A DNA stretch of 64,000 bases, taken from the NCBI GenBank assembly GCA_963777315.1, contig CAVZQC010000004.1, positions 448,001-512,000 on the forward strand, written 5' to 3'. This stretch comes from Vulcanimicrobiota bacterium (GTDB lineage Bacteria; Vulcanimicrobiota; Vulcanimicrobiia; Vulcanimicrobiales; Vulcanimicrobiaceae). Made by a program: the position numbers and the translations under genes. Under the pieces are notes generated by a model. It saw nothing but the letters and a program-made list of their open reading frames with translations. It searched no databases and was not told where the DNA came from. Of the stretch, positions 1-64,000 are shown one piece after another; the first letter of the stretch is position 1; every line of letters starts with the position of its first letter.

Positions 1-645
1 AAGAACCTGTGCGGCACGTTCGCCGAACCTATCGCCGTATTCGCCTGGATCGATGCGTTGCAAACGTTGCCGTACCGCAACCTGCGCGACGGGCTGGCGG
101 AAATCGTGAAATGCGCGATCGTCGAAGGCGACGAGTTCTTCGAGGCGCTGGAAAATCTCGCGCCTCATCCGTTCGTTCGCTGGCCTTGGGAGACCGTCGT
201 TTCTTACGCGCAGCAAGTGAAAACGGCCATCGTCAACGACGACCGTCACGAGCGCGGCATGCGGCAACTGCTCAATTTGGGCCATACGTTCGGGCACGCG
301 ATCGAAAGCGCTTCGGGCTATCGGGTCTCGCACGGCGCCGGGGTTTCGATCGGTTTGCGCGCAGCCGGGCTGCTGGCCCTGCGCACCGGACGCTTCAGTG
401 AGCGCGATCATCTTCGGGTTTTGGCACTGCTCGCGTTGCTCAAACTTCCCGCAACGACGCGCGAGCAGCCCAAGCGCGTGTTCGCAGCGATGCAGAGCGA
501 TAAGAAGAAGACGGGGAGGGCGCTGCGGTTCGTTCTGCCGCGAGCGATCGGAGACGTTGAATACGGCGTGCGAGTGCGCACGGATTCCGTTCGCGCCGTT
601 TTAGAAAAGTTGCAAGCAGCGCCGGGAGGCGACGAATTCCGCTAG
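1..645 (+). CDS. aroB: 3-dehydroquinate synthase (5' end outside window)
   Basis: Frame open from base 1: KNLCGTF...GLAEIVK...LNLGHTFGHAIE...SHG...MQSDKKK, the DHQ synthase motifs. Confidence 0.93.
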   Translation, partial: KNLCGTFAEPIAVFAWIDALQTLPYRNLRDGLAEIVKCAIVEGDEFFEALENLAPHPFVRWPWETVVSYAQQVKTAIVNDDRHERGMRQLLNLGHTFGHAIESASGYRVSHGAGVSIGLRAAGLLALRTGRFSERDHLRVLALLALLKLPATTREQPKRVFAAMQSDKKKTGRALRFVLPRAIGDVEYGVRVRTDSVRAVLEKLQAAPGGDEFR

Positions 646-692
646 TCCGCTCGGTCGATGCGCTGGCCGCCATTCGATCGTCCCGTTTCGAT

Positions 693-3029
693 TTGCCGCT
701 GAGCTACGACGCGGGAGATCTGGACCTGCGCGTCGGCGACGTGGTGCGCGTGCCGCTCGGCTCGCGCGAACAGATCGCGTTCGTCGTTTCCAAACCGCAA
801 ACGATTGAATCCGATCGTCCCCTGCGCCCGGTGAGCGCGTTGACCGGCGTGCCGCGCGCGTTCGATGAAGTGGGTTTGGCGCTGGCGCGTTTCGTTTCAC
901 GCTATTACATCTGCACGTTGGGTGAAGCGCTGAGTGCGGCGATTCTCGGCGGAGCGGTGCCGCATGCCGTCGACACGTTCGTGCGCACCGTGGCAACACC
1001 TAATCGCGCGCACTATCCATCAGTGCCGGAGCGTTTGGTGCAGCTGATCTGGAACGATTTTCAGGAGGGATTTTCGCTCGAACGGCTTTTGCGCCATCCC
1101 GAGGCGCGGCGAGCGGGGGATAGGGCGGCCTTGCTTCGCCATCTGAACGCGCTGGTCCGCAGCGGAGAGCTGCGCCGCGAGGGGCGCATGGTCGATCCGC
1201 GCACGCACGAGCATCGCGTGAGGGTCCTGTTTTCCGGCGAAGGCGTGCCGCGCGGACATCGGACTGCGGCATTGCTCGAGTTCGTTCGCGCGCAGCCCGG
1301 CGTTCCGCGGGCGGACGCCGTTCTCGCCGGCTTTTCGCATGCGTTGGTTGCGCGAGCCGTGCGCGCGGGCATGGTCAGGGAAGCAGAGCAGGCGCGCTCG
1401 CGTTTTCCGGCACCCCCGATCGCACGCACATCCCCGCTGGCCGCAACGCAAGCGCAGCGCGCTGCCGTCCAAGCAATTCGATCCCGTTTGGACGACGGCT
1501 CGTTCGGTGAATTGCTGCTGCACGGCATCACGGGCAGCGGCAAGACGCTGGTGTACATCGAAGCCATCGCGCACGTCATAGCACGCTTGGGCCGGGCTAT
1601 CGTCCTCGTACCGGAAATCTCGCTTACGCCGCAGACGGCACGCCGCTTCGAGCACGCCTTCGGCAGCCGTGTCGCAGTGCTTCACTCGGCACTTTCCGAG
1701 CGGGAGCGCTTCGACGCCTGGCAGGCTTGTTCGACCGGTGAGATCGACGTTGTGGTCGGCGCGCGCAGCGCCGTGTTTGCGCCGCTCGCCAACGTTCGGC
1801 TCATCGTTGTAGACGAAGCGCATGAATCGTCGTACCGCCAGGAAACTTCGCCTCGCTACAACGCCGTTACGGTCGCGCGCGAGCGCGCGCGGTTGGAAGG
1901 CGGAGTGCTCGTTTTGGGCAGCGCGACGCCGTCGCTGGAAAGCTACGCCGATGCGCGAGCCGGCCGCATCGCGCTGGCGGAACTCACCGAACGCGCCACC
2001 GGCCAGCCGCTGCCGGCCGTGCGCGTCGTCGACATGGCGCGCGAATTCGAAACTGGGAATCGGCGGATCTTCAGCGCCGCGCTCGCTCAGGCGTTGGACG
2101 ACCGGCTCCGGCGCGGCGAAAAAGCGGTGCTGTTCGTCAACCGGCGAGGAAGCGCGGGATTTCTGCTGTGCCGCGCGTGCGGATGGGTTCCGCAGTGCAC
2201 GCGCTGCAGCGTATCGCTGACGGTGCATCGCTCCGAGGGCCTGCTGCGCTGCCACTACTGTGATTTTCAGCGGCCGATTCCGCGCGCGTGCGAGCGCTGC
2301 AGCGGCGACGCGATACGTGAATTCGGCGTTGGGACCCAGCGCGTCGCCGAGGATGTGCGGCGGCTCTACCCCGGGGCGCGAGTCGTTCGCATGGACGGCG
2401 ACACCACGACTCGCATTGGCGATCATGCCCGCCTGTTGGATGAATTTGCCGGTGACGGCGACGTGCTCGTGGGCACGCAGATGGTCGCGAAAGGGTTGGA
2501 TTTTCCAACCGTAACGCTCGTCGGCGTCGTTGCCGCGGACGTCGGACTCCACGCGCCCGACTTTCGCGCGGCCGAACGAAGTTTCGCCCTTATTGCCCAG
2601 GTATGCGGGCGCAGCGGACGCTCTGCGCCGGGCGAAGCGATCGTCCAGACCTATTCGCCCGCGCATCCCGCGATCGCGTTCGCGGCATCCCACGACTATC
2701 GAGGTTTCGCTCAGGGCGAGCTGTCCGAGCGTGCGGCGCTTTCGTACCCGCCGTCGTGCGGTTTGATATATCTCGGCGTCGTCGCCCGCGACCGTCAAAA
2801 GGCACTCGCCCAAGCGCGCGGTTACGCGCGAACGCTGCAACACATCCAGGGCGTTACCGTGCTCGGGCCGGCGCCGTACCCTATCGCCAGACTCGGCAAC
2901 GAATGGCGCTTTCGCATCGCGCTCAAAGCCGGCCGGCTCGAACCGCTGCGCGATGCGATCAGAACGCAGATCCTGCCGGCAGCGCGCAAAGAGCATTCCG
3001 TCCGGCTCGTGGTCGCGGTGGATCCATGA
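693..3029 (+). CDS. priA: Primosomal protein N' (replication restart helicase); true start probably upstream near 636
   Basis: GITGSGKT Walker A, VPEISLTPQ, DEAH, two CxxC-CxxC zinc clusters, GTQMVAKGLDFP, QVCGRSGR. Confidence 0.96.
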   Translation: MPLSYDAGDLDLRVGDVVRVPLGSREQIAFVVSKPQTIESDRPLRPVSALTGVPRAFDEVGLALARFVSRYYICTLGEALSAAILGGAVPHAVDTFVRTVATPNRAHYPSVPERLVQLIWNDFQEGFSLERLLRHPEARRAGDRAALLRHLNALVRSGELRREGRMVDPRTHEHRVRVLFSGEGVPRGHRTAALLEFVRAQPGVPRADAVLAGFSHALVARAVRAGMVREAEQARSRFPAPPIARTSPLAATQAQRAAVQAIRSRLDDGSFGELLLHGITGSGKTLVYIEAIAHVIARLGRAIVLVPEISLTPQTARRFEHAFGSRVAVLHSALSERERFDAWQACSTGEIDVVVGARSAVFAPLANVRLIVVDEAHESSYRQETSPRYNAVTVARERARLEGGVLVLGSATPSLESYADARAGRIALAELTERATGQPLPAVRVVDMAREFETGNRRIFSAALAQALDDRLRRGEKAVLFVNRRGSAGFLLCRACGWVPQCTRCSVSLTVHRSEGLLRCHYCDFQRPIPRACERCSGDAIREFGVGTQRVAEDVRRLYPGARVVRMDGDTTTRIGDHARLLDEFAGDGDVLVGTQMVAKGLDFPTVTLVGVVAADVGLHAPDFRAAERSFALIAQVCGRSGRSAPGEAIVQTYSPAHPAIAFAASHDYRGFAQGELSERAALSYPPSCGLIYLGVVARDRQKALAQARGYARTLQHIQGVTVLGPAPYPIARLGNEWRFRIALKAGRLEPLRDAIRTQILPAARKEHSVRLVVAVDP

Positions 3030-3054
3030 TGCTTTGTGGTATGGTGAGCACGCG

Positions 3055-4062
3055 ATGACGATAGCGCTCACGAGCGGCGTTGCACGGTTGTTGCCCGTGG
3101 CATGGGTCCTGGGCGGGATCGTCGTCGGCTTTATCGCTTACACGGCGATTTTTCGGCCGCTTCAGCGCGCGGGGCAGGCACGCGGATGGGCGGCGCTTTC
3201 TACCGTCTCGGCTATCGCGGCCAGCGTAGCGATCTTATGGGGCGCGCTGGCCGGGCTGTACATCGGGCTCGACCGCGTTGCACTTTCGGCGCGCGATAGT
3301 CTGGTGCTGGATCGCGTCATCGGCGCACTGTTCGTCTTCTCGCTCACGTGGATTGCCGCGCGTCTGGCAGCAGCCTCGATTGCATCGTTCGGCCGGCGAA
3401 GCGAAGGCGGCCTGTTTTCCGTCTCCCTGTACTCGACGCTGGTGCAAGGCGCGATCATCTGCGTCGGCCTGCTTACCGTTTTCAGTTCGCTTGGCATTGC
3501 GATCGCGCCGTTGCTCACCACGCTGGGGCTGGGAGGGCTGGCGGTCGCGCTGGCGCTCAACGACACGCTCACCAATTTGTTTGCCGGCGTGCATATCGTC
3601 GCTTCGCGCCAAATTCGCGTCGGCGACTTCGTCAAATTCGACTTCGCCGAAGGCGAGGTCACCGACATCAAGTGGCACAACACGACCATCCGCGGACTGC
3701 AGAACGACGTCATCGTTATCCCCAACGCCAAAGTGAACACGTCGGTGTTCACGAACTACTCGTTGTCGGTTTCAGATATCGCCGCCGCCGTGAGCGCTAC
3801 ACTGGCATGGAAAGGATCGTACGCGGCGCTGGAGGCGTTGGCGATGCGCGCGGCTCAGGACGCCGTCGGCGACACGGCGGGGCGTCTGCCCGCAACGGAC
3901 TGCCGAATCGTTTTCAGCACGTTGAACGAAACCAGCCTTCAGATTACCGCGTACCTGCCGATACAACATGCCGGCAACCGCGTGCGCGCGAGCAGCGAAT
4001 TCTTGCGCCGGCTTTACGACGGCACGCGCGACGCGCACTTCGGCGCAGATCGCATTTCTTGA
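3055..4062 (+). CDS. Small-conductance mechanosensitive channel (MscS family)
   Basis: N-terminal TM helices, LGLGGLAVALALNDTLTNLFAG, IRVGDFV, IPNAKV. Confidence 0.9.
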   Translation: MTIALTSGVARLLPVAWVLGGIVVGFIAYTAIFRPLQRAGQARGWAALSTVSAIAASVAILWGALAGLYIGLDRVALSARDSLVLDRVIGALFVFSLTWIAARLAAASIASFGRRSEGGLFSVSLYSTLVQGAIICVGLLTVFSSLGIAIAPLLTTLGLGGLAVALALNDTLTNLFAGVHIVASRQIRVGDFVKFDFAEGEVTDIKWHNTTIRGLQNDVIVIPNAKVNTSVFTNYSLSVSDIAAAVSATLAWKGSYAALEALAMRAAQDAVGDTAGRLPATDCRIVFSTLNETSLQITAYLPIQHAGNRVRASSEFLRRLYDGTRDAHFGADRIS

Positions 4063-4069
4063 AAAGAGA

Positions 4070-4384
4070 CTACTTCGACTTTGCGCTCTTCTTTTTGCTC
4101 GCCGTGCGCTTTGCAGCTTTGGCAATCGGTGCTGCCGGCGTCTGGCCCGCCTTCGCGACGGCTGCAGCAAGGCGCGACTTTTTGCGCGCGGCTTTGTTCG
4201 GATGAATGATGCCTTTTTGAGCGGCCTTGTCGAACTGACTTTCTACGGACGCGGACGCCGCAGAGTCGTCCGCGGCGACGGCAGACTTGTAAACGGTCTT
4301 CAAGCGCGTTTTCACGTCCAAATTCCGTTTGGTTCGTTTCTCGCTCTGGCGCATCCACTTTTGGGCGGCCTTGATGTTGGGCAC
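4070..4384 (-). CDS. rpsT: 30S ribosomal protein S20 with Ala/Lys-rich C-terminal tail
   Basis: GTG start after GAGGAG; PNIKAAQKWMRQSEKR...DKAAQKGIIHPNKAARKKSRL. Confidence 0.95.
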   Translation of the reverse strand: MPNIKAAQKWMRQSEKRTKRNLDVKTRLKTVYKSAVAADDSAASASVESQFDKAAQKGIIHPNKAARKKSRLAAAVAKAGQTPAAPIAKAAKRTASKKKSAKSK

Positions 4385-4418
4385 TAACGGTTCTCCTCGC
4401 ACTGCGGCAACGACGCGC

Positions 4419-4427
4419 AGTATAGCA
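4419..4427 (-). promoter_or_regulatory. Extended -10 promoter element for rpsT
   Basis: Minus strand reads TGCTATACT (TGn-TATACT) about 35 nt upstream of the rpsT start. Confidence 0.6.
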
Positions 4428-4438
4428 CAGGCGCGCCG

Positions 4439-5329
4439 CTAGGGTCCAGGTCTACTCAGGATACGGCGATAGCTCGCATACCGGCTGGGCGCAATCCTGC
4501 CCGACTCGACCGCCGCCCGGATGGAGCAGCCGGGTTCGTGCATATGCGAGCAGTCGCGAAAACGGCACTCCTCGACCAGATCGCGCATTTCGCGGAATCC
4601 CTCCACGAGCTCGGCCGCGCTGATATCGCCCAGGCCGAACTCGGTCACGCCGGGGCTGTCTATAAGGAAGCCGTCCGCCATGCGGTACAGCCGGGCGGCG
4701 GTCGTCGTTTGGCGGCCGCGGCCGTGCCGCGAGACGTCGCCCACGACCGCCTGGCCCCCCAACGCACGAAAAATCGAACTTTTCCCGACACCGGAAACTC
4801 CGCACAACAGCGAGCGCCGTCCCGAGAGCGCCGCGCGCAGCAGCGGAACGCCCGCGCCGGACTTCGGGTTGACCGTCAGCGTGGAGTACCCAAGCGATTC
4901 GTAGAGCTGCGGCAGACGCAGACCGGTTTCTTCCGGCGCCAAGTCCGGTTTGGTCAGGACGACCAGAGAGTCGATGCGGTCGAGCTCGGCAAAGGCCAGC
5001 AGCTGATCCAGCGTGGCCAAACGCGGCGGCGGATCGGCCAGTGCCGTGACGGTCGCCATGGTGTCGACGTTGGCTGCGAGGATTTTGCTGCGACCCTGAT
5101 GCGTGCGCCGCTGCATGCGTGAAGTGCGCGCGTGGACGCGATCGACCAAAGTGCGGCCGTCTTCGAGCACGCGCACGTCGATGCTGTCGCCGGTGACGAG
5201 CATTTCTCGTTTTCCGCCGGCGGCGGTTCGTTTGAGGTCGGCTACCCGAGGCACGTGCTCGCTGTCGAGCACGACCCACGCCGCGTTCTTACCGACCGAC
5301 ACGACGCGCGCCGGGAACGATTGGCTCAC
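4439..5329 (-). CDS. rsgA: Ribosome small subunit-dependent GTPase A
   Basis: Circularly permuted GTPase: ANVD, TKPDL, GVSGVGKSS, GRQTTT, DSPG, zinc finger CRFRDCSHMHEPGC. Confidence 0.93.
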   Translation of the reverse strand: MSQSFPARVVSVGKNAAWVVLDSEHVPRVADLKRTAAGGKREMLVTGDSIDVRVLEDGRTLVDRVHARTSRMQRRTHQGRSKILAANVDTMATVTALADPPPRLATLDQLLAFAELDRIDSLVVLTKPDLAPEETGLRLPQLYESLGYSTLTVNPKSGAGVPLLRAALSGRRSLLCGVSGVGKSSIFRALGGQAVVGDVSRHGRGRQTTTAARLYRMADGFLIDSPGVTEFGLGDISAAELVEGFREMRDLVEECRFRDCSHMHEPGCSIRAAVESGRIAPSRYASYRRILSRPGP

Positions 5330-5350
5330 GCGGCTAACGATGCACTCATT

Positions 5351-5890
5351 GTGGAATGGGCCCGAACGCTGCGCATCGACGCACCGCGCAATGACGAGGT
5401 GCAAGGACTGATCGCCGCAGCGTTTTCGCGAGCGGGGCTCGCGGCGCGTTTCGGACCGGCGAGCGAGCTGTCGCGCACGTACGTTTTGCTCGAGGGAACG
5501 CGCGACACCGATCCCGCGCAGTACGAGCAAGCCGTTCCGGACGCGTTATGGTACGACGAAGCGATCATCGCCATTGCAATTGAACCCGCACCGGCGGATG
5601 CCTTGCCCGAATTGCATGCGGCCCTGGGTGGGGCGGGTGCGCCCGCGGGCGTCGCGGCATGCGACATCATCGGGGGCCGACTGGTCGTCGAGGTTCGGCC
5701 CTCGGTCACCCAGCCTATGCTGCTGCTGCAGATTGTCGACTTGGAACTGCGCCGCCGGCATGGATATCGTCGCACGCAGCTGCTGGCGCCGCTGCCGATG
5801 GAACTGATGGCGCGCATTGCGGCACTCGGGCTGCAGGCGCCCGAAATTGCACCCGACCGGATTCTGGAATCCCTGCTGCATGTGGAATAG
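5351..5890 (+). CDS. Hypothetical protein overlapping the cdaA start
   Basis: Protein-like ORF from GTG 5351 filling the gap; stop overlaps the ATG at 5880; no family recognised. Confidence 0.6.
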   Translation: MEWARTLRIDAPRNDEVQGLIAAAFSRAGLAARFGPASELSRTYVLLEGTRDTDPAQYEQAVPDALWYDEAIIAIAIEPAPADALPELHAALGGAGAPAGVAACDIIGGRLVVEVRPSVTQPMLLLQIVDLELRRRHGYRRTQLLAPLPMELMARIAALGLQAPEIAPDRILESLLHVE

Positions 5891-6756
5891 CATCACGCAA
5901 TACGTCGGCCTGACCGACGTGGTCGACATCGTCGCGACCAGCGTGCTGATCTATTACCTGCTGCTGCTCATTCGCGGCACGCGCGCCGTCCAGATCCTCA
6001 CGGGCGTACTGGTGCTGGTGGCGATGCTGGCCGTTTCCAACGTCCTGCATCTGCTGATGCTCGGAACGATACTGCAGCTCATCGTCCTGGGGGCCGCAGT
6101 CACGTTGCCGATCGTCTTTCAACCCGAACTGCGGCGCGCGCTCGAGCAACTCGGACGCGGCGGCTTTTTTCATCTGCACGAAGACGAACACGGGCGCCGC
6201 CGCTCCGACGAAATGGTGATGGCGACGCTGGCCAAGACTGCATTTTTACTGTCCCGAAACAAGTGCGGCGGCTTGATCGTCGTCGAGCAGCAAACCGGTC
6301 TCAAAGAGTTCGTCGAGAGCGGCACTCCGCTGGACGCGCAGTCTGTCCGTGGAGTTGCTGCTCGCGATTTTCGTGCCGGGTTCGCCGCTGCACGACGGAG
6401 CGGCGATCGTGCGCGGCAATACGATCGAGGCGGCCGGATGTTTTCTGCCGCTGGCCGAGCAGTCGCTGGCCGAACGCCGTATCGGCACGCGCCACCGCGC
6501 CGCCCTGGGACTTTCCGAACAAACGGACGCCGTGATCGTCGTCGTTTCCGAAGAGACCGGTGCAATTTCAGTCGCTCGCGGCGGGAAGCTCTCGCGTGCA
6601 GTAGAGGAAGAAGCAAGGCTCTTTCGCTTGCTGCTGGCCTCGACGCGTCCGCGCCGCGATCTGCGCGAAACGCGCAACGATCTCGTGACGCATGTCCGCG
6701 AGCGGCTCCGGCGCACGCAGCGCGACCGGCGCGAGAAGATCCGGCAAGTACGCTGA
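5880..6756 (+). CDS. cdaA: Diadenylate cyclase CdaA/DacA, frameshifted (+1 at about 6342)
   Basis: Three TM helices, [23 protein letters not shown]; after the shift SPLHDGAAI and [16 protein letters not shown] (DGA and RHR motifs). Confidence 0.92.
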
Positions 6757-7460
6757 TGGTTTGGGCGATCCGCCGGAACTTCGGCCTGAAGCTGCTCTCG
6801 GTGTTGCTGGCCATGCTGGGTTGGGCATATTTTCGTTTTGCCGGCAATCCGGTGATCGCCGCGCGTTTCGCGCAGCAGGTCAGCGTCCCGATCGCCACCG
6901 TCAACTTGGCATCCGGATACATCGCCCGCTTTCCCGACAAGGCCGCAGTCATCACGATCGAACCCAAGCGCGGCGAACCGCCGATCAAGCCGGATGAAAT
7001 CAAGGCCGTGCTCGATCTGTCCGGGCGCGGCGCGGGCGTGTATAACGTGCCGGTGGAGTTGGTAGCACCCAGTTTGGCGGTACAGTCGCTCAGCCCGGCA
7101 TCCGTAACGCTTTCGATCGAGAAGATCGACCAGCGGACGTTTCCCGTAGCGATGCACTACGCCAATCAAGCCAACGTCGTGGTCAGCCGGTTTACGGTCA
7201 CGCCGATTTCGGTGAACGTTCGCGGGGCAACCAGCGACCTGGCGCAGGTCGCCACCGTGCGAGTGGATATGCCGCTGCGGGCGTGGCACGCGTCGTTGGA
7301 CGAAATGGTGCGGCCGGTTGCGGTAAACTCGTCGGGAGACGAGGTCGCCGGCGTGCAAGTTTCTCCCAATCTCGTACGCGTGCAAGCGCAATTCTTACCG
7401 GCGAGCAAAGGAAGTCTGAAGTGGGGCGAATATTCGGAACCGACGGCGTGCGGGGCGTAG
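6756..7460 (+). CDS. cdaR: CdaR/YbbR-like regulator of CdaA
   Basis: TGATG overlap with cdaA; NFGLKLLSVLLA TM anchor followed by YbbR-like beta domains; position between cdaA and glmM. Confidence 0.8.
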   Translation: MVWAIRRNFGLKLLSVLLAMLGWAYFRFAGNPVIAARFAQQVSVPIATVNLASGYIARFPDKAAVITIEPKRGEPPIKPDEIKAVLDLSGRGAGVYNVPVELVAPSLAVQSLSPASVTLSIEKIDQRTFPVAMHYANQANVVVSRFTVTPISVNVRGATSDLAQVATVRVDMPLRAWHASLDEMVRPVAVNSSGDEVAGVQVSPNLVRVQAQFLPASKGSLKWGEYSEPTACGA

Positions 7461-8770
7461 CCAACACCGAGCTTACCCCGCAGCTCGCGTTCGCCGTCGG
7501 CCGCGCCGGCGCCGGCGTGCTCTCGCGCAGCAGCGACAGGCATCGGCCGATCGTCGTCGGGCGCGATACGCGCTTGTCGGGAACGATGCTGGAGGCGGCC
7601 ATCGTCTCGGGCATTACCTCGGTCGGACGCGATGTGGTCAGCGTCGGAATCGTTCCGACGCCTGCAATAGCGACGATAACGGTGCGAACCGGCGCAGCGG
7701 CCGGCGTAATGATCAGCGCCTCGCATAACCCGATCGCCGACAACGGCATAAAATTTTTCGGACCCGACGGATTCAAGCTTTCCGATGCGATCGAAGACGA
7801 GATCGAAGCGCTGCTCGATCGCGATGGTTTTCCCTATCCGACCGGCACGGAGATCGGGGTTGCAAGCCTGGGACAGAACTTGGGCAGGCACTATTACGAC
7901 GAGCTGTACGCCGGGGCGGCGGATTTGAGCGGCATGACGATCGTCGTGGACGGTGCATTCGGAGCGGCGTACCAGTATGCGCCGTACGCGCTGCGCAAGC
8001 TCGGCGCAACCGTTGACGAAATCAATTGCGAGGCCGACGGCGCGCGCATAAACGTGCAGTGCGGAGCGACCGACTTGCGTGCGCTGCAGGCCCGGGTGCA
8101 GTCTAGTGCACGCGACGGCTCTCGCCCGGTCGGCGTTGCTTTCGACGGCGACGCGGATCGCGCCATGTTCGTCGACGAAACAGGCGCGGTTTTGAACGGC
8201 GATCACGTCATGCTGATCCTTGCCCGAGATTTACATTCGCGCGGAGAACTGGCTAAAGCCACGGTCGTAGCGACGGTGATGAGCAACATCGGGCTCGAGA
8301 AGGCACTCGCAAAGCACGGAATTACGCTGCTGCGCGCGCCCGTGGGAGACCGCTACGTGCTCGAACGCATGCGTGAAGGCGGCTACGTCTTGGGGGGCGA
8401 GCAATCGGGCCATATCATCGACCTGCGCAACAACACGACCGGAGATGGGCCCATGACCGCGATCGCGCTGTTCGGCACCGCCGTCCGCAGCGGCAAGACG
8501 CTGCGCGAACTGGCGAGCGACTTGACGGTCTACCCGCAGGTATTGGTCAACGTTCGCACGACGTCCAAGCAAGTGCTGGACAGCCCCGACGTTCGCAAGG
8601 CCGTCGCGCGAGCCGAGGAAGATTTGACGGGAAATGGGCGACTACTGATACGTCCGTCGGGTACGGAGCCGCTCATCCGTGTTATGGTCGAGGGCGAAGA
8701 TCAGCAGCGTATCGAGGCTCTGGCCAACGATCTCGCTGACCGCATCAGGCGGGCCGCTTCAGTAAATTGA
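7421..8770 (+). CDS. glmM: Phosphoglucosamine mutase
   Basis: FGTDGVRG, ISASHNP, DGDADR, GGEQSGH, RPSGTEP. Confidence 0.96.
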   Translation: MGRIFGTDGVRGVANTELTPQLAFAVGRAGAGVLSRSSDRHRPIVVGRDTRLSGTMLEAAIVSGITSVGRDVVSVGIVPTPAIATITVRTGAAAGVMISASHNPIADNGIKFFGPDGFKLSDAIEDEIEALLDRDGFPYPTGTEIGVASLGQNLGRHYYDELYAGAADLSGMTIVVDGAFGAAYQYAPYALRKLGATVDEINCEADGARINVQCGATDLRALQARVQSSARDGSRPVGVAFDGDADRAMFVDETGAVLNGDHVMLILARDLHSRGELAKATVVATVMSNIGLEKALAKHGITLLRAPVGDRYVLERMREGGYVLGGEQSGHIIDLRNNTTGDGPMTAIALFGTAVRSGKTLRELASDLTVYPQVLVNVRTTSKQVLDSPDVRKAVARAEEDLTGNGRLLIRPSGTEPLIRVMVEGEDQQRIEALANDLADRIRRAASVN

Positions 8771-8880
8771 CCGGCCGCCGATATTAGTGGTGCGCCTTGC
8801 GGCCCGTGGAGGGAATGCCCCACTCGGGTGCAACAAGGGCACACGCCACGCTAACGTAGCCTGGCGATACTAGCTTGCCA

Positions 8881-9005
8881 CAATCACTGAGTCCGCCCCG
8901 CGAATGGGGCCGGAGCGGGGGATATGCCGGTAGGGGTGAATGGGCCGGTCCGGTCCTAGGGCGATCTTTCACGTCCGAACCCGACAACTAACCCCGCAAG
9001 TGTTT
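8881..9005 (+). promoter_or_regulatory. Cyclic di-AMP riboswitch (ydaO/yuaA family)
   Basis: Ordered conserved blocks AATCACTGAGTCC...GGAGCGGGGGA...GGGGTGAA...TAGGG...CCGAACCCGACAACTAACCCCGCAAG in the leader of a cell-wall hydrolase. Confidence 0.85.
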
Positions 9006-9020
9006 TGAAAGAGGAACATT

Positions 9021-9698
9021 TTGCGTTATCTTTTAGCCACCGGGGCGTTGGCATTTCTGCTCGCCGGCACCAACACTTTTGCGCTCGCAGATCCGTCGGC
9101 GACCGCACCGCAGCCCGCAACGGCGACCACCGTGACGGCGCCGGCCGCCGCGCAGGCCGAGCAAGACCAGGCCGCTGAACCGGGTACGCCGGTAGAAAGC
9201 CCCGACGTCGCCGAGTGGACTTCTCAACTGATCCGCGAGCAGCAATCTGCTTCCGCGCATCACACGTCGGCGGGGCGCGCGCTCAGCAAGTTTGCCGGCC
9301 GGCTCCTTTCTCGGACGACGCGAATTGCCAAGAACCTCACCCGCGACGCGCTGCGGTTTTTGGGCACGCCTTATGTCTTTGGCGGCACGTCCGCTTCAGG
9401 CTTCGATTGCTCCGGGTTCGTTCAGCACGTCTTCGCCATGCTCGGCGTGAGCATACCGCGTACGGCCGACGGGCAGTATTATGCCGGCGGACGCGTTCGC
9501 GGCCACATGAAGGCAGGCGACTTGGTGTTCTTCCAGACCTATGAGCCGGGACCGTCGCACGTGGGAATCTACATCGGCAACGGCAAGTTCGTTCACGCCA
9601 GCTCCAGCCACGGCGTTATGGTCAGCAGCCTTGACGACTCCTACTGGTCCGCGCGGTATTTGGGCGCCAAGCGCGTGATCGCAATCGCCCGGCGGTAA
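9021..9698 (+). CDS. Secreted NlpC/P60 (C40) peptidoglycan endopeptidase
   Basis: Signal peptide, GTPYVFGG, FDCSGF catalytic Cys, GDLVFF, SHVGIY, FVHAS. Confidence 0.93.
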   Translation: MRYLLATGALAFLLAGTNTFALADPSATAPQPATATTVTAPAAAQAEQDQAAEPGTPVESPDVAEWTSQLIREQQSASAHHTSAGRALSKFAGRLLSRTTRIAKNLTRDALRFLGTPYVFGGTSASGFDCSGFVQHVFAMLGVSIPRTADGQYYAGGRVRGHMKAGDLVFFQTYEPGPSHVGIYIGNGKFVHASSSHGVMVSSLDDSYWSARYLGAKRVIAIARR

Positions 9699-9748
9699 TC
9701 GTTCTGCAGGCAGGAACGCGCGCGGAAGAAGAGCAGCGCCGCGCCGCA

Positions 9749-10093
9749 ATGAACTATCTGGTATGGCCGGCGGCACTCTACGAGCAGTTCGTGGAGCGCG
9801 AGCCGGCTTCGTCATGGTACCGGCTGCAAGTGCGGCAAGCCGCGGGCTTCGGGACCCGCTGGACCCTTCTGGGCATCGGCGCCCTTTTCTGGCCGCTGGT
9901 GGTTTCGCTGCTCGCGGGCAATGCGACGCTCACCATCGTGGTGTACTCGGTCGCGATTCTCTTGGACTGCAGGCTTTTCGCGGCATGGTTGCGGCAAGCG
10001 GTACGGTATAGTAAACGAGCCGCGCGCGGAGAAACGTTTTCACTCGAACGCAGTTGGACCGCTTCGGTCATAGGAGTTCCCGCCAAGCGTTGA
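9749..10093 (+). CDS. Small hypothetical membrane protein
   Basis: ATG ORF with two hydrophobic segments. Confidence 0.55.
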   Translation: MNYLVWPAALYEQFVEREPASSWYRLQVRQAAGFGTRWTLLGIGALFWPLVVSLLAGNATLTIVVYSVAILLDCRLFAAWLRQAVRYSKRAARGETFSLERSWTASVIGVPAKR

Positions 10094-10154
10094 ACGGCGG
10101 CTTCCTCCCCGAAGGCGGCTGCGGGTGTGACTCCCGTGATGAGGATGCAGTCGA

Positions 10155-10226
10155 TGGGGTGTAGCCAAGCGGTAAGGCAGCGGACTTTGAATCCGCCATG
10201 CGATGGTTCGAATCCATCCACCCCAG
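10155..10226 (+). tRNA. tRNA-Gln (anticodon TTG), CCA not encoded
   Basis: Acceptor TGGGGTG/CACCCCA, D-arm GCCAAGCGGTAAGGC, anticodon arm GCGGA-CTTTGAA-TCCGC, T-loop GTTCGAATC. Confidence 0.96.
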
Positions 10227-10350
10227 GATCGCGCTGCCTTACCGCAGCGCAGGCGCCTGCGCCGGAGCGGAATTTGACCATCTCGGGACCCCGAAGTGCG
10301 AAGCACTTTGGGGCAGAGACCACCCCAGGAATACCGGCACTGTGGCGGTC

Positions 10351-11301
10351 ATGAGCGCGAACACGCTGCATATCACCAACGGCGACTCCGTGCTTTACGT
10401 CTGGAAAAAAGCCGGCTTGCTGGGCACGCATTTGGCATGGCGGGACGTGCTGCACGAAGGTCCGGTGCCGGCCGGCTTGCCGCTCGAAGAACTCAGCCGC
10501 ATTCGAGCCGCCTATTTCGCGGAGCGCGGTTACGGCAATCCAATCAAGATTCACCGCGATTTCGAAAAGCGCGATGCCACGTTGCGCAAAGCTCGCGAAT
10601 TCGAAGAGATCGTTTTATGGTTCGAGCACGATCTCTACGATCAGCTGCAGCTGCTGCAAATTCTCGACGCGCTGCGCGATCTGGGCCTAGGCGCGGGCAG
10701 CGTGCAGCTCGTGCAAAGCGATCAGTATCTCGGGATGCTGGGAGCCGAGGAAATCATGGCGTTGTATCCCAAGCGCCGGTACGTGACCGGTGCCGCGCAC
10801 GAGGCAGCGGCGCGCGCGTGGCAAGCGTTTACGTCGGATACGCCGCAGCCCTTGCTCGAGATCACCTCGCGCGCGTATTCGGGTTTGCCGTTCCTGCGCG
10901 ACGCATTCGTGCGTTTGTGTGAAGAGTATCCGGCATACGACAGCGGTCTCTCACGGACGCAAAAACACATCCTCGAAGCTTGCGCCCAGGGCGCTCGACG
11001 GCGCGAAGAGGTGTTCCGGCGATCGCAGGCGCGGGAAGAAGCGGCATTTCTGGGGGACGCGTCGTGTTATCGTGAAATCGATGCGCTGGGCTCTGAGCCC
11101 GCCCCTGCGCTCACGCTTCTCGACGACGGATACGACGTTACGGTCTTGGGACGAAGGGTGCTTGCCGGCGACGCAGACTGGCTCGAACATCAGCCGCTCG
11201 ACCGATGGATCGGCGGCGTGCATCTTGCGAGCGCGCGGCATTGGCGCTGGGACGATACGCAGGGAACGTTCAGCGAGCGAGTCCTGGAAGCACAAGGGTA
11301 G
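10351..11301 (+). CDS. DUF1835-like protein
   Basis: LHITNGDS, WRDVLHEGPV, IVLWFEHDLYDQLQL, DRWIGGVHL recalled as typical of this family. Confidence 0.75.
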   Translation: MSANTLHITNGDSVLYVWKKAGLLGTHLAWRDVLHEGPVPAGLPLEELSRIRAAYFAERGYGNPIKIHRDFEKRDATLRKAREFEEIVLWFEHDLYDQLQLLQILDALRDLGLGAGSVQLVQSDQYLGMLGAEEIMALYPKRRYVTGAAHEAAARAWQAFTSDTPQPLLEITSRAYSGLPFLRDAFVRLCEEYPAYDSGLSRTQKHILEACAQGARRREEVFRRSQAREEAAFLGDASCYREIDALGSEPAPALTLLDDGYDVTVLGRRVLAGDADWLEHQPLDRWIGGVHLASARHWRWDDTQGTFSERVLEAQG

Positions 11302-11329
11302 CGCGGGTGCCCCGGCCAAGGGAGGCATC

Positions 11330-11704
11330 ATGTCGCACGACGCACTTTCAGTGGAGATAAAGTCCGAGCACGGCGGCAATGCAATCGTCTACCGCTTGGG
11401 CGGTACGCTCGATCTCGCAACCGCGCCTTCGCTGCGCGCAGCGCTGGTCGACGCTGCGAACGAAGGCAAGCACGACATCATCGTCGACCTCACGCATCTG
11501 GAGTTCTTGGACTCGACCGGGCTTGGCGCGCTCATCGGCGCTCACCGGCGAGCGCTCGAACACGGCGGCCGCGTTCGGCTCATCGTGAACGATGGGCCCA
11601 TTCACCGGCTGCTGACGATCACCGGCCTGCTGCGGATTTTTGCGGTGTACGCGTCGCTCGACGCGGCGCTGGACGATCGCGACCGGCTCGTCGCTTCAAT
11701 TTAA
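11330..11704 (+). CDS. STAS-domain anti-sigma factor antagonist
   Basis: GGAGG RBS; GTLDLATAPSL, VDLTHLEFLDSTGLGALI. Confidence 0.92.
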   Translation: MSHDALSVEIKSEHGGNAIVYRLGGTLDLATAPSLRAALVDAANEGKHDIIVDLTHLEFLDSTGLGALIGAHRRALEHGGRVRLIVNDGPIHRLLTITGLLRIFAVYASLDAALDDRDRLVASI

Positions 11705-11713
11705 CGGCACCGT

Positions 11714-12970
11714 CTAAGCGCCGGGCGCGTCGAGCAATTCGATGACGTGCATCACGCGCGTCCGATCGTTGGTTTCACGCAGCTGCGCGCTCATTTGAAG
11801 CGCGCAGCCGGGATTGGCGGTTGCGACGATGTCGGCTTGTGCCGCCGCGACGTTCTCGGCTTTGCGCCGTCCCAACCGCTGGGCCATTTCGGGCTGCGTC
11901 AAGTTATACGTGCCGGCACTTCCGCAGCACACTGAACTTTCGTTCATCTCCCGCAGGGTAAGGCCGGGGATTTGCGCCAGCAGACGGCGCGGTGCGGCGG
12001 CGATTCGCTGCGCGTGCACGAGATGGCACGCGTCCTGATAGGTGACCGTTGCTTCGACTCGCGCCGGTTGCACTGAAAGGCCGATTTCGTCGAGGAATTC
12101 GAGTACGTCGCGGACCTTGCCCGAAAAGGCTCGCGCCCGATCGGCCCAATTCGGATCGTCCGCCAACAGATGCCCGTATTCTTTGAGCGCGGAGCCGCAG
12201 CCGGCGGCATTAACGATGTAGTATTGCGCGCCGGATCGCTCGAACGCGCGGATGTTTCTTTTGGCCAGCTCGCGTCCGAAGGCCGGATCGCCCGCGTGCA
12301 CTGCAATCGCGCCGCAGCAGCCCTGGCCCGACGGCACCATGACCGTGCATCCGTTGCGCGCCAGTACGCGCGCCGTAGCTTCGTTCCAGTGCGCGAACGC
12401 GACGTGAACGATGCAGCCTGCGTGCAGAAAGACGGTGTATCGTGCATTCTGCGCGCCGTACGTGCGATCGTCGGGGATGAAGAAGACGTCCGAAATTTCA
12501 GGAGCAAGCGCCTGCGCTTGCTCTATTTTCAGCAGCCGCGACAGGCCGATGCGCTGGGCGAGCGCCTGTGCACCGGCACGCTGTGCCGCACGCAGCAATC
12601 GCGCCGCAAGCCGCATCAGCCGCATGTTCCCGAACAGAGCCCGCACCGCAAACCAACGCAAGAAGCGAGCCGGCGCCGGACGTTTCGGCGCAACCGCCTG
12701 CTCGATTTTGGCGCGCGCCGCTTCCACCAGCTCGCCGTATTCGACTCCGCTCGGGCAGACGGCCTCGCAAGCGCGGCAATCCAAGCATTCGGACATTTGA
12801 TGCACGAAGCCCGGCGAGAGAAGATCGAGCCGTTCCTCGTCGACCGCCTTTATCAGACTTATCCGACCGCGCGGCCCGGAGGTTTCCGTCATCGTCTCCA
12901 GGTACGTCGGGCAGGACGGCAGGCACAAGCCGCAACGCACGCATTTGTTGTAGACGGACGCGTCGATCAT
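11714..12970 (-). CDS. glcF: Glycolate oxidase iron-sulfur subunit-like oxidoreductase
   Basis: Two 4Fe-4S motifs (CVRCGLCLPSCP, CLDCRACEAVCP) plus two CCG domains, ANPGC. Confidence 0.85.
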   Translation of the reverse strand: MIDASVYNKCVRCGLCLPSCPTYLETMTETSGPRGRISLIKAVDEERLDLLSPGFVHQMSECLDCRACEAVCPSGVEYGELVEAARAKIEQAVAPKRPAPARFLRWFAVRALFGNMRLMRLAARLLRAAQRAGAQALAQRIGLSRLLKIEQAQALAPEISDVFFIPDDRTYGAQNARYTVFLHAGCIVHVAFAHWNEATARVLARNGCTVMVPSGQGCCGAIAVHAGDPAFGRELAKRNIRAFERSGAQYYIVNAAGCGSALKEYGHLLADDPNWADRARAFSGKVRDVLEFLDEIGLSVQPARVEATVTYQDACHLVHAQRIAAAPRRLLAQIPGLTLREMNESSVCCGSAGTYNLTQPEMAQRLGRRKAENVAAAQADIVATANPGCALQMSAQLRETNDRTRVMHVIELLDAPGA

Positions 12971-13068
12971 TGCGAATCGTCGTTCGACCGTGAAAAGGCG
13001 AAGCATTTACCCTGCCGGTAAAGAATGGTCCCTAGACGGGGCTGCCGTGACGAAAGGAGCGACCATAC

Positions 13069-14166
13069 GTGGCTGAGGCCGCCACCGGCGAATATCGACT
13101 GTCCAGCGAAACACAGCTCAAGCGTTTCGTTGCGGCGATTCTGGAAAAGGTCGGCGTCGACCGAGCTCATGCCGGCGTGGTGGCGGACGTGCTCGTCGCT
13201 GCAGACTTGCGCGGTATCGAATCTCACGGCGTCGCACGCTTGGAGTCGTATTACGTCGGGCGGATCCGTGCGGGCAAGCTGTGTCCCAAACCCGATTACC
13301 GGATCGTGCGAGAGACCGAAACGTCCGTCCTGTACGATGCCGATAACGGTCTCGGGCATCCGGTGGGGAAGCTGGCGATGGAGAAGGTGCTCGAGAAAGC
13401 CGCCCGGCACGGCGCGGCTTTCGGCGGCGTGCGCAATTCCAACCATTTCGGCATCGCCGGTTATTACGCGATGCTGGCACTCGATCGCGACATGATCGGA
13501 ATGGCTTCCACCAACTCCGTTCGCTACGGAGCGCCGACGTTCGGCAAAGAAGTTATGCTCGGAACCAATCCGCTCGCGTTCGCCATTCCGGCAGGCCGGG
13601 AGCCGGCGTTCGTGCTGGATTTTGCGACGACGACGGTGCCTAAAGGCAAGCTCGAAGTCTATAAACGCAAGGGCTTGCCGCTCAAAGACGGATGGGCGAT
13701 CGATTCGTCGGGGCAGGCGACTACGGACCCGGACGAGGCTCTGCGCGGCGCGCTGCTGCCGCTCGGAGGGTTCGGCACCGAAGGGGGCGGTCACAAGGGA
13801 TATGGATTGGGCCTGCTCGCCGACATTCTTTGCGGCGTGCTTTCGGGCGGTAAATTTGGAACGGAATTGCCCGTTGTAACGGATACGATGGAAGGTGCGA
13901 TCTCGCATTGGTTCGGCGCATTCCGAGTCGATGCGTTTCGCGACGTCGAGGCATTCAAAGCCGACATGGATCGCGAGCTGCGCGCATTCAAAGACAGCCG
14001 CAAGGTTCCGGGTGAAGACCGCATCTACGTGGCCGGCGAACCGGAGCACGAAAAGACGCAGCAGCATCGCGAACACGGCGTGCCGGTTCACGTCAAAGTG
14101 TGGGACGGCCTGCAAAAAGTCGGCGGCGAATTGGGAATCCCATTCGACCTTTCGCGCAGCGAATGA
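13069..14166 (+). CDS. Malate/L-lactate dehydrogenase, Ldh_2 family
   Basis: ADLRGIESHGV, RNSNHFGIAG, LGTNP, LDFATT, GHKGYGL. Confidence 0.9.
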   Translation: MAEAATGEYRLSSETQLKRFVAAILEKVGVDRAHAGVVADVLVAADLRGIESHGVARLESYYVGRIRAGKLCPKPDYRIVRETETSVLYDADNGLGHPVGKLAMEKVLEKAARHGAAFGGVRNSNHFGIAGYYAMLALDRDMIGMASTNSVRYGAPTFGKEVMLGTNPLAFAIPAGREPAFVLDFATTTVPKGKLEVYKRKGLPLKDGWAIDSSGQATTDPDEALRGALLPLGGFGTEGGGHKGYGLGLLADILCGVLSGGKFGTELPVVTDTMEGAISHWFGAFRVDAFRDVEAFKADMDRELRAFKDSRKVPGEDRIYVAGEPEHEKTQQHREHGVPVHVKVWDGLQKVGGELGIPFDLSRSE

Positions 14167-14618
14167 ATTCCATGCCGCACGAACCGGTTTCTCCCGCCGT
14201 CCACGTGAGCGTCGCATCGCCGGCCGGTACGTACACGGTGGGAAACTCCTCGTTCTTTCGATACATCGTGCGTTTAGCGGAAGCCGGCCTGCCTTTGCAC
14301 GGCGACGACCGTGAAGCGCTCGAAATGCTTGCCGCCATTCCGCACGCGTTTTTCGACGACGACGAGCTGCAGTGGGGACGCGGCTGGCGCATCGTGCCGG
14401 CGATGTCGCTCGACGACTGGCCCGTGCTCGAATCCACGCCGCAGCGCGTGCGGTTTGCCCTGGAAACGGCACGGCGCATCCTGTGGGAGAACGCGTGGCC
14501 CGTCGGCATCAGCGCGCATGAGATCGTCGCAATCGAAGACGAGCTCGACGCGGTGTTCTCGGTACTGGAACGCGCGGAAAAAGCCGGTTTTCCCGTCAAC
14601 ATCAGCTATGTGAGCTGA
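14163..14618 (+). CDS. Hypothetical protein
   Basis: ATGA overlap with upstream gene; protein-like composition. Confidence 0.6.
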   Translation: MNSMPHEPVSPAVHVSVASPAGTYTVGNSSFFRYIVRLAEAGLPLHGDDREALEMLAAIPHAFFDDDELQWGRGWRIVPAMSLDDWPVLESTPQRVRFALETARRILWENAWPVGISAHEIVAIEDELDAVFSVLERAEKAGFPVNISYVS

Positions 14619-14652
14619 GCGCCGGCGCGCAGCGTCCGCGAAGGAGAACGTC

Positions 14653-16239
14653 GTGGCCGTTTTTGCGAAACACCCGTGCGAAGAGCGGCGCTATGCAGGC
14701 CCGCGTCCTCCGGCGCCGGCAGCGCGTCCCGGTTGGATACTGCTGGTTGCCATCGTGGGTTCGAGCATGACGTTTATCGACGGCAGCGCCGTCAACGTCG
14801 CTCTGCCGACGATGCAGCGGGACCTGCACGCGGACGCCGCGGCTTTGCAATGGGTGATCGAAGGTTACGCGCTGTTTCTCTCCTCGCTCATTCTGATCGG
14901 GGGATCGCTGGGCGATCTCTTGGGCAGGCGCCGCATCTTTGTCATCGGCATCGGCGTGTTCGCCGCGGCGTCGCTGGGCTGCGCGGTGTCGCAGCACATC
15001 GTCGAACTCAACGCAGCCCGGTGCCTGCAAGGCATAGGCGCCGCTTTGGCCGTGCCCGGAAGCTTGGCTCTGATCAGCGCGGGCTACGGCGGCGCAGAGC
15101 GCGGACGCGCGATCGGATCGTGGTCGGGTTTCGCTGCTATCACCGCTGCAATCGGTCCGTTGCTGGGCGGATGGCTGGCGCAGCATGCCTCGTGGCGATA
15201 TGTGTTCGTCATCAACATCCCGCTGGCAATCTTCGTCGTAACGGCATCGCTGCTGCGGGTTCCCGAAAGCCGCGATGAAGGACGCTCGCATTCGATCGAC
15301 GTCGCCGGCGCATCGATGGTGACCGCAGCTCTGGCCGCATTGACCTACGGTTTGATTCGGCTGCAAAGCGCCCCGGACGTTGTCGGCATTGCGTGCGCTT
15401 CGTGCAGCGTGCTCTTTTTTGCGGGGTTCGCACTGTGGGAGCGCCGCAGCGATTCACCGATGGTGCCCCATGGGATCTTCGGCAACCTGACGTTTACCGG
15501 CGCGAATGCCTATACGTTCTTCCTGTACGCCGCGCTTGGCGGCAGTCTGTACTTCGTGCCCTTCGACTTGCAAAACGTGCACGGATATACTCCCACGGCT
15601 GCGGGCGCTGCGATGCTGCCCTTCGTGCTGATCATGTTCGCGTTTTCTCGATGGTCCGGCGGTCTGGTCGCAAAGGTGGGCGCGCGCACTCCCATGATCG
15701 CCGGTGCGCTGATCGCTGGAGGCGGATTCCTGGCGTACGCGCGAATCGGCGTAGGCGGCTCGTATTGGACGACGTTCTTTCCCGCCGCTGTGGTCCTTGG
15801 TTTCGGAGGCGCGTTGTTCGTGGCGCCGTTGACGACGGCGGTCATGAATGCGGTGGAAACCGCGCACGCCGGCGCGGCCTCCGGTATCAACAACGCGGTC
15901 TCGCGGGTAGCGGGGCTGCTGGCGATCGCGGCGCTGGGCATCGTGCTGGCCGCGACGCTTTATGCGACGTTCGACCGGCGCGTTGCGGCTCTTTCGCTGA
16001 CGCGCGAATCGGTCCGCACGCTGGCTCGCGAACGCGGCAGTTTGGCCACGGGCAAAGTTCCGGCAGATTTGGCCGAGGCGGACCGAGCGCAGGTGCAGAC
16101 GGCGCTGCGCGCGGCGTACACCGACGGATTCCGCCGGACGATGATCGTTTCCGCACTGTTGTCTTGGATCGCCGCGTTCATTGCGCTGTTCACGATTGCA
16201 AAATCTCCGCTCCCGGTTCCGATGACGCCGTCAGCGTGA
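14653..16239 (+). CDS. MFS drug:H+ antiporter (DHA2-like)
   Basis: DGSAVNVALP, GSLGDLLGRRRIF motif A, GPLLGG, many TM helices. Confidence 0.92.
   Translation: MAVFAKHPCEERRYAGPRPPAPAARPGWILLVAIVGSSMTFIDGSAVNVALPTMQRDLHADAAALQWVIEGYALFLSSLILIGGSLGDLLGRRRIFVIGIGVFAAASLGCAVSQHIVELNAARCLQGIGAALAVPGSLALISAGYGGAERGRAIGSWSGFAAITAAIGPLLGGWLAQHASWRYVFVINIPLAIFVVTASLLRVPESRDEGRSHSIDVAGASMVTAALAALTYGLIRLQSAPDVVGIACASCSVLFFAGFALWERRSDSPMVPHGIFGNLTFTGANAYTFFLYAALGGSLYFVPFDLQNVHGYTPTAAGAAMLPFVLIMFAFSRWSGGLVAKVGARTPMIAGALIAGGGFLAYARIGVGGSYWTTFFPAAVVLGFGGALFVAPLTTAVMNAVETAHAGAASGINNAVSRVAGLLAIAALGIVLAATLYATFDRRVAALSLTRESVRTLARERGSLATGKVPADLAEADRAQVQTALRAAYTDGFRRTMIVSALLSWIAAFIALFTIAKSPLPVPMTPSA
15739..16200 (+). 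repeat. Copy 1 of a 462 bp imperfect direct repeat (3' part of MFS gene)
   Basis: Aligns without gaps to 19547..20008. Confidence 0.95.
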
Positions 16240-16620
16240 CCATCAGAATACTTTGCTTCCCACGAGCCTGATGTGGTTGACGGCTGGCGGCGGCACGAAA
16301 CCGCCAGCACCGGCGCAGTATGCCGTTCAGAAGTTGTACTACGGTAAACCGATGCCCTAGATGGCAAGAAAGCCGCTCATGCTTCGGATCACGCGGCCTC
16401 TGCGAGAAATCGTGGTAATGCAAAACGGCGCTGCTCTAAAAGGGGGCGACCGCCGTGCTCGCGCGCGTCGATGCTTCTGCACGGTCGGCACTTCGTTGTG
16501 CGGACCTGGCAGACGGATTTTAGGTGAGAAGTATGCGTACGAAACAGTGAGATACACCCCCGATAAGTGTTCACGCATGGGCTGCACACGCTTCCCGAGA
16601 TACGGGGACAACGTAGTGAA

Positions 16621-16760
16621 CGCAGCACAGTGGAACGAAATCCTCGCCGATACGGGGATGACCTTGGTAGCAATCGATCGACTCGTCCATCACGCAACGA
16701 TCCTCGAAATGAACGCCGAGAGCATCGCCGACGAACTGCCGAGCGAAAGCAAACGTGACA
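16621..16760 (+). pseudogene. istB: IS21-family IstB helper ATPase C-terminal remnant
   Basis: QWNEILADTGMTLVAIDRLVHHATILEMNAES matches the IstB C-terminal IDRLVHH motif; rest of gene absent. Confidence 0.8.
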
Positions 16761-16995
16761 AAGCTGGAAAAACACTAATTTTATCCAGGCTGCGAGAAAG
16801 CGTGGACCAGATCCACTAGCAAGAGATTTCGACGCGAAAGGGGCTCATCCACACCCCGGCACAACCGCTGCTGCGACCAATTCTATAACAAGCGGCACCG
16901 GTGTAGGCATGTCTCGAACCCGATCCGCAGAATGCAATCGGATTGTAACGGAACGCTGCTTCACCATCGTGCCGCTATGCGGCTGGGCCAATGTT

Positions 16996-18566
16996 GTGAA
17001 GAATCTTGCAAGTCACCCCCCGTGGGCTGCGCTCGTTGCCCTTAGCATGCTGGTTGCGTGTCGCGGAGGAGGTCCGGGCGGCGGCGCTCTTCCCGCGGTG
17101 AACCCGCACTCAGTGGAGCTTCATGCCGCAAACCATCTGACGTTTCATCCGAATCAACTCAGCAGTTCGAACGGGAGCGTCTGCCTGGAACTTGCGACGC
17201 CGGACCCGTCACAGGGTGTGTCGGCGCACTTCAAGTGCTACCTTGAGCCGAGCGATTCGATGACATTCAATAATCTGACTGCGGAGCCGGATTATCACGG
17301 GAGCGCGCTTCCCTGCAGCGCCACATCATGGACCATCGGTCCTGCAACCGGCGTGGGAGGCTACGCTGTTCCCGGACTTACGGCGACGGAGTCGCCAGCC
17401 ACCACGGATTCGAGTTCCGACTGCAAGCGCGTCGATACGACCAGCGCGACCCTGACGACATCGGCAGCGCTCTCCAACAACTTCAACTACTCGATCTATA
17501 CGACCGAGGGCACCTACACCGTCATCAACCCTCCGAACTCCGCGACATGCACGAATTGCGAATCGACTGGATGGTGGGACTTCTGGCCGGGACTGCACAT
17601 CAAGGACGTCGATGAAGGAAAGTCCGTGGAGAATACGTCGGTCGAACGGGTGGCTGGCCAGCACATCGACCTGCAGGCCTACGCGCCTGATTCGTCTTCG
17701 CTGTCGTCCTGCAACTGGACTATCCCGAGCCCGTTTCCGGACGATGCCGTGGACGCGTATTCTTGGGTCGTAAATCCCGCGTTGAGCCCCCCGAGCAGCT
17801 GGTCGACACCGAAGCCAAGTTCTGCATCTTTGATGAATACGACCCTTCAATTCTACTGGATCAGTGCCCAGCCCGCTGGAGAGATCAAGGTCACATGCAC
17901 GTTGAGCAACGGTGCAAAGCTCACGGCGAAGGCGACGTATACCGTGATCTCACCGGCTACGACGGTTACCGCGACTTACGGATCCCCCGGCGCGAATGAC
18001 AACTATCCACCGAATCTGGCCTATTGCAACCAGACCGCGACATACTTGTACTTTGGGAATCCGTGCAAAGTTCAGGGGTCAAGTGGCAGTACAAGGCAAC
18101 GGCGACTGCCAAGGAAGCTGGGTCAATCGCGATGCTTCAACTAATCAATCGGAATGTCTCTGGGATGAACCAAGGATCTCCACCGACGCCCTACAGCGAT
18201 ACGACGAGCAATGCGAGTTGGGCCGACAACGACGAGCCTTACAGCAGTCCCGTGACGCTGCCGGCAAGCAGTAGTGCGATCTGGTCCGACTTCGACGCTC
18301 CAGCCACTTACCTTGCCGATAAGACCGCGCTCGAGATGCACGACATCTTCGACGACTACTTCATGTACAAGCCTGACGGCGACAGCAGCGGTGTGAGCAT
18401 TTGGATAACGTCAAATCACCTGACGTGGTCATACGACATTTCGACAACGTGGAGTGCCACCAGGGGGTTCATCGATCCGCCAACCGTATACTCCGAATCA
18501 TTACCGGCAACCGCTCCAACCTACACCGCATTGCCAGTTTGGAATGGCCTCTACCTCAACCAATGA
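16996..18566 (+). CDS. Large Ser/Thr/Cys-rich putative lipoprotein, split by a -1 frameshift at about 18072
   Basis: Lipobox-like SMLVAC; ORFs 16909..18144 and 18024..18566 overlap and read as one beta-rich extracellular protein when joined at NPCKV/GVKWQY. Confidence 0.65.
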
Positions 18567-18586
18567 ACGCAGGTGACGGAGGGCTC

Positions 18587-19096
18587 ATGCGATTCCGAAT
18601 ACCGGCACTTATACTGCTAATCTCTCTGGGAATGGCTGCCGCCAGCCGCGGCGCTCCGCCGCAAGGCGGTACGCCTGGTCCGACTTATCCGTCGGGTCCA
18701 TCGGTGGCCGGCCTGCGTTTATCCTTGCATTCCGAACGTGCTTCGTTCGAGCTCGGCAAGCCGATATTCGTATGGATCATCATTTCCAACGTCTCCGGAA
18801 GAGACATGGATATGTCCTACGGCGACGTCGAACACGCGGCAAGGTTCTTTGTGATGGACCACATCGGCGCGCAGGTCGCGGCTCGCCAGCCGGGCGGAGG
18901 CGTCATCGGTGGAAGCCGCTTTCTGGGTGCCGGTGACCAGCGGAGAATACGCGTACGATTGGACAGGTGGGTTCCAGTTGATCATCCAGGGGCTTACAAG
19001 GTCACAGCGACTATGGACGTGCAGATTGGCAATGCCGCCCACCCCAGCGCCGTGCAGCTCAGAAGCAACCCAATCACCGTGCGCGTTACGCGGTAA
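18587..19096 (+). CDS. Secreted hypothetical protein, Ig-like beta-sandwich pattern
   Basis: GGAGG RBS, signal peptide, GLRLSL...GKPIFV...ISNVSG...PGAYKVTA...SNPITVRV. Confidence 0.7.
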   Translation: MRFRIPALILLISLGMAAASRGAPPQGGTPGPTYPSGPSVAGLRLSLHSERASFELGKPIFVWIIISNVSGRDMDMSYGDVEHAARFFVMDHIGAQVAARQPGGGVIGGSRFLGAGDQRRIRVRLDRWVPVDHPGAYKVTATMDVQIGNAAHPSAVQLRSNPITVRVTR

Positions 19097-19341
19097 GAGT
19101 CCTCTCACGAATCCATTTCATGGGCGCTCGATGCCAGCCGTGAGAGGCTGTTACCTGCGGGTTACTTTGTGGTTACCGCCCTTATATTTCGGGGCTCGCG
19201 TCCGATGCAGTCCATGGGTTTGCGGCCTGGAGCAACGTGAACTCCGCGCAGACGGCGACGTTGAGGCAGAGCGCAGAAAAAGCCAGGGTTGATGCCAACA
19301 GCGGGATGGAGCGGTGCAAAGGATAGAGGGCTCGCCTTACC

Positions 19342-19500
19342 GCTGACATTTTGCCCTCGCTGCTGTAGACCGCGGTCCGACGGTTCCATTGAATTTCTGA
19401 ACGCGCGCTGAAACTGATCGGTTTACATGATAGTGTTGCGCTTGACGATGCCTGGCCGACCGTCATTCACGTGGGCGATCTAGCGCAATTCGTAGGCGAT
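19342..19500 (+). pseudogene. PAS-domain sensor gene remnant
   Basis: Across stops and shifts reads ADILPSLL*TA/SDGSIEFLNAR*/LIGLHDSVALDDAWPTVIHVGDL; stops lie where PAS repeats usually have Trp. Confidence 0.6.
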
Positions 19501-19546
19501 ATGGCGATACCGCGTCCAGCGTCGTCCGTTCGCCATGCGGTTGACG

Positions 19547-20050
19547 GCGCGAATCGGCGTAGGCGGATCATACTGGACGACGTTCTTTCCCGCAGCGGTG
19601 GTCCTTGGTTTCGGAGGCGCCTTTTTCGTGGCGCCGTTGACGACAGCGGTGATGAATGCCGTGGAAACTGCGCACGCCGGTGCAGCCTCAGGTATCAACA
19701 ACGCTGTCTCGCGGGTTGCGGGACTGCTGGCGATCGCGGCGCTGGGCATCGTGCTGGCCGCGACGCTCTATGCGACGTTCGACCGGCGCGTCGCGGCTCT
19801 TTCGTTGACACGCGAATCGATCCGCACGCTGGCTAAGGAACGTGGCAGCTTGGCGACCGGCAAAGTTCCGGCGGCCCTTGCCGCAGCAGATCGAGCGCAC
19901 GTGCAAACGGCACTGCGCGCGGCATATACCGACGGATTCCGCCGGACCATGCTCGTTTCGGCGCTGTTGTCTTGGACCGCGGCACTCGTTGCGCTGTTCA
20001 CGATTGCACGATTTTCTCAGCCCGTTCCCGCGTCAGCGCAGACACACTAA
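19547..20050 (+). pseudogene. Orphan 3' part of MFS transporter (repeat copy 2), open but lacking the 5' two thirds
   Basis: Near-identical translation to the C-terminal ~154 aa of 14653..16239, different tail. Confidence 0.9.
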
Positions 20051-21277
20051 GGACAGTGCCAATGCCGGCACCGTCACCAGAAGGCCGATGCGCAAAAATT
20101 GCCGCGGCGTCACTTCGACGCCGTCGCGGCGCAGCAGCAGCAGCCAGAGCAGCGTCGCCAGGGATCCGGTGACCGAAAGATTGGGGCCGAGATCCACGCC
20201 GATCAGCGCGGCATTCGCGATATGCGAACCGACCTGATGGTCGTGCAATGCATACCGCACCAAAACGCCCGTCGGCAAATTGTTCAGCACGTTGTCCGCG
20301 ATCGCCACCACCGACCCGGTCAGCAGCGACCCGGCCAATTGCGGCAAACCGTTTGCCTGATGAAAGAACGCGCGCGCGTACTCGAGCACGCCCGTGCGAT
20401 CGAGTCCTTGAACGATGACGAAGAGTCCGGCTACGAGCGGAACGATCGACCACGGGCCCTGTCTCGCTATCGCTGCAGGCGTGGTTGAGTCGCGCATCGT
20501 GACCGCGAGCATGCTGAGCGCAGCCAAAACGAACGTGACGCGTCCCACCGGCCAGCCGAATGCCGTAGCTGCGACGATCAGAACCGCCGAAGCGGAAACC
20601 ACGCACAGCGCCGTTTTTCCGGCTTGCGTCAACGGGAACGGGCTGGATTGTGGGTTACACCGGCCGCCCAGTTCTCGCCGGTACGCGTAGCGCAAGAGCA
20701 GAAAAGTTGAGCCGACTGCAGCTGTCGACGGCAGCCAAAACGCGCCCAGCCAAGGCAGCAAGGTCGGAAGCCGGCGAAACACGACCAAGTTGGCCGGATT
20801 ACTTATGGGCAAGATGAAGCTGGCCGCGTTCGCGACGAACGCGCAGGCATACAGGAACGGCAATGGTGCAACGCCGGCGCACCTGGAGAGCGCCAGCACC
20901 GCCGGCGTGAGAAGAAGAATCGTCCCGTCGTTGGAAAGCAGCGCGGTCACGGCGATTCCGCCGGCATACACCCATGCGAACAGGCGAGCGCTGGAACCCG
21001 CGGCACTGCGCAAAAGAACCTGCGCGGCCCGATCGAAAACGCCGTGGATGCGCGCAAGCTCGGCCAGAGTGAGCATGCCGGCAAGAAACAGATAGACGTC
21101 CAGACCGTCGAGCGCGGCGTTGGCGGCATCCGTGCCGCCGAGCAGGCCGCTCGCGACCAAAACCGCCGCGCCGGCCGTGGCCCAGACCCATTCGCCAATG
21201 CGCCAAGGACGCAACAAAATCGCCGCGATGGTCGCGGCGCTGATGGTCCAGACGGCAATGGCGGCGCCGGCGGTCAT
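20033..21277 (-). CDS. ArsB/NhaD-type membrane transporter
   Basis: [48 protein letters not shown]. Confidence 0.88.
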
Positions 21278-21410
21278 GTGCCGCAGCAGTTTTGCCCGTT
21301 CCATCGAGCACCTTCAGAGCCGGCGGCCTGCTAGCGGCCGCCTTGCCCTAATCCGGCCGGATGCTGCACGCGCTGCGAGTGCCGACCGGCTGCACCGAAG
21401 GCGTTAAGCG

Positions 21411-21911
21411 TCAGTGCAGAACTGTGACCGACGGTTCGCCCGTCGGCTGATTGTTTGTCGACATCGGATCGTAGAGCAGCCAAATCTTCCCGTACGTGTC
21501 CAGAATCGAAGCGGTGACTTTTTTCGCATCATCCGCAGACAGGTCGGGCATCGTCGCGTTCACCTTCGGAATTTCGTCTCTGTGGTAATGCCATAAAGAC
21601 TGTTCGCTTGCAGGGAACGATTTATACGTTGCGGGACTGACGATGGTTTCCACTCCGATCAGCGTCGCGTTCGGCGCATCGCTGCTGTACAGCTGGCATT
21701 CCGTCAATCCGTTTTCCACGGGTTTGCACCAATGGTGCGCGATCTCGGTCGGATGCTGATCGCCGAAATGTTTCTCTGCGTCGATGTGCAGCGTCCAGCC
21801 CTGCGTCGGCTGCGGGCCGGTTGCGGCCCCTGCAGGCGGCAGCGAACGCGCGACCAGCGCTCCAGCAATAAAGGCCGCGCATAGCGCGATCGCACTCAGG
21901 ACGGTTTTCAT
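21411..21911 (-). CDS. Secreted DUF1264 (OBAP-like) protein
   Basis: Signal peptide; AHHWC...ECQLY...LIGVETIVS...LWHYH...TYGKIW. Confidence 0.8.
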   Translation of the reverse strand: MKTVLSAIALCAAFIAGALVARSLPPAGAATGPQPTQGWTLHIDAEKHFGDQHPTEIAHHWCKPVENGLTECQLYSSDAPNATLIGVETIVSPATYKSFPASEQSLWHYHRDEIPKVNATMPDLSADDAKKVTASILDTYGKIWLLYDPMSTNNQPTGEPSVTVLH

Positions 21912-21993
21912 TGCAAGGTACCTCCATAATATTAACCTACGTCATCATTATGCGCCGAGCCTCTAAGGGTCAGGCAGGAGTCCGGGCCGCCAG

Positions 21994-22027
21994 CGAAGTA
22001 GATGAAACTATTATTCTGTCTACTTCG
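21994..22027. other. Putative dif-like tyrosine-recombinase site
   Basis: CGAAGTAGATGAAACTATTATTCTGTCTACTTCG: perfect 9 bp outer inverted repeat; core 21997..22024 parses as 11-6-11; directly upstream of a xer gene. Confidence 0.65.
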
Positions 22028-22074
22028 ACGCGGAACGAGGAGGGCGGCCGATATGCGGATCCAGCGGTGCGAAC

Positions 22075-23031
22075 ATGGGCCTGGATAAGCGGCGCGGCCC
22101 GGCGCTGGCCGATCCCCTGATCAGCGCGCACGGCGCGTTCGTTTTGCTCGAGCGTGGCCGAGGCGCGCTGACCGTGGAGGCCTACGCGCGCGATTTACAG
22201 CTGTTCGGAGCGTTTCTTGCCGGGCTGCCGCGCGATCAAAGCCCCTCCGGGCACGAATATCCGCAGCTGCGCACCGCGACGGCTTCGAACATCCGGCAGT
22301 TCGTCATCGAATTGGCGGGACCGCGCAAGTACAGCGCCGTGTCGATTCGGCGCAAACTCGCTTCGATCAAATCGTTTTACAAGTTTCTCAAGAGCGAAGG
22401 TTTGCGGGAGGACGATCCGGCCGTCCACATACCCGGGCCCAAGGTCCAGGAAAAGCTTCCCCGGTACCTCGAGCAGCCGGAGGTTTCCAAAGTTTTGGGC
22501 GTGCGCGTCGCCGGGCGGTCAGCCGAGCTTCAGGCTCGCGACCTTGCGATCATGGAGCTGCTCTATGCCAGCGGCATTCGGCGGGCCGAAGTCGCGGGCA
22601 TCGACATCGGCGACGTCAACTTAGAGCGGCGCACGATACGCGTGATGGGAAAAGGCAAACGCGAGCGCATCGTCATCATCAATCACGCCGCCGCGGACGC
22701 AATTGCCGCGTATCTGCGCTGCCGCCCGCAAAGCAGTGAGGACGCGCTGTTCTTGGGACGAAGCAAACGGCGGCTGTCCCCCCAGCAGGTGTGGAAGATC
22801 TTCCGCCTCTTCTACGATCTCAGCGGAATCGACAAAAAGGCCAGCACGCACACGATGCGGCATTCCTTTGCCACCCATTTGCTGGAAAACGGCGTGGACT
22901 TGGTCACCATCAAGGAACTTTTGGGGCATAAAAGTTTGGCAACGACGCAAATCTATACCAACGTTTCGATCGAGTTCAAAAAACGCGCCTACGACGAAGC
23001 GCATCCGCGCGACCGTGAAAAGCACCGCTGA
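22075..23031 (+). CDS. XerC/XerD-family tyrosine recombinase
   Basis: TVEAYARDL SAM-like domain; LLYASGIRRAE (R), GKGKRER (K), HTMRHSFATHLL (HxxR), LLGH...TTQIY (H, Y). Confidence 0.93.
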   Translation: MGLDKRRGPALADPLISAHGAFVLLERGRGALTVEAYARDLQLFGAFLAGLPRDQSPSGHEYPQLRTATASNIRQFVIELAGPRKYSAVSIRRKLASIKSFYKFLKSEGLREDDPAVHIPGPKVQEKLPRYLEQPEVSKVLGVRVAGRSAELQARDLAIMELLYASGIRRAEVAGIDIGDVNLERRTIRVMGKGKRERIVIINHAAADAIAAYLRCRPQSSEDALFLGRSKRRLSPQQVWKIFRLFYDLSGIDKKASTHTMRHSFATHLLENGVDLVTIKELLGHKSLATTQIYTNVSIEFKKRAYDEAHPRDREKHR

Positions 23032-23034
23032 CGC

Positions 23035-23748
23035 GTGAAGGCCCGCGTTCTTTTTCCCCTTCTGCTGAGCGCGTCGCTCGCCGGATGCGGGGCTTCGAGC
23101 GCCACGCTCACGCGGAGCGGCCTGTTCGCACCGGGGGGAACGATCTCCGTACGCAACCTGCGCGGCGACATCGATGCGTATGCGCCGGCACGCGGCGCAC
23201 CGCAGAGCGCGTATCTGGTGTCGGCATACGAACCCGCAAACGCTCGCACCGCGACGATAACGGTGCGTCCGCTGTTGATCTCGGCACAAGCCCATGGACC
23301 GGGGGTGCGTTTTTTGGTGCGCGGGCCGGCCGGCACGGCTTTGGACCTTTCTACGCGGCAAGGCGACATCTCCGTGGCGGATTTCGACGGTATCGTCAAT
23401 GCGCATACCGGCAGCGGAAACATCAAAATGCTGATCCCGCAGTACGGCAATGCGTCGATAGGGTCCGGCGACATGAGCATCATCTTTGCGAGCACGGACT
23501 GGCCGGGTGTGCTGCACTTTACCGCGCGCCGAGGCGACGTCGAAATCTACGTCAACGAGAACGCAAAAGCACGCGTGCATCTGCATACGAACGACGGCAC
23601 GGTCTTTAGCGACTTCAATCTACGCGGAGCCTCACACGGCGTCAGCGAAACGATCGACGGCGCGATCAACGGCGGAGGCCCACGTGAGGTCGACGTGGAG
23701 GTCGTGACAGGCTCTATCCGTTTGATGCAGCTTAAGCCGCAGATCTAG
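23035..23748 (+). CDS. DUF4097-like beta-strand-repeat lipoprotein
   Basis: Lipobox LAGC; repeated GDI/GNI/GDV/GSI units. Confidence 0.75.
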   Translation: MKARVLFPLLLSASLAGCGASSATLTRSGLFAPGGTISVRNLRGDIDAYAPARGAPQSAYLVSAYEPANARTATITVRPLLISAQAHGPGVRFLVRGPAGTALDLSTRQGDISVADFDGIVNAHTGSGNIKMLIPQYGNASIGSGDMSIIFASTDWPGVLHFTARRGDVEIYVNENAKARVHLHTNDGTVFSDFNLRGASHGVSETIDGAINGGGPREVDVEVVTGSIRLMQLKPQI

Positions 23749-23771
23749 CCGGACTCGAGTCGGCCGGTGGC

Positions 23772-23800
23772 TTGTCCTCAGTTTCATTTGAGACTATACT
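23772..23800 (+). promoter_or_regulatory. Sigma70-type promoter of the TA operon
   Basis: TTGTCC-17 bp-TATACT ending 9 nt before the ATG at 23810. Confidence 0.7.
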
Positions 23801-23809
23801 AATTCTCGT

Positions 23810-24244
23810 ATGATACAAGCCGCCGAGATTTTGCACGTTCTGGGGCAGCGGTCGCCGTCCCGACCTTCAGCAGCCGAGCAAACCGCCCGGAGCCTGGTCC
23901 GCAAAGGTCTCCCCGCTTCGGTCATCGATGCTTTGGCCGGCCATTTCGGTGCCAACGTCGAGGACGTTTTGCACGCGGTCGGCCTTTCAAAGGCAACCGG
24001 TGCGCGTAAACGCGCAAGCACCGGGTTGCTGCGTCCCGCTTCTTCGGACCGGGCGTTCCGCATGGCGGCCGTTCTCGTGCTTGCACGCCATGTTTTGGAA
24101 GACGATGAAACGGCGCAACAGTGGTTCCGCGAACCGAATCGCGCCTTGCAGGGTGAACGGCCGCTCGATCTGCTTGATACCGAGATCGGAACGCAGCAGG
24201 TCGTTCGCGTTTTGAACCGCCTCGAAGGCGGCGTCTATTCTTGA
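23810..24244 (+). CDS. Xre/MbcA/ParS-type antitoxin
   Basis: VRKGLP, SDRAFR, WFREPNRALQGERPLDLLDTEIG...LEGGVYS. Confidence 0.92.
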   Translation: MIQAAEILHVLGQRSPSRPSAAEQTARSLVRKGLPASVIDALAGHFGANVEDVLHAVGLSKATGARKRASTGLLRPASSDRAFRMAAVLVLARHVLEDDETAQQWFREPNRALQGERPLDLLDTEIGTQQVVRVLNRLEGGVYS

Positions 24245-24780
24245 GGGCATGGCGTCTGTGCAAGCGTCGATACAGCGCTCGGGACAGCGTTCTAAGTGGA
24301 GAAGGCTCGCAAGACGTCGGAGGCCGCTGGAATAGGCCCGGCCTTCCGATGGTCTATGCTTCGGAAAATTCCTCACTGGCATTGCTGGAGACGCTGGTCC
24401 ATACCTCGATAGCCGGCTTGCCGAAATCGCTGGTTGCGGTTGAGATTCACGTTCCCGACGACGTTGACGCTACAACGCTGTTGGAAGGTTCGCTTCCCGC
24501 GACGTGGCGGGAATTAGACGATCGCCAATGCGTCGCGCTCGGCTCGGCGTGGATAGAAGCCAATGCCGATCTGGTGCTGCAAGTGCCGTCAGGCGTGAAC
24601 CCGCTCGAACGCAACGTCCTGCTGAATCCGCTTCACGCAGACATCGCACGCTGCACGATCGGGGCGGTCGTTCCCATAGTATATGACCCGCGGTTGCTGG
24701 CTCTGTTCCGAACGCCGCGGCCGGCCACTTCGGTCTCCCAAAAGCTCAAGCGGTCGCGGGCGCAACCAGTACGGCGCTAG
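24241..24780 (+). CDS. RES-domain toxin
   Basis: GGRWN (R), LALLETLVH (E), VPS (S), NVLLNPLH; 4 nt overlap with antitoxin. Confidence 0.92.
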   Translation: MRAWRLCKRRYSARDSVLSGEGSQDVGGRWNRPGLPMVYASENSSLALLETLVHTSIAGLPKSLVAVEIHVPDDVDATTLLEGSLPATWRELDDRQCVALGSAWIEANADLVLQVPSGVNPLERNVLLNPLHADIARCTIGAVVPIVYDPRLLALFRTPRPATSVSQKLKRSRAQPVRR

Positions 24781-24788
24781 GCCGGGCC

Positions 24789-25685
24789 CTACGCTGCCCC
24801 GGTCGCCAAAACTAGCGCAATTACGCCAAGACAGCCGCTGCATGCAGCGATTGCGCGCCATGCGCCTATCAAAAAGCGGCTCTCACGCCAACTGCTTCGT
24901 GACACCCACAACCATCGCATGACGCCGGCGACTACCACTGCGTCCAGAACGATCATGCCTGCATCCAAACCCCGGCGTCCGCCCGCGTAGACGATGAGTA
25001 AGCACGCAAAACCCGCGAGCATGATGAGTTGCGAAACGATCGCGAATGGGTGCATTCCGCGAGGAAAAGCCACGACGTCGGTGCTGTTGCGTTCCACTGC
25101 TCCGAAAGATAGAACAGTCAATAGAACGACGGAAAGTCCGACAATGCCGCCTGCGTTGAAAATTACGGAGGGGCCGCTGATCTGCAGGCCGGTATGGATT
25201 CGACGATCGCCCCTGCCGAGGGTTTGCGCAACCCGCCATTCCGTAATGCCATGCTTGAGTTTCACTTTGACGAACTGTCCCGAGCGGTCCAGGTCGCGAA
25301 CCGGCCACGGCGATGCTTTTGCAACGGTTGTGCGCAGTTTAAGGAGCCTGCGTACGTCCGGCGATGTAATCGCAACATGCACGATGGTGATCCACGTGCC
25401 GGTCAGCGAGCCGTCTCCAAATTCGGCCGGAAGCACGTTGCTTGCGGGCTTCGCAGACAGTCCATCGCCGGCCAACCATGATTCTATCTTCGCTGCAGCA
25501 TACGATGCATGATTCCTCGAGACGCGTTGAGACGGTCCTTCAACGACGGCGGTTACGTCAAGGCGATATTTCGACGCGTCCAGTCCCGTTAGAACCAATC
25601 CGGCCCAAGCGAGCACGATGGCGACTGCGAGCACCGCGCCAATCGCGAGGCTTACGCGCACTGTGCGGTTCTGCGCTTCGCTCAT
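24789..25685 (-). CDS. Hypothetical membrane protein
   Basis: ATG immediately after the A2M stop; one N-terminal and four C-terminal hydrophobic segments. Confidence 0.6.
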   Translation of the reverse strand: MSEAQNRTVRVSLAIGAVLAVAIVLAWAGLVLTGLDASKYRLDVTAVVEGPSQRVSRNHASYAAAKIESWLAGDGLSAKPASNVLPAEFGDGSLTGTWITIVHVAITSPDVRRLLKLRTTVAKASPWPVRDLDRSGQFVKVKLKHGITEWRVAQTLGRGDRRIHTGLQISGPSVIFNAGGIVGLSVVLLTVLSFGAVERNSTDVVAFPRGMHPFAIVSQLIMLAGFACLLIVYAGGRRGLDAGMIVLDAVVVAGVMRWLWVSRSSWRESRFLIGAWRAIAACSGCLGVIALVLATGAA

Positions 25686-25687
25686 GG

Positions 25688-28600
25688 TTACAAATCTACG
25701 CGAACGCGCCGGTACGAGCTGCGTCCGAACTGCTCGGGGGCGTTCAAAAGATAGGCGTGTGTGCCCGGCCACAGATACTCGCCGGGCGTAACGGAGCGGG
25801 CCAAGTAATGAAACGCGTACGCCCCGGGGTCTAGGTGCTGCGCGAACGCGACGATCCGATCCCGGTAAATCTGCTGGTAATCGATCTGCCAATCGTCGGC
25901 GAGCGGCCGATAGTAGGCGGCGCTTGTGGCAAACGACGTGTCCAGAGCTTCGAAACCGGCCGGCAGCGGATCGTCGACGAGCACGCGGTCTACCGGGTGA
26001 TCCGTGATGACTTGCACTTCGACGTCGTACACGTTGCCTGCGGCAAATGCCAGCGGCTGCGCGTCGGCGGATAGGTCGATCGTCGCCAAGGGAGTGCTCG
26101 AATTCACCGCGCGAATCGTCCGCATGGCCCGCAGGCCCGAAAGTTGTCCCGGCGCGTCGGCCCCCAAAGCGTACGTGTAGGAGACGACGTAGTGCAGCGT
26201 GCCGCTGCCGGTTTTGCGCAGAACGACGGTATGCGATCCGGGCCGCAGATGCCGCAGTTCGATCGTGTGCGCAGGATCGGAAAACGCGGTAAAACGCGCG
26301 CTCCCCGCGTTCGAGCCGTCCAGGATCGCTTCAGCGGTAAAGTCAGGTGCCGCGCGCTGTGCGTTTGCGTAGTCGGCGATGGCCGCAAGCGCGGCTGCGG
26401 TATCGTCCAAGCCGCTCCAACCGCATTTGCACTGCTGAGCGACCAGCGCGCGCAGCGCACGGTCGGCGTCCTGCTGCGGTGCGCCGCGGTCGACCAGCAG
26501 CCGTACGTATGCAGCCTGAGCCTGCACCGGGGAACCGTACCACGAAGGCTGCTCTTGAACGTTGATGTACCGCCCGGTGACGGCAACTTCTCGCTCGAGG
26601 CTGCGCGCGAGCGAGTCGGCCTGAGCGCCCCATCCTGGCGTATGCTGCACGTACAGCGCTAGATCGATTCGTTCCGCAATGCCGAGATCGCCGCGGCCGG
26701 CAACGATGCTCTGCAGAAAATCGGTGCGGCGGTCACCCATCGACGCCAGAGCCTCCAGCATTGCCAGGCGCAGCGATGCCTTGCACGATGCAGCGGTGCA
26801 CCATTTTACGGCGCCGGCGGGATCGCTCAAGCCGCGCACCAGGTACGGTTTGGCTTTCGCCAGCGCCGCTTTCGGTACGGCAATACCCGAGCGTGCCGCC
26901 AGTGCAAGCGCGCGGACCGCGTACGCACTGGCAAACGCGTCCGAACTGTCCGCGTCGGGCCAAAAGCCGAAACCGCCGTCGATACGCTGCAGTGCCAGCA
27001 GACCTCGAACGGCATCGCTTGCCGCGCTCGAGGCGTCGATTCCGGTATGCGCTCCGAGCTTTGCCTGCAGCTCGCGCATTCGAACGGCAATGTTCAACCG
27101 GCTCGCCAGCGGCGTGAGCAATGCGGGGGTTTCCACAGCGAGTACGCGCTTGACGGGGGCGTCGATTTCGGGCAGCAGCGATCCGGCAAAATCGATGCGA
27201 ACGATGCCGTTATTCCCGACGACAACGGGTATCGTGTCCTGCGTTTGGGCAGCGCCTGCGTCCATGGTCGACTCGGACACGCCGGCACTTCGGATGTCCA
27301 GCGGCACCCGGAATGCGTCCGAAGCGCGGCCCGTAGTCGTGATGAACTGCATCGATGCCGGTCCCGCGGAACCGACGACCATGGGAAAACGCCATGGATT
27401 CAAACCCTGGCCGAATGTGCTTTGGGCTTGGGTCGTTCGAACGTCATTCGATGCGAACGTCAGCGAGCCCGAAAGCAAAGCTTGCGTTCGTGCGTCCACC
27501 GCGGTGCCGGTGGCGTTCATCAGCAGCAGACCGCCGTCGAAGCGGTCGCCCGGACGCGCGAATTGCGGCATCAGCGGATCCGTGACCAGCGGTTTGGTCG
27601 TTACGAACGTCGCATCGGCCTGGCCGAACCGTGGAATGGAATCGCCGGTTGCCGCGACCGCCATGACGCGCCAGGTCGTAAGATCGTCCGGAGTGGTGAA
27701 CGAAACGAAGGCTTCGCCGCGTTCGTCCGTCGTGACGCCGGCGTTGAAATACGCCAGCGGCATGAAGTGCGTTCGCACGCGGGTGCCCGCCGCTCCGGCA
27801 AGAAAACCGCCCCCGAATCCCCACCCCTTCTGCGTGGCGCTCGAAATCTGCGCCAGCGTCACGTCGGGCCGGTTGTCGGCCAATCGCGTAGCGATCGGCT
27901 GTGCGGCAAACACCGTTTGCAGCAAATCGGGCGGACGGTATCCGCTCAAACGAAGGATCGCATCGTTGACGACCATGACGGTAAGTTGAGAGCGAATCGC
28001 TCTTCCACGCCGGTCGACCACGCGCATGCGGATCGATTCACGCGCGTGCGGCTCAAGGCTCGCGCTCACCGGTTCCAGCCTCACACTGAGCGCACGGCTG
28101 CGCACGTCGAGCGTGAGCGGAACCAGTCCGATGCGCACGAGGCTGTCGACGTCGAGCGGGCTTCGCTGCGCCAGGGGCGCGCCGCGGCGAACCAGCACGC
28201 CCTCAACCGCCGCATTTGGAAACATCGACTGCTCGATGGGAATGCGAACGCGCGGAGCGCTGCCGTTGACGTGTACGAGGGTCTTGTACAGGACGCGGTC
28301 GCGCACGACGGACAGATAGAGATCGGCTTTGTCGTACGGGCAAGCCACTGCAACCGTCGCCATGTCGCCCACGCCGTACTGCTGTTTGTCGAGTTTCAAC
28401 TGCAGCTGCGAAGGGTTCTCCTGACCCCAGACCGCTGGGCCCGCACCGGTAATCCACACCTGCGTGTCGGTCGCCGTAGCTGCATTCGCGGCGTCGGCGA
28501 AGTTCGCGCGTATCCGGTAACTGCCCGAATCCGGGGCGACCAGCGACACGGGCCGCGGCTGCGATCCCGATTCGACGTCCGCCCGCGCTACGGTCACGTA

Positions 28601-31282
28601 CCGCACTTGATTTCGCGCCGCTTCGGCGCCTTCGACGATCTGCGTAACGCCGCTGTAGTCCATCTTCTGCAGCTCGACGTGCACGCGGGATCCGGCTTGC
28701 GGCTTTCCGGAGGGGTCGGTCACGATCACCGCGACGGAGACGGGTTTGCCCGCCGTTCCCACGAAATCGCTGCGCAGCCCAATCTGCAACGCACCAGGCA
28801 GCGCGGTGAAAGTCTGCGTCGCGCTGCTCGTCAGCTCTGAGGCGTCCGTAACCTCCCAATCGACGCGATAGGTCATCGCATACGGAAGGGCCTGGTCCAC
28901 GGAAATCGCCGCGACGCCTTTGCCGCCGGCATCCAAAGCAATCTTTTGCTCGCCGGCGTCCGACTGCACCTCCGGCGGCTGCTGCGGCCAAAACCACTGG
29001 CGGCCGAACGTGAAGTCGTCCCAACCCGTGGGCGAAAAGTTTGCTTGATCGCGCGTGACGTGCACGGCCGCCGTCACTCCGCTCATCGGCGCGCCGAAAA
29101 GATAGCGCGCCGTTCCTTGCGCGCGAACGACTTGGCCTGCGGCTGCGTACGTTTTGTCCAGCGACAGATCCACGCTGAAATTAGGCGGCCGAAACTCCGC
29201 CACGCGGAACGATCCGGTGGTCTGCACGCCGCTGGGTCCGGTTGCGACGATCGTGTAATATCCCAAAGCCTGCGACTTGGAAAAATCGATTGGAAAAGAG
29301 AACGTTGCATACCGGTTGGTCGTGTGCGCGGGCAACGTCGTCTTGACACCGCTCGGGCTTTCCAACTGCAGCGTGTACCAAGCGCCTCGATCGGCGTGAA
29401 GCGCGCCGTTCTGGAGCACGTAGCAAACGGCGGTAAACCAGCCGCGTTCGCCCGGCTGATACATTTGACGATCCGAGAAGACGGTTCCGCGCGACATCGG
29501 CTGGCCGGACGACCACGACGCGTCGCCGATCGACTGTGAATATTGGAAGACTCCGCTCCAGTCGAATGTCCGTACGTAAGCCCAGTCCGCACCTTCACGA
29601 GCCACGACGTAGAGTTGCGGCGCCTGATCGGCCGGCCGATTTCCGGCGTAACATGCTTGGAGATCGGGACCCGCGATCGTCAGCGTGCCGGACGCATCGG
29701 TCGTTCCTTGCGCGCATCGGCGCGCCGGTACGGGCAACGGTTCGTCCGCGTGCGAAGCGTACACGTCGACGGAAGCTCCGCGTACGGCGGCGCCATCGCT
29801 CAAATGCGCGACCATAATGACGCCGCTTTGGGCAAACCACTGCGCGAAGACGCCGAGGTTGGTCAGCTGCACGGTGCCGGCCATCGGAAACGATCCCGGC
29901 AAACCGGAGTCGGTACCGTACGCCAGCATTCCCGCCGGTTTTCCCAGCAGCTTTCGCAGCGGCACGTTTATCGTGCTCGTCCCGTTGCGCGCCGCGCCGG
30001 CGACGATGCGCCGCGGCCAGGCAGAGCGCGGCGGCAGCAGCTGCGCCGCATCGCCGTCGAAATTGGCGACGTCGGCAGGCGCGAGCACGCGATACTGCGC
30101 GCGATAAACGTTCGACGGCAAATTGGCCGCGCTGTACTGGAGTTGCAGATTCTGCGACGAAACGAACGTGTTGCTTCCGGTCGGCGCCCAAAAGTACGGT
30201 GCGAGATCGGGCGTTGTGTATCGCTGCTCGACGCCGCGGCCCAGATTCTGGCCGTAGACGTCCCGGAGCGAGGAGTCGAACCGGAAAGTATACGCCGTGC
30301 GCGGAGCGAGCGCGTAGGGGTTCACGTAGATTTCCGTGCGGTCGTCGGACAGCGAATAGAGCTGTGCCGACCGCGGGGCCGGAACGAGCGCAACGTGCCG
30401 GGCATACGTTTTGGGATCCAAACCATTGTTGAATACCAGCACGGGATCGCCGCCGGCAAAACGCGACAAGCCGTTCCACGTGAGCGGATCGGCCGTAGGG
30501 GCAACGCGCACGAATGACAGGGCAGAGTATGTCGTCATCGGCAGGTCCAGGGATGAACTGCTTGCCACGTTTCCACGCAGCGGCATGATACCCGGGGCGA
30601 TTCGCAGCCGGTAGTGCGTCGCTCTGCGCAAGTCGGTTTCCGGCGCGATCGCATAGGTGAAACCGGCGCCCTGCGGAGCCGGTGAAGGCGTGGTCACCAC
30701 GGCGCCCACGCTGCCCTGCGGTGACACGAACGCCGCGTGCCGAGCGACGTCGGCACTCGCTGCTTGCGCGCTCGAAACGATTCGCACCGACGGCATGAGC
30801 GATACGATGCCCGGCGTGGCCCGGATATCCGGGCGCAGTTGCAGGGGCGGCGTCGTAAACGTCCAGGCGAGATCGCGATCGAGCACGTGACCGCTCAGAT
30901 CGTCCAGCCCTTTGGTCAGCGTTACGCGCAGGCGCGTCGCGGGCGGCAGCGGGGCGTCGGACTGAAACGCAATCATGCGCGGCGTGAGAACGACGAACGC
31001 GCCCGGCAGCTCCGGCGCCAGCTGAAAGTGGCCGAGCACCGTTCGGTCGCGATCCGACCCAATCTGCTCGACCGGCAAGACGGGTGATTCGAACAGGATC
31101 CGGATTTGCGCGCGCTGCGAAACCGCGCCGAACGGCGAAAGGTGCGAAATCCACGCGGGAACCGCCGGGGAAGGCAAGGCTCGCACCGTCGCCATCGGTG
31201 CGGGTGCCTGCGAACCGGATTGCACGCATCCGCCAAGAACGGTAAACGCGATGATTCCCGCGATTCCAAGAGGCGCGCGCAT
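25688..31282 (-). CDS. Alpha-2-macroglobulin family lipoprotein
   Basis: 1864 aa; lipobox LGGC; FSDRQMYQPGE, FRVAEFRPP, PDDLTTWRVMA, LQRIDGGFGFW, DPLPAGFE. Confidence 0.93.
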   Translation of the reverse strand: MRAPLGIAGIIAFTVLGGCVQSGSQAPAPMATVRALPSPAVPAWISHLSPFGAVSQRAQIRILFESPVLPVEQIGSDRDRTVLGHFQLAPELPGAFVVLTPRMIAFQSDAPLPPATRLRVTLTKGLDDLSGHVLDRDLAWTFTTPPLQLRPDIRATPGIVSLMPSVRIVSSAQAASADVARHAAFVSPQGSVGAVVTTPSPAPQGAGFTYAIAPETDLRRATHYRLRIAPGIMPLRGNVASSSSLDLPMTTYSALSFVRVAPTADPLTWNGLSRFAGGDPVLVFNNGLDPKTYARHVALVPAPRSAQLYSLSDDRTEIYVNPYALAPRTAYTFRFDSSLRDVYGQNLGRGVEQRYTTPDLAPYFWAPTGSNTFVSSQNLQLQYSAANLPSNVYRAQYRVLAPADVANFDGDAAQLLPPRSAWPRRIVAGAARNGTSTINVPLRKLLGKPAGMLAYGTDSGLPGSFPMAGTVQLTNLGVFAQWFAQSGVIMVAHLSDGAAVRGASVDVYASHADEPLPVPARRCAQGTTDASGTLTIAGPDLQACYAGNRPADQAPQLYVVAREGADWAYVRTFDWSGVFQYSQSIGDASWSSGQPMSRGTVFSDRQMYQPGERGWFTAVCYVLQNGALHADRGAWYTLQLESPSGVKTTLPAHTTNRYATFSFPIDFSKSQALGYYTIVATGPSGVQTTGSFRVAEFRPPNFSVDLSLDKTYAAAGQVVRAQGTARYLFGAPMSGVTAAVHVTRDQANFSPTGWDDFTFGRQWFWPQQPPEVQSDAGEQKIALDAGGKGVAAISVDQALPYAMTYRVDWEVTDASELTSSATQTFTALPGALQIGLRSDFVGTAGKPVSVAVIVTDPSGKPQAGSRVHVELQKMDYSGVTQIVEGAEAARNQVRYVTVARADVESGSQPRPVSLVAPDSGSYRIRANFADAANAATATDTQVWITGAGPAVWGQENPSQLQLKLDKQQYGVGDMATVAVACPYDKADLYLSVVRDRVLYKTLVHVNGSAPRVRIPIEQSMFPNAAVEGVLVRRGAPLAQRSPLDVDSLVRIGLVPLTLDVRSRALSVRLEPVSASLEPHARESIRMRVVDRRGRAIRSQLTVMVVNDAILRLSGYRPPDLLQTVFAAQPIATRLADNRPDVTLAQISSATQKGWGFGGGFLAGAAGTRVRTHFMPLAYFNAGVTTDERGEAFVSFTTPDDLTTWRVMAVAATGDSIPRFGQADATFVTTKPLVTDPLMPQFARPGDRFDGGLLLMNATGTAVDARTQALLSGSLTFASNDVRTTQAQSTFGQGLNPWRFPMVVGSAGPASMQFITTTGRASDAFRVPLDIRSAGVSESTMDAGAAQTQDTIPVVVGNNGIVRIDFAGSLLPEIDAPVKRVLAVETPALLTPLASRLNIAVRMRELQAKLGAHTGIDASSAASDAVRGLLALQRIDGGFGFWPDADSSDAFASAYAVRALALAARSGIAVPKAALAKAKPYLVRGLSDPAGAVKWCTAASCKASLRLAMLEALASMGDRRTDFLQSIVAGRGDLGIAERIDLALYVQHTPGWGAQADSLARSLEREVAVTGRYINVQEQPSWYGSPVQAQAAYVRLLVDRGAPQQDADRALRALVAQQCKCGWSGLDDTAAALAAIADYANAQRAAPDFTAEAILDGSNAGSARFTAFSDPAHTIELRHLRPGSHTVVLRKTGSGTLHYVVSYTYALGADAPGQLSGLRAMRTIRAVNSSTPLATIDLSADAQPLAFAAGNVYDVEVQVITDHPVDRVLVDDPLPAGFEALDTSFATSAAYYRPLADDWQIDYQQIYRDRIVAFAQHLDPGAYAFHYLARSVTPGEYLWPGTHAYLLNAPEQFGRSSYRRVRVDL

Positions 31283-31344
31283 GCCGCACCGTTCTACGAA
31301 ATGACGGGAAATCTCTTGGTGCGGCGGAACGAGGTTGCGTGAGG

Positions 31345-33483
31345 ATGCGCTCGCGCCCTTGGGCCTTCATGCTCGCGGCGATCGCAGCGGTTGCCGTAGC
31401 GCCGCGTCTGTTTGCGATCCCGCCGGATCGTCTGCAGGGGCGCAGTACGTCCGCAACGTTTCTCGATCGATCGGGCGTTGCGCTGGGAACGGTGCTCGAA
31501 TCGACCGATTGGCGGTCGGTGTCTTTGCCGCTCGATCGCATTTCCTCGAATTTTCTCGATGCGATCGTCGCCTCGGAGGATGCGCGGTTTTACCGGCACG
31601 GCGCGATCGACGTCTTGGCTCTGGCACGCGCGTCGCTGCAGACGCTGCGCTGTCTGTGCGACGCCGGCGGAGCATCGACGTTAACGATGCAGACTGCCCG
31701 CGCGCAACTGGCGCTCCCCGGCGGCATACAGGGCAAGTTGCTGCAGATGTGGGATGCGCAGCGCATCGAAGCCGGCTCGGGCAAACGCGCGATTTTGGAC
31801 GCGTACGTCAACGGCGTCGCGATGGGCGGCAATCTGTACGGCGTCGAAGCCGCCTCGCGCGCATATTTCGGCATCCCTGCCGGCGATTTGGACCTCGCGC
31901 AAGCCGCGCTGCTGGCGGGGCTTCCGAACAATCCCGCGCAGCTCGATCCGCGCGAGCATTGGCAGGCCGCCCGCGCTCGGCAGCGATACGTGCTCGGGCG
32001 CATGGTCGCCGCCGGCTACATAACGCCCCTGCAGGCAGCCCTCGCCAAACGCGAAGCGATTCACGTGCTGCCGGTCATTGCCGATTTGAACGCCCCGCAA
32101 CAGCTGCTGCTGCGCATGGCGCCGCGGCATGCCGGCATCGTGCGCACGACGATCGATCTCACGCTCGAGCGTTTCGTGCAAACGCAGGCCCAGCAGGTCG
32201 TAGCAGCGCTGGCCAGTCACAACGTCACGCAAGCGGCCGCGCTGGTGATCGACAACGCAAACGGCAACGTGCTGGCCTATTTGGGATCTCTGGAGTATTT
32301 CGACGATGCCTATCGGGGGCGCAATGACGGCGTGCGCGCGCTGCGTCAGCCAGGATCGACGCTCAAACCGTTTCTGTACGAATACGCGTTGGAGCAACGC
32401 GCGATCCGTCCGGACACCGTACTTGCGGACGTGCCCGCTTCCTACGCCGTTTCGCACGGCGAATCGTACAGCCCGCAGGATTACAGCCGCAATTTTTCCG
32501 GTCCGGTTTCCGTCCGCACCGCCTTGGCCGATTCGCTCAATGTTCCGGCGGTGCGCGTTTTGTCGAGCGTTGGCGTGCCGCATTTTCTCCGGCGCCTGCG
32601 CGACCTGGGCTTTACGCGTCTGCGCCGGTCCGCGGACTATTACGGTTTGGGCCTGACGTTGGGAGCCGGAGAAGTGACGCTGTGGGACCTGGCGCGCGCG
32701 TACGTGACGCTCGCGCGCGACGGGAATGCCATACCGCTGCGCACGACGTTCGACGATGCCCCCGCAGCGGGCGTCCAAATCGGCGACCCGGACGATTGGA
32801 GGTACGTGACCGACGTGCTGGCCGACCGCTACGCGCGAGCTCAGGCATTCGGTGTCGGCTCGGTCATCGACATGCCGTTTCCGGCGGCCGTAAAAACCGG
32901 CACGTCCTCAGGCTACCGCGATACCTGGACTGTCGGTTACACGCCCGAATATACCGTTGCGGTGTGGGTGGGAAATTTTTCGGGCGCACCGATGCAGCGC
33001 GTGTCGGGAGTAAGCGGAGCAGGTCCGCTTTGGAATCGCATCATGCTGCACCTGTACGAACGGCGCGATCCTCCCAACTTCGTGCCGCCGCCGTCGTCGT
33101 GGACGGCGCACGCCGGCCCTCTGACTGCGAGCGGCGTGCAATACGACGAGTGGTGCGCGCAGCAAGGCGCAACCACCGGGACGCTGCGCATTCTTTTTCC
33201 TCATGACGGCGACGCGTTCGAAGACGACCTGGCGCCGGACGATCCGCGCCGAGGCCAGCAGCAGATCGCGTTTCGCATCAGCCGGCCGCGCGGCGCCGGC
33301 GTGCAATGGACGCTCAACGGCAGGCCGCTCGCCCGCAGCACCTCAGACGCATATTTTTGGACCGTGCAACGCGGAACGTTTACGCTTTCGGTGCGTACGG
33401 CTTCGCGCGCGGTGCGCGTGCGTTTTAGCGTTACGCCTCGCGGCCCTCACGGCAAACGCGGATTCGCCGTTGCCGGCGAGTAG
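31345..33483 (+). CDS. pbpC: Penicillin-binding protein 1C
   Basis: EDARFYRHGAID, GASTLTMQ (transglycosylase); STLK, SLN, KTGTS (transpeptidase); C-terminal beta domain; next to A2M. Confidence 0.88.
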   Translation: MRSRPWAFMLAAIAAVAVAPRLFAIPPDRLQGRSTSATFLDRSGVALGTVLESTDWRSVSLPLDRISSNFLDAIVASEDARFYRHGAIDVLALARASLQTLRCLCDAGGASTLTMQTARAQLALPGGIQGKLLQMWDAQRIEAGSGKRAILDAYVNGVAMGGNLYGVEAASRAYFGIPAGDLDLAQAALLAGLPNNPAQLDPREHWQAARARQRYVLGRMVAAGYITPLQAALAKREAIHVLPVIADLNAPQQLLLRMAPRHAGIVRTTIDLTLERFVQTQAQQVVAALASHNVTQAAALVIDNANGNVLAYLGSLEYFDDAYRGRNDGVRALRQPGSTLKPFLYEYALEQRAIRPDTVLADVPASYAVSHGESYSPQDYSRNFSGPVSVRTALADSLNVPAVRVLSSVGVPHFLRRLRDLGFTRLRRSADYYGLGLTLGAGEVTLWDLARAYVTLARDGNAIPLRTTFDDAPAAGVQIGDPDDWRYVTDVLADRYARAQAFGVGSVIDMPFPAAVKTGTSSGYRDTWTVGYTPEYTVAVWVGNFSGAPMQRVSGVSGAGPLWNRIMLHLYERRDPPNFVPPPSSWTAHAGPLTASGVQYDEWCAQQGATTGTLRILFPHDGDAFEDDLAPDDPRRGQQQIAFRISRPRGAGVQWTLNGRPLARSTSDAYFWTVQRGTFTLSVRTASRAVRVRFSVTPRGPHGKRGFAVAGE

Positions 33484-33488
33484 CAGCG

Positions 33489-34424
33489 TTACGCGTTCGC
33501 GCGTGCGGCAAACGCCTCTTTGGCTTTGACGAGGCGCACCATTGCGTCGTTGTACGGTGTGGCAACGCCGGTTCTGCGTCCGGCGGCGCACACGGCGCCG
33601 TTGATGTGATCGATTTCGCTGGGATGACGCGATTCCAAATCGAACGCCATCGAGCTCTTGCTGTCCGCGCCGACGGCGATGACCTCGGTGACGTATTGCC
33701 AGGGGTTTGGAAACGGAAGATTGATCTTGAGCGCGGCCGCGACGCTTGCCGCTTCTTCTGCAAGCGCTTCGGCAAGACGCGCTGCGTTGGGATCTTTGAC
33801 GATGTCGCCCGATTCGCAATCGAGCAGGGCGCTCACCGCATTGATCGCCGCGTTGGCGACGAGCTTACCCCAGAGGTGCGGTCGAATGTCGTACACGACC
33901 GACGCCCGCATCCCGCTTCCGGTCAGCAGTTCGGCTACGCTCCGCGACGTGCTCGGTGAGGCGCCCCCCGATCCGACGATCGTATTGCCTTCCTCCGAAC
34001 TGCGCACGCGTCCGGGCGCGACGGTCAGCGATGATTCGGTGGTGATGCCCAGCACTACCGGAACGGCGCCTCCGAGCGCGGTCTTGATGGCGTCCTCATT
34101 GCCCACGCCGTTTTGCAGCGAAACGATCGGCGTGGAAGGGCTCAGCTCGCCGGCGAACGGCCGCAGAGCGCGCAGCGTGTCGACGGCCTTGACGAACAAA
34201 AAGACGATATTCGATCCGAAGAGGTCCCTTGCGTTTCTCCCGACGCGAACGGGCCGCGCGGGAGCGTCGTTCACGCAGACTCCGCCGAACTGTTCGATGG
34301 CATCGAGCACGGAGCCGTTTCGGTCCAGCATCGTCACCGTGCAGCGCGAGGCCAAGTGAAAGCCGAACAGCGTTCCCATCGCTCCGGACCCGATGATGCC
34401 TACGCGCCGGGTGGTTTGCTCCAT
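33489..34424 (-). CDS. panE: 2-dehydropantoate 2-reductase
   Basis: GSGAMG, FVKA, LQNGVG, WGKLVANAAIN, KSSM, EIDHING. Confidence 0.92.
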   Translation of the reverse strand: MEQTTRRVGIIGSGAMGTLFGFHLASRCTVTMLDRNGSVLDAIEQFGGVCVNDAPARPVRVGRNARDLFGSNIVFLFVKAVDTLRALRPFAGELSPSTPIVSLQNGVGNEDAIKTALGGAVPVVLGITTESSLTVAPGRVRSSEEGNTIVGSGGASPSTSRSVAELLTGSGMRASVVYDIRPHLWGKLVANAAINAVSALLDCESGDIVKDPNAARLAEALAEEAASVAAALKINLPFPNPWQYVTEVIAVGADSKSSMAFDLESRHPSEIDHINGAVCAAGRRTGVATPYNDAMVRLVKAKEAFAARANA

Positions 34425-35128
34425 TACGGCCGATTTCGCGAACGTCTCGCGTCGTTCCGTCCCCGAAAGAGCCCGTAGAAGCCGACCAGAATCGCGCCGC
34501 ACGAGAATCCGCCGATGTGCGCAAAGTATGCAACCCCGCCTTGGTTGGCGTGCGGGTCGAGCGTTGCGAATCCCAGAAAAAACTGCAGCGCGGCCCAGAT
34601 GCCGATGACCAGAACGGCGGGCAAACGCAAAAACAGCGGAAAGCACCCAATCGGCGTGATCGTATCGATGCGCGAGGCCGGAAAACTGACGATGTACGCG
34701 CCCAGGACGCCCGCAATGGCGCCGGAGGCGCCGATTTCCGGAACGTGACTATTCGGAGCGGCCCAGATTTGCGCCGCTCCGCCCGCCAGACCGCACACGA
34801 CGTAGACCAGGGCAAAGCCGGCGTGTCCTAAATAGCGCTCCATTCGCGGCCCGAAGACGACCAGAAACAGCATGTTGAAAAAGATGTGCGCAAAGCCGCC
34901 GTGAAGGAACATCGACGTGATCAGCGTGAGCCAGTACGGGTGCGGCGAGGGCGGCGGCAGCGCAATGCGGTGAGTGATGTTGTACGGCACCAGTGCAAAG
35001 GCATTGATGACGTGCGCCGCTCGCGCAGCCTGCAGCTCGCGGTAAAAGAAATAGACGTTCGCGGCGACGACGAGCCACACGACCGCCGCAAAAACGGCCG
35101 GCCGCTCCTCGTCGGCGTACGGTATCAC
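34424..35128 (-). CDS. Rhomboid-family intramembrane serine protease
   Basis: SMFLHGGFAHIFFNM, GASGAIAG, AYFAHIGGF. Confidence 0.93.
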   Translation of the reverse strand: MIPYADEERPAVFAAVVWLVVAANVYFFYRELQAARAAHVINAFALVPYNITHRIALPPPSPHPYWLTLITSMFLHGGFAHIFFNMLFLVVFGPRMERYLGHAGFALVYVVCGLAGGAAQIWAAPNSHVPEIGASGAIAGVLGAYIVSFPASRIDTITPIGCFPLFLRLPAVLVIGIWAALQFFLGFATLDPHANQGGVAYFAHIGGFSCGAILVGFYGLFRGRNDARRSRNRP

Positions 35129-35140
35129 GGTGCCGCGTTG

Positions 35141-36691
35141 CTAGAACTGCAGCTGAAGGCCGAACACGGTGCGCCGGTCGGATCGCGTCAGGTCGCGCTG
35201 ACCCAAGAACAGCTTGGCCCACTTGAAGAGATTGAGGTTGCCGTATATGTCGAACGTCGGACGCCGAAGATCGTACACGCGCGTTTCGGCGCCGAACCTT
35301 CCGGCATCATACGAGGCGAGCGCGCCGATCTGCGAATACAGAATGCCTGCGCCGACGTGGAAGTCTCCGGCGTTCTTCAGGCCCATCGCATTCCACGTCG
35401 TCTTGCCGCCGATGTCGTTTGCGCCGAGCATCGCGCTGATGTTCCCGCGCGGCACGAATAGCGCGTTGATGTCTGCCTGGGGGCCGCGATCGCCGCTGAG
35501 CAGCGGGCTGGGGCCACTGACGCTTTGCGCGTCGAGGTAGCTCAGGCGCAGCTGCACCTGTGCGAGATTGCTCAGTGCGGCGCTCAAACGGCTGCCGATG
35601 CCGCCGGTAGCGGCCGCCGCCGGAGCCGGCGTTTGCGTTCCGGGCGGCGGAAGATTGGCAGTGCTGCTCCCGATTGGATACGGCGTCGCGCCGGCGTCCA
35701 CACCGTAGACGTGGCTGCGGCCGCCAAGCGTACCCAGCAATGAGTCGGCTTTCTGAGTGGCTGCGTCGAGATTGGCGACCGTGTCGCGCAGCTGCGCTTG
35801 GGTCTGCGGCCCAGTGACCTGACGCAGATCGCCGGTCAAACCGGCGATATTCGCGGTAAGGTCGCGAATATTCGAAGTCGTGGCAACCAAGTTGCCTTTC
35901 AACCGAGGATCCGTGGCCAAGCTCTGGAGCGAGTCCATCGATTTGTTCAGCGCGAGTGCGGTGCGGTCGAGGGACGTGAGCATGCTGTCGATTTTGTATT
36001 GGTTGCGGCCCAAGGTCGTATCCAACGTAGCCGTCATGTCGACGATATGCGTTCCGGCTTGCTGCATGGTAGTGTTCAGCGTACCCGACAGGTCCGCCAC
36101 CGTGCCTTTGAGCTCGGTCGTCATCTCGTCCACGTTTGCAAGCGCCGTCTGCAGCGTGTTGAGCAGCTTGGGCTCGCGCTGTTCGAGCGTGGCCAGCATG
36201 GAATCCAGCCGGCGAATCTGCCCTTGCCCCTGCTGCAGCAGATCGGCGATCGTCGGGCTGGCGATACCGACGGGCTGCTGTGCGATCGGTAAAACGCGTT
36301 TGGGGAGCACGGCGTAGTCGGGCAGCGGCGTTGCGGTATACCCGGCGGGAAGCGGGCGCGGAACCGGCGGGACGATGATGAGATTCGGCGTGCCCGTGAG
36401 CGGCGCTTGGATCAGAAATTTGGAATCTTTGGGGATGTTGATGTTGTTCTGGATGGCCAGAATGACGTCGACGCTGTTGTCGGCGAGCAGTTGCACCTGA
36501 TCGACCGTCCCGACCGTAACGCCGCTGAAAAATACCTGCGCGCCGGTAGGCAGACCCGCTGCCGAAGCGAAGTGCACGCCGATGCGATAGCCGCTGTGCC
36601 GCGTTCCGAAGTCGGTAATCACGTAAAATATCCCGAACAGCAGCACCAGCGCCACCACCGCGAACAGCCCGAGTTGGCCTTGTCTGGACAT
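35141..36691 (-). CDS. MlaD/MCE-family protein with long helical and C-terminal beta regions
   Basis: TM anchor, FASAAGLPTGAQVFFSGVTVGTV MCE domain. Confidence 0.88.
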   Translation of the reverse strand: MSRQGQLGLFAVVALVLLFGIFYVITDFGTRHSGYRIGVHFASAAGLPTGAQVFFSGVTVGTVDQVQLLADNSVDVILAIQNNINIPKDSKFLIQAPLTGTPNLIIVPPVPRPLPAGYTATPLPDYAVLPKRVLPIAQQPVGIASPTIADLLQQGQGQIRRLDSMLATLEQREPKLLNTLQTALANVDEMTTELKGTVADLSGTLNTTMQQAGTHIVDMTATLDTTLGRNQYKIDSMLTSLDRTALALNKSMDSLQSLATDPRLKGNLVATTSNIRDLTANIAGLTGDLRQVTGPQTQAQLRDTVANLDAATQKADSLLGTLGGRSHVYGVDAGATPYPIGSSTANLPPPGTQTPAPAAAATGGIGSRLSAALSNLAQVQLRLSYLDAQSVSGPSPLLSGDRGPQADINALFVPRGNISAMLGANDIGGKTTWNAMGLKNAGDFHVGAGILYSQIGALASYDAGRFGAETRVYDLRRPTFDIYGNLNLFKWAKLFLGQRDLTRSDRRTVFGLQLQF

Positions 36692-36740
36692 CGGCTCCCC
36701 TATTCCGCGGACCCACGCGCGTGCCTGCGGCGCGTGCTGC

Positions 36741-37496
36741 TCATAACGGTATCGGCCCCACTTCCGAGCCCAGCAAAAATTGCTGCACGATGGGGTTCAT
36801 CGATTTCTGCACTTCGTCGACGGTGCCGTATTCAATGATCGCGCCCTCGAAAAGCATTGCGACGTAGTCCGCCATCATGTAGATCGACTGCAAGTCGTGC
36901 GAAATCACGACCGCCGTCGCATTGAGCTGCGCGCGCAGCCGCTTGATCGTGTCGGTCAAGAGATGCGTAACGATGGGATCCAGACCTGTCGTCGGCTCGT
37001 CGTACAGCACCAAGTCCGGATTGGTCACGACCGCTCGTGCGAAGCCGGCGCGTTTGAGCATTCCGCCCGAGAGCTCGCTGGGCATGTTCTGGTAGGTATG
37101 CGCGAGCCCCACGCTGTCGAGCGTGTGAACGACGACTTCGCGGATTTCCCGTTCGGTGAGCGAGGTGTGCTCGCGCAGCGGCAGAGCGATGTTGTCGCCG
37201 ACGGTCATGCTGTCGAACAGCGCGGCGAACTGGAACGCAAAGCCGATTTTGGTCCGCATCTCGATCAACTCGCTTTCGTGCATGTGGCAGATATCGTGAC
37301 CGCGCACGTACACGTGTCCCGCGTCGGGCCTTCGCAATCCGTCGAGAAGGCGCAGAATCGTTGATTTTCCGGCACCCGACATGCCGATGATGCACGTAAT
37401 CGCACCCTCGACCACGTCGAGCGAGCAATTGTGCAGCACGATGCGGTCGCCGTAGCTCATCGAAACGCCGTCGAGTTTGGCGATGAGCCCGGCCAT
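36741..37496 (-). CDS. MlaF/Mkl-like ABC ATPase
   Basis: GMSGAGKST, FQFAALFDS, LSGGM, LYDEPTTGLDP. Confidence 0.92.
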   Translation of the reverse strand: MAGLIAKLDGVSMSYGDRIVLHNCSLDVVEGAITCIIGMSGAGKSTILRLLDGLRRPDAGHVYVRGHDICHMHESELIEMRTKIGFAFQFAALFDSMTVGDNIALPLREHTSLTEREIREVVVHTLDSVGLAHTYQNMPSELSGGMLKRAGFARAVVTNPDLVLYDEPTTGLDPIVTHLLTDTIKRLRAQLNATAVVISHDLQSIYMMADYVAMLFEGAIIEYGTVDEVQKSMNPIVQQFLLGSEVGPIPL

Positions 37497-38326
37497 CAGC
37501 CGCCTCCGTACAAAAAGTACGACATGGCAAAGTTGATGATGAAGATCAGAATGATGCAAATGACGACGGCGCTGGTCGTCGATTTTCCCACGCCGGCGGC
37601 GCCGCCGGTCGTCGTCAAACCTTGATACGAACCGACCAGCGCAATGATGATGCCGAAAATCACCGATTTGAACAGTCCCTTGACCACGTCTTCGAAGCCG
37701 ATGGTCTGGCGCGCCGACGACATGAAGTCGTCGTAACTGATGTGGGCCTGCGCGTGCGCGATCCATTGTCCGCCCATCACGCCGACCACGTCGGCGAAAA
37801 CCGTGAGCAGCGGCAGCATGATCATCAGCGCGAGCAAACGCGGCACGACCAGGAACCGGACGGGCGCAAGGCCGAGCGATTGAAGCGCTTCGACCTGTTC
37901 GGTCACGACCATCGAACCGATCTCGGCGGCAATGGCGGCGCACACGCGTCCGGCCACGACGACGGCGGTGAGCATCGGGCCCAGCTCGCGCACGTTCGTG
38001 TACGATACGATCCCGCCCACGAAGCTGCCGAAGCCGTACTGCACGGCCTGCACCGCCGACTCGAGCGAGAACACCATGCCGGTGAACAGCGAGGTCAGCA
38101 GAACGATTACCAAGGATTGGTAGCCCAGCAGAAAGCATTGGTTGACCGTTTCGGCAAAGCGGATGCGCAGTCTGAAGATCGTGCCGAAGGTCTCGCCGCC
38201 GAGCGCGGTCAGGCCGCCGATGTATTCGAACAGCGCACTGACCTTGCGCCCTACTCCCTCGAGTGCGCCCACTCCGGCGCGCTCGACGATCTCGGCGGCT
38301 TCGGAGCGTTCAGACTCGCTCAGCAC
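37496..38326 (-). CDS. MlaE-family ABC permease
   Basis: RELGPMLTAVVVAGR, AEIGSMVVTEQVEAL, GGAAGVGKSTT. Confidence 0.92.
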   Translation of the reverse strand: MLSESERSEAAEIVERAGVGALEGVGRKVSALFEYIGGLTALGGETFGTIFRLRIRFAETVNQCFLLGYQSLVIVLLTSLFTGMVFSLESAVQAVQYGFGSFVGGIVSYTNVRELGPMLTAVVVAGRVCAAIAAEIGSMVVTEQVEALQSLGLAPVRFLVVPRLLALMIMLPLLTVFADVVGVMGGQWIAHAQAHISYDDFMSSARQTIGFEDVVKGLFKSVIFGIIIALVGSYQGLTTTGGAAGVGKSTTSAVVICIILIFIINFAMSYFLYGGG

Positions 38327-38654
38327 TGCCGATTCGGTCCGCGTCCTGCAGCACGGCCTGCGTAGCCTCGATGCGGCGTACCGTCACGCCGCGCTCGGCG
38401 GTGAGATTGAAGTGCACTTGGTTCACGTGGTCCAAACGTTTGTCGACGTCGCGCAGATGCGCGCGCGCTTCGCGTTCGAATCCGGTAAAGTATCGGCGGA
38501 CGGCGCTCAGATACTCTTGCCGCGCCTGCTCGCTCACCGCACCGCCGGCGAGCGCCGCTTCCACCTTGCGCTGCGCATTTTTCATCGCTTTGTCCGTCAC
38601 GTAAAAGTTGCCGATGCGGGCGACCAGATCCGCGAAAGGATCGCCGGAGTTCAA
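38310..38654 (-). CDS. Small helical hypothetical protein
   Basis: TTG start overlapping rph stop; stop overlaps the mlaE start. Confidence 0.6.
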
Positions 38655-39427
38655 ACCGCGCTCGTCCTGCTGTTTTGCGATTGCGCCGGCGCAGGCGGAT
38701 ATCCGAACGCTTCGACGACGGCGCGCTGCGCCGCGAGCAGCTGCACGATGCCGGTATGCGCAAGGCCGAGCAGCGCGTCCAGTTCGCGCCGGCTGAATGG
38801 AGTGGCCTCCGCCGTGCCCTGCAGTTCGGTAAATTTTCCCTCGTCGGTCATAAAGACGTTCATGTCGACTTCCGCGCGGCTGTCTTCGTCGTAGGCAAGA
38901 TCCAGCAAAGCGCCCCCGTTCACGATGCCGACGCTCGTGGCCGCGATTTGGCCGCTCAGCGGCCATTTCCGGGTGTCTTTGGGATCGAACGCGCGCAGCA
39001 GCGCCAGCGCAAGCGCCACCCATGCTCCGGTGACGGCCGCCGTTCGCGTACCGCCGTCCGCCTGCAAAACGTCGCAGTCCAGCCAAACGGTGCGTTCGCC
39101 CAGCCGCGCCATGTCGGTGACCGCGCGCAGCGCGCGTCCGATGATTCGCTGGATCTCGTGGGTCCGGCCGCCCAGGCGCCCCTTGGCTGCCTCCCGCTGC
39201 GTGCGTTCCTGCGTGGCGCGCGGGAGCATCGCGTATTCCGCCGTCACCCAGCCCGTTCCGCGGCCTTTCATCCATGGCGGCACGCGCTCCTCGACCGTGG
39301 CCGCGCACAATACGCGCGTTTGGCCGACCGTGATGAGGCAACTGCCCTCGGCGTACTTGAGATAGTCCGGTTCTATGCCGATCGGCCGCAGCTGGTCGGC
39401 CCGGCGTCCATCGCCCCGCGTCACCAC
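38651..39427 (-). CDS. rph: Ribonuclease PH
   Basis: [40 protein letters not shown]. Confidence 0.96.
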
Positions 39428-39465
39428 CAGCCGGAGTTAGGGAATCGCCGCAAAACTCCCACCGC

Positions 39466-39825
39466 ATGTCGAATCGGCGAACGAACGCGTTGCGGTTTCA
39501 GGCAGCATATTACATCGCAACCGGCGCCGCACCGCTGCTCAGCCGGCGGGCGTTCGAAGCGGTAACGGGCCCCAAGCGCGACTGGTGGCTAGTGCAGATG
39601 GTCGGAATGCTGGCCGTCGGCAACGGCATCGCTCTTGCGGCGGGAAGCGCAAGCGCGGCTCGCGGACGCGATCCGTCGCGTGAAACGATCGCGCTGTCGC
39701 TGTGTTCGGCGCTCGCCTTTGCAACCATCGACACGGTGTATGCGCTCAAAGGGCGCATCGCGCCGGTGTACTTGGCCGACGCGGCCCTCGAAATGCTCAT
39801 CGCGGCGGCCGTTATTCCACCGTAA
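39466..39825 (+). CDS. Small hypothetical membrane protein
   Basis: Hydrophobic helices; FEAVTGPKRDWWLV and IAPVYLADA look like a conserved uncharacterised family. Confidence 0.65.
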   Translation: MSNRRTNALRFQAAYYIATGAAPLLSRRAFEAVTGPKRDWWLVQMVGMLAVGNGIALAAGSASAARGRDPSRETIALSLCSALAFATIDTVYALKGRIAPVYLADAALEMLIAAAVIPP

Positions 39826-41665
39826 CGGTTTTTGCTAAATTGCGGGGCTGATCGACGTCCTTGCCTTCGATGTCCGCGATGTGATACGCGAGCAGCTGCA
39901 GCGGGATGATGTTGACGATGGGCGAGAGCAGCTCGTCGACCTTGGGCACCCAGAAGACGTGATCCGCGATCGCTTTGGCCTCGTCGTCGCCGTGGTTGGC
40001 GACCACGATAATCGGCGCTTCCCGCGCTTTGGATTCGGCCAGATTGGACAGAATTTTTTCGCGAACGCGTCCGTCGGTCATGACGCCCACGACCGGCACG
40101 TTGGAGTCGAGCAGCGCGATCGGGCCGTGCTTCATTTCGCCGGCGGCGTAACCCTCGGCGTGAATGTAGGAGATTTCCTTGAGTTTGAGCGCGCCTTCCA
40201 GTGCCGTTGGAAAATTGACGTACCGCCCAAGGAATAAAACGGATTTCGCCGAGCGGATGCGCTTGGCGACGGCCTTTATTTCCTCGGACGTATTGAGCGC
40301 AAGATCGATCGCGGCCGGCAGCAACTTGGTGTTGTCGGCGACTTCGCGCAGCCGCTCGAGCGGAGCACTTTGGCGCAGGCGGGCCAGATACAGCGCGAAG
40401 AGCGTCATCGCAGTGACCTGCGACACGTACGTTTTGGTCGCGGCTACGCCGATTTCGGGTCCGCCGCGCGTGAAGAGCGTGCCGTCGGCGACGCGCGTGA
40501 GGTGCGAGCCGAGCACGTTGCAGATGCCCATGACCGTCGAGCCCGCGCGCTTTGCTATCCGGACCGCTTCGATGGTGTCGGCGGTCTCGCCCGACTGCGA
40601 CATCGCAATGGTCAGTGCGGTCGCATCGATGACCGGATCGCCGTAGCGAAACTCGCTCGCGAGCTCCATTTCGACCGGAACGCGAACCAGCGAACGCAGC
40701 AGGTACATGCCCACCATTCCCGCGTGGTACGCCGTTCCGCAGCCCGTTATCGCGATCTTCGAAACGTCGCGCAGCTGCGATTCGGCGATGCCGATCTCGG
40801 CGGCCAGCTGCACGTCGTTGCACTCGTCGATGCGTCCGGCCAGGGTTTCCTTGATGACGTTGGGCTGCTCGTAGATTTCCTTGAGCATGAAGTGCTTGAA
40901 GCCGCTCTTTTCGGCAGAACCTGCGTCCCAAGTCACCTGCATCACGTCGCGCTCGACGGCATTGCCGTCGTAGTCGGTCAATTTCCAGCCGTCGCGCCCG
41001 ACGACGACCATCTCGCCTTCTTGCAGAATGATCTCTTTGCGCGTGTACTGCAGGATCGCCGGGGTGTCCGACGCGACGAACATCTCTCCCTCGCCGATTC
41101 CCAGCACCAGCGGGCTGGCGCCGTTGCGCGCAAAGATCAAATGATCGGGATCGTCCGAACTGATTACGCCCAGCGCATACGCGCCCGTAACGTCGCGCAA
41201 GGTGCGGCGCACGGCCTCCTCGAGCGTTCCGCCCGGCCCCTGCGCCAGAAGATGCGTTTCTATCAAGTGCGCGAGCACTTCGGTGTCGGTTTCGCTCTTG
41301 AAGACGTGACCCGCATCGATCAGGCGCGCGCGCAGCGGCGAATAATTTTCGATGATCCCGTTGTGGACCACCGCTATCTTCGCGCTGCAGTCCATGTGGG
41401 GATGCGCGTTGGCGTCCGAGGGACGTCCGTGGGTTGCCCAGCGCGTATGTCCCACGCCCACGCTGCCCGCGATGCGCCCGCCGTTGCGCAGGCGCTCGGA
41501 GAGCCGCGCGAGCTTGCCTTCGGCTTTGGAACCGGTCAGCGAGCCGCCCGCGTCGATGACCGCGATGCCTGCGCTGTCGTAGCCGCGGTATTCCAGCCGT
41601 CCCAGCGAGTCCAAAATGATGGGAACGCTGTCGCGCTCCCCGATATAGCCTACGATGCCGCACAT
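39812..41665 (-). CDS. glmS: Glutamine-fructose-6-phosphate aminotransferase
   Basis: MCGIVG, LEYRGYDSAG, GHTRWATHG, SQSGETADT, PRNLAKTVTVE. Confidence 0.97.
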   Translation of the reverse strand: MCGIVGYIGERDSVPIILDSLGRLEYRGYDSAGIAVIDAGGSLTGSKAEGKLARLSERLRNGGRIAGSVGVGHTRWATHGRPSDANAHPHMDCSAKIAVVHNGIIENYSPLRARLIDAGHVFKSETDTEVLAHLIETHLLAQGPGGTLEEAVRRTLRDVTGAYALGVISSDDPDHLIFARNGASPLVLGIGEGEMFVASDTPAILQYTRKEIILQEGEMVVVGRDGWKLTDYDGNAVERDVMQVTWDAGSAEKSGFKHFMLKEIYEQPNVIKETLAGRIDECNDVQLAAEIGIAESQLRDVSKIAITGCGTAYHAGMVGMYLLRSLVRVPVEMELASEFRYGDPVIDATALTIAMSQSGETADTIEAVRIAKRAGSTVMGICNVLGSHLTRVADGTLFTRGGPEIGVAATKTYVSQVTAMTLFALYLARLRQSAPLERLREVADNTKLLPAAIDLALNTSEEIKAVAKRIRSAKSVLFLGRYVNFPTALEGALKLKEISYIHAEGYAAGEMKHGPIALLDSNVPVVGVMTDGRVREKILSNLAESKAREAPIIVVANHGDDEAKAIADHVFWVPKVDELLSPIVNIIPLQLLAYHIADIEGKDVDQPRNLAKTVTVE

Positions 41666-41705
41666 ATCGAATCGCTCTCCCAGCCGCCGAAGCGGCGGCC
41701 GCTTG

Positions 41706-41924
41706 CTACTTTATTCCTTCCCTGGTTCGCTGGTAATGAATCTTGCCCGCGGCCACTTCGTTGAAGGCCGTGCTGACGGGCTTGTTCGCGTTCACCCGCT
41801 CGGTAAGCGGGGGCGCTCCGTTGTTGAGTTGCTTGGCCCGCTTGGTGACCACGTTGACCAAGCTGAACTTGGAGTCCACGTGGTCCAGCAGTTGGTCCAG
41901 ATCGCCAAAAACCGAATCGCTCAT
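41706..41924 (-). CDS. rpoZ: RNA polymerase omega subunit
   Basis: SKFSLVNVVTKRAKQL...KPVSTAFNEV; follows gmk. Confidence 0.92.
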   Translation of the reverse strand: MSDSVFGDLDQLLDHVDSKFSLVNVVTKRAKQLNNGAPPLTERVNANKPVSTAFNEVAAGKIHYQRTREGIK

Positions 41925-41925
41925 G

Positions 41926-42555
41926 TTAAGAATGTTCCAATTCATTTATCGAATCGTCGCTGAACCGGTGTATCCGGAACCGCTCCGCCTGTAAAATTGC
42001 CCGCAGATCGCGGACCGCCTCATCCGAACGCGACTCCTCGTTGATCACGATATAGTCGAAGTTGCGCACGTATTTGAACTCCTGGTGCCCGATCTCCAAA
42101 CGCCGGGCGATCTCTTCGTTGGTCTCCGTGCGCCGTGCCAGCAGCCGCGGGCGCAGGTGCGAAAACTTGTCGGGCGCCAAGAAGATGAGCACCGCTTGCG
42201 GAAACGCCCGCTTTATCGCAAGCGCCCCGTTGACCTCGGGTTTCATCACCAGGTCGTAGCCCTGCGTGAGCGTGTTCTCCACGAAATCGCGGGGCGTACC
42301 GTAGAGGTGGTCGTTGTACTCGCGCCATTCCAAAAAGCCGTCGGCATCTCGGCGCTGTTCGAACTGCTCCTTGGTCAGAAAGAAGTAATCTTCTCCCTTG
42401 CGTTCGCCCGGACGCGGCGCCCGAGTCGTCGCGGACACCGAATACCGCAGACGGGGCACACGCGCCAGCAGCGCGTACACCAGCGTGTCTTTGCCGGCCC
42501 CCGACGGCCCGGACACGACGAAGAGCAGACCCGGCCCCAGCATACTCCCACTCAT
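41926..42555 (-). CDS. gmk: Guanylate kinase
   Basis: SGPSGAGKDT, SVSATTRAPRPGE, YGTP. Confidence 0.95.
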   Translation of the reverse strand: MSGSMLGPGLLFVVSGPSGAGKDTLVYALLARVPRLRYSVSATTRAPRPGERKGEDYFFLTKEQFEQRRDADGFLEWREYNDHLYGTPRDFVENTLTQGYDLVMKPEVNGALAIKRAFPQAVLIFLAPDKFSHLRPRLLARRTETNEEIARRLEIGHQEFKYVRNFDYIVINEESRSDEAVRDLRAILQAERFRIHRFSDDSINELEHS

Positions 42556-42739
42556 AACGCGAGAGGGACCCCGGCGGTCCCCCAACGTCAACCTCTAAGT
42601 AGAGCCAGTTATGTTCAGAGCAGGCGGGCGCGGGACCTTTTCGCGCTAGACGGCCCCTGAAAGTGCATGGGGCCGAAGGCCGGGGGGCCCCGTCGGCTTT
42701 GCCGACGGGGGCGTGGAGCGCGCAGCGCGGATACGCCGG

Positions 42740-43333
42740 TTAAGGTTTTTTTGTCGGCGGGCGCCCCATGAATATCGTAGCGCCTTTCGCGCGCGGCACG
42801 ACCGTGCTGGACGGCTGCGGGCGCACGGTGAGCGCGGCCGGAAACTTCTGGGTACCGATGACTGCGGTGCATACCGTGTGCGCCATTGCGTCCAGGGCGT
42901 TGCCGTCGTCCGGGCTTGCCATCGGGCGCCGATACGAAGCAGTCAGCGCCGCGCCGTTCCATTGCGTGAACGCGACTCGCAGCAGCTCTTCGCCCTGGGG
43001 CGTCGGCAACCGGAAGGTTTGGATGCCGGCCTCGCCGGGGCACCCCGGAAACGCATCGGCGCGGATCAATTTCGCGCCCTTGTGCGAGAGCAGCGCGTTG
43101 GTCAGCACCTGAGTCGCCAAATCCTTGAGGGTGCCGGTGGAATTGGCGGTGGAGGTCGTCACATACTGTTGGCGCGGATCTTTCGGATCGACCCACACGG
43201 GTGCAGCGCTGCCGCGGCTGCGCTGCGTCCAACCGTTCGGGTGAGCTTGGTAGTGCGGCCCCGGCTGCCCTCCGCACGCGCTCAAAAGCGCGGCGCATGC
43301 AACCAGGACGCCCGTCGTCGCGTATCCTCGCAT
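42740..43333 (-). CDS. Hypothetical lipoprotein
   Basis: Lipobox LSAC after a hydrophobic stretch. Confidence 0.65.
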   Translation of the reverse strand: MRGYATTGVLVACAALLSACGGQPGPHYQAHPNGWTQRSRGSAAPVWVDPKDPRQQYVTTSTANSTGTLKDLATQVLTNALLSHKGAKLIRADAFPGCPGEAGIQTFRLPTPQGEELLRVAFTQWNGAALTASYRRPMASPDDGNALDAMAHTVCTAVIGTQKFPAALTVRPQPSSTVVPRAKGATIFMGRPPTKKP

Positions 43334-43368
43334 GGTCAGCTCGTACCCAGGCGCGAAAGGCGGTAAAG

Positions 43369-44874
43369 GTGTACACCGATTGGCTGCTCATCCGGCGTCT
43401 GGCGTGGGAGCTGGACGATCGCTGCGCGGGAGCGCGCGTCCGCGACGTGGGCCAACTGCAGGACGGCAGGCTCGCCCTGGAGATTTGGTCGCGCGGGGGC
43501 CGGCAAACGGTGTGCATCGACGTGTTTGCTCCGACTCCGACGATAACGTTGCAGGCGCAGGAGCTGCCCGTCGCAGTCGAACCCGGTTTCGTGCGCGCGG
43601 CGGGCGCCGCATTGCGCGCAAGCACGCTGCTGGCGGTGCGATCGCTCGACCGCGATCGCGTCCTGCGTTTCGATTTCGGGTTGCGCTCTCGGTTCGGCGT
43701 ACCCGACGGCTATGCGTTGATCTGTGAATTGGTTCCGCGGTTCGGCAACGTCGTGCTCGTCAAACACGGCGCTCACGGCGACTCGGCCATCGTCGCGGCG
43801 GCCAAAGAGTTCGAAGCAACCGCAAGCGGCGGCCGGACGATACGCGTCGGCAGTCCGTATCAGGCGCCTCCATCGCGGCCCGGCAACATCAGTCCGCTCC
43901 TGTCCGACGGCGATGCCGCGCGGCTAGCCGGGCAGTCGCCGCAGGGAGAACTGCACGTGTATCGCCGCGACGGCGTGCTGGTGCAAGCGCACTTGACGCA
44001 GCTCCCGCAGTTCGCCGAGTTGGAGCACGAACGAAGTGCGAGCCTGCTGGACGTACTGCAAGAGGCGCGCCGCTCGGACGCGCTTGCCGCGCAAAGCGAT
44101 CGCAGCGCGAAGCGGCGGCGTTCGGTCGAACGAGCGTTAGCCCAGCGCGAGCGCAAAGCACGCGCGGAGCTCGCGCAAACGCAGGCGCGTTTACGCGATG
44201 CTGCCGGTCGCGAGTCGCTGCGCGACGAAGGCCAAGCGATCTACGCGACCTTGCACGAACTGGACGCAACCGCGCAGCGGAACGCCAAGGAGCGCGCCGG
44301 CGAGCTCTTTGCGGCCTATAAGAAAGCGGCTGCGGCCGTCGAGCACTTGGAACGGCGATGCGCTGAATTGACGGGCGCGCTCGAAGAGATCGCCAGTCTG
44401 CGATGGGAGCTCGAACGCGCGCAGGAAGCCGATTTGGACGATGTCGCTCAAGCCGTGGATCCTGCACGCAGCGGCAACGGCGCACGGCGGGTCAAGACGC
44501 GCAAGCGCTCGCCTTTGGTATACCGCACCGGTGCGGGATCGCGCATTTACGTCGGGCGCACGCCGATCGAAAATGTGGACTTGACGTTTCGCTTGGCTCG
44601 CCCGGACGATCTGTGGTTTCACGTGCAGAATCAGCCGGGCGCGCACGTCATTCTGCAGCGTGACGACAAGACGCCGGCGCCGCAGAACGACGTCTTGGCC
44701 GCTGCCGCGCTGGCTGCCGCTCATTCGCAAGCCAAGAGCAGCCCAAAGGTGAGCGTCGACTACACCTTGCGTAAGCACGTGAGAAAGCGCCCTGCGGCCG
44801 CGCCGGGTTTGGTTTTTTACACGCACCCCAAAACGGTTCAGGTCGCGCCGGGATCGCCGCCCGATTCGGGCTAG
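43369..44874 (+). CDS. NFACT/RqcH (FbpA) ribosome quality-control factor
   Basis: DRVLRF...LICELVPRFGNVVL; C-terminal IYVGR...N..LTF...DLWFHV...GAHV, VDYT. Confidence 0.85.
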   Translation: MYTDWLLIRRLAWELDDRCAGARVRDVGQLQDGRLALEIWSRGGRQTVCIDVFAPTPTITLQAQELPVAVEPGFVRAAGAALRASTLLAVRSLDRDRVLRFDFGLRSRFGVPDGYALICELVPRFGNVVLVKHGAHGDSAIVAAAKEFEATASGGRTIRVGSPYQAPPSRPGNISPLLSDGDAARLAGQSPQGELHVYRRDGVLVQAHLTQLPQFAELEHERSASLLDVLQEARRSDALAAQSDRSAKRRRSVERALAQRERKARAELAQTQARLRDAAGRESLRDEGQAIYATLHELDATAQRNAKERAGELFAAYKKAAAAVEHLERRCAELTGALEEIASLRWELERAQEADLDDVAQAVDPARSGNGARRVKTRKRSPLVYRTGAGSRIYVGRTPIENVDLTFRLARPDDLWFHVQNQPGAHVILQRDDKTPAPQNDVLAAAALAAAHSQAKSSPKVSVDYTLRKHVRKRPAAAPGLVFYTHPKTVQVAPGSPPDSG

Positions 44875-44887
44875 ATGGTGCGCGCGC

Positions 44888-45475
44888 TTACGGCAGTCGC
44901 GATTCGCACGCCTGCCAGTTCAGATTGGCATAGAACGCTTCGATATATTTGCCGCGTTCGGACGGCTTATAGTCTTTGATGAACGCGTGCTCCCAGCAGT
45001 CCATCACGACGATGGGAATGAAACCCGCGAGATTTCCGTTTTGGTGCTGCTCGACCCAGTGGTTGCCGATTTGCTGCGCAGCCGGATCGTAGAACGCGAT
45101 CGCCCAGCCCACACCGCGCATGCCGCCCACGGCAAAGAAATCTTTCTTCCACGTTTCGAAATCGCCGTAGCTCGAGCCGAGCATCTGCTGCAGCCGTCCG
45201 GATTTGAGCTCGCCCGCATTCTTCGTGAGATTATCGAAATAGTATTCGTGCAGCCGCATGCCGTTGAACTCCCAGCCCATGCGGCGCACCAGTTCGGCGA
45301 ACCTGGGGTTCGAGCCGGCCGCTTCGCCTTTTTGGCGCGCCTCGGCAGTCAGCTCGATCAGGGTATTCGTGTTTTTGACGTACCCTTCATAGAGGCCGAA
45401 ATGCATCTCGAGCGTTGCGTCGGAAATGCCCTGCAAGCCTGAAAGATCCCACTTTTTGGGCGTATACGTCTTCAT
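44888..45475 (-). CDS. Fe/Mn superoxide dismutase family protein
   Basis: MHFGLYEGYV, LHEYYF, GVGWA, DCWEHAF. Confidence 0.88.
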   Translation of the reverse strand: MKTYTPKKWDLSGLQGISDATLEMHFGLYEGYVKNTNTLIELTAEARQKGEAAGSNPRFAELVRRMGWEFNGMRLHEYYFDNLTKNAGELKSGRLQQMLGSSYGDFETWKKDFFAVGGMRGVGWAIAFYDPAAQQIGNHWVEQHQNGNLAGFIPIVVMDCWEHAFIKDYKPSERGKYIEAFYANLNWQACESRLP

Positions 45476-45602
45476 GAAAAAATCTGCACCTCGCTAAACG
45501 AAAAGGATGTGTGCTCCGGGCCGGCAGCCGCCGCAACTTGGAGGACCGCAGCTTCGTGCGCGGCGCCGACGTCCCTTGCGCCGACGGCAGCAAGCAGGCC
45601 TC

Positions 45603-46560
45603 TCACGTCGTGAGAACTATTTTTCCGATGTGCTCGGACGCGTCCAAGCGCCGGTGTGCCGCGGGCGCTTGTTCCAAAACGTACGTAGAGTCTATCACCG
45701 GGCGGATCGGATCGCGCGCGGGCAGCAGCGGCCACACGCGTTCGCGCAAACGCTGCGCAATTTCCGCCTTCTGCCCGTCGCTTCGCGCGCGCAGCGACGA
45801 ACCCATGATCGCGGCGCGCCGCTGCATGAGTTCGCCCAGGTTCACCTCGGCCGTGCGTCCACGCGGCGTCGCAATGCACACTATGCGGCCGTCGGGAGCC
45901 AGAGCGGCCAGATCGCGGCCGATATAGTCGCCGCCGACCATATCCAGAATGACGTCGACTCCTCGACCCGCGGTGGCCTTCTTCACCTCCGCGGAAAAGT
46001 CGGAAACGCTATAGTCGATGGCCAGGTCTGCGCCCAGTTCCCGGCAAGCACTGCATTTACGCTCGCTTCCGGCCGTTACCGCGATGAAGCTCGCGCCGAA
46101 GGCGCGCGCGAATCCGATCGCCGTCGTGCCGATGCCGCTGCTTCCGCCATGAATGAGAATGCTCTCTGCGGGCTGCAGGCGCGCGCGCGTAAACACGTTG
46201 TCGTATACCGTGAAGGCGTTTTCCGGCAGAGCGGCCGCTTCTGCGTCAGCTCCAATTATCGGGAATCGGCAGTACCTGTCCGCGCGCAGCCACCGCGTAT
46301 TCCGCGTAGCCACCGCCGCGTAAGAGCGCGCAAACGCGCTCGCCCGTCGACTCGACATTGCCGGCGACTTCCAGTCCCGGTACGTCCGAAGCACCCGCAG
46401 GCGGCGGGTACTTTCCTTGACGCTGCATCGAATCGGCGCGCGATACGCCCGCGGCCTTGACGGCGATGAGTATCTCGCCTGCGCCGGGGACGGGTTTTGC
46501 GCGCTGCACGACGCGCAGCACCTCCGGTCCGCCCGGCGCAGAAATTTCGACGACGCGCAT
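45603..46560 (-). CDS. NAD(P)H-quinone oxidoreductase (zeta-crystallin-like), frameshifted at about 46248
   Basis: GGPEVL, RQGKYPPP, GLEVAG in one frame; EAAALPE, HGGSSGIG, HIGKIVL in the next. Confidence 0.88.
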
Positions 46561-47655
46561 CTACGGTTCGACGTACATGGCGTCGCCGAACGAGAAAAAG
46601 CGGTATCGCTGCTGCACCGCCTGCGCGTATGCGTTCAGGATCGTTTCGCGGCCCGCAAACGCGCTTACGAGAACGAGCAGCGTCGAACGCGGCAAATGGA
46701 AATTGGTGAGCAGCGCATCGACCATGCGAAACTGGAATCCCGGCCTAATGAAGAGATCCGTGCGGTCGGAACCGGCTCTAACCGCGCCGTGCCGTGCTGC
46801 CGATCCTTCGAGCGCGCGCACCACCGTCGTCCCGGCTGCGATGACGCGCCTGCCTTGCGCTTTGGCGCGCGCGATCGCTTCGACCGTTTCGTCCGGGATC
46901 GAAAACGTTTCACCGTGCATGACGTGCTCTTCCACGCGCTCGCGCTGCATCGGACGAAACGTTCCCAAACCTACGTCAAGCACCAGTTTGACTATTTCGA
47001 CTCCGCGCGCTCGAACGCCGTCCAAGACGGCCTGCGTGAAATGGAGCGACGCGGTCGGCGCCGCAACGCTTCCGGGTTCGCGCCCGAAGATCGTTTGATA
47101 CCGTTCCTGCGCCTGCGGAGTTGCATTGCGGATGTAGGGCGGCAAAGGCATCGTCCCGGCGCGCGCGAGGAATTCCTCGAACGGCTCGTTCAGTGAAAAC
47201 TCCACTTCGCGCACGCCGTCGGGTTCGACGCGCACGACCGTGGCGAACCCCAGCGAGCCGAACGCGACGCGAACGCCTTCGCCCAGCCGGCGTGCGGGCT
47301 TTGCCAGAACGTGCCAGTGCGTGGCGGCCGGATCGTAGCGCGGACGGTCGGAGGGTCCGAGCAGCAGCATTTCCACACGCGAGCCGTTTTCGCCGGGGAC
47401 GTCCGTTCGGACGAGCCGTCCGAACAAGCGCGCTGCGATGACGCGCGTTTCGTTGAGGACCAGAACGTCGCCGGCGCGCAAGTGCTGCGGCAGCTCGCCG
47501 AACGTGCCGTGTTCGATCGCGCCGCGCCGCAGCACCATGAGTCTGGATGCATCGCGGGGCGTTGCGGGCTGCTGCGCGATCAAGTCCTGGGGAAGATCGA
47601 ACGCGTAGGACGCGGTTAGCCCGGCGTCGGCAATTGCAGCGACTGCGTCAATCAC
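46561..47655 (-). CDS. queA: S-adenosylmethionine:tRNA ribosyltransferase-isomerase
   Basis: DLPQDLIAQ, PLPPYI, AAPTASLHF, TNFHLPRS, YRFFSFGDAM. Confidence 0.96.
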   Translation of the reverse strand: MIDAVAAIADAGLTASYAFDLPQDLIAQQPATPRDASRLMVLRRGAIEHGTFGELPQHLRAGDVLVLNETRVIAARLFGRLVRTDVPGENGSRVEMLLLGPSDRPRYDPAATHWHVLAKPARRLGEGVRVAFGSLGFATVVRVEPDGVREVEFSLNEPFEEFLARAGTMPLPPYIRNATPQAQERYQTIFGREPGSVAAPTASLHFTQAVLDGVRARGVEIVKLVLDVGLGTFRPMQRERVEEHVMHGETFSIPDETVEAIARAKAQGRRVIAAGTTVVRALEGSAARHGAVRAGSDRTDLFIRPGFQFRMVDALLTNFHLPRSTLLVLVSAFAGRETILNAYAQAVQQRYRFFSFGDAMYVEP

Positions 47656-48634
47656 TTCCGATCTGCGTCCCCGGAAAATAGAACGAAAGGATGTCGGCTG
47701 CGCGTGCGCCCGCCGCCGCCATGCCGCGTGCTCCCCACTGGCAGAGCCCAACTCCGTGTCCCAGCCCGGCGCCTTGTACGATCAGTTCCGGCTGGGGCTG
47801 CGCGCTGCGCGCAAACTGCGTGCGGCGAACCAGCAGACTCGGCAGCGTGCGCGCCCCGATCGCGCGCCGCAGGTCGGCGGCTTTGACGCGCCGGGCTCCG
47901 CCACTTCCCTCGAAAGTCCAAAACTGCGCGCGCCCGCTGGGATCGGGTGGATCGGGCGTGACGTCCTGCAGATCGCCCAGCTGCGAAAACTGCTCGGCCA
48001 GCGCGTCGCGCAGTTTCTGCACCGAAATGCTCTGCGTCCATTCATACCACGGAGAATCCTTGCAGAACGTGCACCGGATCCCGCACAGATACGGCAACGG
48101 CGCGCCTCCCCACGCCTGCGAGGACGCTTCCGTGTGACCGCCGCAGCACGAAGAGTAGACGGTTTGAGCGAACCCGCGCGCGAAGCGCAGCACGCGTCCC
48201 GAGGTCGCGTCGACCGCGGCGCTCGTTTCCGCGTGCTCTGCATCCATGCCGGTGTACATCTGGTCCGCTTGCGAGGGCACGAGATCGTAATCATGCGTAG
48301 GCCTGCTATGCTCGAGCACGTACGTTCGCGCGACGATTGCCTGCGTCTGCAACGCAGCCGACGGCCACGAGCGCGGCATTTCGCGCGAAACCACGCTGTA
48401 GAGGTACTGCTCGAGCGGCACGGTGTTTACGACCTGGCCGGTTGCGGTGTACGAGAACGTTCCGCGATAGCTGCGGCCCTGGAATTCGAAGGACTGTGCG
48501 TCGATTCGGCGCGCGGCGCCTGTGCCCAGCAAAACGCGCAGCGACTGCGCGCCGGCGCCCGCGGCCGGATCGGAAACATCGTCCGTTCGAACGGCGAGCG
48601 CAAGGGTCAGCGCTAAAAACTCAGAGCGCAGCAC
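47648..48634 (-). CDS. SpoIID/LytB-domain lytic transglycosylase
   Basis: LEQYLYSVVSREMP, AIVARTY, YSSCCGGHT, GHGVGLCQWGA. Confidence 0.9.
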   Translation of the reverse strand: MLRSEFLALTLALAVRTDDVSDPAAGAGAQSLRVLLGTGAARRIDAQSFEFQGRSYRGTFSYTATGQVVNTVPLEQYLYSVVSREMPRSWPSAALQTQAIVARTYVLEHSRPTHDYDLVPSQADQMYTGMDAEHAETSAAVDATSGRVLRFARGFAQTVYSSCCGGHTEASSQAWGGAPLPYLCGIRCTFCKDSPWYEWTQSISVQKLRDALAEQFSQLGDLQDVTPDPPDPSGRAQFWTFEGSGGARRVKAADLRRAIGARTLPSLLVRRTQFARSAQPQPELIVQGAGLGHGVGLCQWGARGMAAAGARAADILSFYFPGTQIGSD

Positions 48635-48637
48635 GAT

Positions 48638-49714
48638 TCAAATGAGCCGCTCCTGCGCCGGAGCTGCAAAGCCTGCCGCGCCCATGTGAGCGTACGCCTC
48701 GGCGGTTGCTCTGCGGCCGCTGGCGGTGCGCACGACGAATCCGCGCTTGAGCAAGTACGGCTCGACGACGTCTTCGAGCGTTTCGGCATCTTCGGTCAAC
48801 GTCGCCGCGATCGCCGCGATGCCGGCCGGGCCGCCGCGGTACTGCTCGATGATCGTGCGCAAAAATGCGCGATCCAACCGGTCGAGTCCGAGTTCGTCCA
48901 CGCCTTCGCGCCGCAGCGCTTCGTCGGCGACTTCCTTGGTGATGCGGCCTTGCGCGCGCACTTCGGCATAGTCGCGAACGCGCCGCAGCAGGCGATTGGC
49001 GATGCGCGGCGTTCCGCGGCTGCGCGCGGCGATCGTCGACGCGCCGGCGCCGTCTATCGGTACGGAGAGCACGCTCGAAGAACGCAGCACTATGCGCTCG
49101 AGTTCGGGCTGGTCGTAGTAGTCCAGATGATGCATGATGCCGAAGCGTTCGCGCAGCGGCGCCGACAGCATGCCCGCGCGCGTGGTCGCGCCCACGAGCG
49201 TGAACCGTTTGAGCGGTAATTTGATCGTCTTTGCGTATGCGCCCTTGTCGACGATGAAGTCGATCTGATACTCTTCCATCGCCGGATAGAGAAACTCTTC
49301 GACGACCCGTCCGAGGCGATGGATCTCGTCGATGAACAAAACGTCGCCCTCTTCGAGCGACGTCAGAATGCCCACCAAATCCTTGGCCTTTTCGAGCGTC
49401 GGCCCGCTGGTCGGGCGAAGCGACTGGCCCAGCTCTTTGGCGATCAGCGCGGCCAGCGTCGTTTTACCAAGGCCGGGCGGCCCGTAAAACAAAACGTGTT
49501 CGAGCGTTTCGCCGCGCCGTTTCGCCGCGTCCAGCGCGATCTTCAGGTTTTCAACGACGGTCGTCTGCCCGACGTATTCGTCGAACGAACGCGGACGCAG
49601 ACTCGCGCCGTAGATCTCGTCTTCCAGCGTGTCGTCGGCGGACACCAGTCTATCGACCGCGTCGATGCCCGCATCTTGCGGTCCGTACAGCCGCCGGCGC
49701 GCGTCGTCGCTCAC
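48638..49714 (-). CDS. ruvB: Holliday junction helicase RuvB
   Basis: [41 protein letters not shown]. Confidence 0.97.
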
Positions 49715-50352
49715 GAACGAGCCCTTTCGCGCGGTTCGAGCGACGCCCTAAGCCGGTAGATGTGTGCGAGCAGCACCTCGGCATCCGTGACGTCCGGCGC
49801 TTGCTCCAACGTGGAACGGATCATGTCTTCGGCTTCGGCGCGCTTGTATTCCAGCTGCAGCAGCACGGCCAATGCTTCTGCGGCGAAATCCGGAATGCCG
49901 CTCGGCGGCGCGGGCTGCGCCTGCTGGATCAGCAAGAACTTCGTCACCTTCCCCTGCAGTTTGGCGACGATGTCGCGGGCCTTCTGCTGCCCGATGCCCG
50001 GAAGGGTTTTAAGGAATCCGTGATCGCCGCGATCGATGGCGCCGGCAATACGCGCCATCGGTTGCGAAAAGGCGCGAGCGGCCGAACGGGGACCGATGCT
50101 CGCCACGCTGATCAACGCTTGAAAAAACTCGCGTTCCACGGCATTGCCGAAGCCGAAAAACGTGTAGTGTCCGGTATTGCCGTCGATGTTGAGAACGCAG
50201 TAGATTTCGAGCGTGACGTCTTCGCCTTCGCGCGCCGTAATTTTTCCGGCAACGCACGGAGGCAAAACCACCTCGTACGAGAGCCCCTGCACGTCGAGCA
50301 CGACGCCGTCCTTCGTGCGCTCGACGAGCGTACCGCGGATGCGCGAGAACAC
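49711..50352 (-). CDS. ruvA: Holliday junction branch migration protein RuvA
   Basis: GTG start; HhH motifs VASIGPRSA and LPGIGQQKA; between ruvC and ruvB. Confidence 0.9.
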
Positions 50353-50834
50353 TAATGCTGCATCCGGTTGTGAAATGCCAGCGCCAGTGCCAACGCGTCC
50401 GACACGTCGTTGGGTCGCGGCCGCCGGGAAAGTGCCAGCAACTGCGCGACCATCTTGCCGACTTGATCCTTGCCCGCCGCGCCCGAACCCGTGAGCGCGC
50501 GTTTGACGAGCGAATGCGCCAGCGTGCGCACCGGCACGTCGTGCTGCGCTCCGGCGAGGCATAAAACGCCGCGCGCGTGACCCATCATGATCGCGGTCAA
50601 AGGATTCTTGTACGTCGTATACAGCTCTTCGATGACGATGACGTTCGGACGGGTCGACGCAACGACCGCGCACACGCCGGCGTGCAGCTGGCAAAGCCGC
50701 TGCTCCAGCGATGCGCGGGCGTTCGGACAAACGATTCCGGCTTCGACCAGCCGCGCGCGCCCGTTGACGAATTCGACCGCTCCGTAGCCCGTCGTCCGAA
50801 GGCCCGGATCGATGCCCAGCACGCGTTCGGTCAC
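50352..50834 (-). CDS. ruvC: Crossover junction endodeoxyribonuclease RuvC
   Basis: LGIDPG, IEE, ARGV, DVSDALALA. Confidence 0.95.
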   Translation of the reverse strand: MTERVLGIDPGLRTTGYGAVEFVNGRARLVEAGIVCPNARASLEQRLCQLHAGVCAVVASTRPNVIVIEELYTTYKNPLTAIMMGHARGVLCLAGAQHDVPVRTLAHSLVKRALTGSGAAGKDQVGKMVAQLLALSRRPRPNDVSDALALALAFHNRMQH

Positions 50835-52904
50835 GGTTGCTGCGGCTGCGCGCTCGCGCTGTTGACGTAGATGTTGACCGGCGTTCCGGGATTGGCTTGC
50901 GTGCCCGCTTCAGGTTCGGTTCGCACGACCTTTCCATCGAATCCTTCGGTCGTCGGCGTCACGTTGCCGAGTTGGTACCCGAAGTTGAGCAGCGTCTTCT
51001 TCGCGTCGTCGAGCGTCATGCCGCCGGTGTCCGGAACGTAGCCGGTGACGGAAATCCAGAGCTGGATTTGCGATCCCTTTTCGGCCGTCGTTCCGCCCTG
51101 CGGCTGCTCGTTGACGATCGTGCCGTTGTCCGGGCCGGGCGGGTTTTGCGCGTACGTCACGCCGACGTGAAAGCCCGCTGCCGTCAGCGCCTGCTGCCCG
51201 CTCACGAAATCTTGTCCGCGCACGTCGGGGACTTGGCCCAAACCGCCGCCTTTGCTCACGACGACGTAGATCGTGCCTCCCGCGTCGATGGTCTTGCCCG
51301 GTGCAACGTTCTGCGATGCAATGACGTTCGCGGGCACGTTCCCGATCGGCGCTTCTTCACTCACGTTCACGGTGAACCCGAGCTTGGCTGCGAGTGCTTG
51401 CGCTTGATCCAGCGTCTTGCCGGCTAGGTTGGGAACTTTTATCGGTGCGGGACCGTCGGACACCAGCAAAGTCACCGTGGATCCCAGGCGCAACTTGCTG
51501 CCGGGCGCGGGCGTTTCGCTCAGCACCGTGTCTTTCGCCGACGCATCGTACTTGCGATCGATCTTGACTTGCAAACCGTCCGATAGCAGATCCTTTTGCG
51601 CGTCGGCGCGCATGTATCCCGTTACGTCGCGCAGACCGATCGTCGGTTTGCCGCTGCTGACCACCAGTCTGTATCGTCGTTTCCCGGTTGACGGGCGTAT
51701 TGGGCGGCGGATCCTGACTGACGACGTGGTTGGCCGGGATCGAATCGCTGGTTACGCGCGTGATTTTATATGAAAGACCGGCGTTGACTATAGCCTGCTG
51801 GGCTCGAGCGTCGCTCATGCGCACGTAGTTGCCCGTTGTGATTTTAGGTGCCGGGGCAAGCGGCCGCGTCGCAAAATATCCCGCAGCTGCGGCGATCGCG
51901 AGCGCAACGAGCAGCAGGACCGCCAGCGTGCCCCACCAATTGCGGCGCGGCGCCGGCTCCACTTGCGTTTCAACGCGTCGATCGGGAAGCGGCGAGGGCC
52001 TGGGCGGCGGCTGCGGCACGATCGCAACGGCCTGCGTAGCCGAGTCGTCGCGCGCCGGGAACGCGGCAACGCTTGGACGCTCGCGCGCTTCCCGGAGCGC
52101 CGACGCAACTTCGCTTGCGGACGAAAACCGGTTTCCCGGCTGTTTTTGCAGCAGTTTGTTGACGATGGCCGCGAGCGCCGGGCTTACGCCGGTCTGGGCG
52201 GGATCGATGGCCGGCACCGGCTCGGACACGTGCTTGAGGGCGACGGTTACGGGCGAAGCTCCGGTGTACGGCAACGCGCCCGCGAGCATTTGATACAGCA
52301 CGACACCCACGCTGTACAGATCCGAAGTCTCGTGCAGCTCGAGCCCTTGCGCCTGCTCGGGCGAAAGATAGTACACGCTTCCCATAACCAGACCCGGACG
52401 CGTCATAGCCATCGTCTGTTGCGACATTGCGCGCGCGATACCGAAGTCGGAGAGCTTGACGACGTCGTCTTTGGTCAGCAGAATGTTGGCCGGCTTGATG
52501 TCGCGGTGGAGCAGGCCTTGACGATGCGCATAGGCCAGCCCGTTGCAAATCTGCGCGGCGTAATCGATCGCCACGGGTTCGGGCAGTTTTCCGTCCGCGG
52601 CGATGATTTCGGCCAGCGAAGGCCCGTCGACCAGTTCCATCACGATGTAATACGTGTCGCCTTCTCGTCCGACGTCGTACGTGTTGACGATGTTCGGATG
52701 CGAAAGGCGCGCCGCCGATTCGGCTTCCTGGTAAAACCGGCGCACGAACTCTTCATCGCCGGCATACTGTTCGCGCAGCACTTTGACGGCGACGCGGCGG
52801 CGCAGCAGCGTGTCCGTGCCGCAATACACCGTTGCCATTCCGCCTTCACCCAGCTTGGTATCCAGCCGGTAGCGGTTATTGAAGATGTGCTGCTCTTCGA
52901 TCAC
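50831..52904 (-). CDS. PASTA-domain Ser/Thr kinase (PknB/PrkC), frameshifted at about 51668
   Basis: GEGGMATVY, HRDIKPAN, DFGIA, TM helix, then PASTA repeats continuing in a second frame. Confidence 0.92.
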
Positions 52905-54314
52905 AACGGCGCTCCGCTCCGGCTCAATGCAACACGTACGACGTCACGCGCAATCGGTGCCGCCACCGCCGCGCCGTATCCGGCGTTCTCAACGATGACG
53001 GCCACGGCGATTCGAGGATTTGCCGCCGGAGCAAAGCACACGAACCACGAGTGCGGCCCTCCGAACGGATTCGTCGCCGTACCGGTTTTGCCGGCGATGC
53101 TCACGTCGGCAAGGCGTGCCGACGTGCCGGTACCGCGCTGTACGACCGCGATCATCATGTTCTTCACTTGCTCGGCGGTCTCCGCCGAAATCGGCGCGGC
53201 GAGCTCGCTCGCAGCGTACGTGCTCGCCAAACCGCCGGGCGGACGCACTTCGCGTACGAGGTACGGCCGCGGCTCGATTCCGCCTTGCGCGATGGTCGCC
53301 GCCACCAGCGCCATGCGCAGCGGCGTGACTAAAAGGGCCCCTTGTCCGAATCCCATTTGCGCAAGTTCGCCCGGCACCACGGAGGCCGCCGGCGGAACGC
53401 GGTCGCGCGAAGCGGGCAGTTGGAAATCGAGCGATTGTCCTATTCCCCACCGTTGAATATACCGGTAAAACGTATCGACGCCCATCTTCAACGCAATTTG
53501 ACCGAAATCCACGTTGCTCGACAGCGCGAACGCGCCCGTCAGGTCCTGCGTTCCGGTTGCTTCACCCTCGTCGTCGTGCAGGGTGAAGTCGCCGATGGTG
53601 TAGTAGCCGGGATCGAAGAAGGTCGACTGCATCGTGACCGCGCCGCTGTCCAGCGCCGCCGACGCGGTGAATATCTTGAACGTCGAGCCCGGGGGATAAA
53701 GGCCGTTGATGGCGCGATCGAGCAGCGGGCTGGACTGATCGCGCACCAGCGACGGAAATTGCGCAGCTGAAAGCGTTGGGGTCGAAGCTGGGTACGCTGG
53801 CCAGCGCGAGCACCGCGCCCGTGCGCGGATCGATCGCCACGCCTGCCGCGCGCGAATGCTGCGCGAGCAAGGCGTAGAGCTCGTTTTGCACCGCCGGCTC
53901 GATCGTCGTGATGACGTCCGCGCCGCGCGATATCGTTTGCTTCGACTGCAGCGCCTGCACGATTTCGCCGATTTGCGCTACGGGATCGCCGGTGCTTTCG
54001 GGCGGCGTAAGTGCTCGATCGTACGCGTCTTCCAGACCGCTGGTACCGTAGCGAACGGAGACGTAACCCACGGTGTGGGCCAGCGACGGACCGGTCGGAT
54101 ACGTGCGCGCGTCGCCGATGGTTTGCGCGAGCACGGTGCCGTCCGAGGCCAGTATTCTTCCACGATGCGCCGCCGAGAGCGCGTGGCGCGGATTGTACGG
54201 GTTGGAAGCGATCGACGCGGCCGCCACGATCTGCACGTACGCTTGGCGCGCGATCAGCACCGCAAACAGCACGGCGAACACGGCGCCCAAACGCGCCGGC
54301 GTGTTATCGGTCAT
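52901..54314 (-). CDS. Class B penicillin-binding protein (PbpA-like), frameshifted at about 53765
   Basis: RGRILASDG, GAVLALASVPSFDPN; then PGSTFK, SSN, KTGT. Confidence 0.9.
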
Positions 54315-54330
54315 GCGGCTCGGGCGTGCG

Positions 54331-55037
54331 TCATCGTTCGCGCAGCAGCGAATAACCGTCGGCGGTTCGCACCGCCATGTGCGCTCGTGCGGGATCTTCG
54401 CTCAACACGACGTTCATCGCTCGCTGGGCCGCGGCGTCCGCAATTCCGGCTACCGCCAGCACCACGTCGGCTCCCACCTCTTCGAGCAGCGGCGGAGTGA
54501 CGTACGCGGGCGCGGGGACGGTTTCGAAATGCCGCGCTTCGTATGGACCGGTATGCCAGGGCCCGCGCTTGCCGAACACCAGACGATGGTAATCCCACGC
54601 GCACAACCGCCGATCGTTCCAGTTAAAATGATCGGCAACGCACAGACGCCGGCACATCTGGCACTGCGCGAGCAGCTCGGGCGGACGCGAAAGCGCATCG
54701 GAAACATCTTCGGGCACGTCTTCGATGTTGAGCACGCCGGAATCGTCCAATTGCGCCGGCGGTTCGACCCGCCAGTTGATGCGGGCGAGCAATTCGATGT
54801 CTCGCACCGGGGCGATGAACGCGCGCTCGTCGTCGGGCGGAAACGTTGCATCGATCCAGTCGAGCAACTCGCCCGGCGCCACGTTGACGTCTTGCCAGGT
54901 CTGCGCGAGCACGGCACCGATCGGCGTGTGCGCGATGGGAACCAAGTGCGCCGTCACGGTGTCGCTTTCGGCGCTCAGTCCGGTGACGAATGCAAGCGTA
55001 TTGGCGTTTCCGCCTAGAATGAACGCGCGCGGCGCGC
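54331..55037 (-). CDS. Hypothetical protein with Cys/His cluster (start uncertain)
   Basis: Protein-like frame filling the gap; CQMCRRLC...C...H. Confidence 0.6.
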
Positions 55038-58000
55038 CTAAATCCTGGCTTGAACGCACCGGTACTCTTGGAGCGTCCGCGGCGGCCCGGCCGTGACCTC
55101 GAGCGCTTCCGCCAGGGCGCCCGCCGTGTCCAGACTGGTCAAACACGCGATATTCGCTTCGACCGCGGCCCGGCGAATCTTGTAGTTGTCGGAAATCTCG
55201 CGTGCTCCCACCGCGTCGTTTATCACCAAATCGACGTCGCGCCGATGGATGACGTCTAAAACATGCGGCGAACCGTCGGAGATTTTGTTGATTTGCGCGC
55301 TCGGTATGCCCGCGGCCTCCAGGTACTCGCGCGTTCCGGGCGTTGCGATCAGACGGTGTCCGAGCGCGACGTACCGGCGCAGAAGCGCAATCGACTCCTG
55401 CTTCTCTTCATCCGCGATCGAGACCAGAATCGTGCCGCCTTGGCTGGGCAGACGCACCCCCGCCGCAACGAACCCTTTGCGCAGCGCGCCTCCGAACGTC
55501 CGATCGATTCCGAGTACTTCGCCGGTGGACTTCATCTCCGGTCCTAAAATCGTTTCCACACCGCGCATCTTGGCGAACGAAAAGACGGGGACTTTCACCA
55601 CGACGAACGGCGCGCGCGGCGACAGTCCGGTTCCGTACTCCATTTCGGCAAGGCGTTCACCCAGCGCGATCCGCGTGGCCGCCGCCACCAGATTTACGCC
55701 GGTCGCCTTTTGTATGATCGGAACGGTCCGGCTGGCGCGCGGGTTGGCTTCGATGATATAGAGGGCGTCCCGGTGGATGACGAACTGAATGTTGATGAGC
55801 CCGCGTATGTTCAGCTCGCGCGCAATTGCCGCCGTGACCTCGACGATCCGTTCTTCCATCGGTGCGGAAACGGTCTGCGTCGGATAGACGCTGATGGAAT
55901 CGCCGGAATGGATGCCGGCGCGTTCCACGTGTTCGAATATGCCGGGAATCAGGATGTCGCGGCCGTCGAACGCAGCGTCGACTTCAACTTCCAAGCCGCG
56001 CAGATACCTGTCCACCAGCAGCGGCGCGTCGGGCAGAATGGGCGGCGCGGACTCGGCGTATGATGCGAGCTGGCCTTCGTTGTAGACCACTTCCATTCCA
56101 CGGCCGCCCAGCACGTACGACGGCCGCACCAGCACCGGAAAGCCGAGCTCGCGCGCTATCGCGCGCGCTTCGCGAAAGGAACGCGCAGCCTTTCCTTGCG
56201 GGCGCGCGACGCCAAGGCGCGCAAGCGCAGCATCGAATTGCTCCCGATCTTCGGCCATGTCCACGCTGGCACGATCGCTTCCGATGATGTGCACGCCGCG
56301 GCGCGCCAGCTCGTCGGCTAAATTGATCGCGGTCTGGCCTCCGAAGGCAAGCATGACTCCGCGCGCTCGCGTCGACAAATACGCGGCCTGCACTTCGTCG
56401 GCGACGGGCGGTTCGAAGATCAGCGCGTCGGAAATATCGAAGTCGGTCGAAACCGTTTCGGGATTGTTGTTGACCACGACCGGCGAGCAGCCGGCACGGC
56501 GCAGCGCCCAGGCGGCATGAACGCACGAATAATCGAACTCTATGCCTTGTCCGATTCGAATCGGACCGCTGCCCACGACCACAACCGCATCGCGAGCGGT
56601 CGCCCGCATCTCATCGGATTCTCCACGGGAGATGTAATAATATGGCGACTTGGCGGGAAATTCGGCGGCTGCCGTGTCCACCATGCGGAATGCCGCTGCG
56701 TCGCTGCGCGCGCCGTTACTCGCGTTGTCGTCGCGCACGCGCGCCAGCGCGAAGGCGCTGGAATAGCCGCGCTGCAGTGCCGCCGCAGCGTCGGCGCGCG
56801 TAGGCGACGCGCGCAGCGTTTGTTCCAGCACCACCAGTTCGCGCAGTTCGTACAGCCAAAAGTTGTCGATGGCCGACGCCTGCGCGATCCGTTCCAACGC
56901 CTGTTCGTCGCGGCCGTGCGCCAGAGCGCGCCGCAAGGTTTCCGCAACGGCAAAAAGCCGCTCGTGGCTGGGCCTGCGGATGACGTTTTCCAGTTCGGCG
57001 TCGCTCCACTGCGCGAGCGGCGTGCCGGTGAGCGTTTCCCGCCGCAGGTCCAATCCGCGAACCGCTTTCATCAGTGCCGCTTGAAACGTGCGGCCGATTC
57101 CCATGGCTTCGCCGGTCGATTTCATCTGCGTTCCCAGAGACGTGTCCGCTAAAGGAAATTTATCAAACGGCCAGCGCGGAATCTTGACGACGACGTAGTC
57201 CAGCGCCGGCTCGTACGCCGCCTTGGTCACTCCGGTAACGGGGTTGGGAATTTCGTCGAGCGTCTGGCCCAGGGCGATGCGGGTGCTGATTTTCGCGATG
57301 GGATATCCGGTGGCTTTGCTGGCCAGCGCGGAACTGCGCGAAACGCGCGGATTCACTTCGATGATGCGATACTCGCTGCGCTGAGGATGAAGCGCGAACT
57401 GGATGTTGCACCCGCCTTGCACGTTGAGCGCGCGAATCACCTTCAGGCTGGACGTGCGCAGCATTTGGTAATCGAGATCCGACAGCGTCTGCGAAGGAGC
57501 AACGACGATCGAGTCGCCGGTGTGAACGCCGACCGGGTCCAGGTTCTCCATGTTGCACACGATGATGCACGTGTTTGCGCGGTCGCGCAGAACCTCGTAT
57601 TCGATTTCCTTCCATCCCAGCAGCGACGTCTCGAGCAACGCTTGGTGAATCAAGCTCGCCGACAGTCCGCTTTCGAGCGTCTCGATCAGCTCGCGCTCGT
57701 CGCGCACCACGCCGCCGCCCGTCCCGCCCAGCGTGTATGCAGGACGTACGACGAGCGGATACCCGTGCACGCGCGCGAATGCGACGCCTTGGTCGGGGTG
57801 CGTGACGATCGCGCTTTCGGCCACCGGCTCGCCGATCTCGATCATCTTGGCCTTGAAGAGCTGCCGATCTTCGGCGAGTTTAATCGTTTCGACCGGCGTC
57901 CCCAACAGCTCGACGCCGAATCGTTCGAGCACTCCGGCATCGTGCAGTTCCACGGCCAGGTTGAGCGCGGTTTGTCCGCCCAGAGTGGGCAGGAGCGCAT

Positions 58001-58238
58001 CGGGACGCTCGCGTTCGATGATGCCGACGATCGAAGCGGGCGCGAGCGGTTCCAAATACACCGCGTCGGCGATCTCCGGATCGGTCATAATCGTGGCCGG
58101 ATTGGAGTTGACGAGGACCACGCGATGCCCCTCGTCGCGCAGAGCTCTGCACGCTTGCACGCCGGCGTAATCGAACTCCGCGGCCTGGCCGATGACGATC
58201 GGTCCGGAGCCGATGACGAGAACGTTGCGCTGGGGCAT
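55038..58238 (-). CDS. carB: Carbamoyl-phosphate synthase large subunit
   Basis: IGSGPIVIGQAAEFDY, two ATP-grasp halves, IEVNPRVSRSS, C-terminal MGS domain. Confidence 0.97.
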   Translation of the reverse strand: MPQRNVLVIGSGPIVIGQAAEFDYAGVQACRALRDEGHRVVLVNSNPATIMTDPEIADAVYLEPLAPASIVGIIERERPDALLPTLGGQTALNLAVELHDAGVLERFGVELLGTPVETIKLAEDRQLFKAKMIEIGEPVAESAIVTHPDQGVAFARVHGYPLVVRPAYTLGGTGGGVVRDERELIETLESGLSASLIHQALLETSLLGWKEIEYEVLRDRANTCIIVCNMENLDPVGVHTGDSIVVAPSQTLSDLDYQMLRTSSLKVIRALNVQGGCNIQFALHPQRSEYRIIEVNPRVSRSSALASKATGYPIAKISTRIALGQTLDEIPNPVTGVTKAAYEPALDYVVVKIPRWPFDKFPLADTSLGTQMKSTGEAMGIGRTFQAALMKAVRGLDLRRETLTGTPLAQWSDAELENVIRRPSHERLFAVAETLRRALAHGRDEQALERIAQASAIDNFWLYELRELVVLEQTLRASPTRADAAAALQRGYSSAFALARVRDDNASNGARSDAAAFRMVDTAAAEFPAKSPYYYISRGESDEMRATARDAVVVVGSGPIRIGQGIEFDYSCVHAAWALRRAGCSPVVVNNNPETVSTDFDISDALIFEPPVADEVQAAYLSTRARGVMLAFGGQTAINLADELARRGVHIIGSDRASVDMAEDREQFDAALARLGVARPQGKAARSFREARAIARELGFPVLVRPSYVLGGRGMEVVYNEGQLASYAESAPPILPDAPLLVDRYLRGLEVEVDAAFDGRDILIPGIFEHVERAGIHSGDSISVYPTQTVSAPMEERIVEVTAAIARELNIRGLINIQFVIHRDALYIIEANPRASRTVPIIQKATGVNLVAAATRIALGERLAEMEYGTGLSPRAPFVVVKVPVFSFAKMRGVETILGPEMKSTGEVLGIDRTFGGALRKGFVAAGVRLPSQGGTILVSIADEEKQESIALLRRYVALGHRLIATPGTREYLEAAGIPSAQINKISDGSPHVLDVIHRRDVDLVINDAVGAREISDNYKIRRAAVEANIACLTSLDTAGALAEALEVTAGPPRTLQEYRCVQARI

Positions 58239-58291
58239 GTCGTAAGGCCCGTGGTTAGCCGGGAGCGGTCAAACCCCTGGCCTGTAAGCCG

Positions 58292-59185
58292 TCAAGCCGA
58301 AGCGGCTTCGATTAGCCGGCGAAGCGTTGCGGGAGGTTCGATTCCCTCGGCTTCATTCAGGCGCTGTGCGTACAGGCGGAATTCCATCAGCGCCGACGCC
58401 CGATCGCCAAGCGCCAAAAAAGCACGCAACGTCAGCTCGCTCGCGGCTTCGTCCAGTGCGTTGAGCGCAGTGAGCCGGCGCGCCACGTCCAGCGCGAGAG
58501 CGGTGTTGCGCGCGTGCAGCGCGCGCTGGCCGACGTACAGTCCGATCTCGCGCGCCGCCCGCTGCAAGAACTGCTCGGTCGGTGCAAACCACTGCCAGTC
58601 GGCGAATATCGCGGGCCGCCCTTTGACGAGCTCTTCGAACATGTCCGCGAGCCGGTTCTCCAACGCTTTTGGAATGGTGCGCGCGCGAACCGCGCGAAGC
58701 GTCTGCGGCAAAAACCGAATGTCCACGATCACGTCCTGCGCCAAACGGTATCCGCGCTGCGTCGTCTCGATGAACTCCGGTCCCGTCAGCTGCGCGCGCG
58801 CACGGTGCACCGCCATCTTGAGCGCATTATACGCTTGATCGCCGGGAGTTTGCGGATACAGCCGCGCGCACAGCGTTTCAGTGGAAACTTCGTGCGGCTC
58901 GACGGCAAGCGCGACCAGCAGCGCAAGCGTTATGCCGCGCGGATGCACCTGCACCCCTCGCTGATACACCGTGCCGGTCGCGACGTTGACCTGAATGCCT
59001 CCCGCCGGCTGCGCTCCGGCATCGCGCCGCTCGACGTCGAATTCGATCGCGGCGGCAATCGCTTCGCGTGCCGCTTGCAGCGCTCGTTCTTCGGTAGAAC
59101 CGTACGCATGGATGGACGGGATCGCCGGCACTCGAACGTTGAAACCTCCGGCTTGCGCCGGCTGAACGACGATTTGATACCTCAC
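58292..59185 (-). CDS. Putative regulator: HicB-like N-domain + winged helix + BTAD-like domain
   Basis: YQIVV...GGFNVRVPAIP...GSTEERALQAAREAI; LCARLYP...ALKMAVHRARAQL...IETTQRGYRL; DEAASELTLRA...GDRASAL...GIEPP. Confidence 0.75.
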   Translation of the reverse strand: MRYQIVVQPAQAGGFNVRVPAIPSIHAYGSTEERALQAAREAIAAAIEFDVERRDAGAQPAGGIQVNVATGTVYQRGVQVHPRGITLALLVALAVEPHEVSTETLCARLYPQTPGDQAYNALKMAVHRARAQLTGPEFIETTQRGYRLAQDVIVDIRFLPQTLRAVRARTIPKALENRLADMFEELVKGRPAIFADWQWFAPTEQFLQRAAREIGLYVGQRALHARNTALALDVARRLTALNALDEAASELTLRAFLALGDRASALMEFRLYAQRLNEAEGIEPPATLRRLIEAASA

Positions 59186-59824
59186 GGCTGCAGCCGGTGA
59201 ACGATCCAAGCGCCGTCCCTGCGCACGAACTCCAGCCGGTCGTGCATGCGGTTGGGACGCCCCTGCCAAAACTCGAACCGATGCGGCGCTATCACGTAGC
59301 CGCCCCAGGAATGCGGACGCGGCACCCGTTCGCCCGCAAAACGCTCGGCATAGTCGATTACGCGCCGGTCGAGCGTTTCGCGGTCATCGACGATCTCGCT
59401 CTGCTCGGAAGCCCACGCGCCGATTTGATGTCCCGGCGGGCGCGTTGCAAAGTAGACATCCGATTCATCCTCGGGCAGCCGATCGGCACGGCCTTCCACG
59501 CGCACTTGCCGCTCGAGCTGCGCCCAATAGAACACCGCCGCTGCAGCGGGATTGGCCGCCAGTTCGCGCCCCTTGCGGCTAAAATAACTCGTAAAGAACA
59601 CCAAGCCGCGTTCGTCCAGCCCGCGCAGCAGCACGATTCGCGCACTGGGCTTGCCGTCGATCGCGGTACACACGCACATCGCGTTCGCCTCGAGCAGCGC
59701 AGCTTCGTGCGCCTGCGCCAGCCAGCGCTGCAGCTGCTCGACGGGATCCGGCAAGATCGTCGCTTCACGCAACTCCGAACGCTCGTAGCTGCGTCTGACG
59801 GCAGCTGAGATCGACTTTGTCCAT
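59182..59824 (-). CDS. pdxH: Pyridoxamine 5'-phosphate oxidase (as sequenced, in frame with the upstream VWA gene)
   Basis: RRSY, PSARIVLL, SRKG, RQVRVEG, WGGY, EFWQGRPNRMHDR, RLQP. Confidence 0.92.
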
Positions 59825-60714
59825 AGCAACGTCAACACCATCAAAACGGCTCCGGCCGCGGCAGTCTCGAGCGATACGTCCAGCAGTCCTCGCCGCCAGG
59901 ATGTTGTTCGGCCAAGCCGCGCGAGCGCCTCGTGCAATTGCGTTGCATCGCCGGCGCGGCTGTACGCGCCGCCGGTGGCCAGCGCGTACGAGCGCAGCGC
60001 GTCCTCGTCGATGCCCGCGGGCTGAAGCGTGCCCGGAATCAGCGCGCCGCCGTTCGTTCCGATGCCGACCGTAAACAGCGTGATGCGCCGGCTCGCGAGT
60101 TGCTTGGCCGCCTGCATGGGATCGCTGCCGCGATTGTCTTCTCCGTCCGTGATCAGCACCACGACGCGGTGTCCGGTTGATGGGAGCATGCGCCGTGCGA
60201 GCACGAGCGCGTCACCGATCGCCGTAGCACCGTTCGGCGCGGGGATCTCGTCCAGGGCCGCTCGAACGCGATCGCGATCGCGATCCGGCGCTGCGATCTC
60301 TTGCGCCTGTCCTGCAAATGACACGATGCCGACGGCAGTCCCCGCGGGCGCACCATCGATAAACGCGCGCATGGCCGCAAGTGCCGCCGCCGCGCGCGAC
60401 GGCCGCACGTCGCCGGCCGCCATCGAACCCGACGTGTCGACGCACAGCACGACCGCGCCGCCGCGAACCGGAACCGCGGCATGGACTCGCGGGCCTGCAA
60501 ACGCCAGTGCGACAAGCGCCACGGCGCAAATCCACGCCGCGGCTACCAGCGCATGCGGCCACGCTCGCGGTCTCGCACCTTCGACGAAAAACGCCAGGTT
60601 GGAATACCGCAACGCGGTTCGCGTCGCGCGCCGTTGCGCAAAGACGTACGAGGCGCCGAACGCCGCGGCGATCAGCACGGCGAATACGATCGCTTGCGGA
60701 TGCGCGAAGGTCAT
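59825..60714 (-). CDS. VWA-domain membrane protein (BatA-like); 3' end unresolved
   Basis: N-terminal TM/BatA segment, MIDAS DTSGS...T...ITDG, C-terminal TM. Confidence 0.85.
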
Positions 60715-61487
60715 TGCAGTCCGAAGGCCGCCACAAGCGCGGCGCCTCCGTGGTCTTCGTCGAACGTTCCCGTGCGCCAGTTCGCGAGCGTCAGCTGCTC
60801 GACCAGCGCGGCATGCCGCATGCGCACCGCGCGGTGGTATCGTTCACGCTCGGCGCGGCCCAGGAACACCGTCGCAGCTTTGCCGCTTTCGGCATCGCGC
60901 AGACGCACGAAACCCGAAAGCGGCATGTCGTCCTGCCACGGGTCCTGCGCGATCATGGCGGTGCAGTCGCAGCGAGCACCGAGCCGTGCCGGCAGTTCGT
61001 CGCGCTCGGTCAGCTCGAAAAAATCGCTTACCACGAGCAGCGCCGTTCCTCGCGGCAATGCGGCTAAGGCGACTTCGAGCGCACGCCGGAGCGAAAAAGC
61101 GGCGTTGCGGGGTGCCGCCCACGGCGGCACGACGTCGTCCGACACGACGCGGCTGCAGCGATCGCTCGACGAAGCGGCGCCGAACCACGACTCCGCAATC
61201 TCCTGCGCGCTCTGCGCCAGCGGGCGCGTGCGCCCGGCCAGCATCGACGCGGACGTGTCGAGCACGAGCGCGAGGGTGAGCGCAACGTCTTCGAGCATGA
61301 TGCGCGTCTGCAGCTGTCCGCTGCGCGCCGTAGCCGCCCAATCGATGCGGCGTATGTCGTCGCCCGGCAAGTACTCGCGCAGTTCCACGAACTCGTAACC
61401 GTCGCCGCGATGGAGCGTGGGCGATCCCGCTCCCGCATATCGCGGACGGCGGCGGCCCCGCAGCAGCGCCTCGCGCAGTGCATTCAC
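60711..61487 (-). CDS. DUF58-domain protein
   Basis: EFVELREYLPGDDIRRIDWAATAR, DTSASM, VSDF. Confidence 0.9.
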   Translation of the reverse strand: MNALREALLRGRRRPRYAGAGSPTLHRGDGYEFVELREYLPGDDIRRIDWAATARSGQLQTRIMLEDVALTLALVLDTSASMLAGRTRPLAQSAQEIAESWFGAASSSDRCSRVVSDDVVPPWAAPRNAAFSLRRALEVALAALPRGTALLVVSDFFELTERDELPARLGARCDCTAMIAQDPWQDDMPLSGFVRLRDAESGKAATVFLGRAERERYHRAVRMRHAALVEQLTLANWRTGTFDEDHGGAALVAAFGLQ

Positions 61488-62410
61488 GGCGCCGGAACCG
61501 CACCGGTGACGGCGGTGATGACGTCTTCGGGCTCTGCGCCGTCGACGCGCAAGCGGTGCGTGAAAACGATCCGATGCCGCAGCACCATCGGCGCTACGTT
61601 CCGAACGTCGTCGGGAAGCACGAAATCGCGCCCCGCCAGCAATGCGCGCGCACGCGACACGAATGCGAGCGCAAGCGAGGCGCGCGGACTGGCTCCGCTC
61701 TCGATATAGCGATGACCGGCGCGGCTGAGAGCGACGATGTCGACGATGTATCGTTTGATCTTGGGATCGAGATGCACCGCGCGCGCCCGTTCGCGCCAAA
61801 TGCCCACATCCTGCAAGGAGGCTGCGCCGCGCACGGGTTCCGTGCGCTCGACGGCGAAGCGATCCAGAATGGCGAGCTCTTCGTCCGCCGACGGGTACGG
61901 CACGCGCACTTTGAGTAAAAAGCGATCGAGCTGCGCTGCAGGCAACGCATACGTGCCGTCGGCGTCGATGGGATTCATCGTCGCCAGGACGATGAAAGGA
62001 TCCGGCAAAGCGTAGGTTTGCGGTCCGATCGTCACCTGACGTTCCTGCATCGATTCCAGCAAAGCCGACTGCACTTTGGCGGGAGCGCGATTGATCTCGT
62101 CGGCCAAGACGACGTTGGCGAAAACCGGACCCAGTACGGTGGCAAACGCCGCTTCGCGCTGGTCGAAGATACGCGTTCCCACGATATCGGCCGGAAGCAG
62201 ATCCGGCGTGAATTGAATGCGCTTGAACTCACCGTCCAGCGCCGCAGCCATAGCTCGGCACGCGAGCGTCTTGGCCAAGCCGGGCGGTCCCTCGAGCAGT
62301 ACGTGACCATCGGCGATCAATCCCATCACGAGAGACTCGACGACCTCGCGCTGTCCGACTATCGTGCGGGAAAGCGCATCGATCAGCGCTTGCGGTTGCG
62401 TTGCGCTCAC
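61484..62410 (-). CDS. MoxR-family AAA+ ATPase
   Basis: GPPGLAKT, RIQFTPDLLPAD, DEINRAPAKVQSALLE, GASPRA. Confidence 0.95.
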   Translation of the reverse strand: MSATQPQALIDALSRTIVGQREVVESLVMGLIADGHVLLEGPPGLAKTLACRAMAAALDGEFKRIQFTPDLLPADIVGTRIFDQREAAFATVLGPVFANVVLADEINRAPAKVQSALLESMQERQVTIGPQTYALPDPFIVLATMNPIDADGTYALPAAQLDRFLLKVRVPYPSADEELAILDRFAVERTEPVRGAASLQDVGIWRERARAVHLDPKIKRYIVDIVALSRAGHRYIESGASPRASLALAFVSRARALLAGRDFVLPDDVRNVAPMVLRHRIVFTHRLRVDGAEPEDVITAVTGAVPAP

Positions 62411-63252
62411 TCGAACCTTTCATGGTGACGCGACAAAACGTCGTCCACTGCTGCGGACAGCCGCGGCTCGGGCATGAAGGCGGCTCGCTCCACTGCCCTG
62501 AGCAGCTCTTTCAGGCCCGCATCGGCGGCCTGCACGCTGCCGAGCACGTCGTCGAGCGTCTGACCCGGCGCGGCGCCGGCATCGCGCCACAGCGCGGATC
62601 GCAGGCGCATGATCGAGCTGCGATCGCGCCGGGCGCGCAGCTGCGCTATTGCCGAGCGCGTGTCGAACCCCGACGCGGCCTCATGCACGCGCGCAGGCGC
62701 AGCCGGCGGCCGGATGCCCGTCGATCGCGGCGCGGGCCGCGCCAGCAAAAGCACTGCGATTATTGCCGCCGCGGCTGCCAGAGCCCATGCTGCGGGCCGT
62801 AGCGAATCGTTCGAGAGCTGCAGCGCAGGGCCCGCCACGTTCAGATGCAGATCGTTTGAAACAAAGCGTTTGGGTTTGCCGTCGCGCGCGTCGATTGCAT
62901 CCAAGTATGCCGATCCGATGAGAACGGGCCCGTGCGCGTGCGCCACCAAGCGCAACGTTTCGCGATAGGTCGTACCGGCCCGGCCGCTGCTGGTCTGCCG
63001 CTCGTCGCCGATCTCTTCGGGGCCGAAGAATGCCGGCAGATAGACGTTGTCGATCGCGGACACGTTTTCGTCGACCCGAATCGTGAGCGTCACGTCGAAC
63101 GGCGCACCGATGCGCGGGCGCGCGGACGAGCTTTCGAGCGTAAAACTGCGCACGTGCAGGCGCTGCAGCTGTTCGGCCCGCACGGATCCTCCCGCGACGG
63201 CAACGAACGCTGCAATCGCTACGGCGATCCTAAGGATAAATCCGCCAGCCAC
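62407..63252 (-). CDS. Exported/membrane hypothetical protein, possibly BatD-like
   Basis: Signal peptide, beta domain, TM helix, helical tail; overlaps carA stop and moxR start. Confidence 0.55.
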   Translation of the reverse strand: MAGGFILRIAVAIAAFVAVAGGSVRAEQLQRLHVRSFTLESSSARPRIGAPFDVTLTIRVDENVSAIDNVYLPAFFGPEEIGDERQTSSGRAGTTYRETLRLVAHAHGPVLIGSAYLDAIDARDGKPKRFVSNDLHLNVAGPALQLSNDSLRPAAWALAAAAAIIAVLLLARPAPRSTGIRPPAAPARVHEAASGFDTRSAIAQLRARRDRSSIMRLRSALWRDAGAAPGQTLDDVLGSVQAADAGLKELLRAVERAAFMPEPRLSAAVDDVLSRHHERFE

Positions 63253-64000
63253 TGAGCGAACAGTCCGCGCGCGTCGAACGGTCCGGGCGATGCTTCGGGA
63301 TGAAACTGGACCGCTGCAACGGGCAGCTCGCGGTGCCGAAACCCTTCGTTGGTGCCGTCGTTGAGATTGATCATCGTTTGCTCGAGCGCGGCGGGCAGGC
63401 TTGCCGCGTCGACCGCATAGCCGTGATTGTGTGCGGTCACCATCACGTCGCCGTCCTGCACGTTCTTCACCGGCTGATTGCCGCCGCGATGCCCGTACGG
63501 CAATTTGAACGTTTGCGCACCGCACGCCAGCGCGAGCAGTTGATGTCCCAAACATACGCCGAACATCGGGCGTTTGCCCAGCAGCGAGCGCAGCGTTTCG
63601 ATCGTCTGCGCCAAGTCGGTCGGATCGCCCGGTCCGGGCGAGATGAATACCGCCTGCGGCGCGTGCTCCATGATTTGCTCGTGAGTCGCGTCGAACGGAA
63701 GGACGGCCACGGTCGCGCCGAGCGCGGTGAGTTCACGCACGATCGCCTTCTTCACACCGCAGTCCAGCAGCACGACACGAGGGCCGCCGCCGTTTCCTTC
63801 AACGTGTTCGACCTGCGTTGCAACGGTGGGCACCAGCGCTTTTGTGCTCGCTCCGCGCACGAACGCGGTCAGCCGCGCTTCGGCATCGGTCAGCGCGCTT
63901 TCGCCGACGGCCAGTGCCGCCCAAATGGTCCCGTGCTCGCGCAGCGCGATCGTGATGGATCGCGTGTCCGCGTCGATCATCGTGGGCACGCGCTGATCGT
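63219..64000 (-). CDS. carA: Carbamoyl-phosphate synthase small subunit (5' end outside window)
   Basis: SPGPGDP, GVCLGHQ, GHRGGNQPV, HNHGYAVD, VQFHPE. Confidence 0.95.
   Translation of the reverse strand, partial: DQRVPTMIDADTRSITIALREHGTIWAALAVGESALTDAEARLTAFVRGASTKALVPTVATQVEHVEGNGGGPRVVLLDCGVKKAIVRELTALGATVAVLPFDATHEQIMEHAPQAVFISPGPGDPTDLAQTIETLRSLLGKRPMFGVCLGHQLLALACGAQTFKLPYGHRGGNQPVKNVQDGDVMVTAHNHGYAVDAASLPAALEQTMINLNDGTNEGFRHRELPVAAVQFHPEASPGPFDARGLFAQWLADLSLGSP

Follow-up and report, generated by a model that had tools for sequence, protein, structure and literature searches.

A candidate single-recombinase Xer/dif module at the replication terminus of a Vulcanimicrobiota bacterium

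Whether a bacterium with a single Xer recombinase might resolve its chromosome dimers at a site lying directly in front of the gene for that enzyme is the question raised by a locus in a window of 64,000 nucleotides (the whole stretch of DNA analysed) on contig C4 of G000, the assembly of a Vulcanimicrobiota bacterium. A sequence-only reading had pointed to an AT-rich 34-bp near-palindrome ending 47 bp before a complete XerC/D-like gene, both of which are confirmed from the sequence, and had proposed a self-contained single-recombinase module at the terminus, a proposal which is supported by skew, conservation, the presence of one Xer and the lack of another canonical dif. Based on computed evidence, namely the site, its uniqueness, position and conservation, the covariation of its arms, the single Xer and its active site, the FtsK gamma domain and the polarity of a short motif, it is very probable that the site and the lone Xer constitute the chromosome dimer resolution module of the host, a soil bacterium.

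By analogy with known systems, binding of Xer, strand exchange and dependence on FtsK are predicted for this site. Once crossing-over had fused the daughter chromosomes, septal FtsK would take its direction from the heptamer GAAGAAG and pair the two 28-bp sites. Four molecules of the single Xer would then bind, one per 11-bp arm, and two monomers would result from strand exchange over the 6-bp spacer, which would follow the usual pathway of tyrosine recombinases.

The recombinase and the palindrome in front of its gene

The candidate dif site (Table 1) is an intergenic, palindromic sequence of about 28 bp with a G+C content of 29%, as compared to about 62% for the genome. Eight of the 11 positions pair between its 11-bp arms, and 47 bp lie between the 34-mer palindrome and the in-frame ATG of xer at 22075. 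Equal or greater symmetry and A+T-richness are found in only 9 of the 2,825,438 28-mers of the assembly, and the site is unique in these 2.83 Mb, the next-best match having 10 mismatches in 28 positions. A profile built without the window's site returns that site as its top match (22.9 bits vs 16.1 for the next). When the site of the nearest relative is omitted as well, the window's site is merely tied for top at 16.6 bits, and a smaller first profile lacking both sites placed it sixth in the genome; with larger profiles it ranked first or tied.

Table 1. Positions of the candidate module and of neighbouring features in the window
Feature	Position	Strand	Remarks
Candidate dif site, 11-6-11	21997-22024	.	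AGTAGATGAAA-CTATTA-TTCTGTCTACT, read from sequence
Arms of candidate dif	21997-22007 and 22014-22024		
Spacer of candidate dif	22008-22013		
Extended inverted repeat, 34-mer	21994-22027		Outer 9 bp form a perfect inverted repeat
Possible sigma-H-type promoter	21972-21997	+	AGG at 21972 or 21976, GAA at 21995; abuts left arm
Upstream ORF, 11 codons	22053-22088	+	Good ribosome-binding sequence; out of frame, overlaps xer start
Xer tyrosine recombinase, XerC/D-like, 318 aa	22075-23031	+	Complete ORF, catalytic R-K-H-R-H-Y intact
ArsB-like transporter gene	20033-21304		Flanks module
DUF1264 gene	21411-21911		Flanks module
DUF4097 gene	23035-23748		Flanks module
Nearest left GAAGAAG	20911-20917	+	Candidate KOPS, points at site
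Nearest right GAAGAAG	24039-24045	-	Candidate KOPS, points at site

The match of the right arm to the Bacillus subtilis arm at 8 of 11 positions, which had been brought forward in favour of a dif site, is real but not significant, and carries no weight by itself because 1,055 11-mers of the genome match equally well. Nor is there a conserved XerD arm, as the right arm is variable at 9 of 11 positions among 65 distinct sites of the class. Elsewhere in the assembly no canonical dif was found. The only candidate, a canonical-looking palindrome at C4:394099, was rejected as the 5' end of a 16S rRNA gene, and is present in only 7 of 61 genomes.

The Xer protein consists of the Pfam SAM-like and catalytic domains, and its catalytic residues R169-K193-H259-R262-H285-Y294, as identified from the alignment, do not vary among the 90 aligned orthologues (three of 93 loci having been dropped due to frameshifts or stops). 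Its NCBIfam scores are 276.7 bits for XerC, 261.6 for XerD, 210.6 for XerA and 123.2 for XerS, all of them below the respective cut-off; the best match in the PDB is 1A0P, making XerD the closest solved relative, and the match to XerH is distant (63 bits, residues 125-298 only). The closest named relatives are 15 Vulcanimicrobiota/Eremiobacterota records with 56-59% identity, and the other 65 loci, from other groups, have 30-46%. In a quick tree the Xer proteins of the phylum form one clade when compared to 17 outside Xers (SH-aLRT 94).

It is the sole Xer-like gene of G000, three further integrase-domain matches being weak, and a second paralogous recombinase was not found in this assembly of 6 contigs, which is 89.9% complete. 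As counted by hand with the XerD model at E<=1e-40 and at most 7 candidates scored per genome, one Xer-like match is present in 250 of 301 genomes of the phylum, two or more in 33 and none in 18; for the 244 genomes of the class the respective numbers are 209, 17 and 18. Of the 33 genomes with more than one match, G042 was examined and G043 in part. The idea of a single recombinase is thus borne out by the count of xerC/D paralogues both in G000 and in most of the phylum. Single matches are also found in relatives assembled into one contig, e.g., G005, G006, G009, G015 and G024. These tallies, like those for dnaA below, include the unpublished genomes G028, G059, G021, G048, G019, G029, G250 and G222. 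In G140 (97%, one contig) and G200 (91% complete) neither an xer gene nor a site of the genus type was found, and therefore loss may occur; the absence may equally be an assembly gap.

The neighbourhood of the module is partly syntenic, with the ArsB-like gene present at 16 and the DUF4097 gene at 30 of 93 xer loci. Several further observations concern these surroundings. The 11-codon upstream ORF has a better ribosome-binding sequence than xer itself, and in locus L002, too, a short ORF lies ahead of xer. Just downstream of the module lies a RES-Xre toxin-antitoxin pair (23810-24780), followed by a bacterial alpha-2-macroglobulin gene (25688-31282). On the other side, the 3' end of an MFS transporter gene is duplicated as a 462-bp direct repeat with 89% identity (15739-16200 and 19547-20008), enclosing a 3.3-kb insert of lower G+C content with a fragment of IS21 istB (16361-16819) and genes without Pfam match. 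In loci L004, L023, L031 and L033, site and xer are separated by small co-directional genes which by eye look like GIY-YIG/T5orf172-type nucleases, and in G024 (L128) by an IS transposase. Besides the site 1.2 kb upstream, G156 (L154) has another site-like element, with a spacer of 7 bases, next to xer.

Position at the terminus and conservation of the site

On contig C4 the maximum of the cumulative GC skew is at 484 kb, within a plateau supported from 460 to 494 kb, so that the site, at 470.0 kb, lies inside the turning zone where the sequence-only reading would have placed it. With training on the remaining contigs, the polarity of 4- and 6-mers places the turn at 468-473 kb. The convergence of genes on the site likewise holds for the contig, with 289 genes on the plus and 125 on the minus strand to the left and 141 and 290, respectively, to the right; in the window the numbers are 14 and 5 to the left and 7 and 30 to the right (all according to rough gene calls of our own).

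In all 14 single-contig genomes having xer, the gene resides opposite dnaA at a distance of 0.449-0.517 of the genome length, some of the lengths being rounded; the fifteenth such genome, G140, has no xer match. Four genomes, sampled over 400 kb, have their sites 63-130 kb off the antipode of dnaA (G015, G166, G024 and G214), and in these the polarity switch tracks the site and not the antipode. In G015 the switch is at 1,927 kb and the site at 1,926.2 kb, and in G166 the k-mer switch is at 593-596 kb and the site at 594.2 kb. Single measures disagree with the position of the site in two of them, namely plain GC skew in G024 (1,795 kb, vs 1,690 kb for the k-mer switch and 1,692.1 kb for the site) and the k-mer fit in G214 (2,319 kb, vs 2,409 kb for the base-skew switch and 2,402.5 kb for the site).

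A separate observation is that 12 of 77 loci (L002, L004, L006, L008, L010, L015, L017, L020, L023, L123, L129 and L152) have DnaA-box-like TCCACA elements on the flanks of the site, with none at the window's site. All 12 elements on the left point right and all 11 on the right point left, and they are about 8-fold more frequent near sites than in the locus background. They are possibly accessory sites.

The genome also encodes an FtsK gamma domain. In training that left out 200 kb around the site, GAAGAAG was the top 7-mer skewed independently of gene direction (z 7.2). Its strand switch in the window falls between 20911 and 24039, 6 of 6 copies to the left of the site being on the plus and 6 of 7 to the right on the minus strand, and the distance from the peak of its polarity to the site amounts to 1.1 kb in G000, 0.06 kb in G015, 1.4 kb in G024, 2.3 kb in G214 and 11 kb in G166. 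Some contigs of G000 show only weak polarity of the heptamer (C2 left 20/25, C3 13/10), and for the KOPS octamer of Escherichia coli there is none (11 of 20 copies leading). Since the same heptamer is the experimentally shown KOPS of Lactococcus lactis FtsK (PMC3384302), we infer by analogy that the host FtsK may read GAAGAAG.

The predicted conservation of the motif beside orthologous xer genes was found throughout the class: a related site is present at 73 of 76 xer loci (among which loci of named relatives may repeat genomes already counted), upstream of and oriented as xer, one overlapping the aligned start. It was not found in G028 and G021, nor in G017, where only a left arm lies next to xer. 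The distance to the aligned xer start is within 150 bp for 55 of 67 sites and 0.4-1.7 kb for 12, e.g., 1.0 kb in G018 and 1.7 kb in G024; three further sites are close to xer and three lie at about 5.0 (G033), 5.6 (G009) and 9.3 kb (G166). In G018, G024 and G009, genes on the opposite strand lie between site and xer. Type-specific patterns occur once per genome in seven of eight matching genomes, the exception being G033 with two copies, one of them at a contig end, and the reversed control gave no match. In the 65 distinct class sites, of which those added later were accepted partly by position and symmetry and some of them at low scores, the inner AAA..TT is invariant, the spacer has mostly C at position 1 and mostly A at position 6 with free middle bases, and arm positions 7-9 are often unpaired. 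Some have a right arm beginning with TTATG as in canonical dif, and in several relatives the arms are perfectly palindromic. The unpublished genomes G028, G059, G021 and G048 are included in the site counts, alignment and trees, and no conclusion rests on these alone.

In the other classes of the phylum, a palindrome of higher symmetry, TCGYCAAA-N6-TTTGRCGA, can be found in 50 of 57 genomes at one mismatch, as compared to 15 of 57 for the reversed control. Of 20 loci, 12 (one doubtful) have this palindrome at most 400 bp from xer, and it is on a different contig in, e.g., G067, G069, G101, G105 and G111; in 8 genomes of these classes no site was found in 20-40 kb around xer. Given these palindromes and the mostly single Xer, one Xer with a symmetric site is therefore phylum-wide. 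The proposed linkage of site and gene is the rule in the class but is not obligatory, since the two are 5-9 kb apart in three genomes and on different contigs in several lineages of other classes; as judged from these arrangements, it is in this class and some others that site and gene are tightly linked.

Arm covariation, candidate promoter overlap and possible exchange of the module

While the outer arms diverge widely between lineages, their complementarity is kept. Among 29 sites whose selection involved no symmetry term, complementarity is seen for 137 of 232 outer pairs, in contrast to 86+/-7 in 5000 shuffles (maximum 116), and with one site per arm type the number is 41 of 72 as compared to 23+/-4 (maximum 38), related genomes in both counts not being independent of one another. 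The figure for 65 sites, 353 of 520 vs 186, is biased upward because sites were accepted partly by position and symmetry. The type of site goes with the Xer clade and with the helix aligned to TRQTFW of XerD, which has a role in base recognition, and not with the host family. Near mirror-image arms which drift together with the recognition helix are explained if one protein reads both of them.

Among spaced trimer pairs, AGG-N18/19-GAA is the one most strongly avoided in G000 (z -21.5); its avoidance is three- to four-fold genome-wide, and it is also depleted in the four relatives sampled. Together with a Firmicute-type sigH gene scoring above cut-off at C1:3992-4579, this makes a major sigma-H regulon likely in G000, whose phylum is not known to form spores. 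The motif, which fits mapped SigH promoters of Clostridioides difficile (PMC7438776), is not clearly enriched upstream of the gene calls of G000. In 32 of 65 class loci, however, the -10 of a sigma-H-type element lies no more than 10 bases from the left edge of the site, 30 of these at -2/-1, as compared to 0.4 in random windows, 0 at the mirror position and 0 of 11 in other classes, and in 7 other class loci a sigma-70-like -35 accompanies a TATCAT in the left arm. What speaks for sigma-H is thus that the motif is avoided throughout the genome, that it is positioned at the site and that a sigH gene is present. With a -10 at the left edge, transcription would start inside the site, and bound Xer would therefore repress xer. 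For relatives with a well-spaced promoter we regard the chances that Xer at the site blocks its own promoter as about even. In the window the promoter is doubtful because its spacing is 20 or 16 instead of 18-19, and such a block is there rather unlikely. The alternative of dif or operator, as put in the sequence-only reading, is accordingly not an either/or, as a dif site may double as the xer operator.

The Xer tree, a quick one, conflicts with the host families. Family f3 is scattered in it, and holding its 10 rows together was rejected with p-AU 1e-7 in a test on 37 of 96 rows with a quick tree and the group chosen after seeing that tree. In G042, two tandem Xer genes, separated by one other gene, belong to different clades (L126, G042:C14:4682-7208; p-AU 3e-68); the single site there is of the type belonging to the adjacent, first copy, and the arrangement possibly represents a cassette replacement in progress. 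The simplest reading of the conflict together with G042 would be replacement of cassettes by transfer; the conflict may also be due to ancient paralogy or binning errors.

A broader model joins these points, to which we would give somewhat less than an even chance. According to it, a distinct lineage of one XerC/D-sized recombinase would resolve dimers throughout the phylum and would form, in the class, a self-regulating and exchangeable cassette, in which the promoter of xer, of sigma-H type in many members and of sigma-70 type in others, is overlapped by dif and bound Xer limits its own synthesis. Site and helix would have co-diverged into at least eight specificity types, and whole cassettes would have been swapped at the terminus across family borders, G042 holding two of them.

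Competing explanations and known Xer systems

The proximity of 55 of 67 class sites to the aligned xer start, together with a sigma-H-type -10 at the left edge in 32 of 65 loci and sigma-70-like pairs over the left arm in 7, could also mean that the palindrome is an operator only, by which Xer or another regulator represses xer while dimers are resolved elsewhere. This is improbable to a high degree and fails because sites are displaced and unlinked: they persist 1.0-9.3 kb from xer in G018, G024, G033, G009 and G166, with opposite-strand genes intervening in three of these, and lie on another contig than xer in several genomes of other classes. In addition, the site has the geometry of a recombination site with a free spacer, and no other dif candidate was found in G000. 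There is a very slim chance that Xer belongs instead to a mobile element residing at the terminus, as its integrase or resolvase, with the palindrome serving for attachment or resolution of that element. Debris near the terminus, i.e., the IS21 helper fragment, the RES-Xre pair and the duplicated 462-bp transporter tail, would fit such an origin, as would the conflict of the Xer tree with host families; it is copy number (one in 209 of 244 class genomes), the fixed position opposite dnaA and the conserved chromosomal neighbours that make this reading fail, and moreover no second site or element end was found nearby and the Xers of the phylum are one clade.

That a normal XerC/XerD pair is present and its second gene missing from the incomplete assembly is scarcely conceivable. 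A completeness of 89.9% would leave room for it and some right arms do begin like canonical dif; however, the explanation fails because the single-contig relatives have one Xer, and in several relatives the arms are perfectly palindromic. The probability of an RNA hairpin or terminator, finally, is practically negligible, since no T run follows the palindrome on the strand of the gene, it is the inner AAA and TT that do not vary whereas arm positions 7-9 often remain unpaired, and the type of site tracks the DNA-contact helix of the recombinase, even though the 9-bp perfect stem would suit a hairpin and RNA stems show compensatory changes as well. A dimer resolution site used by one Xer hence remains the preferred reading.

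If so, an almost uncultured phylum would gain an exact marker for the terminus, along with candidates for an FtsK guide motif and a sigma-H promoter consensus, which could help to orient and close genomes and to integrate DNA site-specifically in the cultured member. The series of naturally matched sites and helices might serve as a test set for specificity change in tyrosine recombinases. It also bears on the relation of one-enzyme to two-enzyme Xer systems, a question raised in PMC5357621, as here a XerC/D-like protein is predicted to act alone on a site of canonical length. Among the literature matches listed, which did not extend to subscription journals and supplements, no description joining Vulcanimicrobiota with Xer or dif was found, nor anything on autoregulation of XerS. 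The survey of Kono 2011 (PMC3025954) is restricted to XerCD genomes, the phylum being absent from those parts of it that are drawn on here, and Vulcanimicrobiota are unnamed in the main text of PMC8138268.

One-recombinase systems as such are already known, namely XerS, XerH and XerA (PMC5357621, PMC2731167) and, in Legionellales, XerL (PMC9765430). The canonical XerC/XerD-dif systems of E. coli and B. subtilis (CodV/RipX) comprise the best relatives in sequence and structure and share the 28-bp geometry and the terminus, but the module described here has one enzyme, symmetric co-varying arms without a conserved XerD arm, and a gene linked to its site. Its recognition triplet is PQQ as compared to RQT in XerD (triplets of the Xer families are given in PMC2958812). 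XerL/dif likewise combines a single recombinase with a palindromic terminus site, yet dif is more than 400 kb away from xerL, which cannot be recognized as an orthologue of XerC/D/S/H (PMC9765430). In Helicobacter and Campylobacter, the single enzyme XerH usually has its site near the gene, and difH has inverted repeats around a variable 6-bp centre with an inner AAAC...TT; however, XerH has 354-362 aa as compared to 318 aa here, and the outer arms are unrelated and far more variable in Vulcanimicrobiota (PMC2731167).

The comparison with XerS/difSL of Streptococcus and Lactococcus, drawn already from the sequence, holds for one recombinase with its gene beside the terminus site and for FtsK (PMC5357621, PMC1914069, PMC2965235), and the KOPS heptamer of L. 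lactis is the same as the candidate guide motif (PMC3384302). It does not hold for the enzyme, which is of XerC/D/XerA size (XerS has 356 aa) and reaches 123 bits with the XerS model against a cut-off of 267, nor for the site, difSL having 31 bp and not 28. Archaeal XerA, in turn, is a single XerC/D-sized enzyme with a near-symmetric 11-6-11 site, and in some archaea xerA and dif also form a module (PMC5357621, PMC2958812). In contrast to the FtsK-independent XerA, the host here is a bacterium with an FtsK gamma domain, polar motifs converging on the site and a site opposite dnaA; the score of 210.6 bits with the XerA model, against a cut-off of 220, together with the host, sets the Xer of the window apart. 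As far as sequence comparison goes, the Vulcanimicrobiota module would thus combine the layout of XerS/difSL with the enzyme size and site geometry of XerA, while failing the orthology test for each of them.
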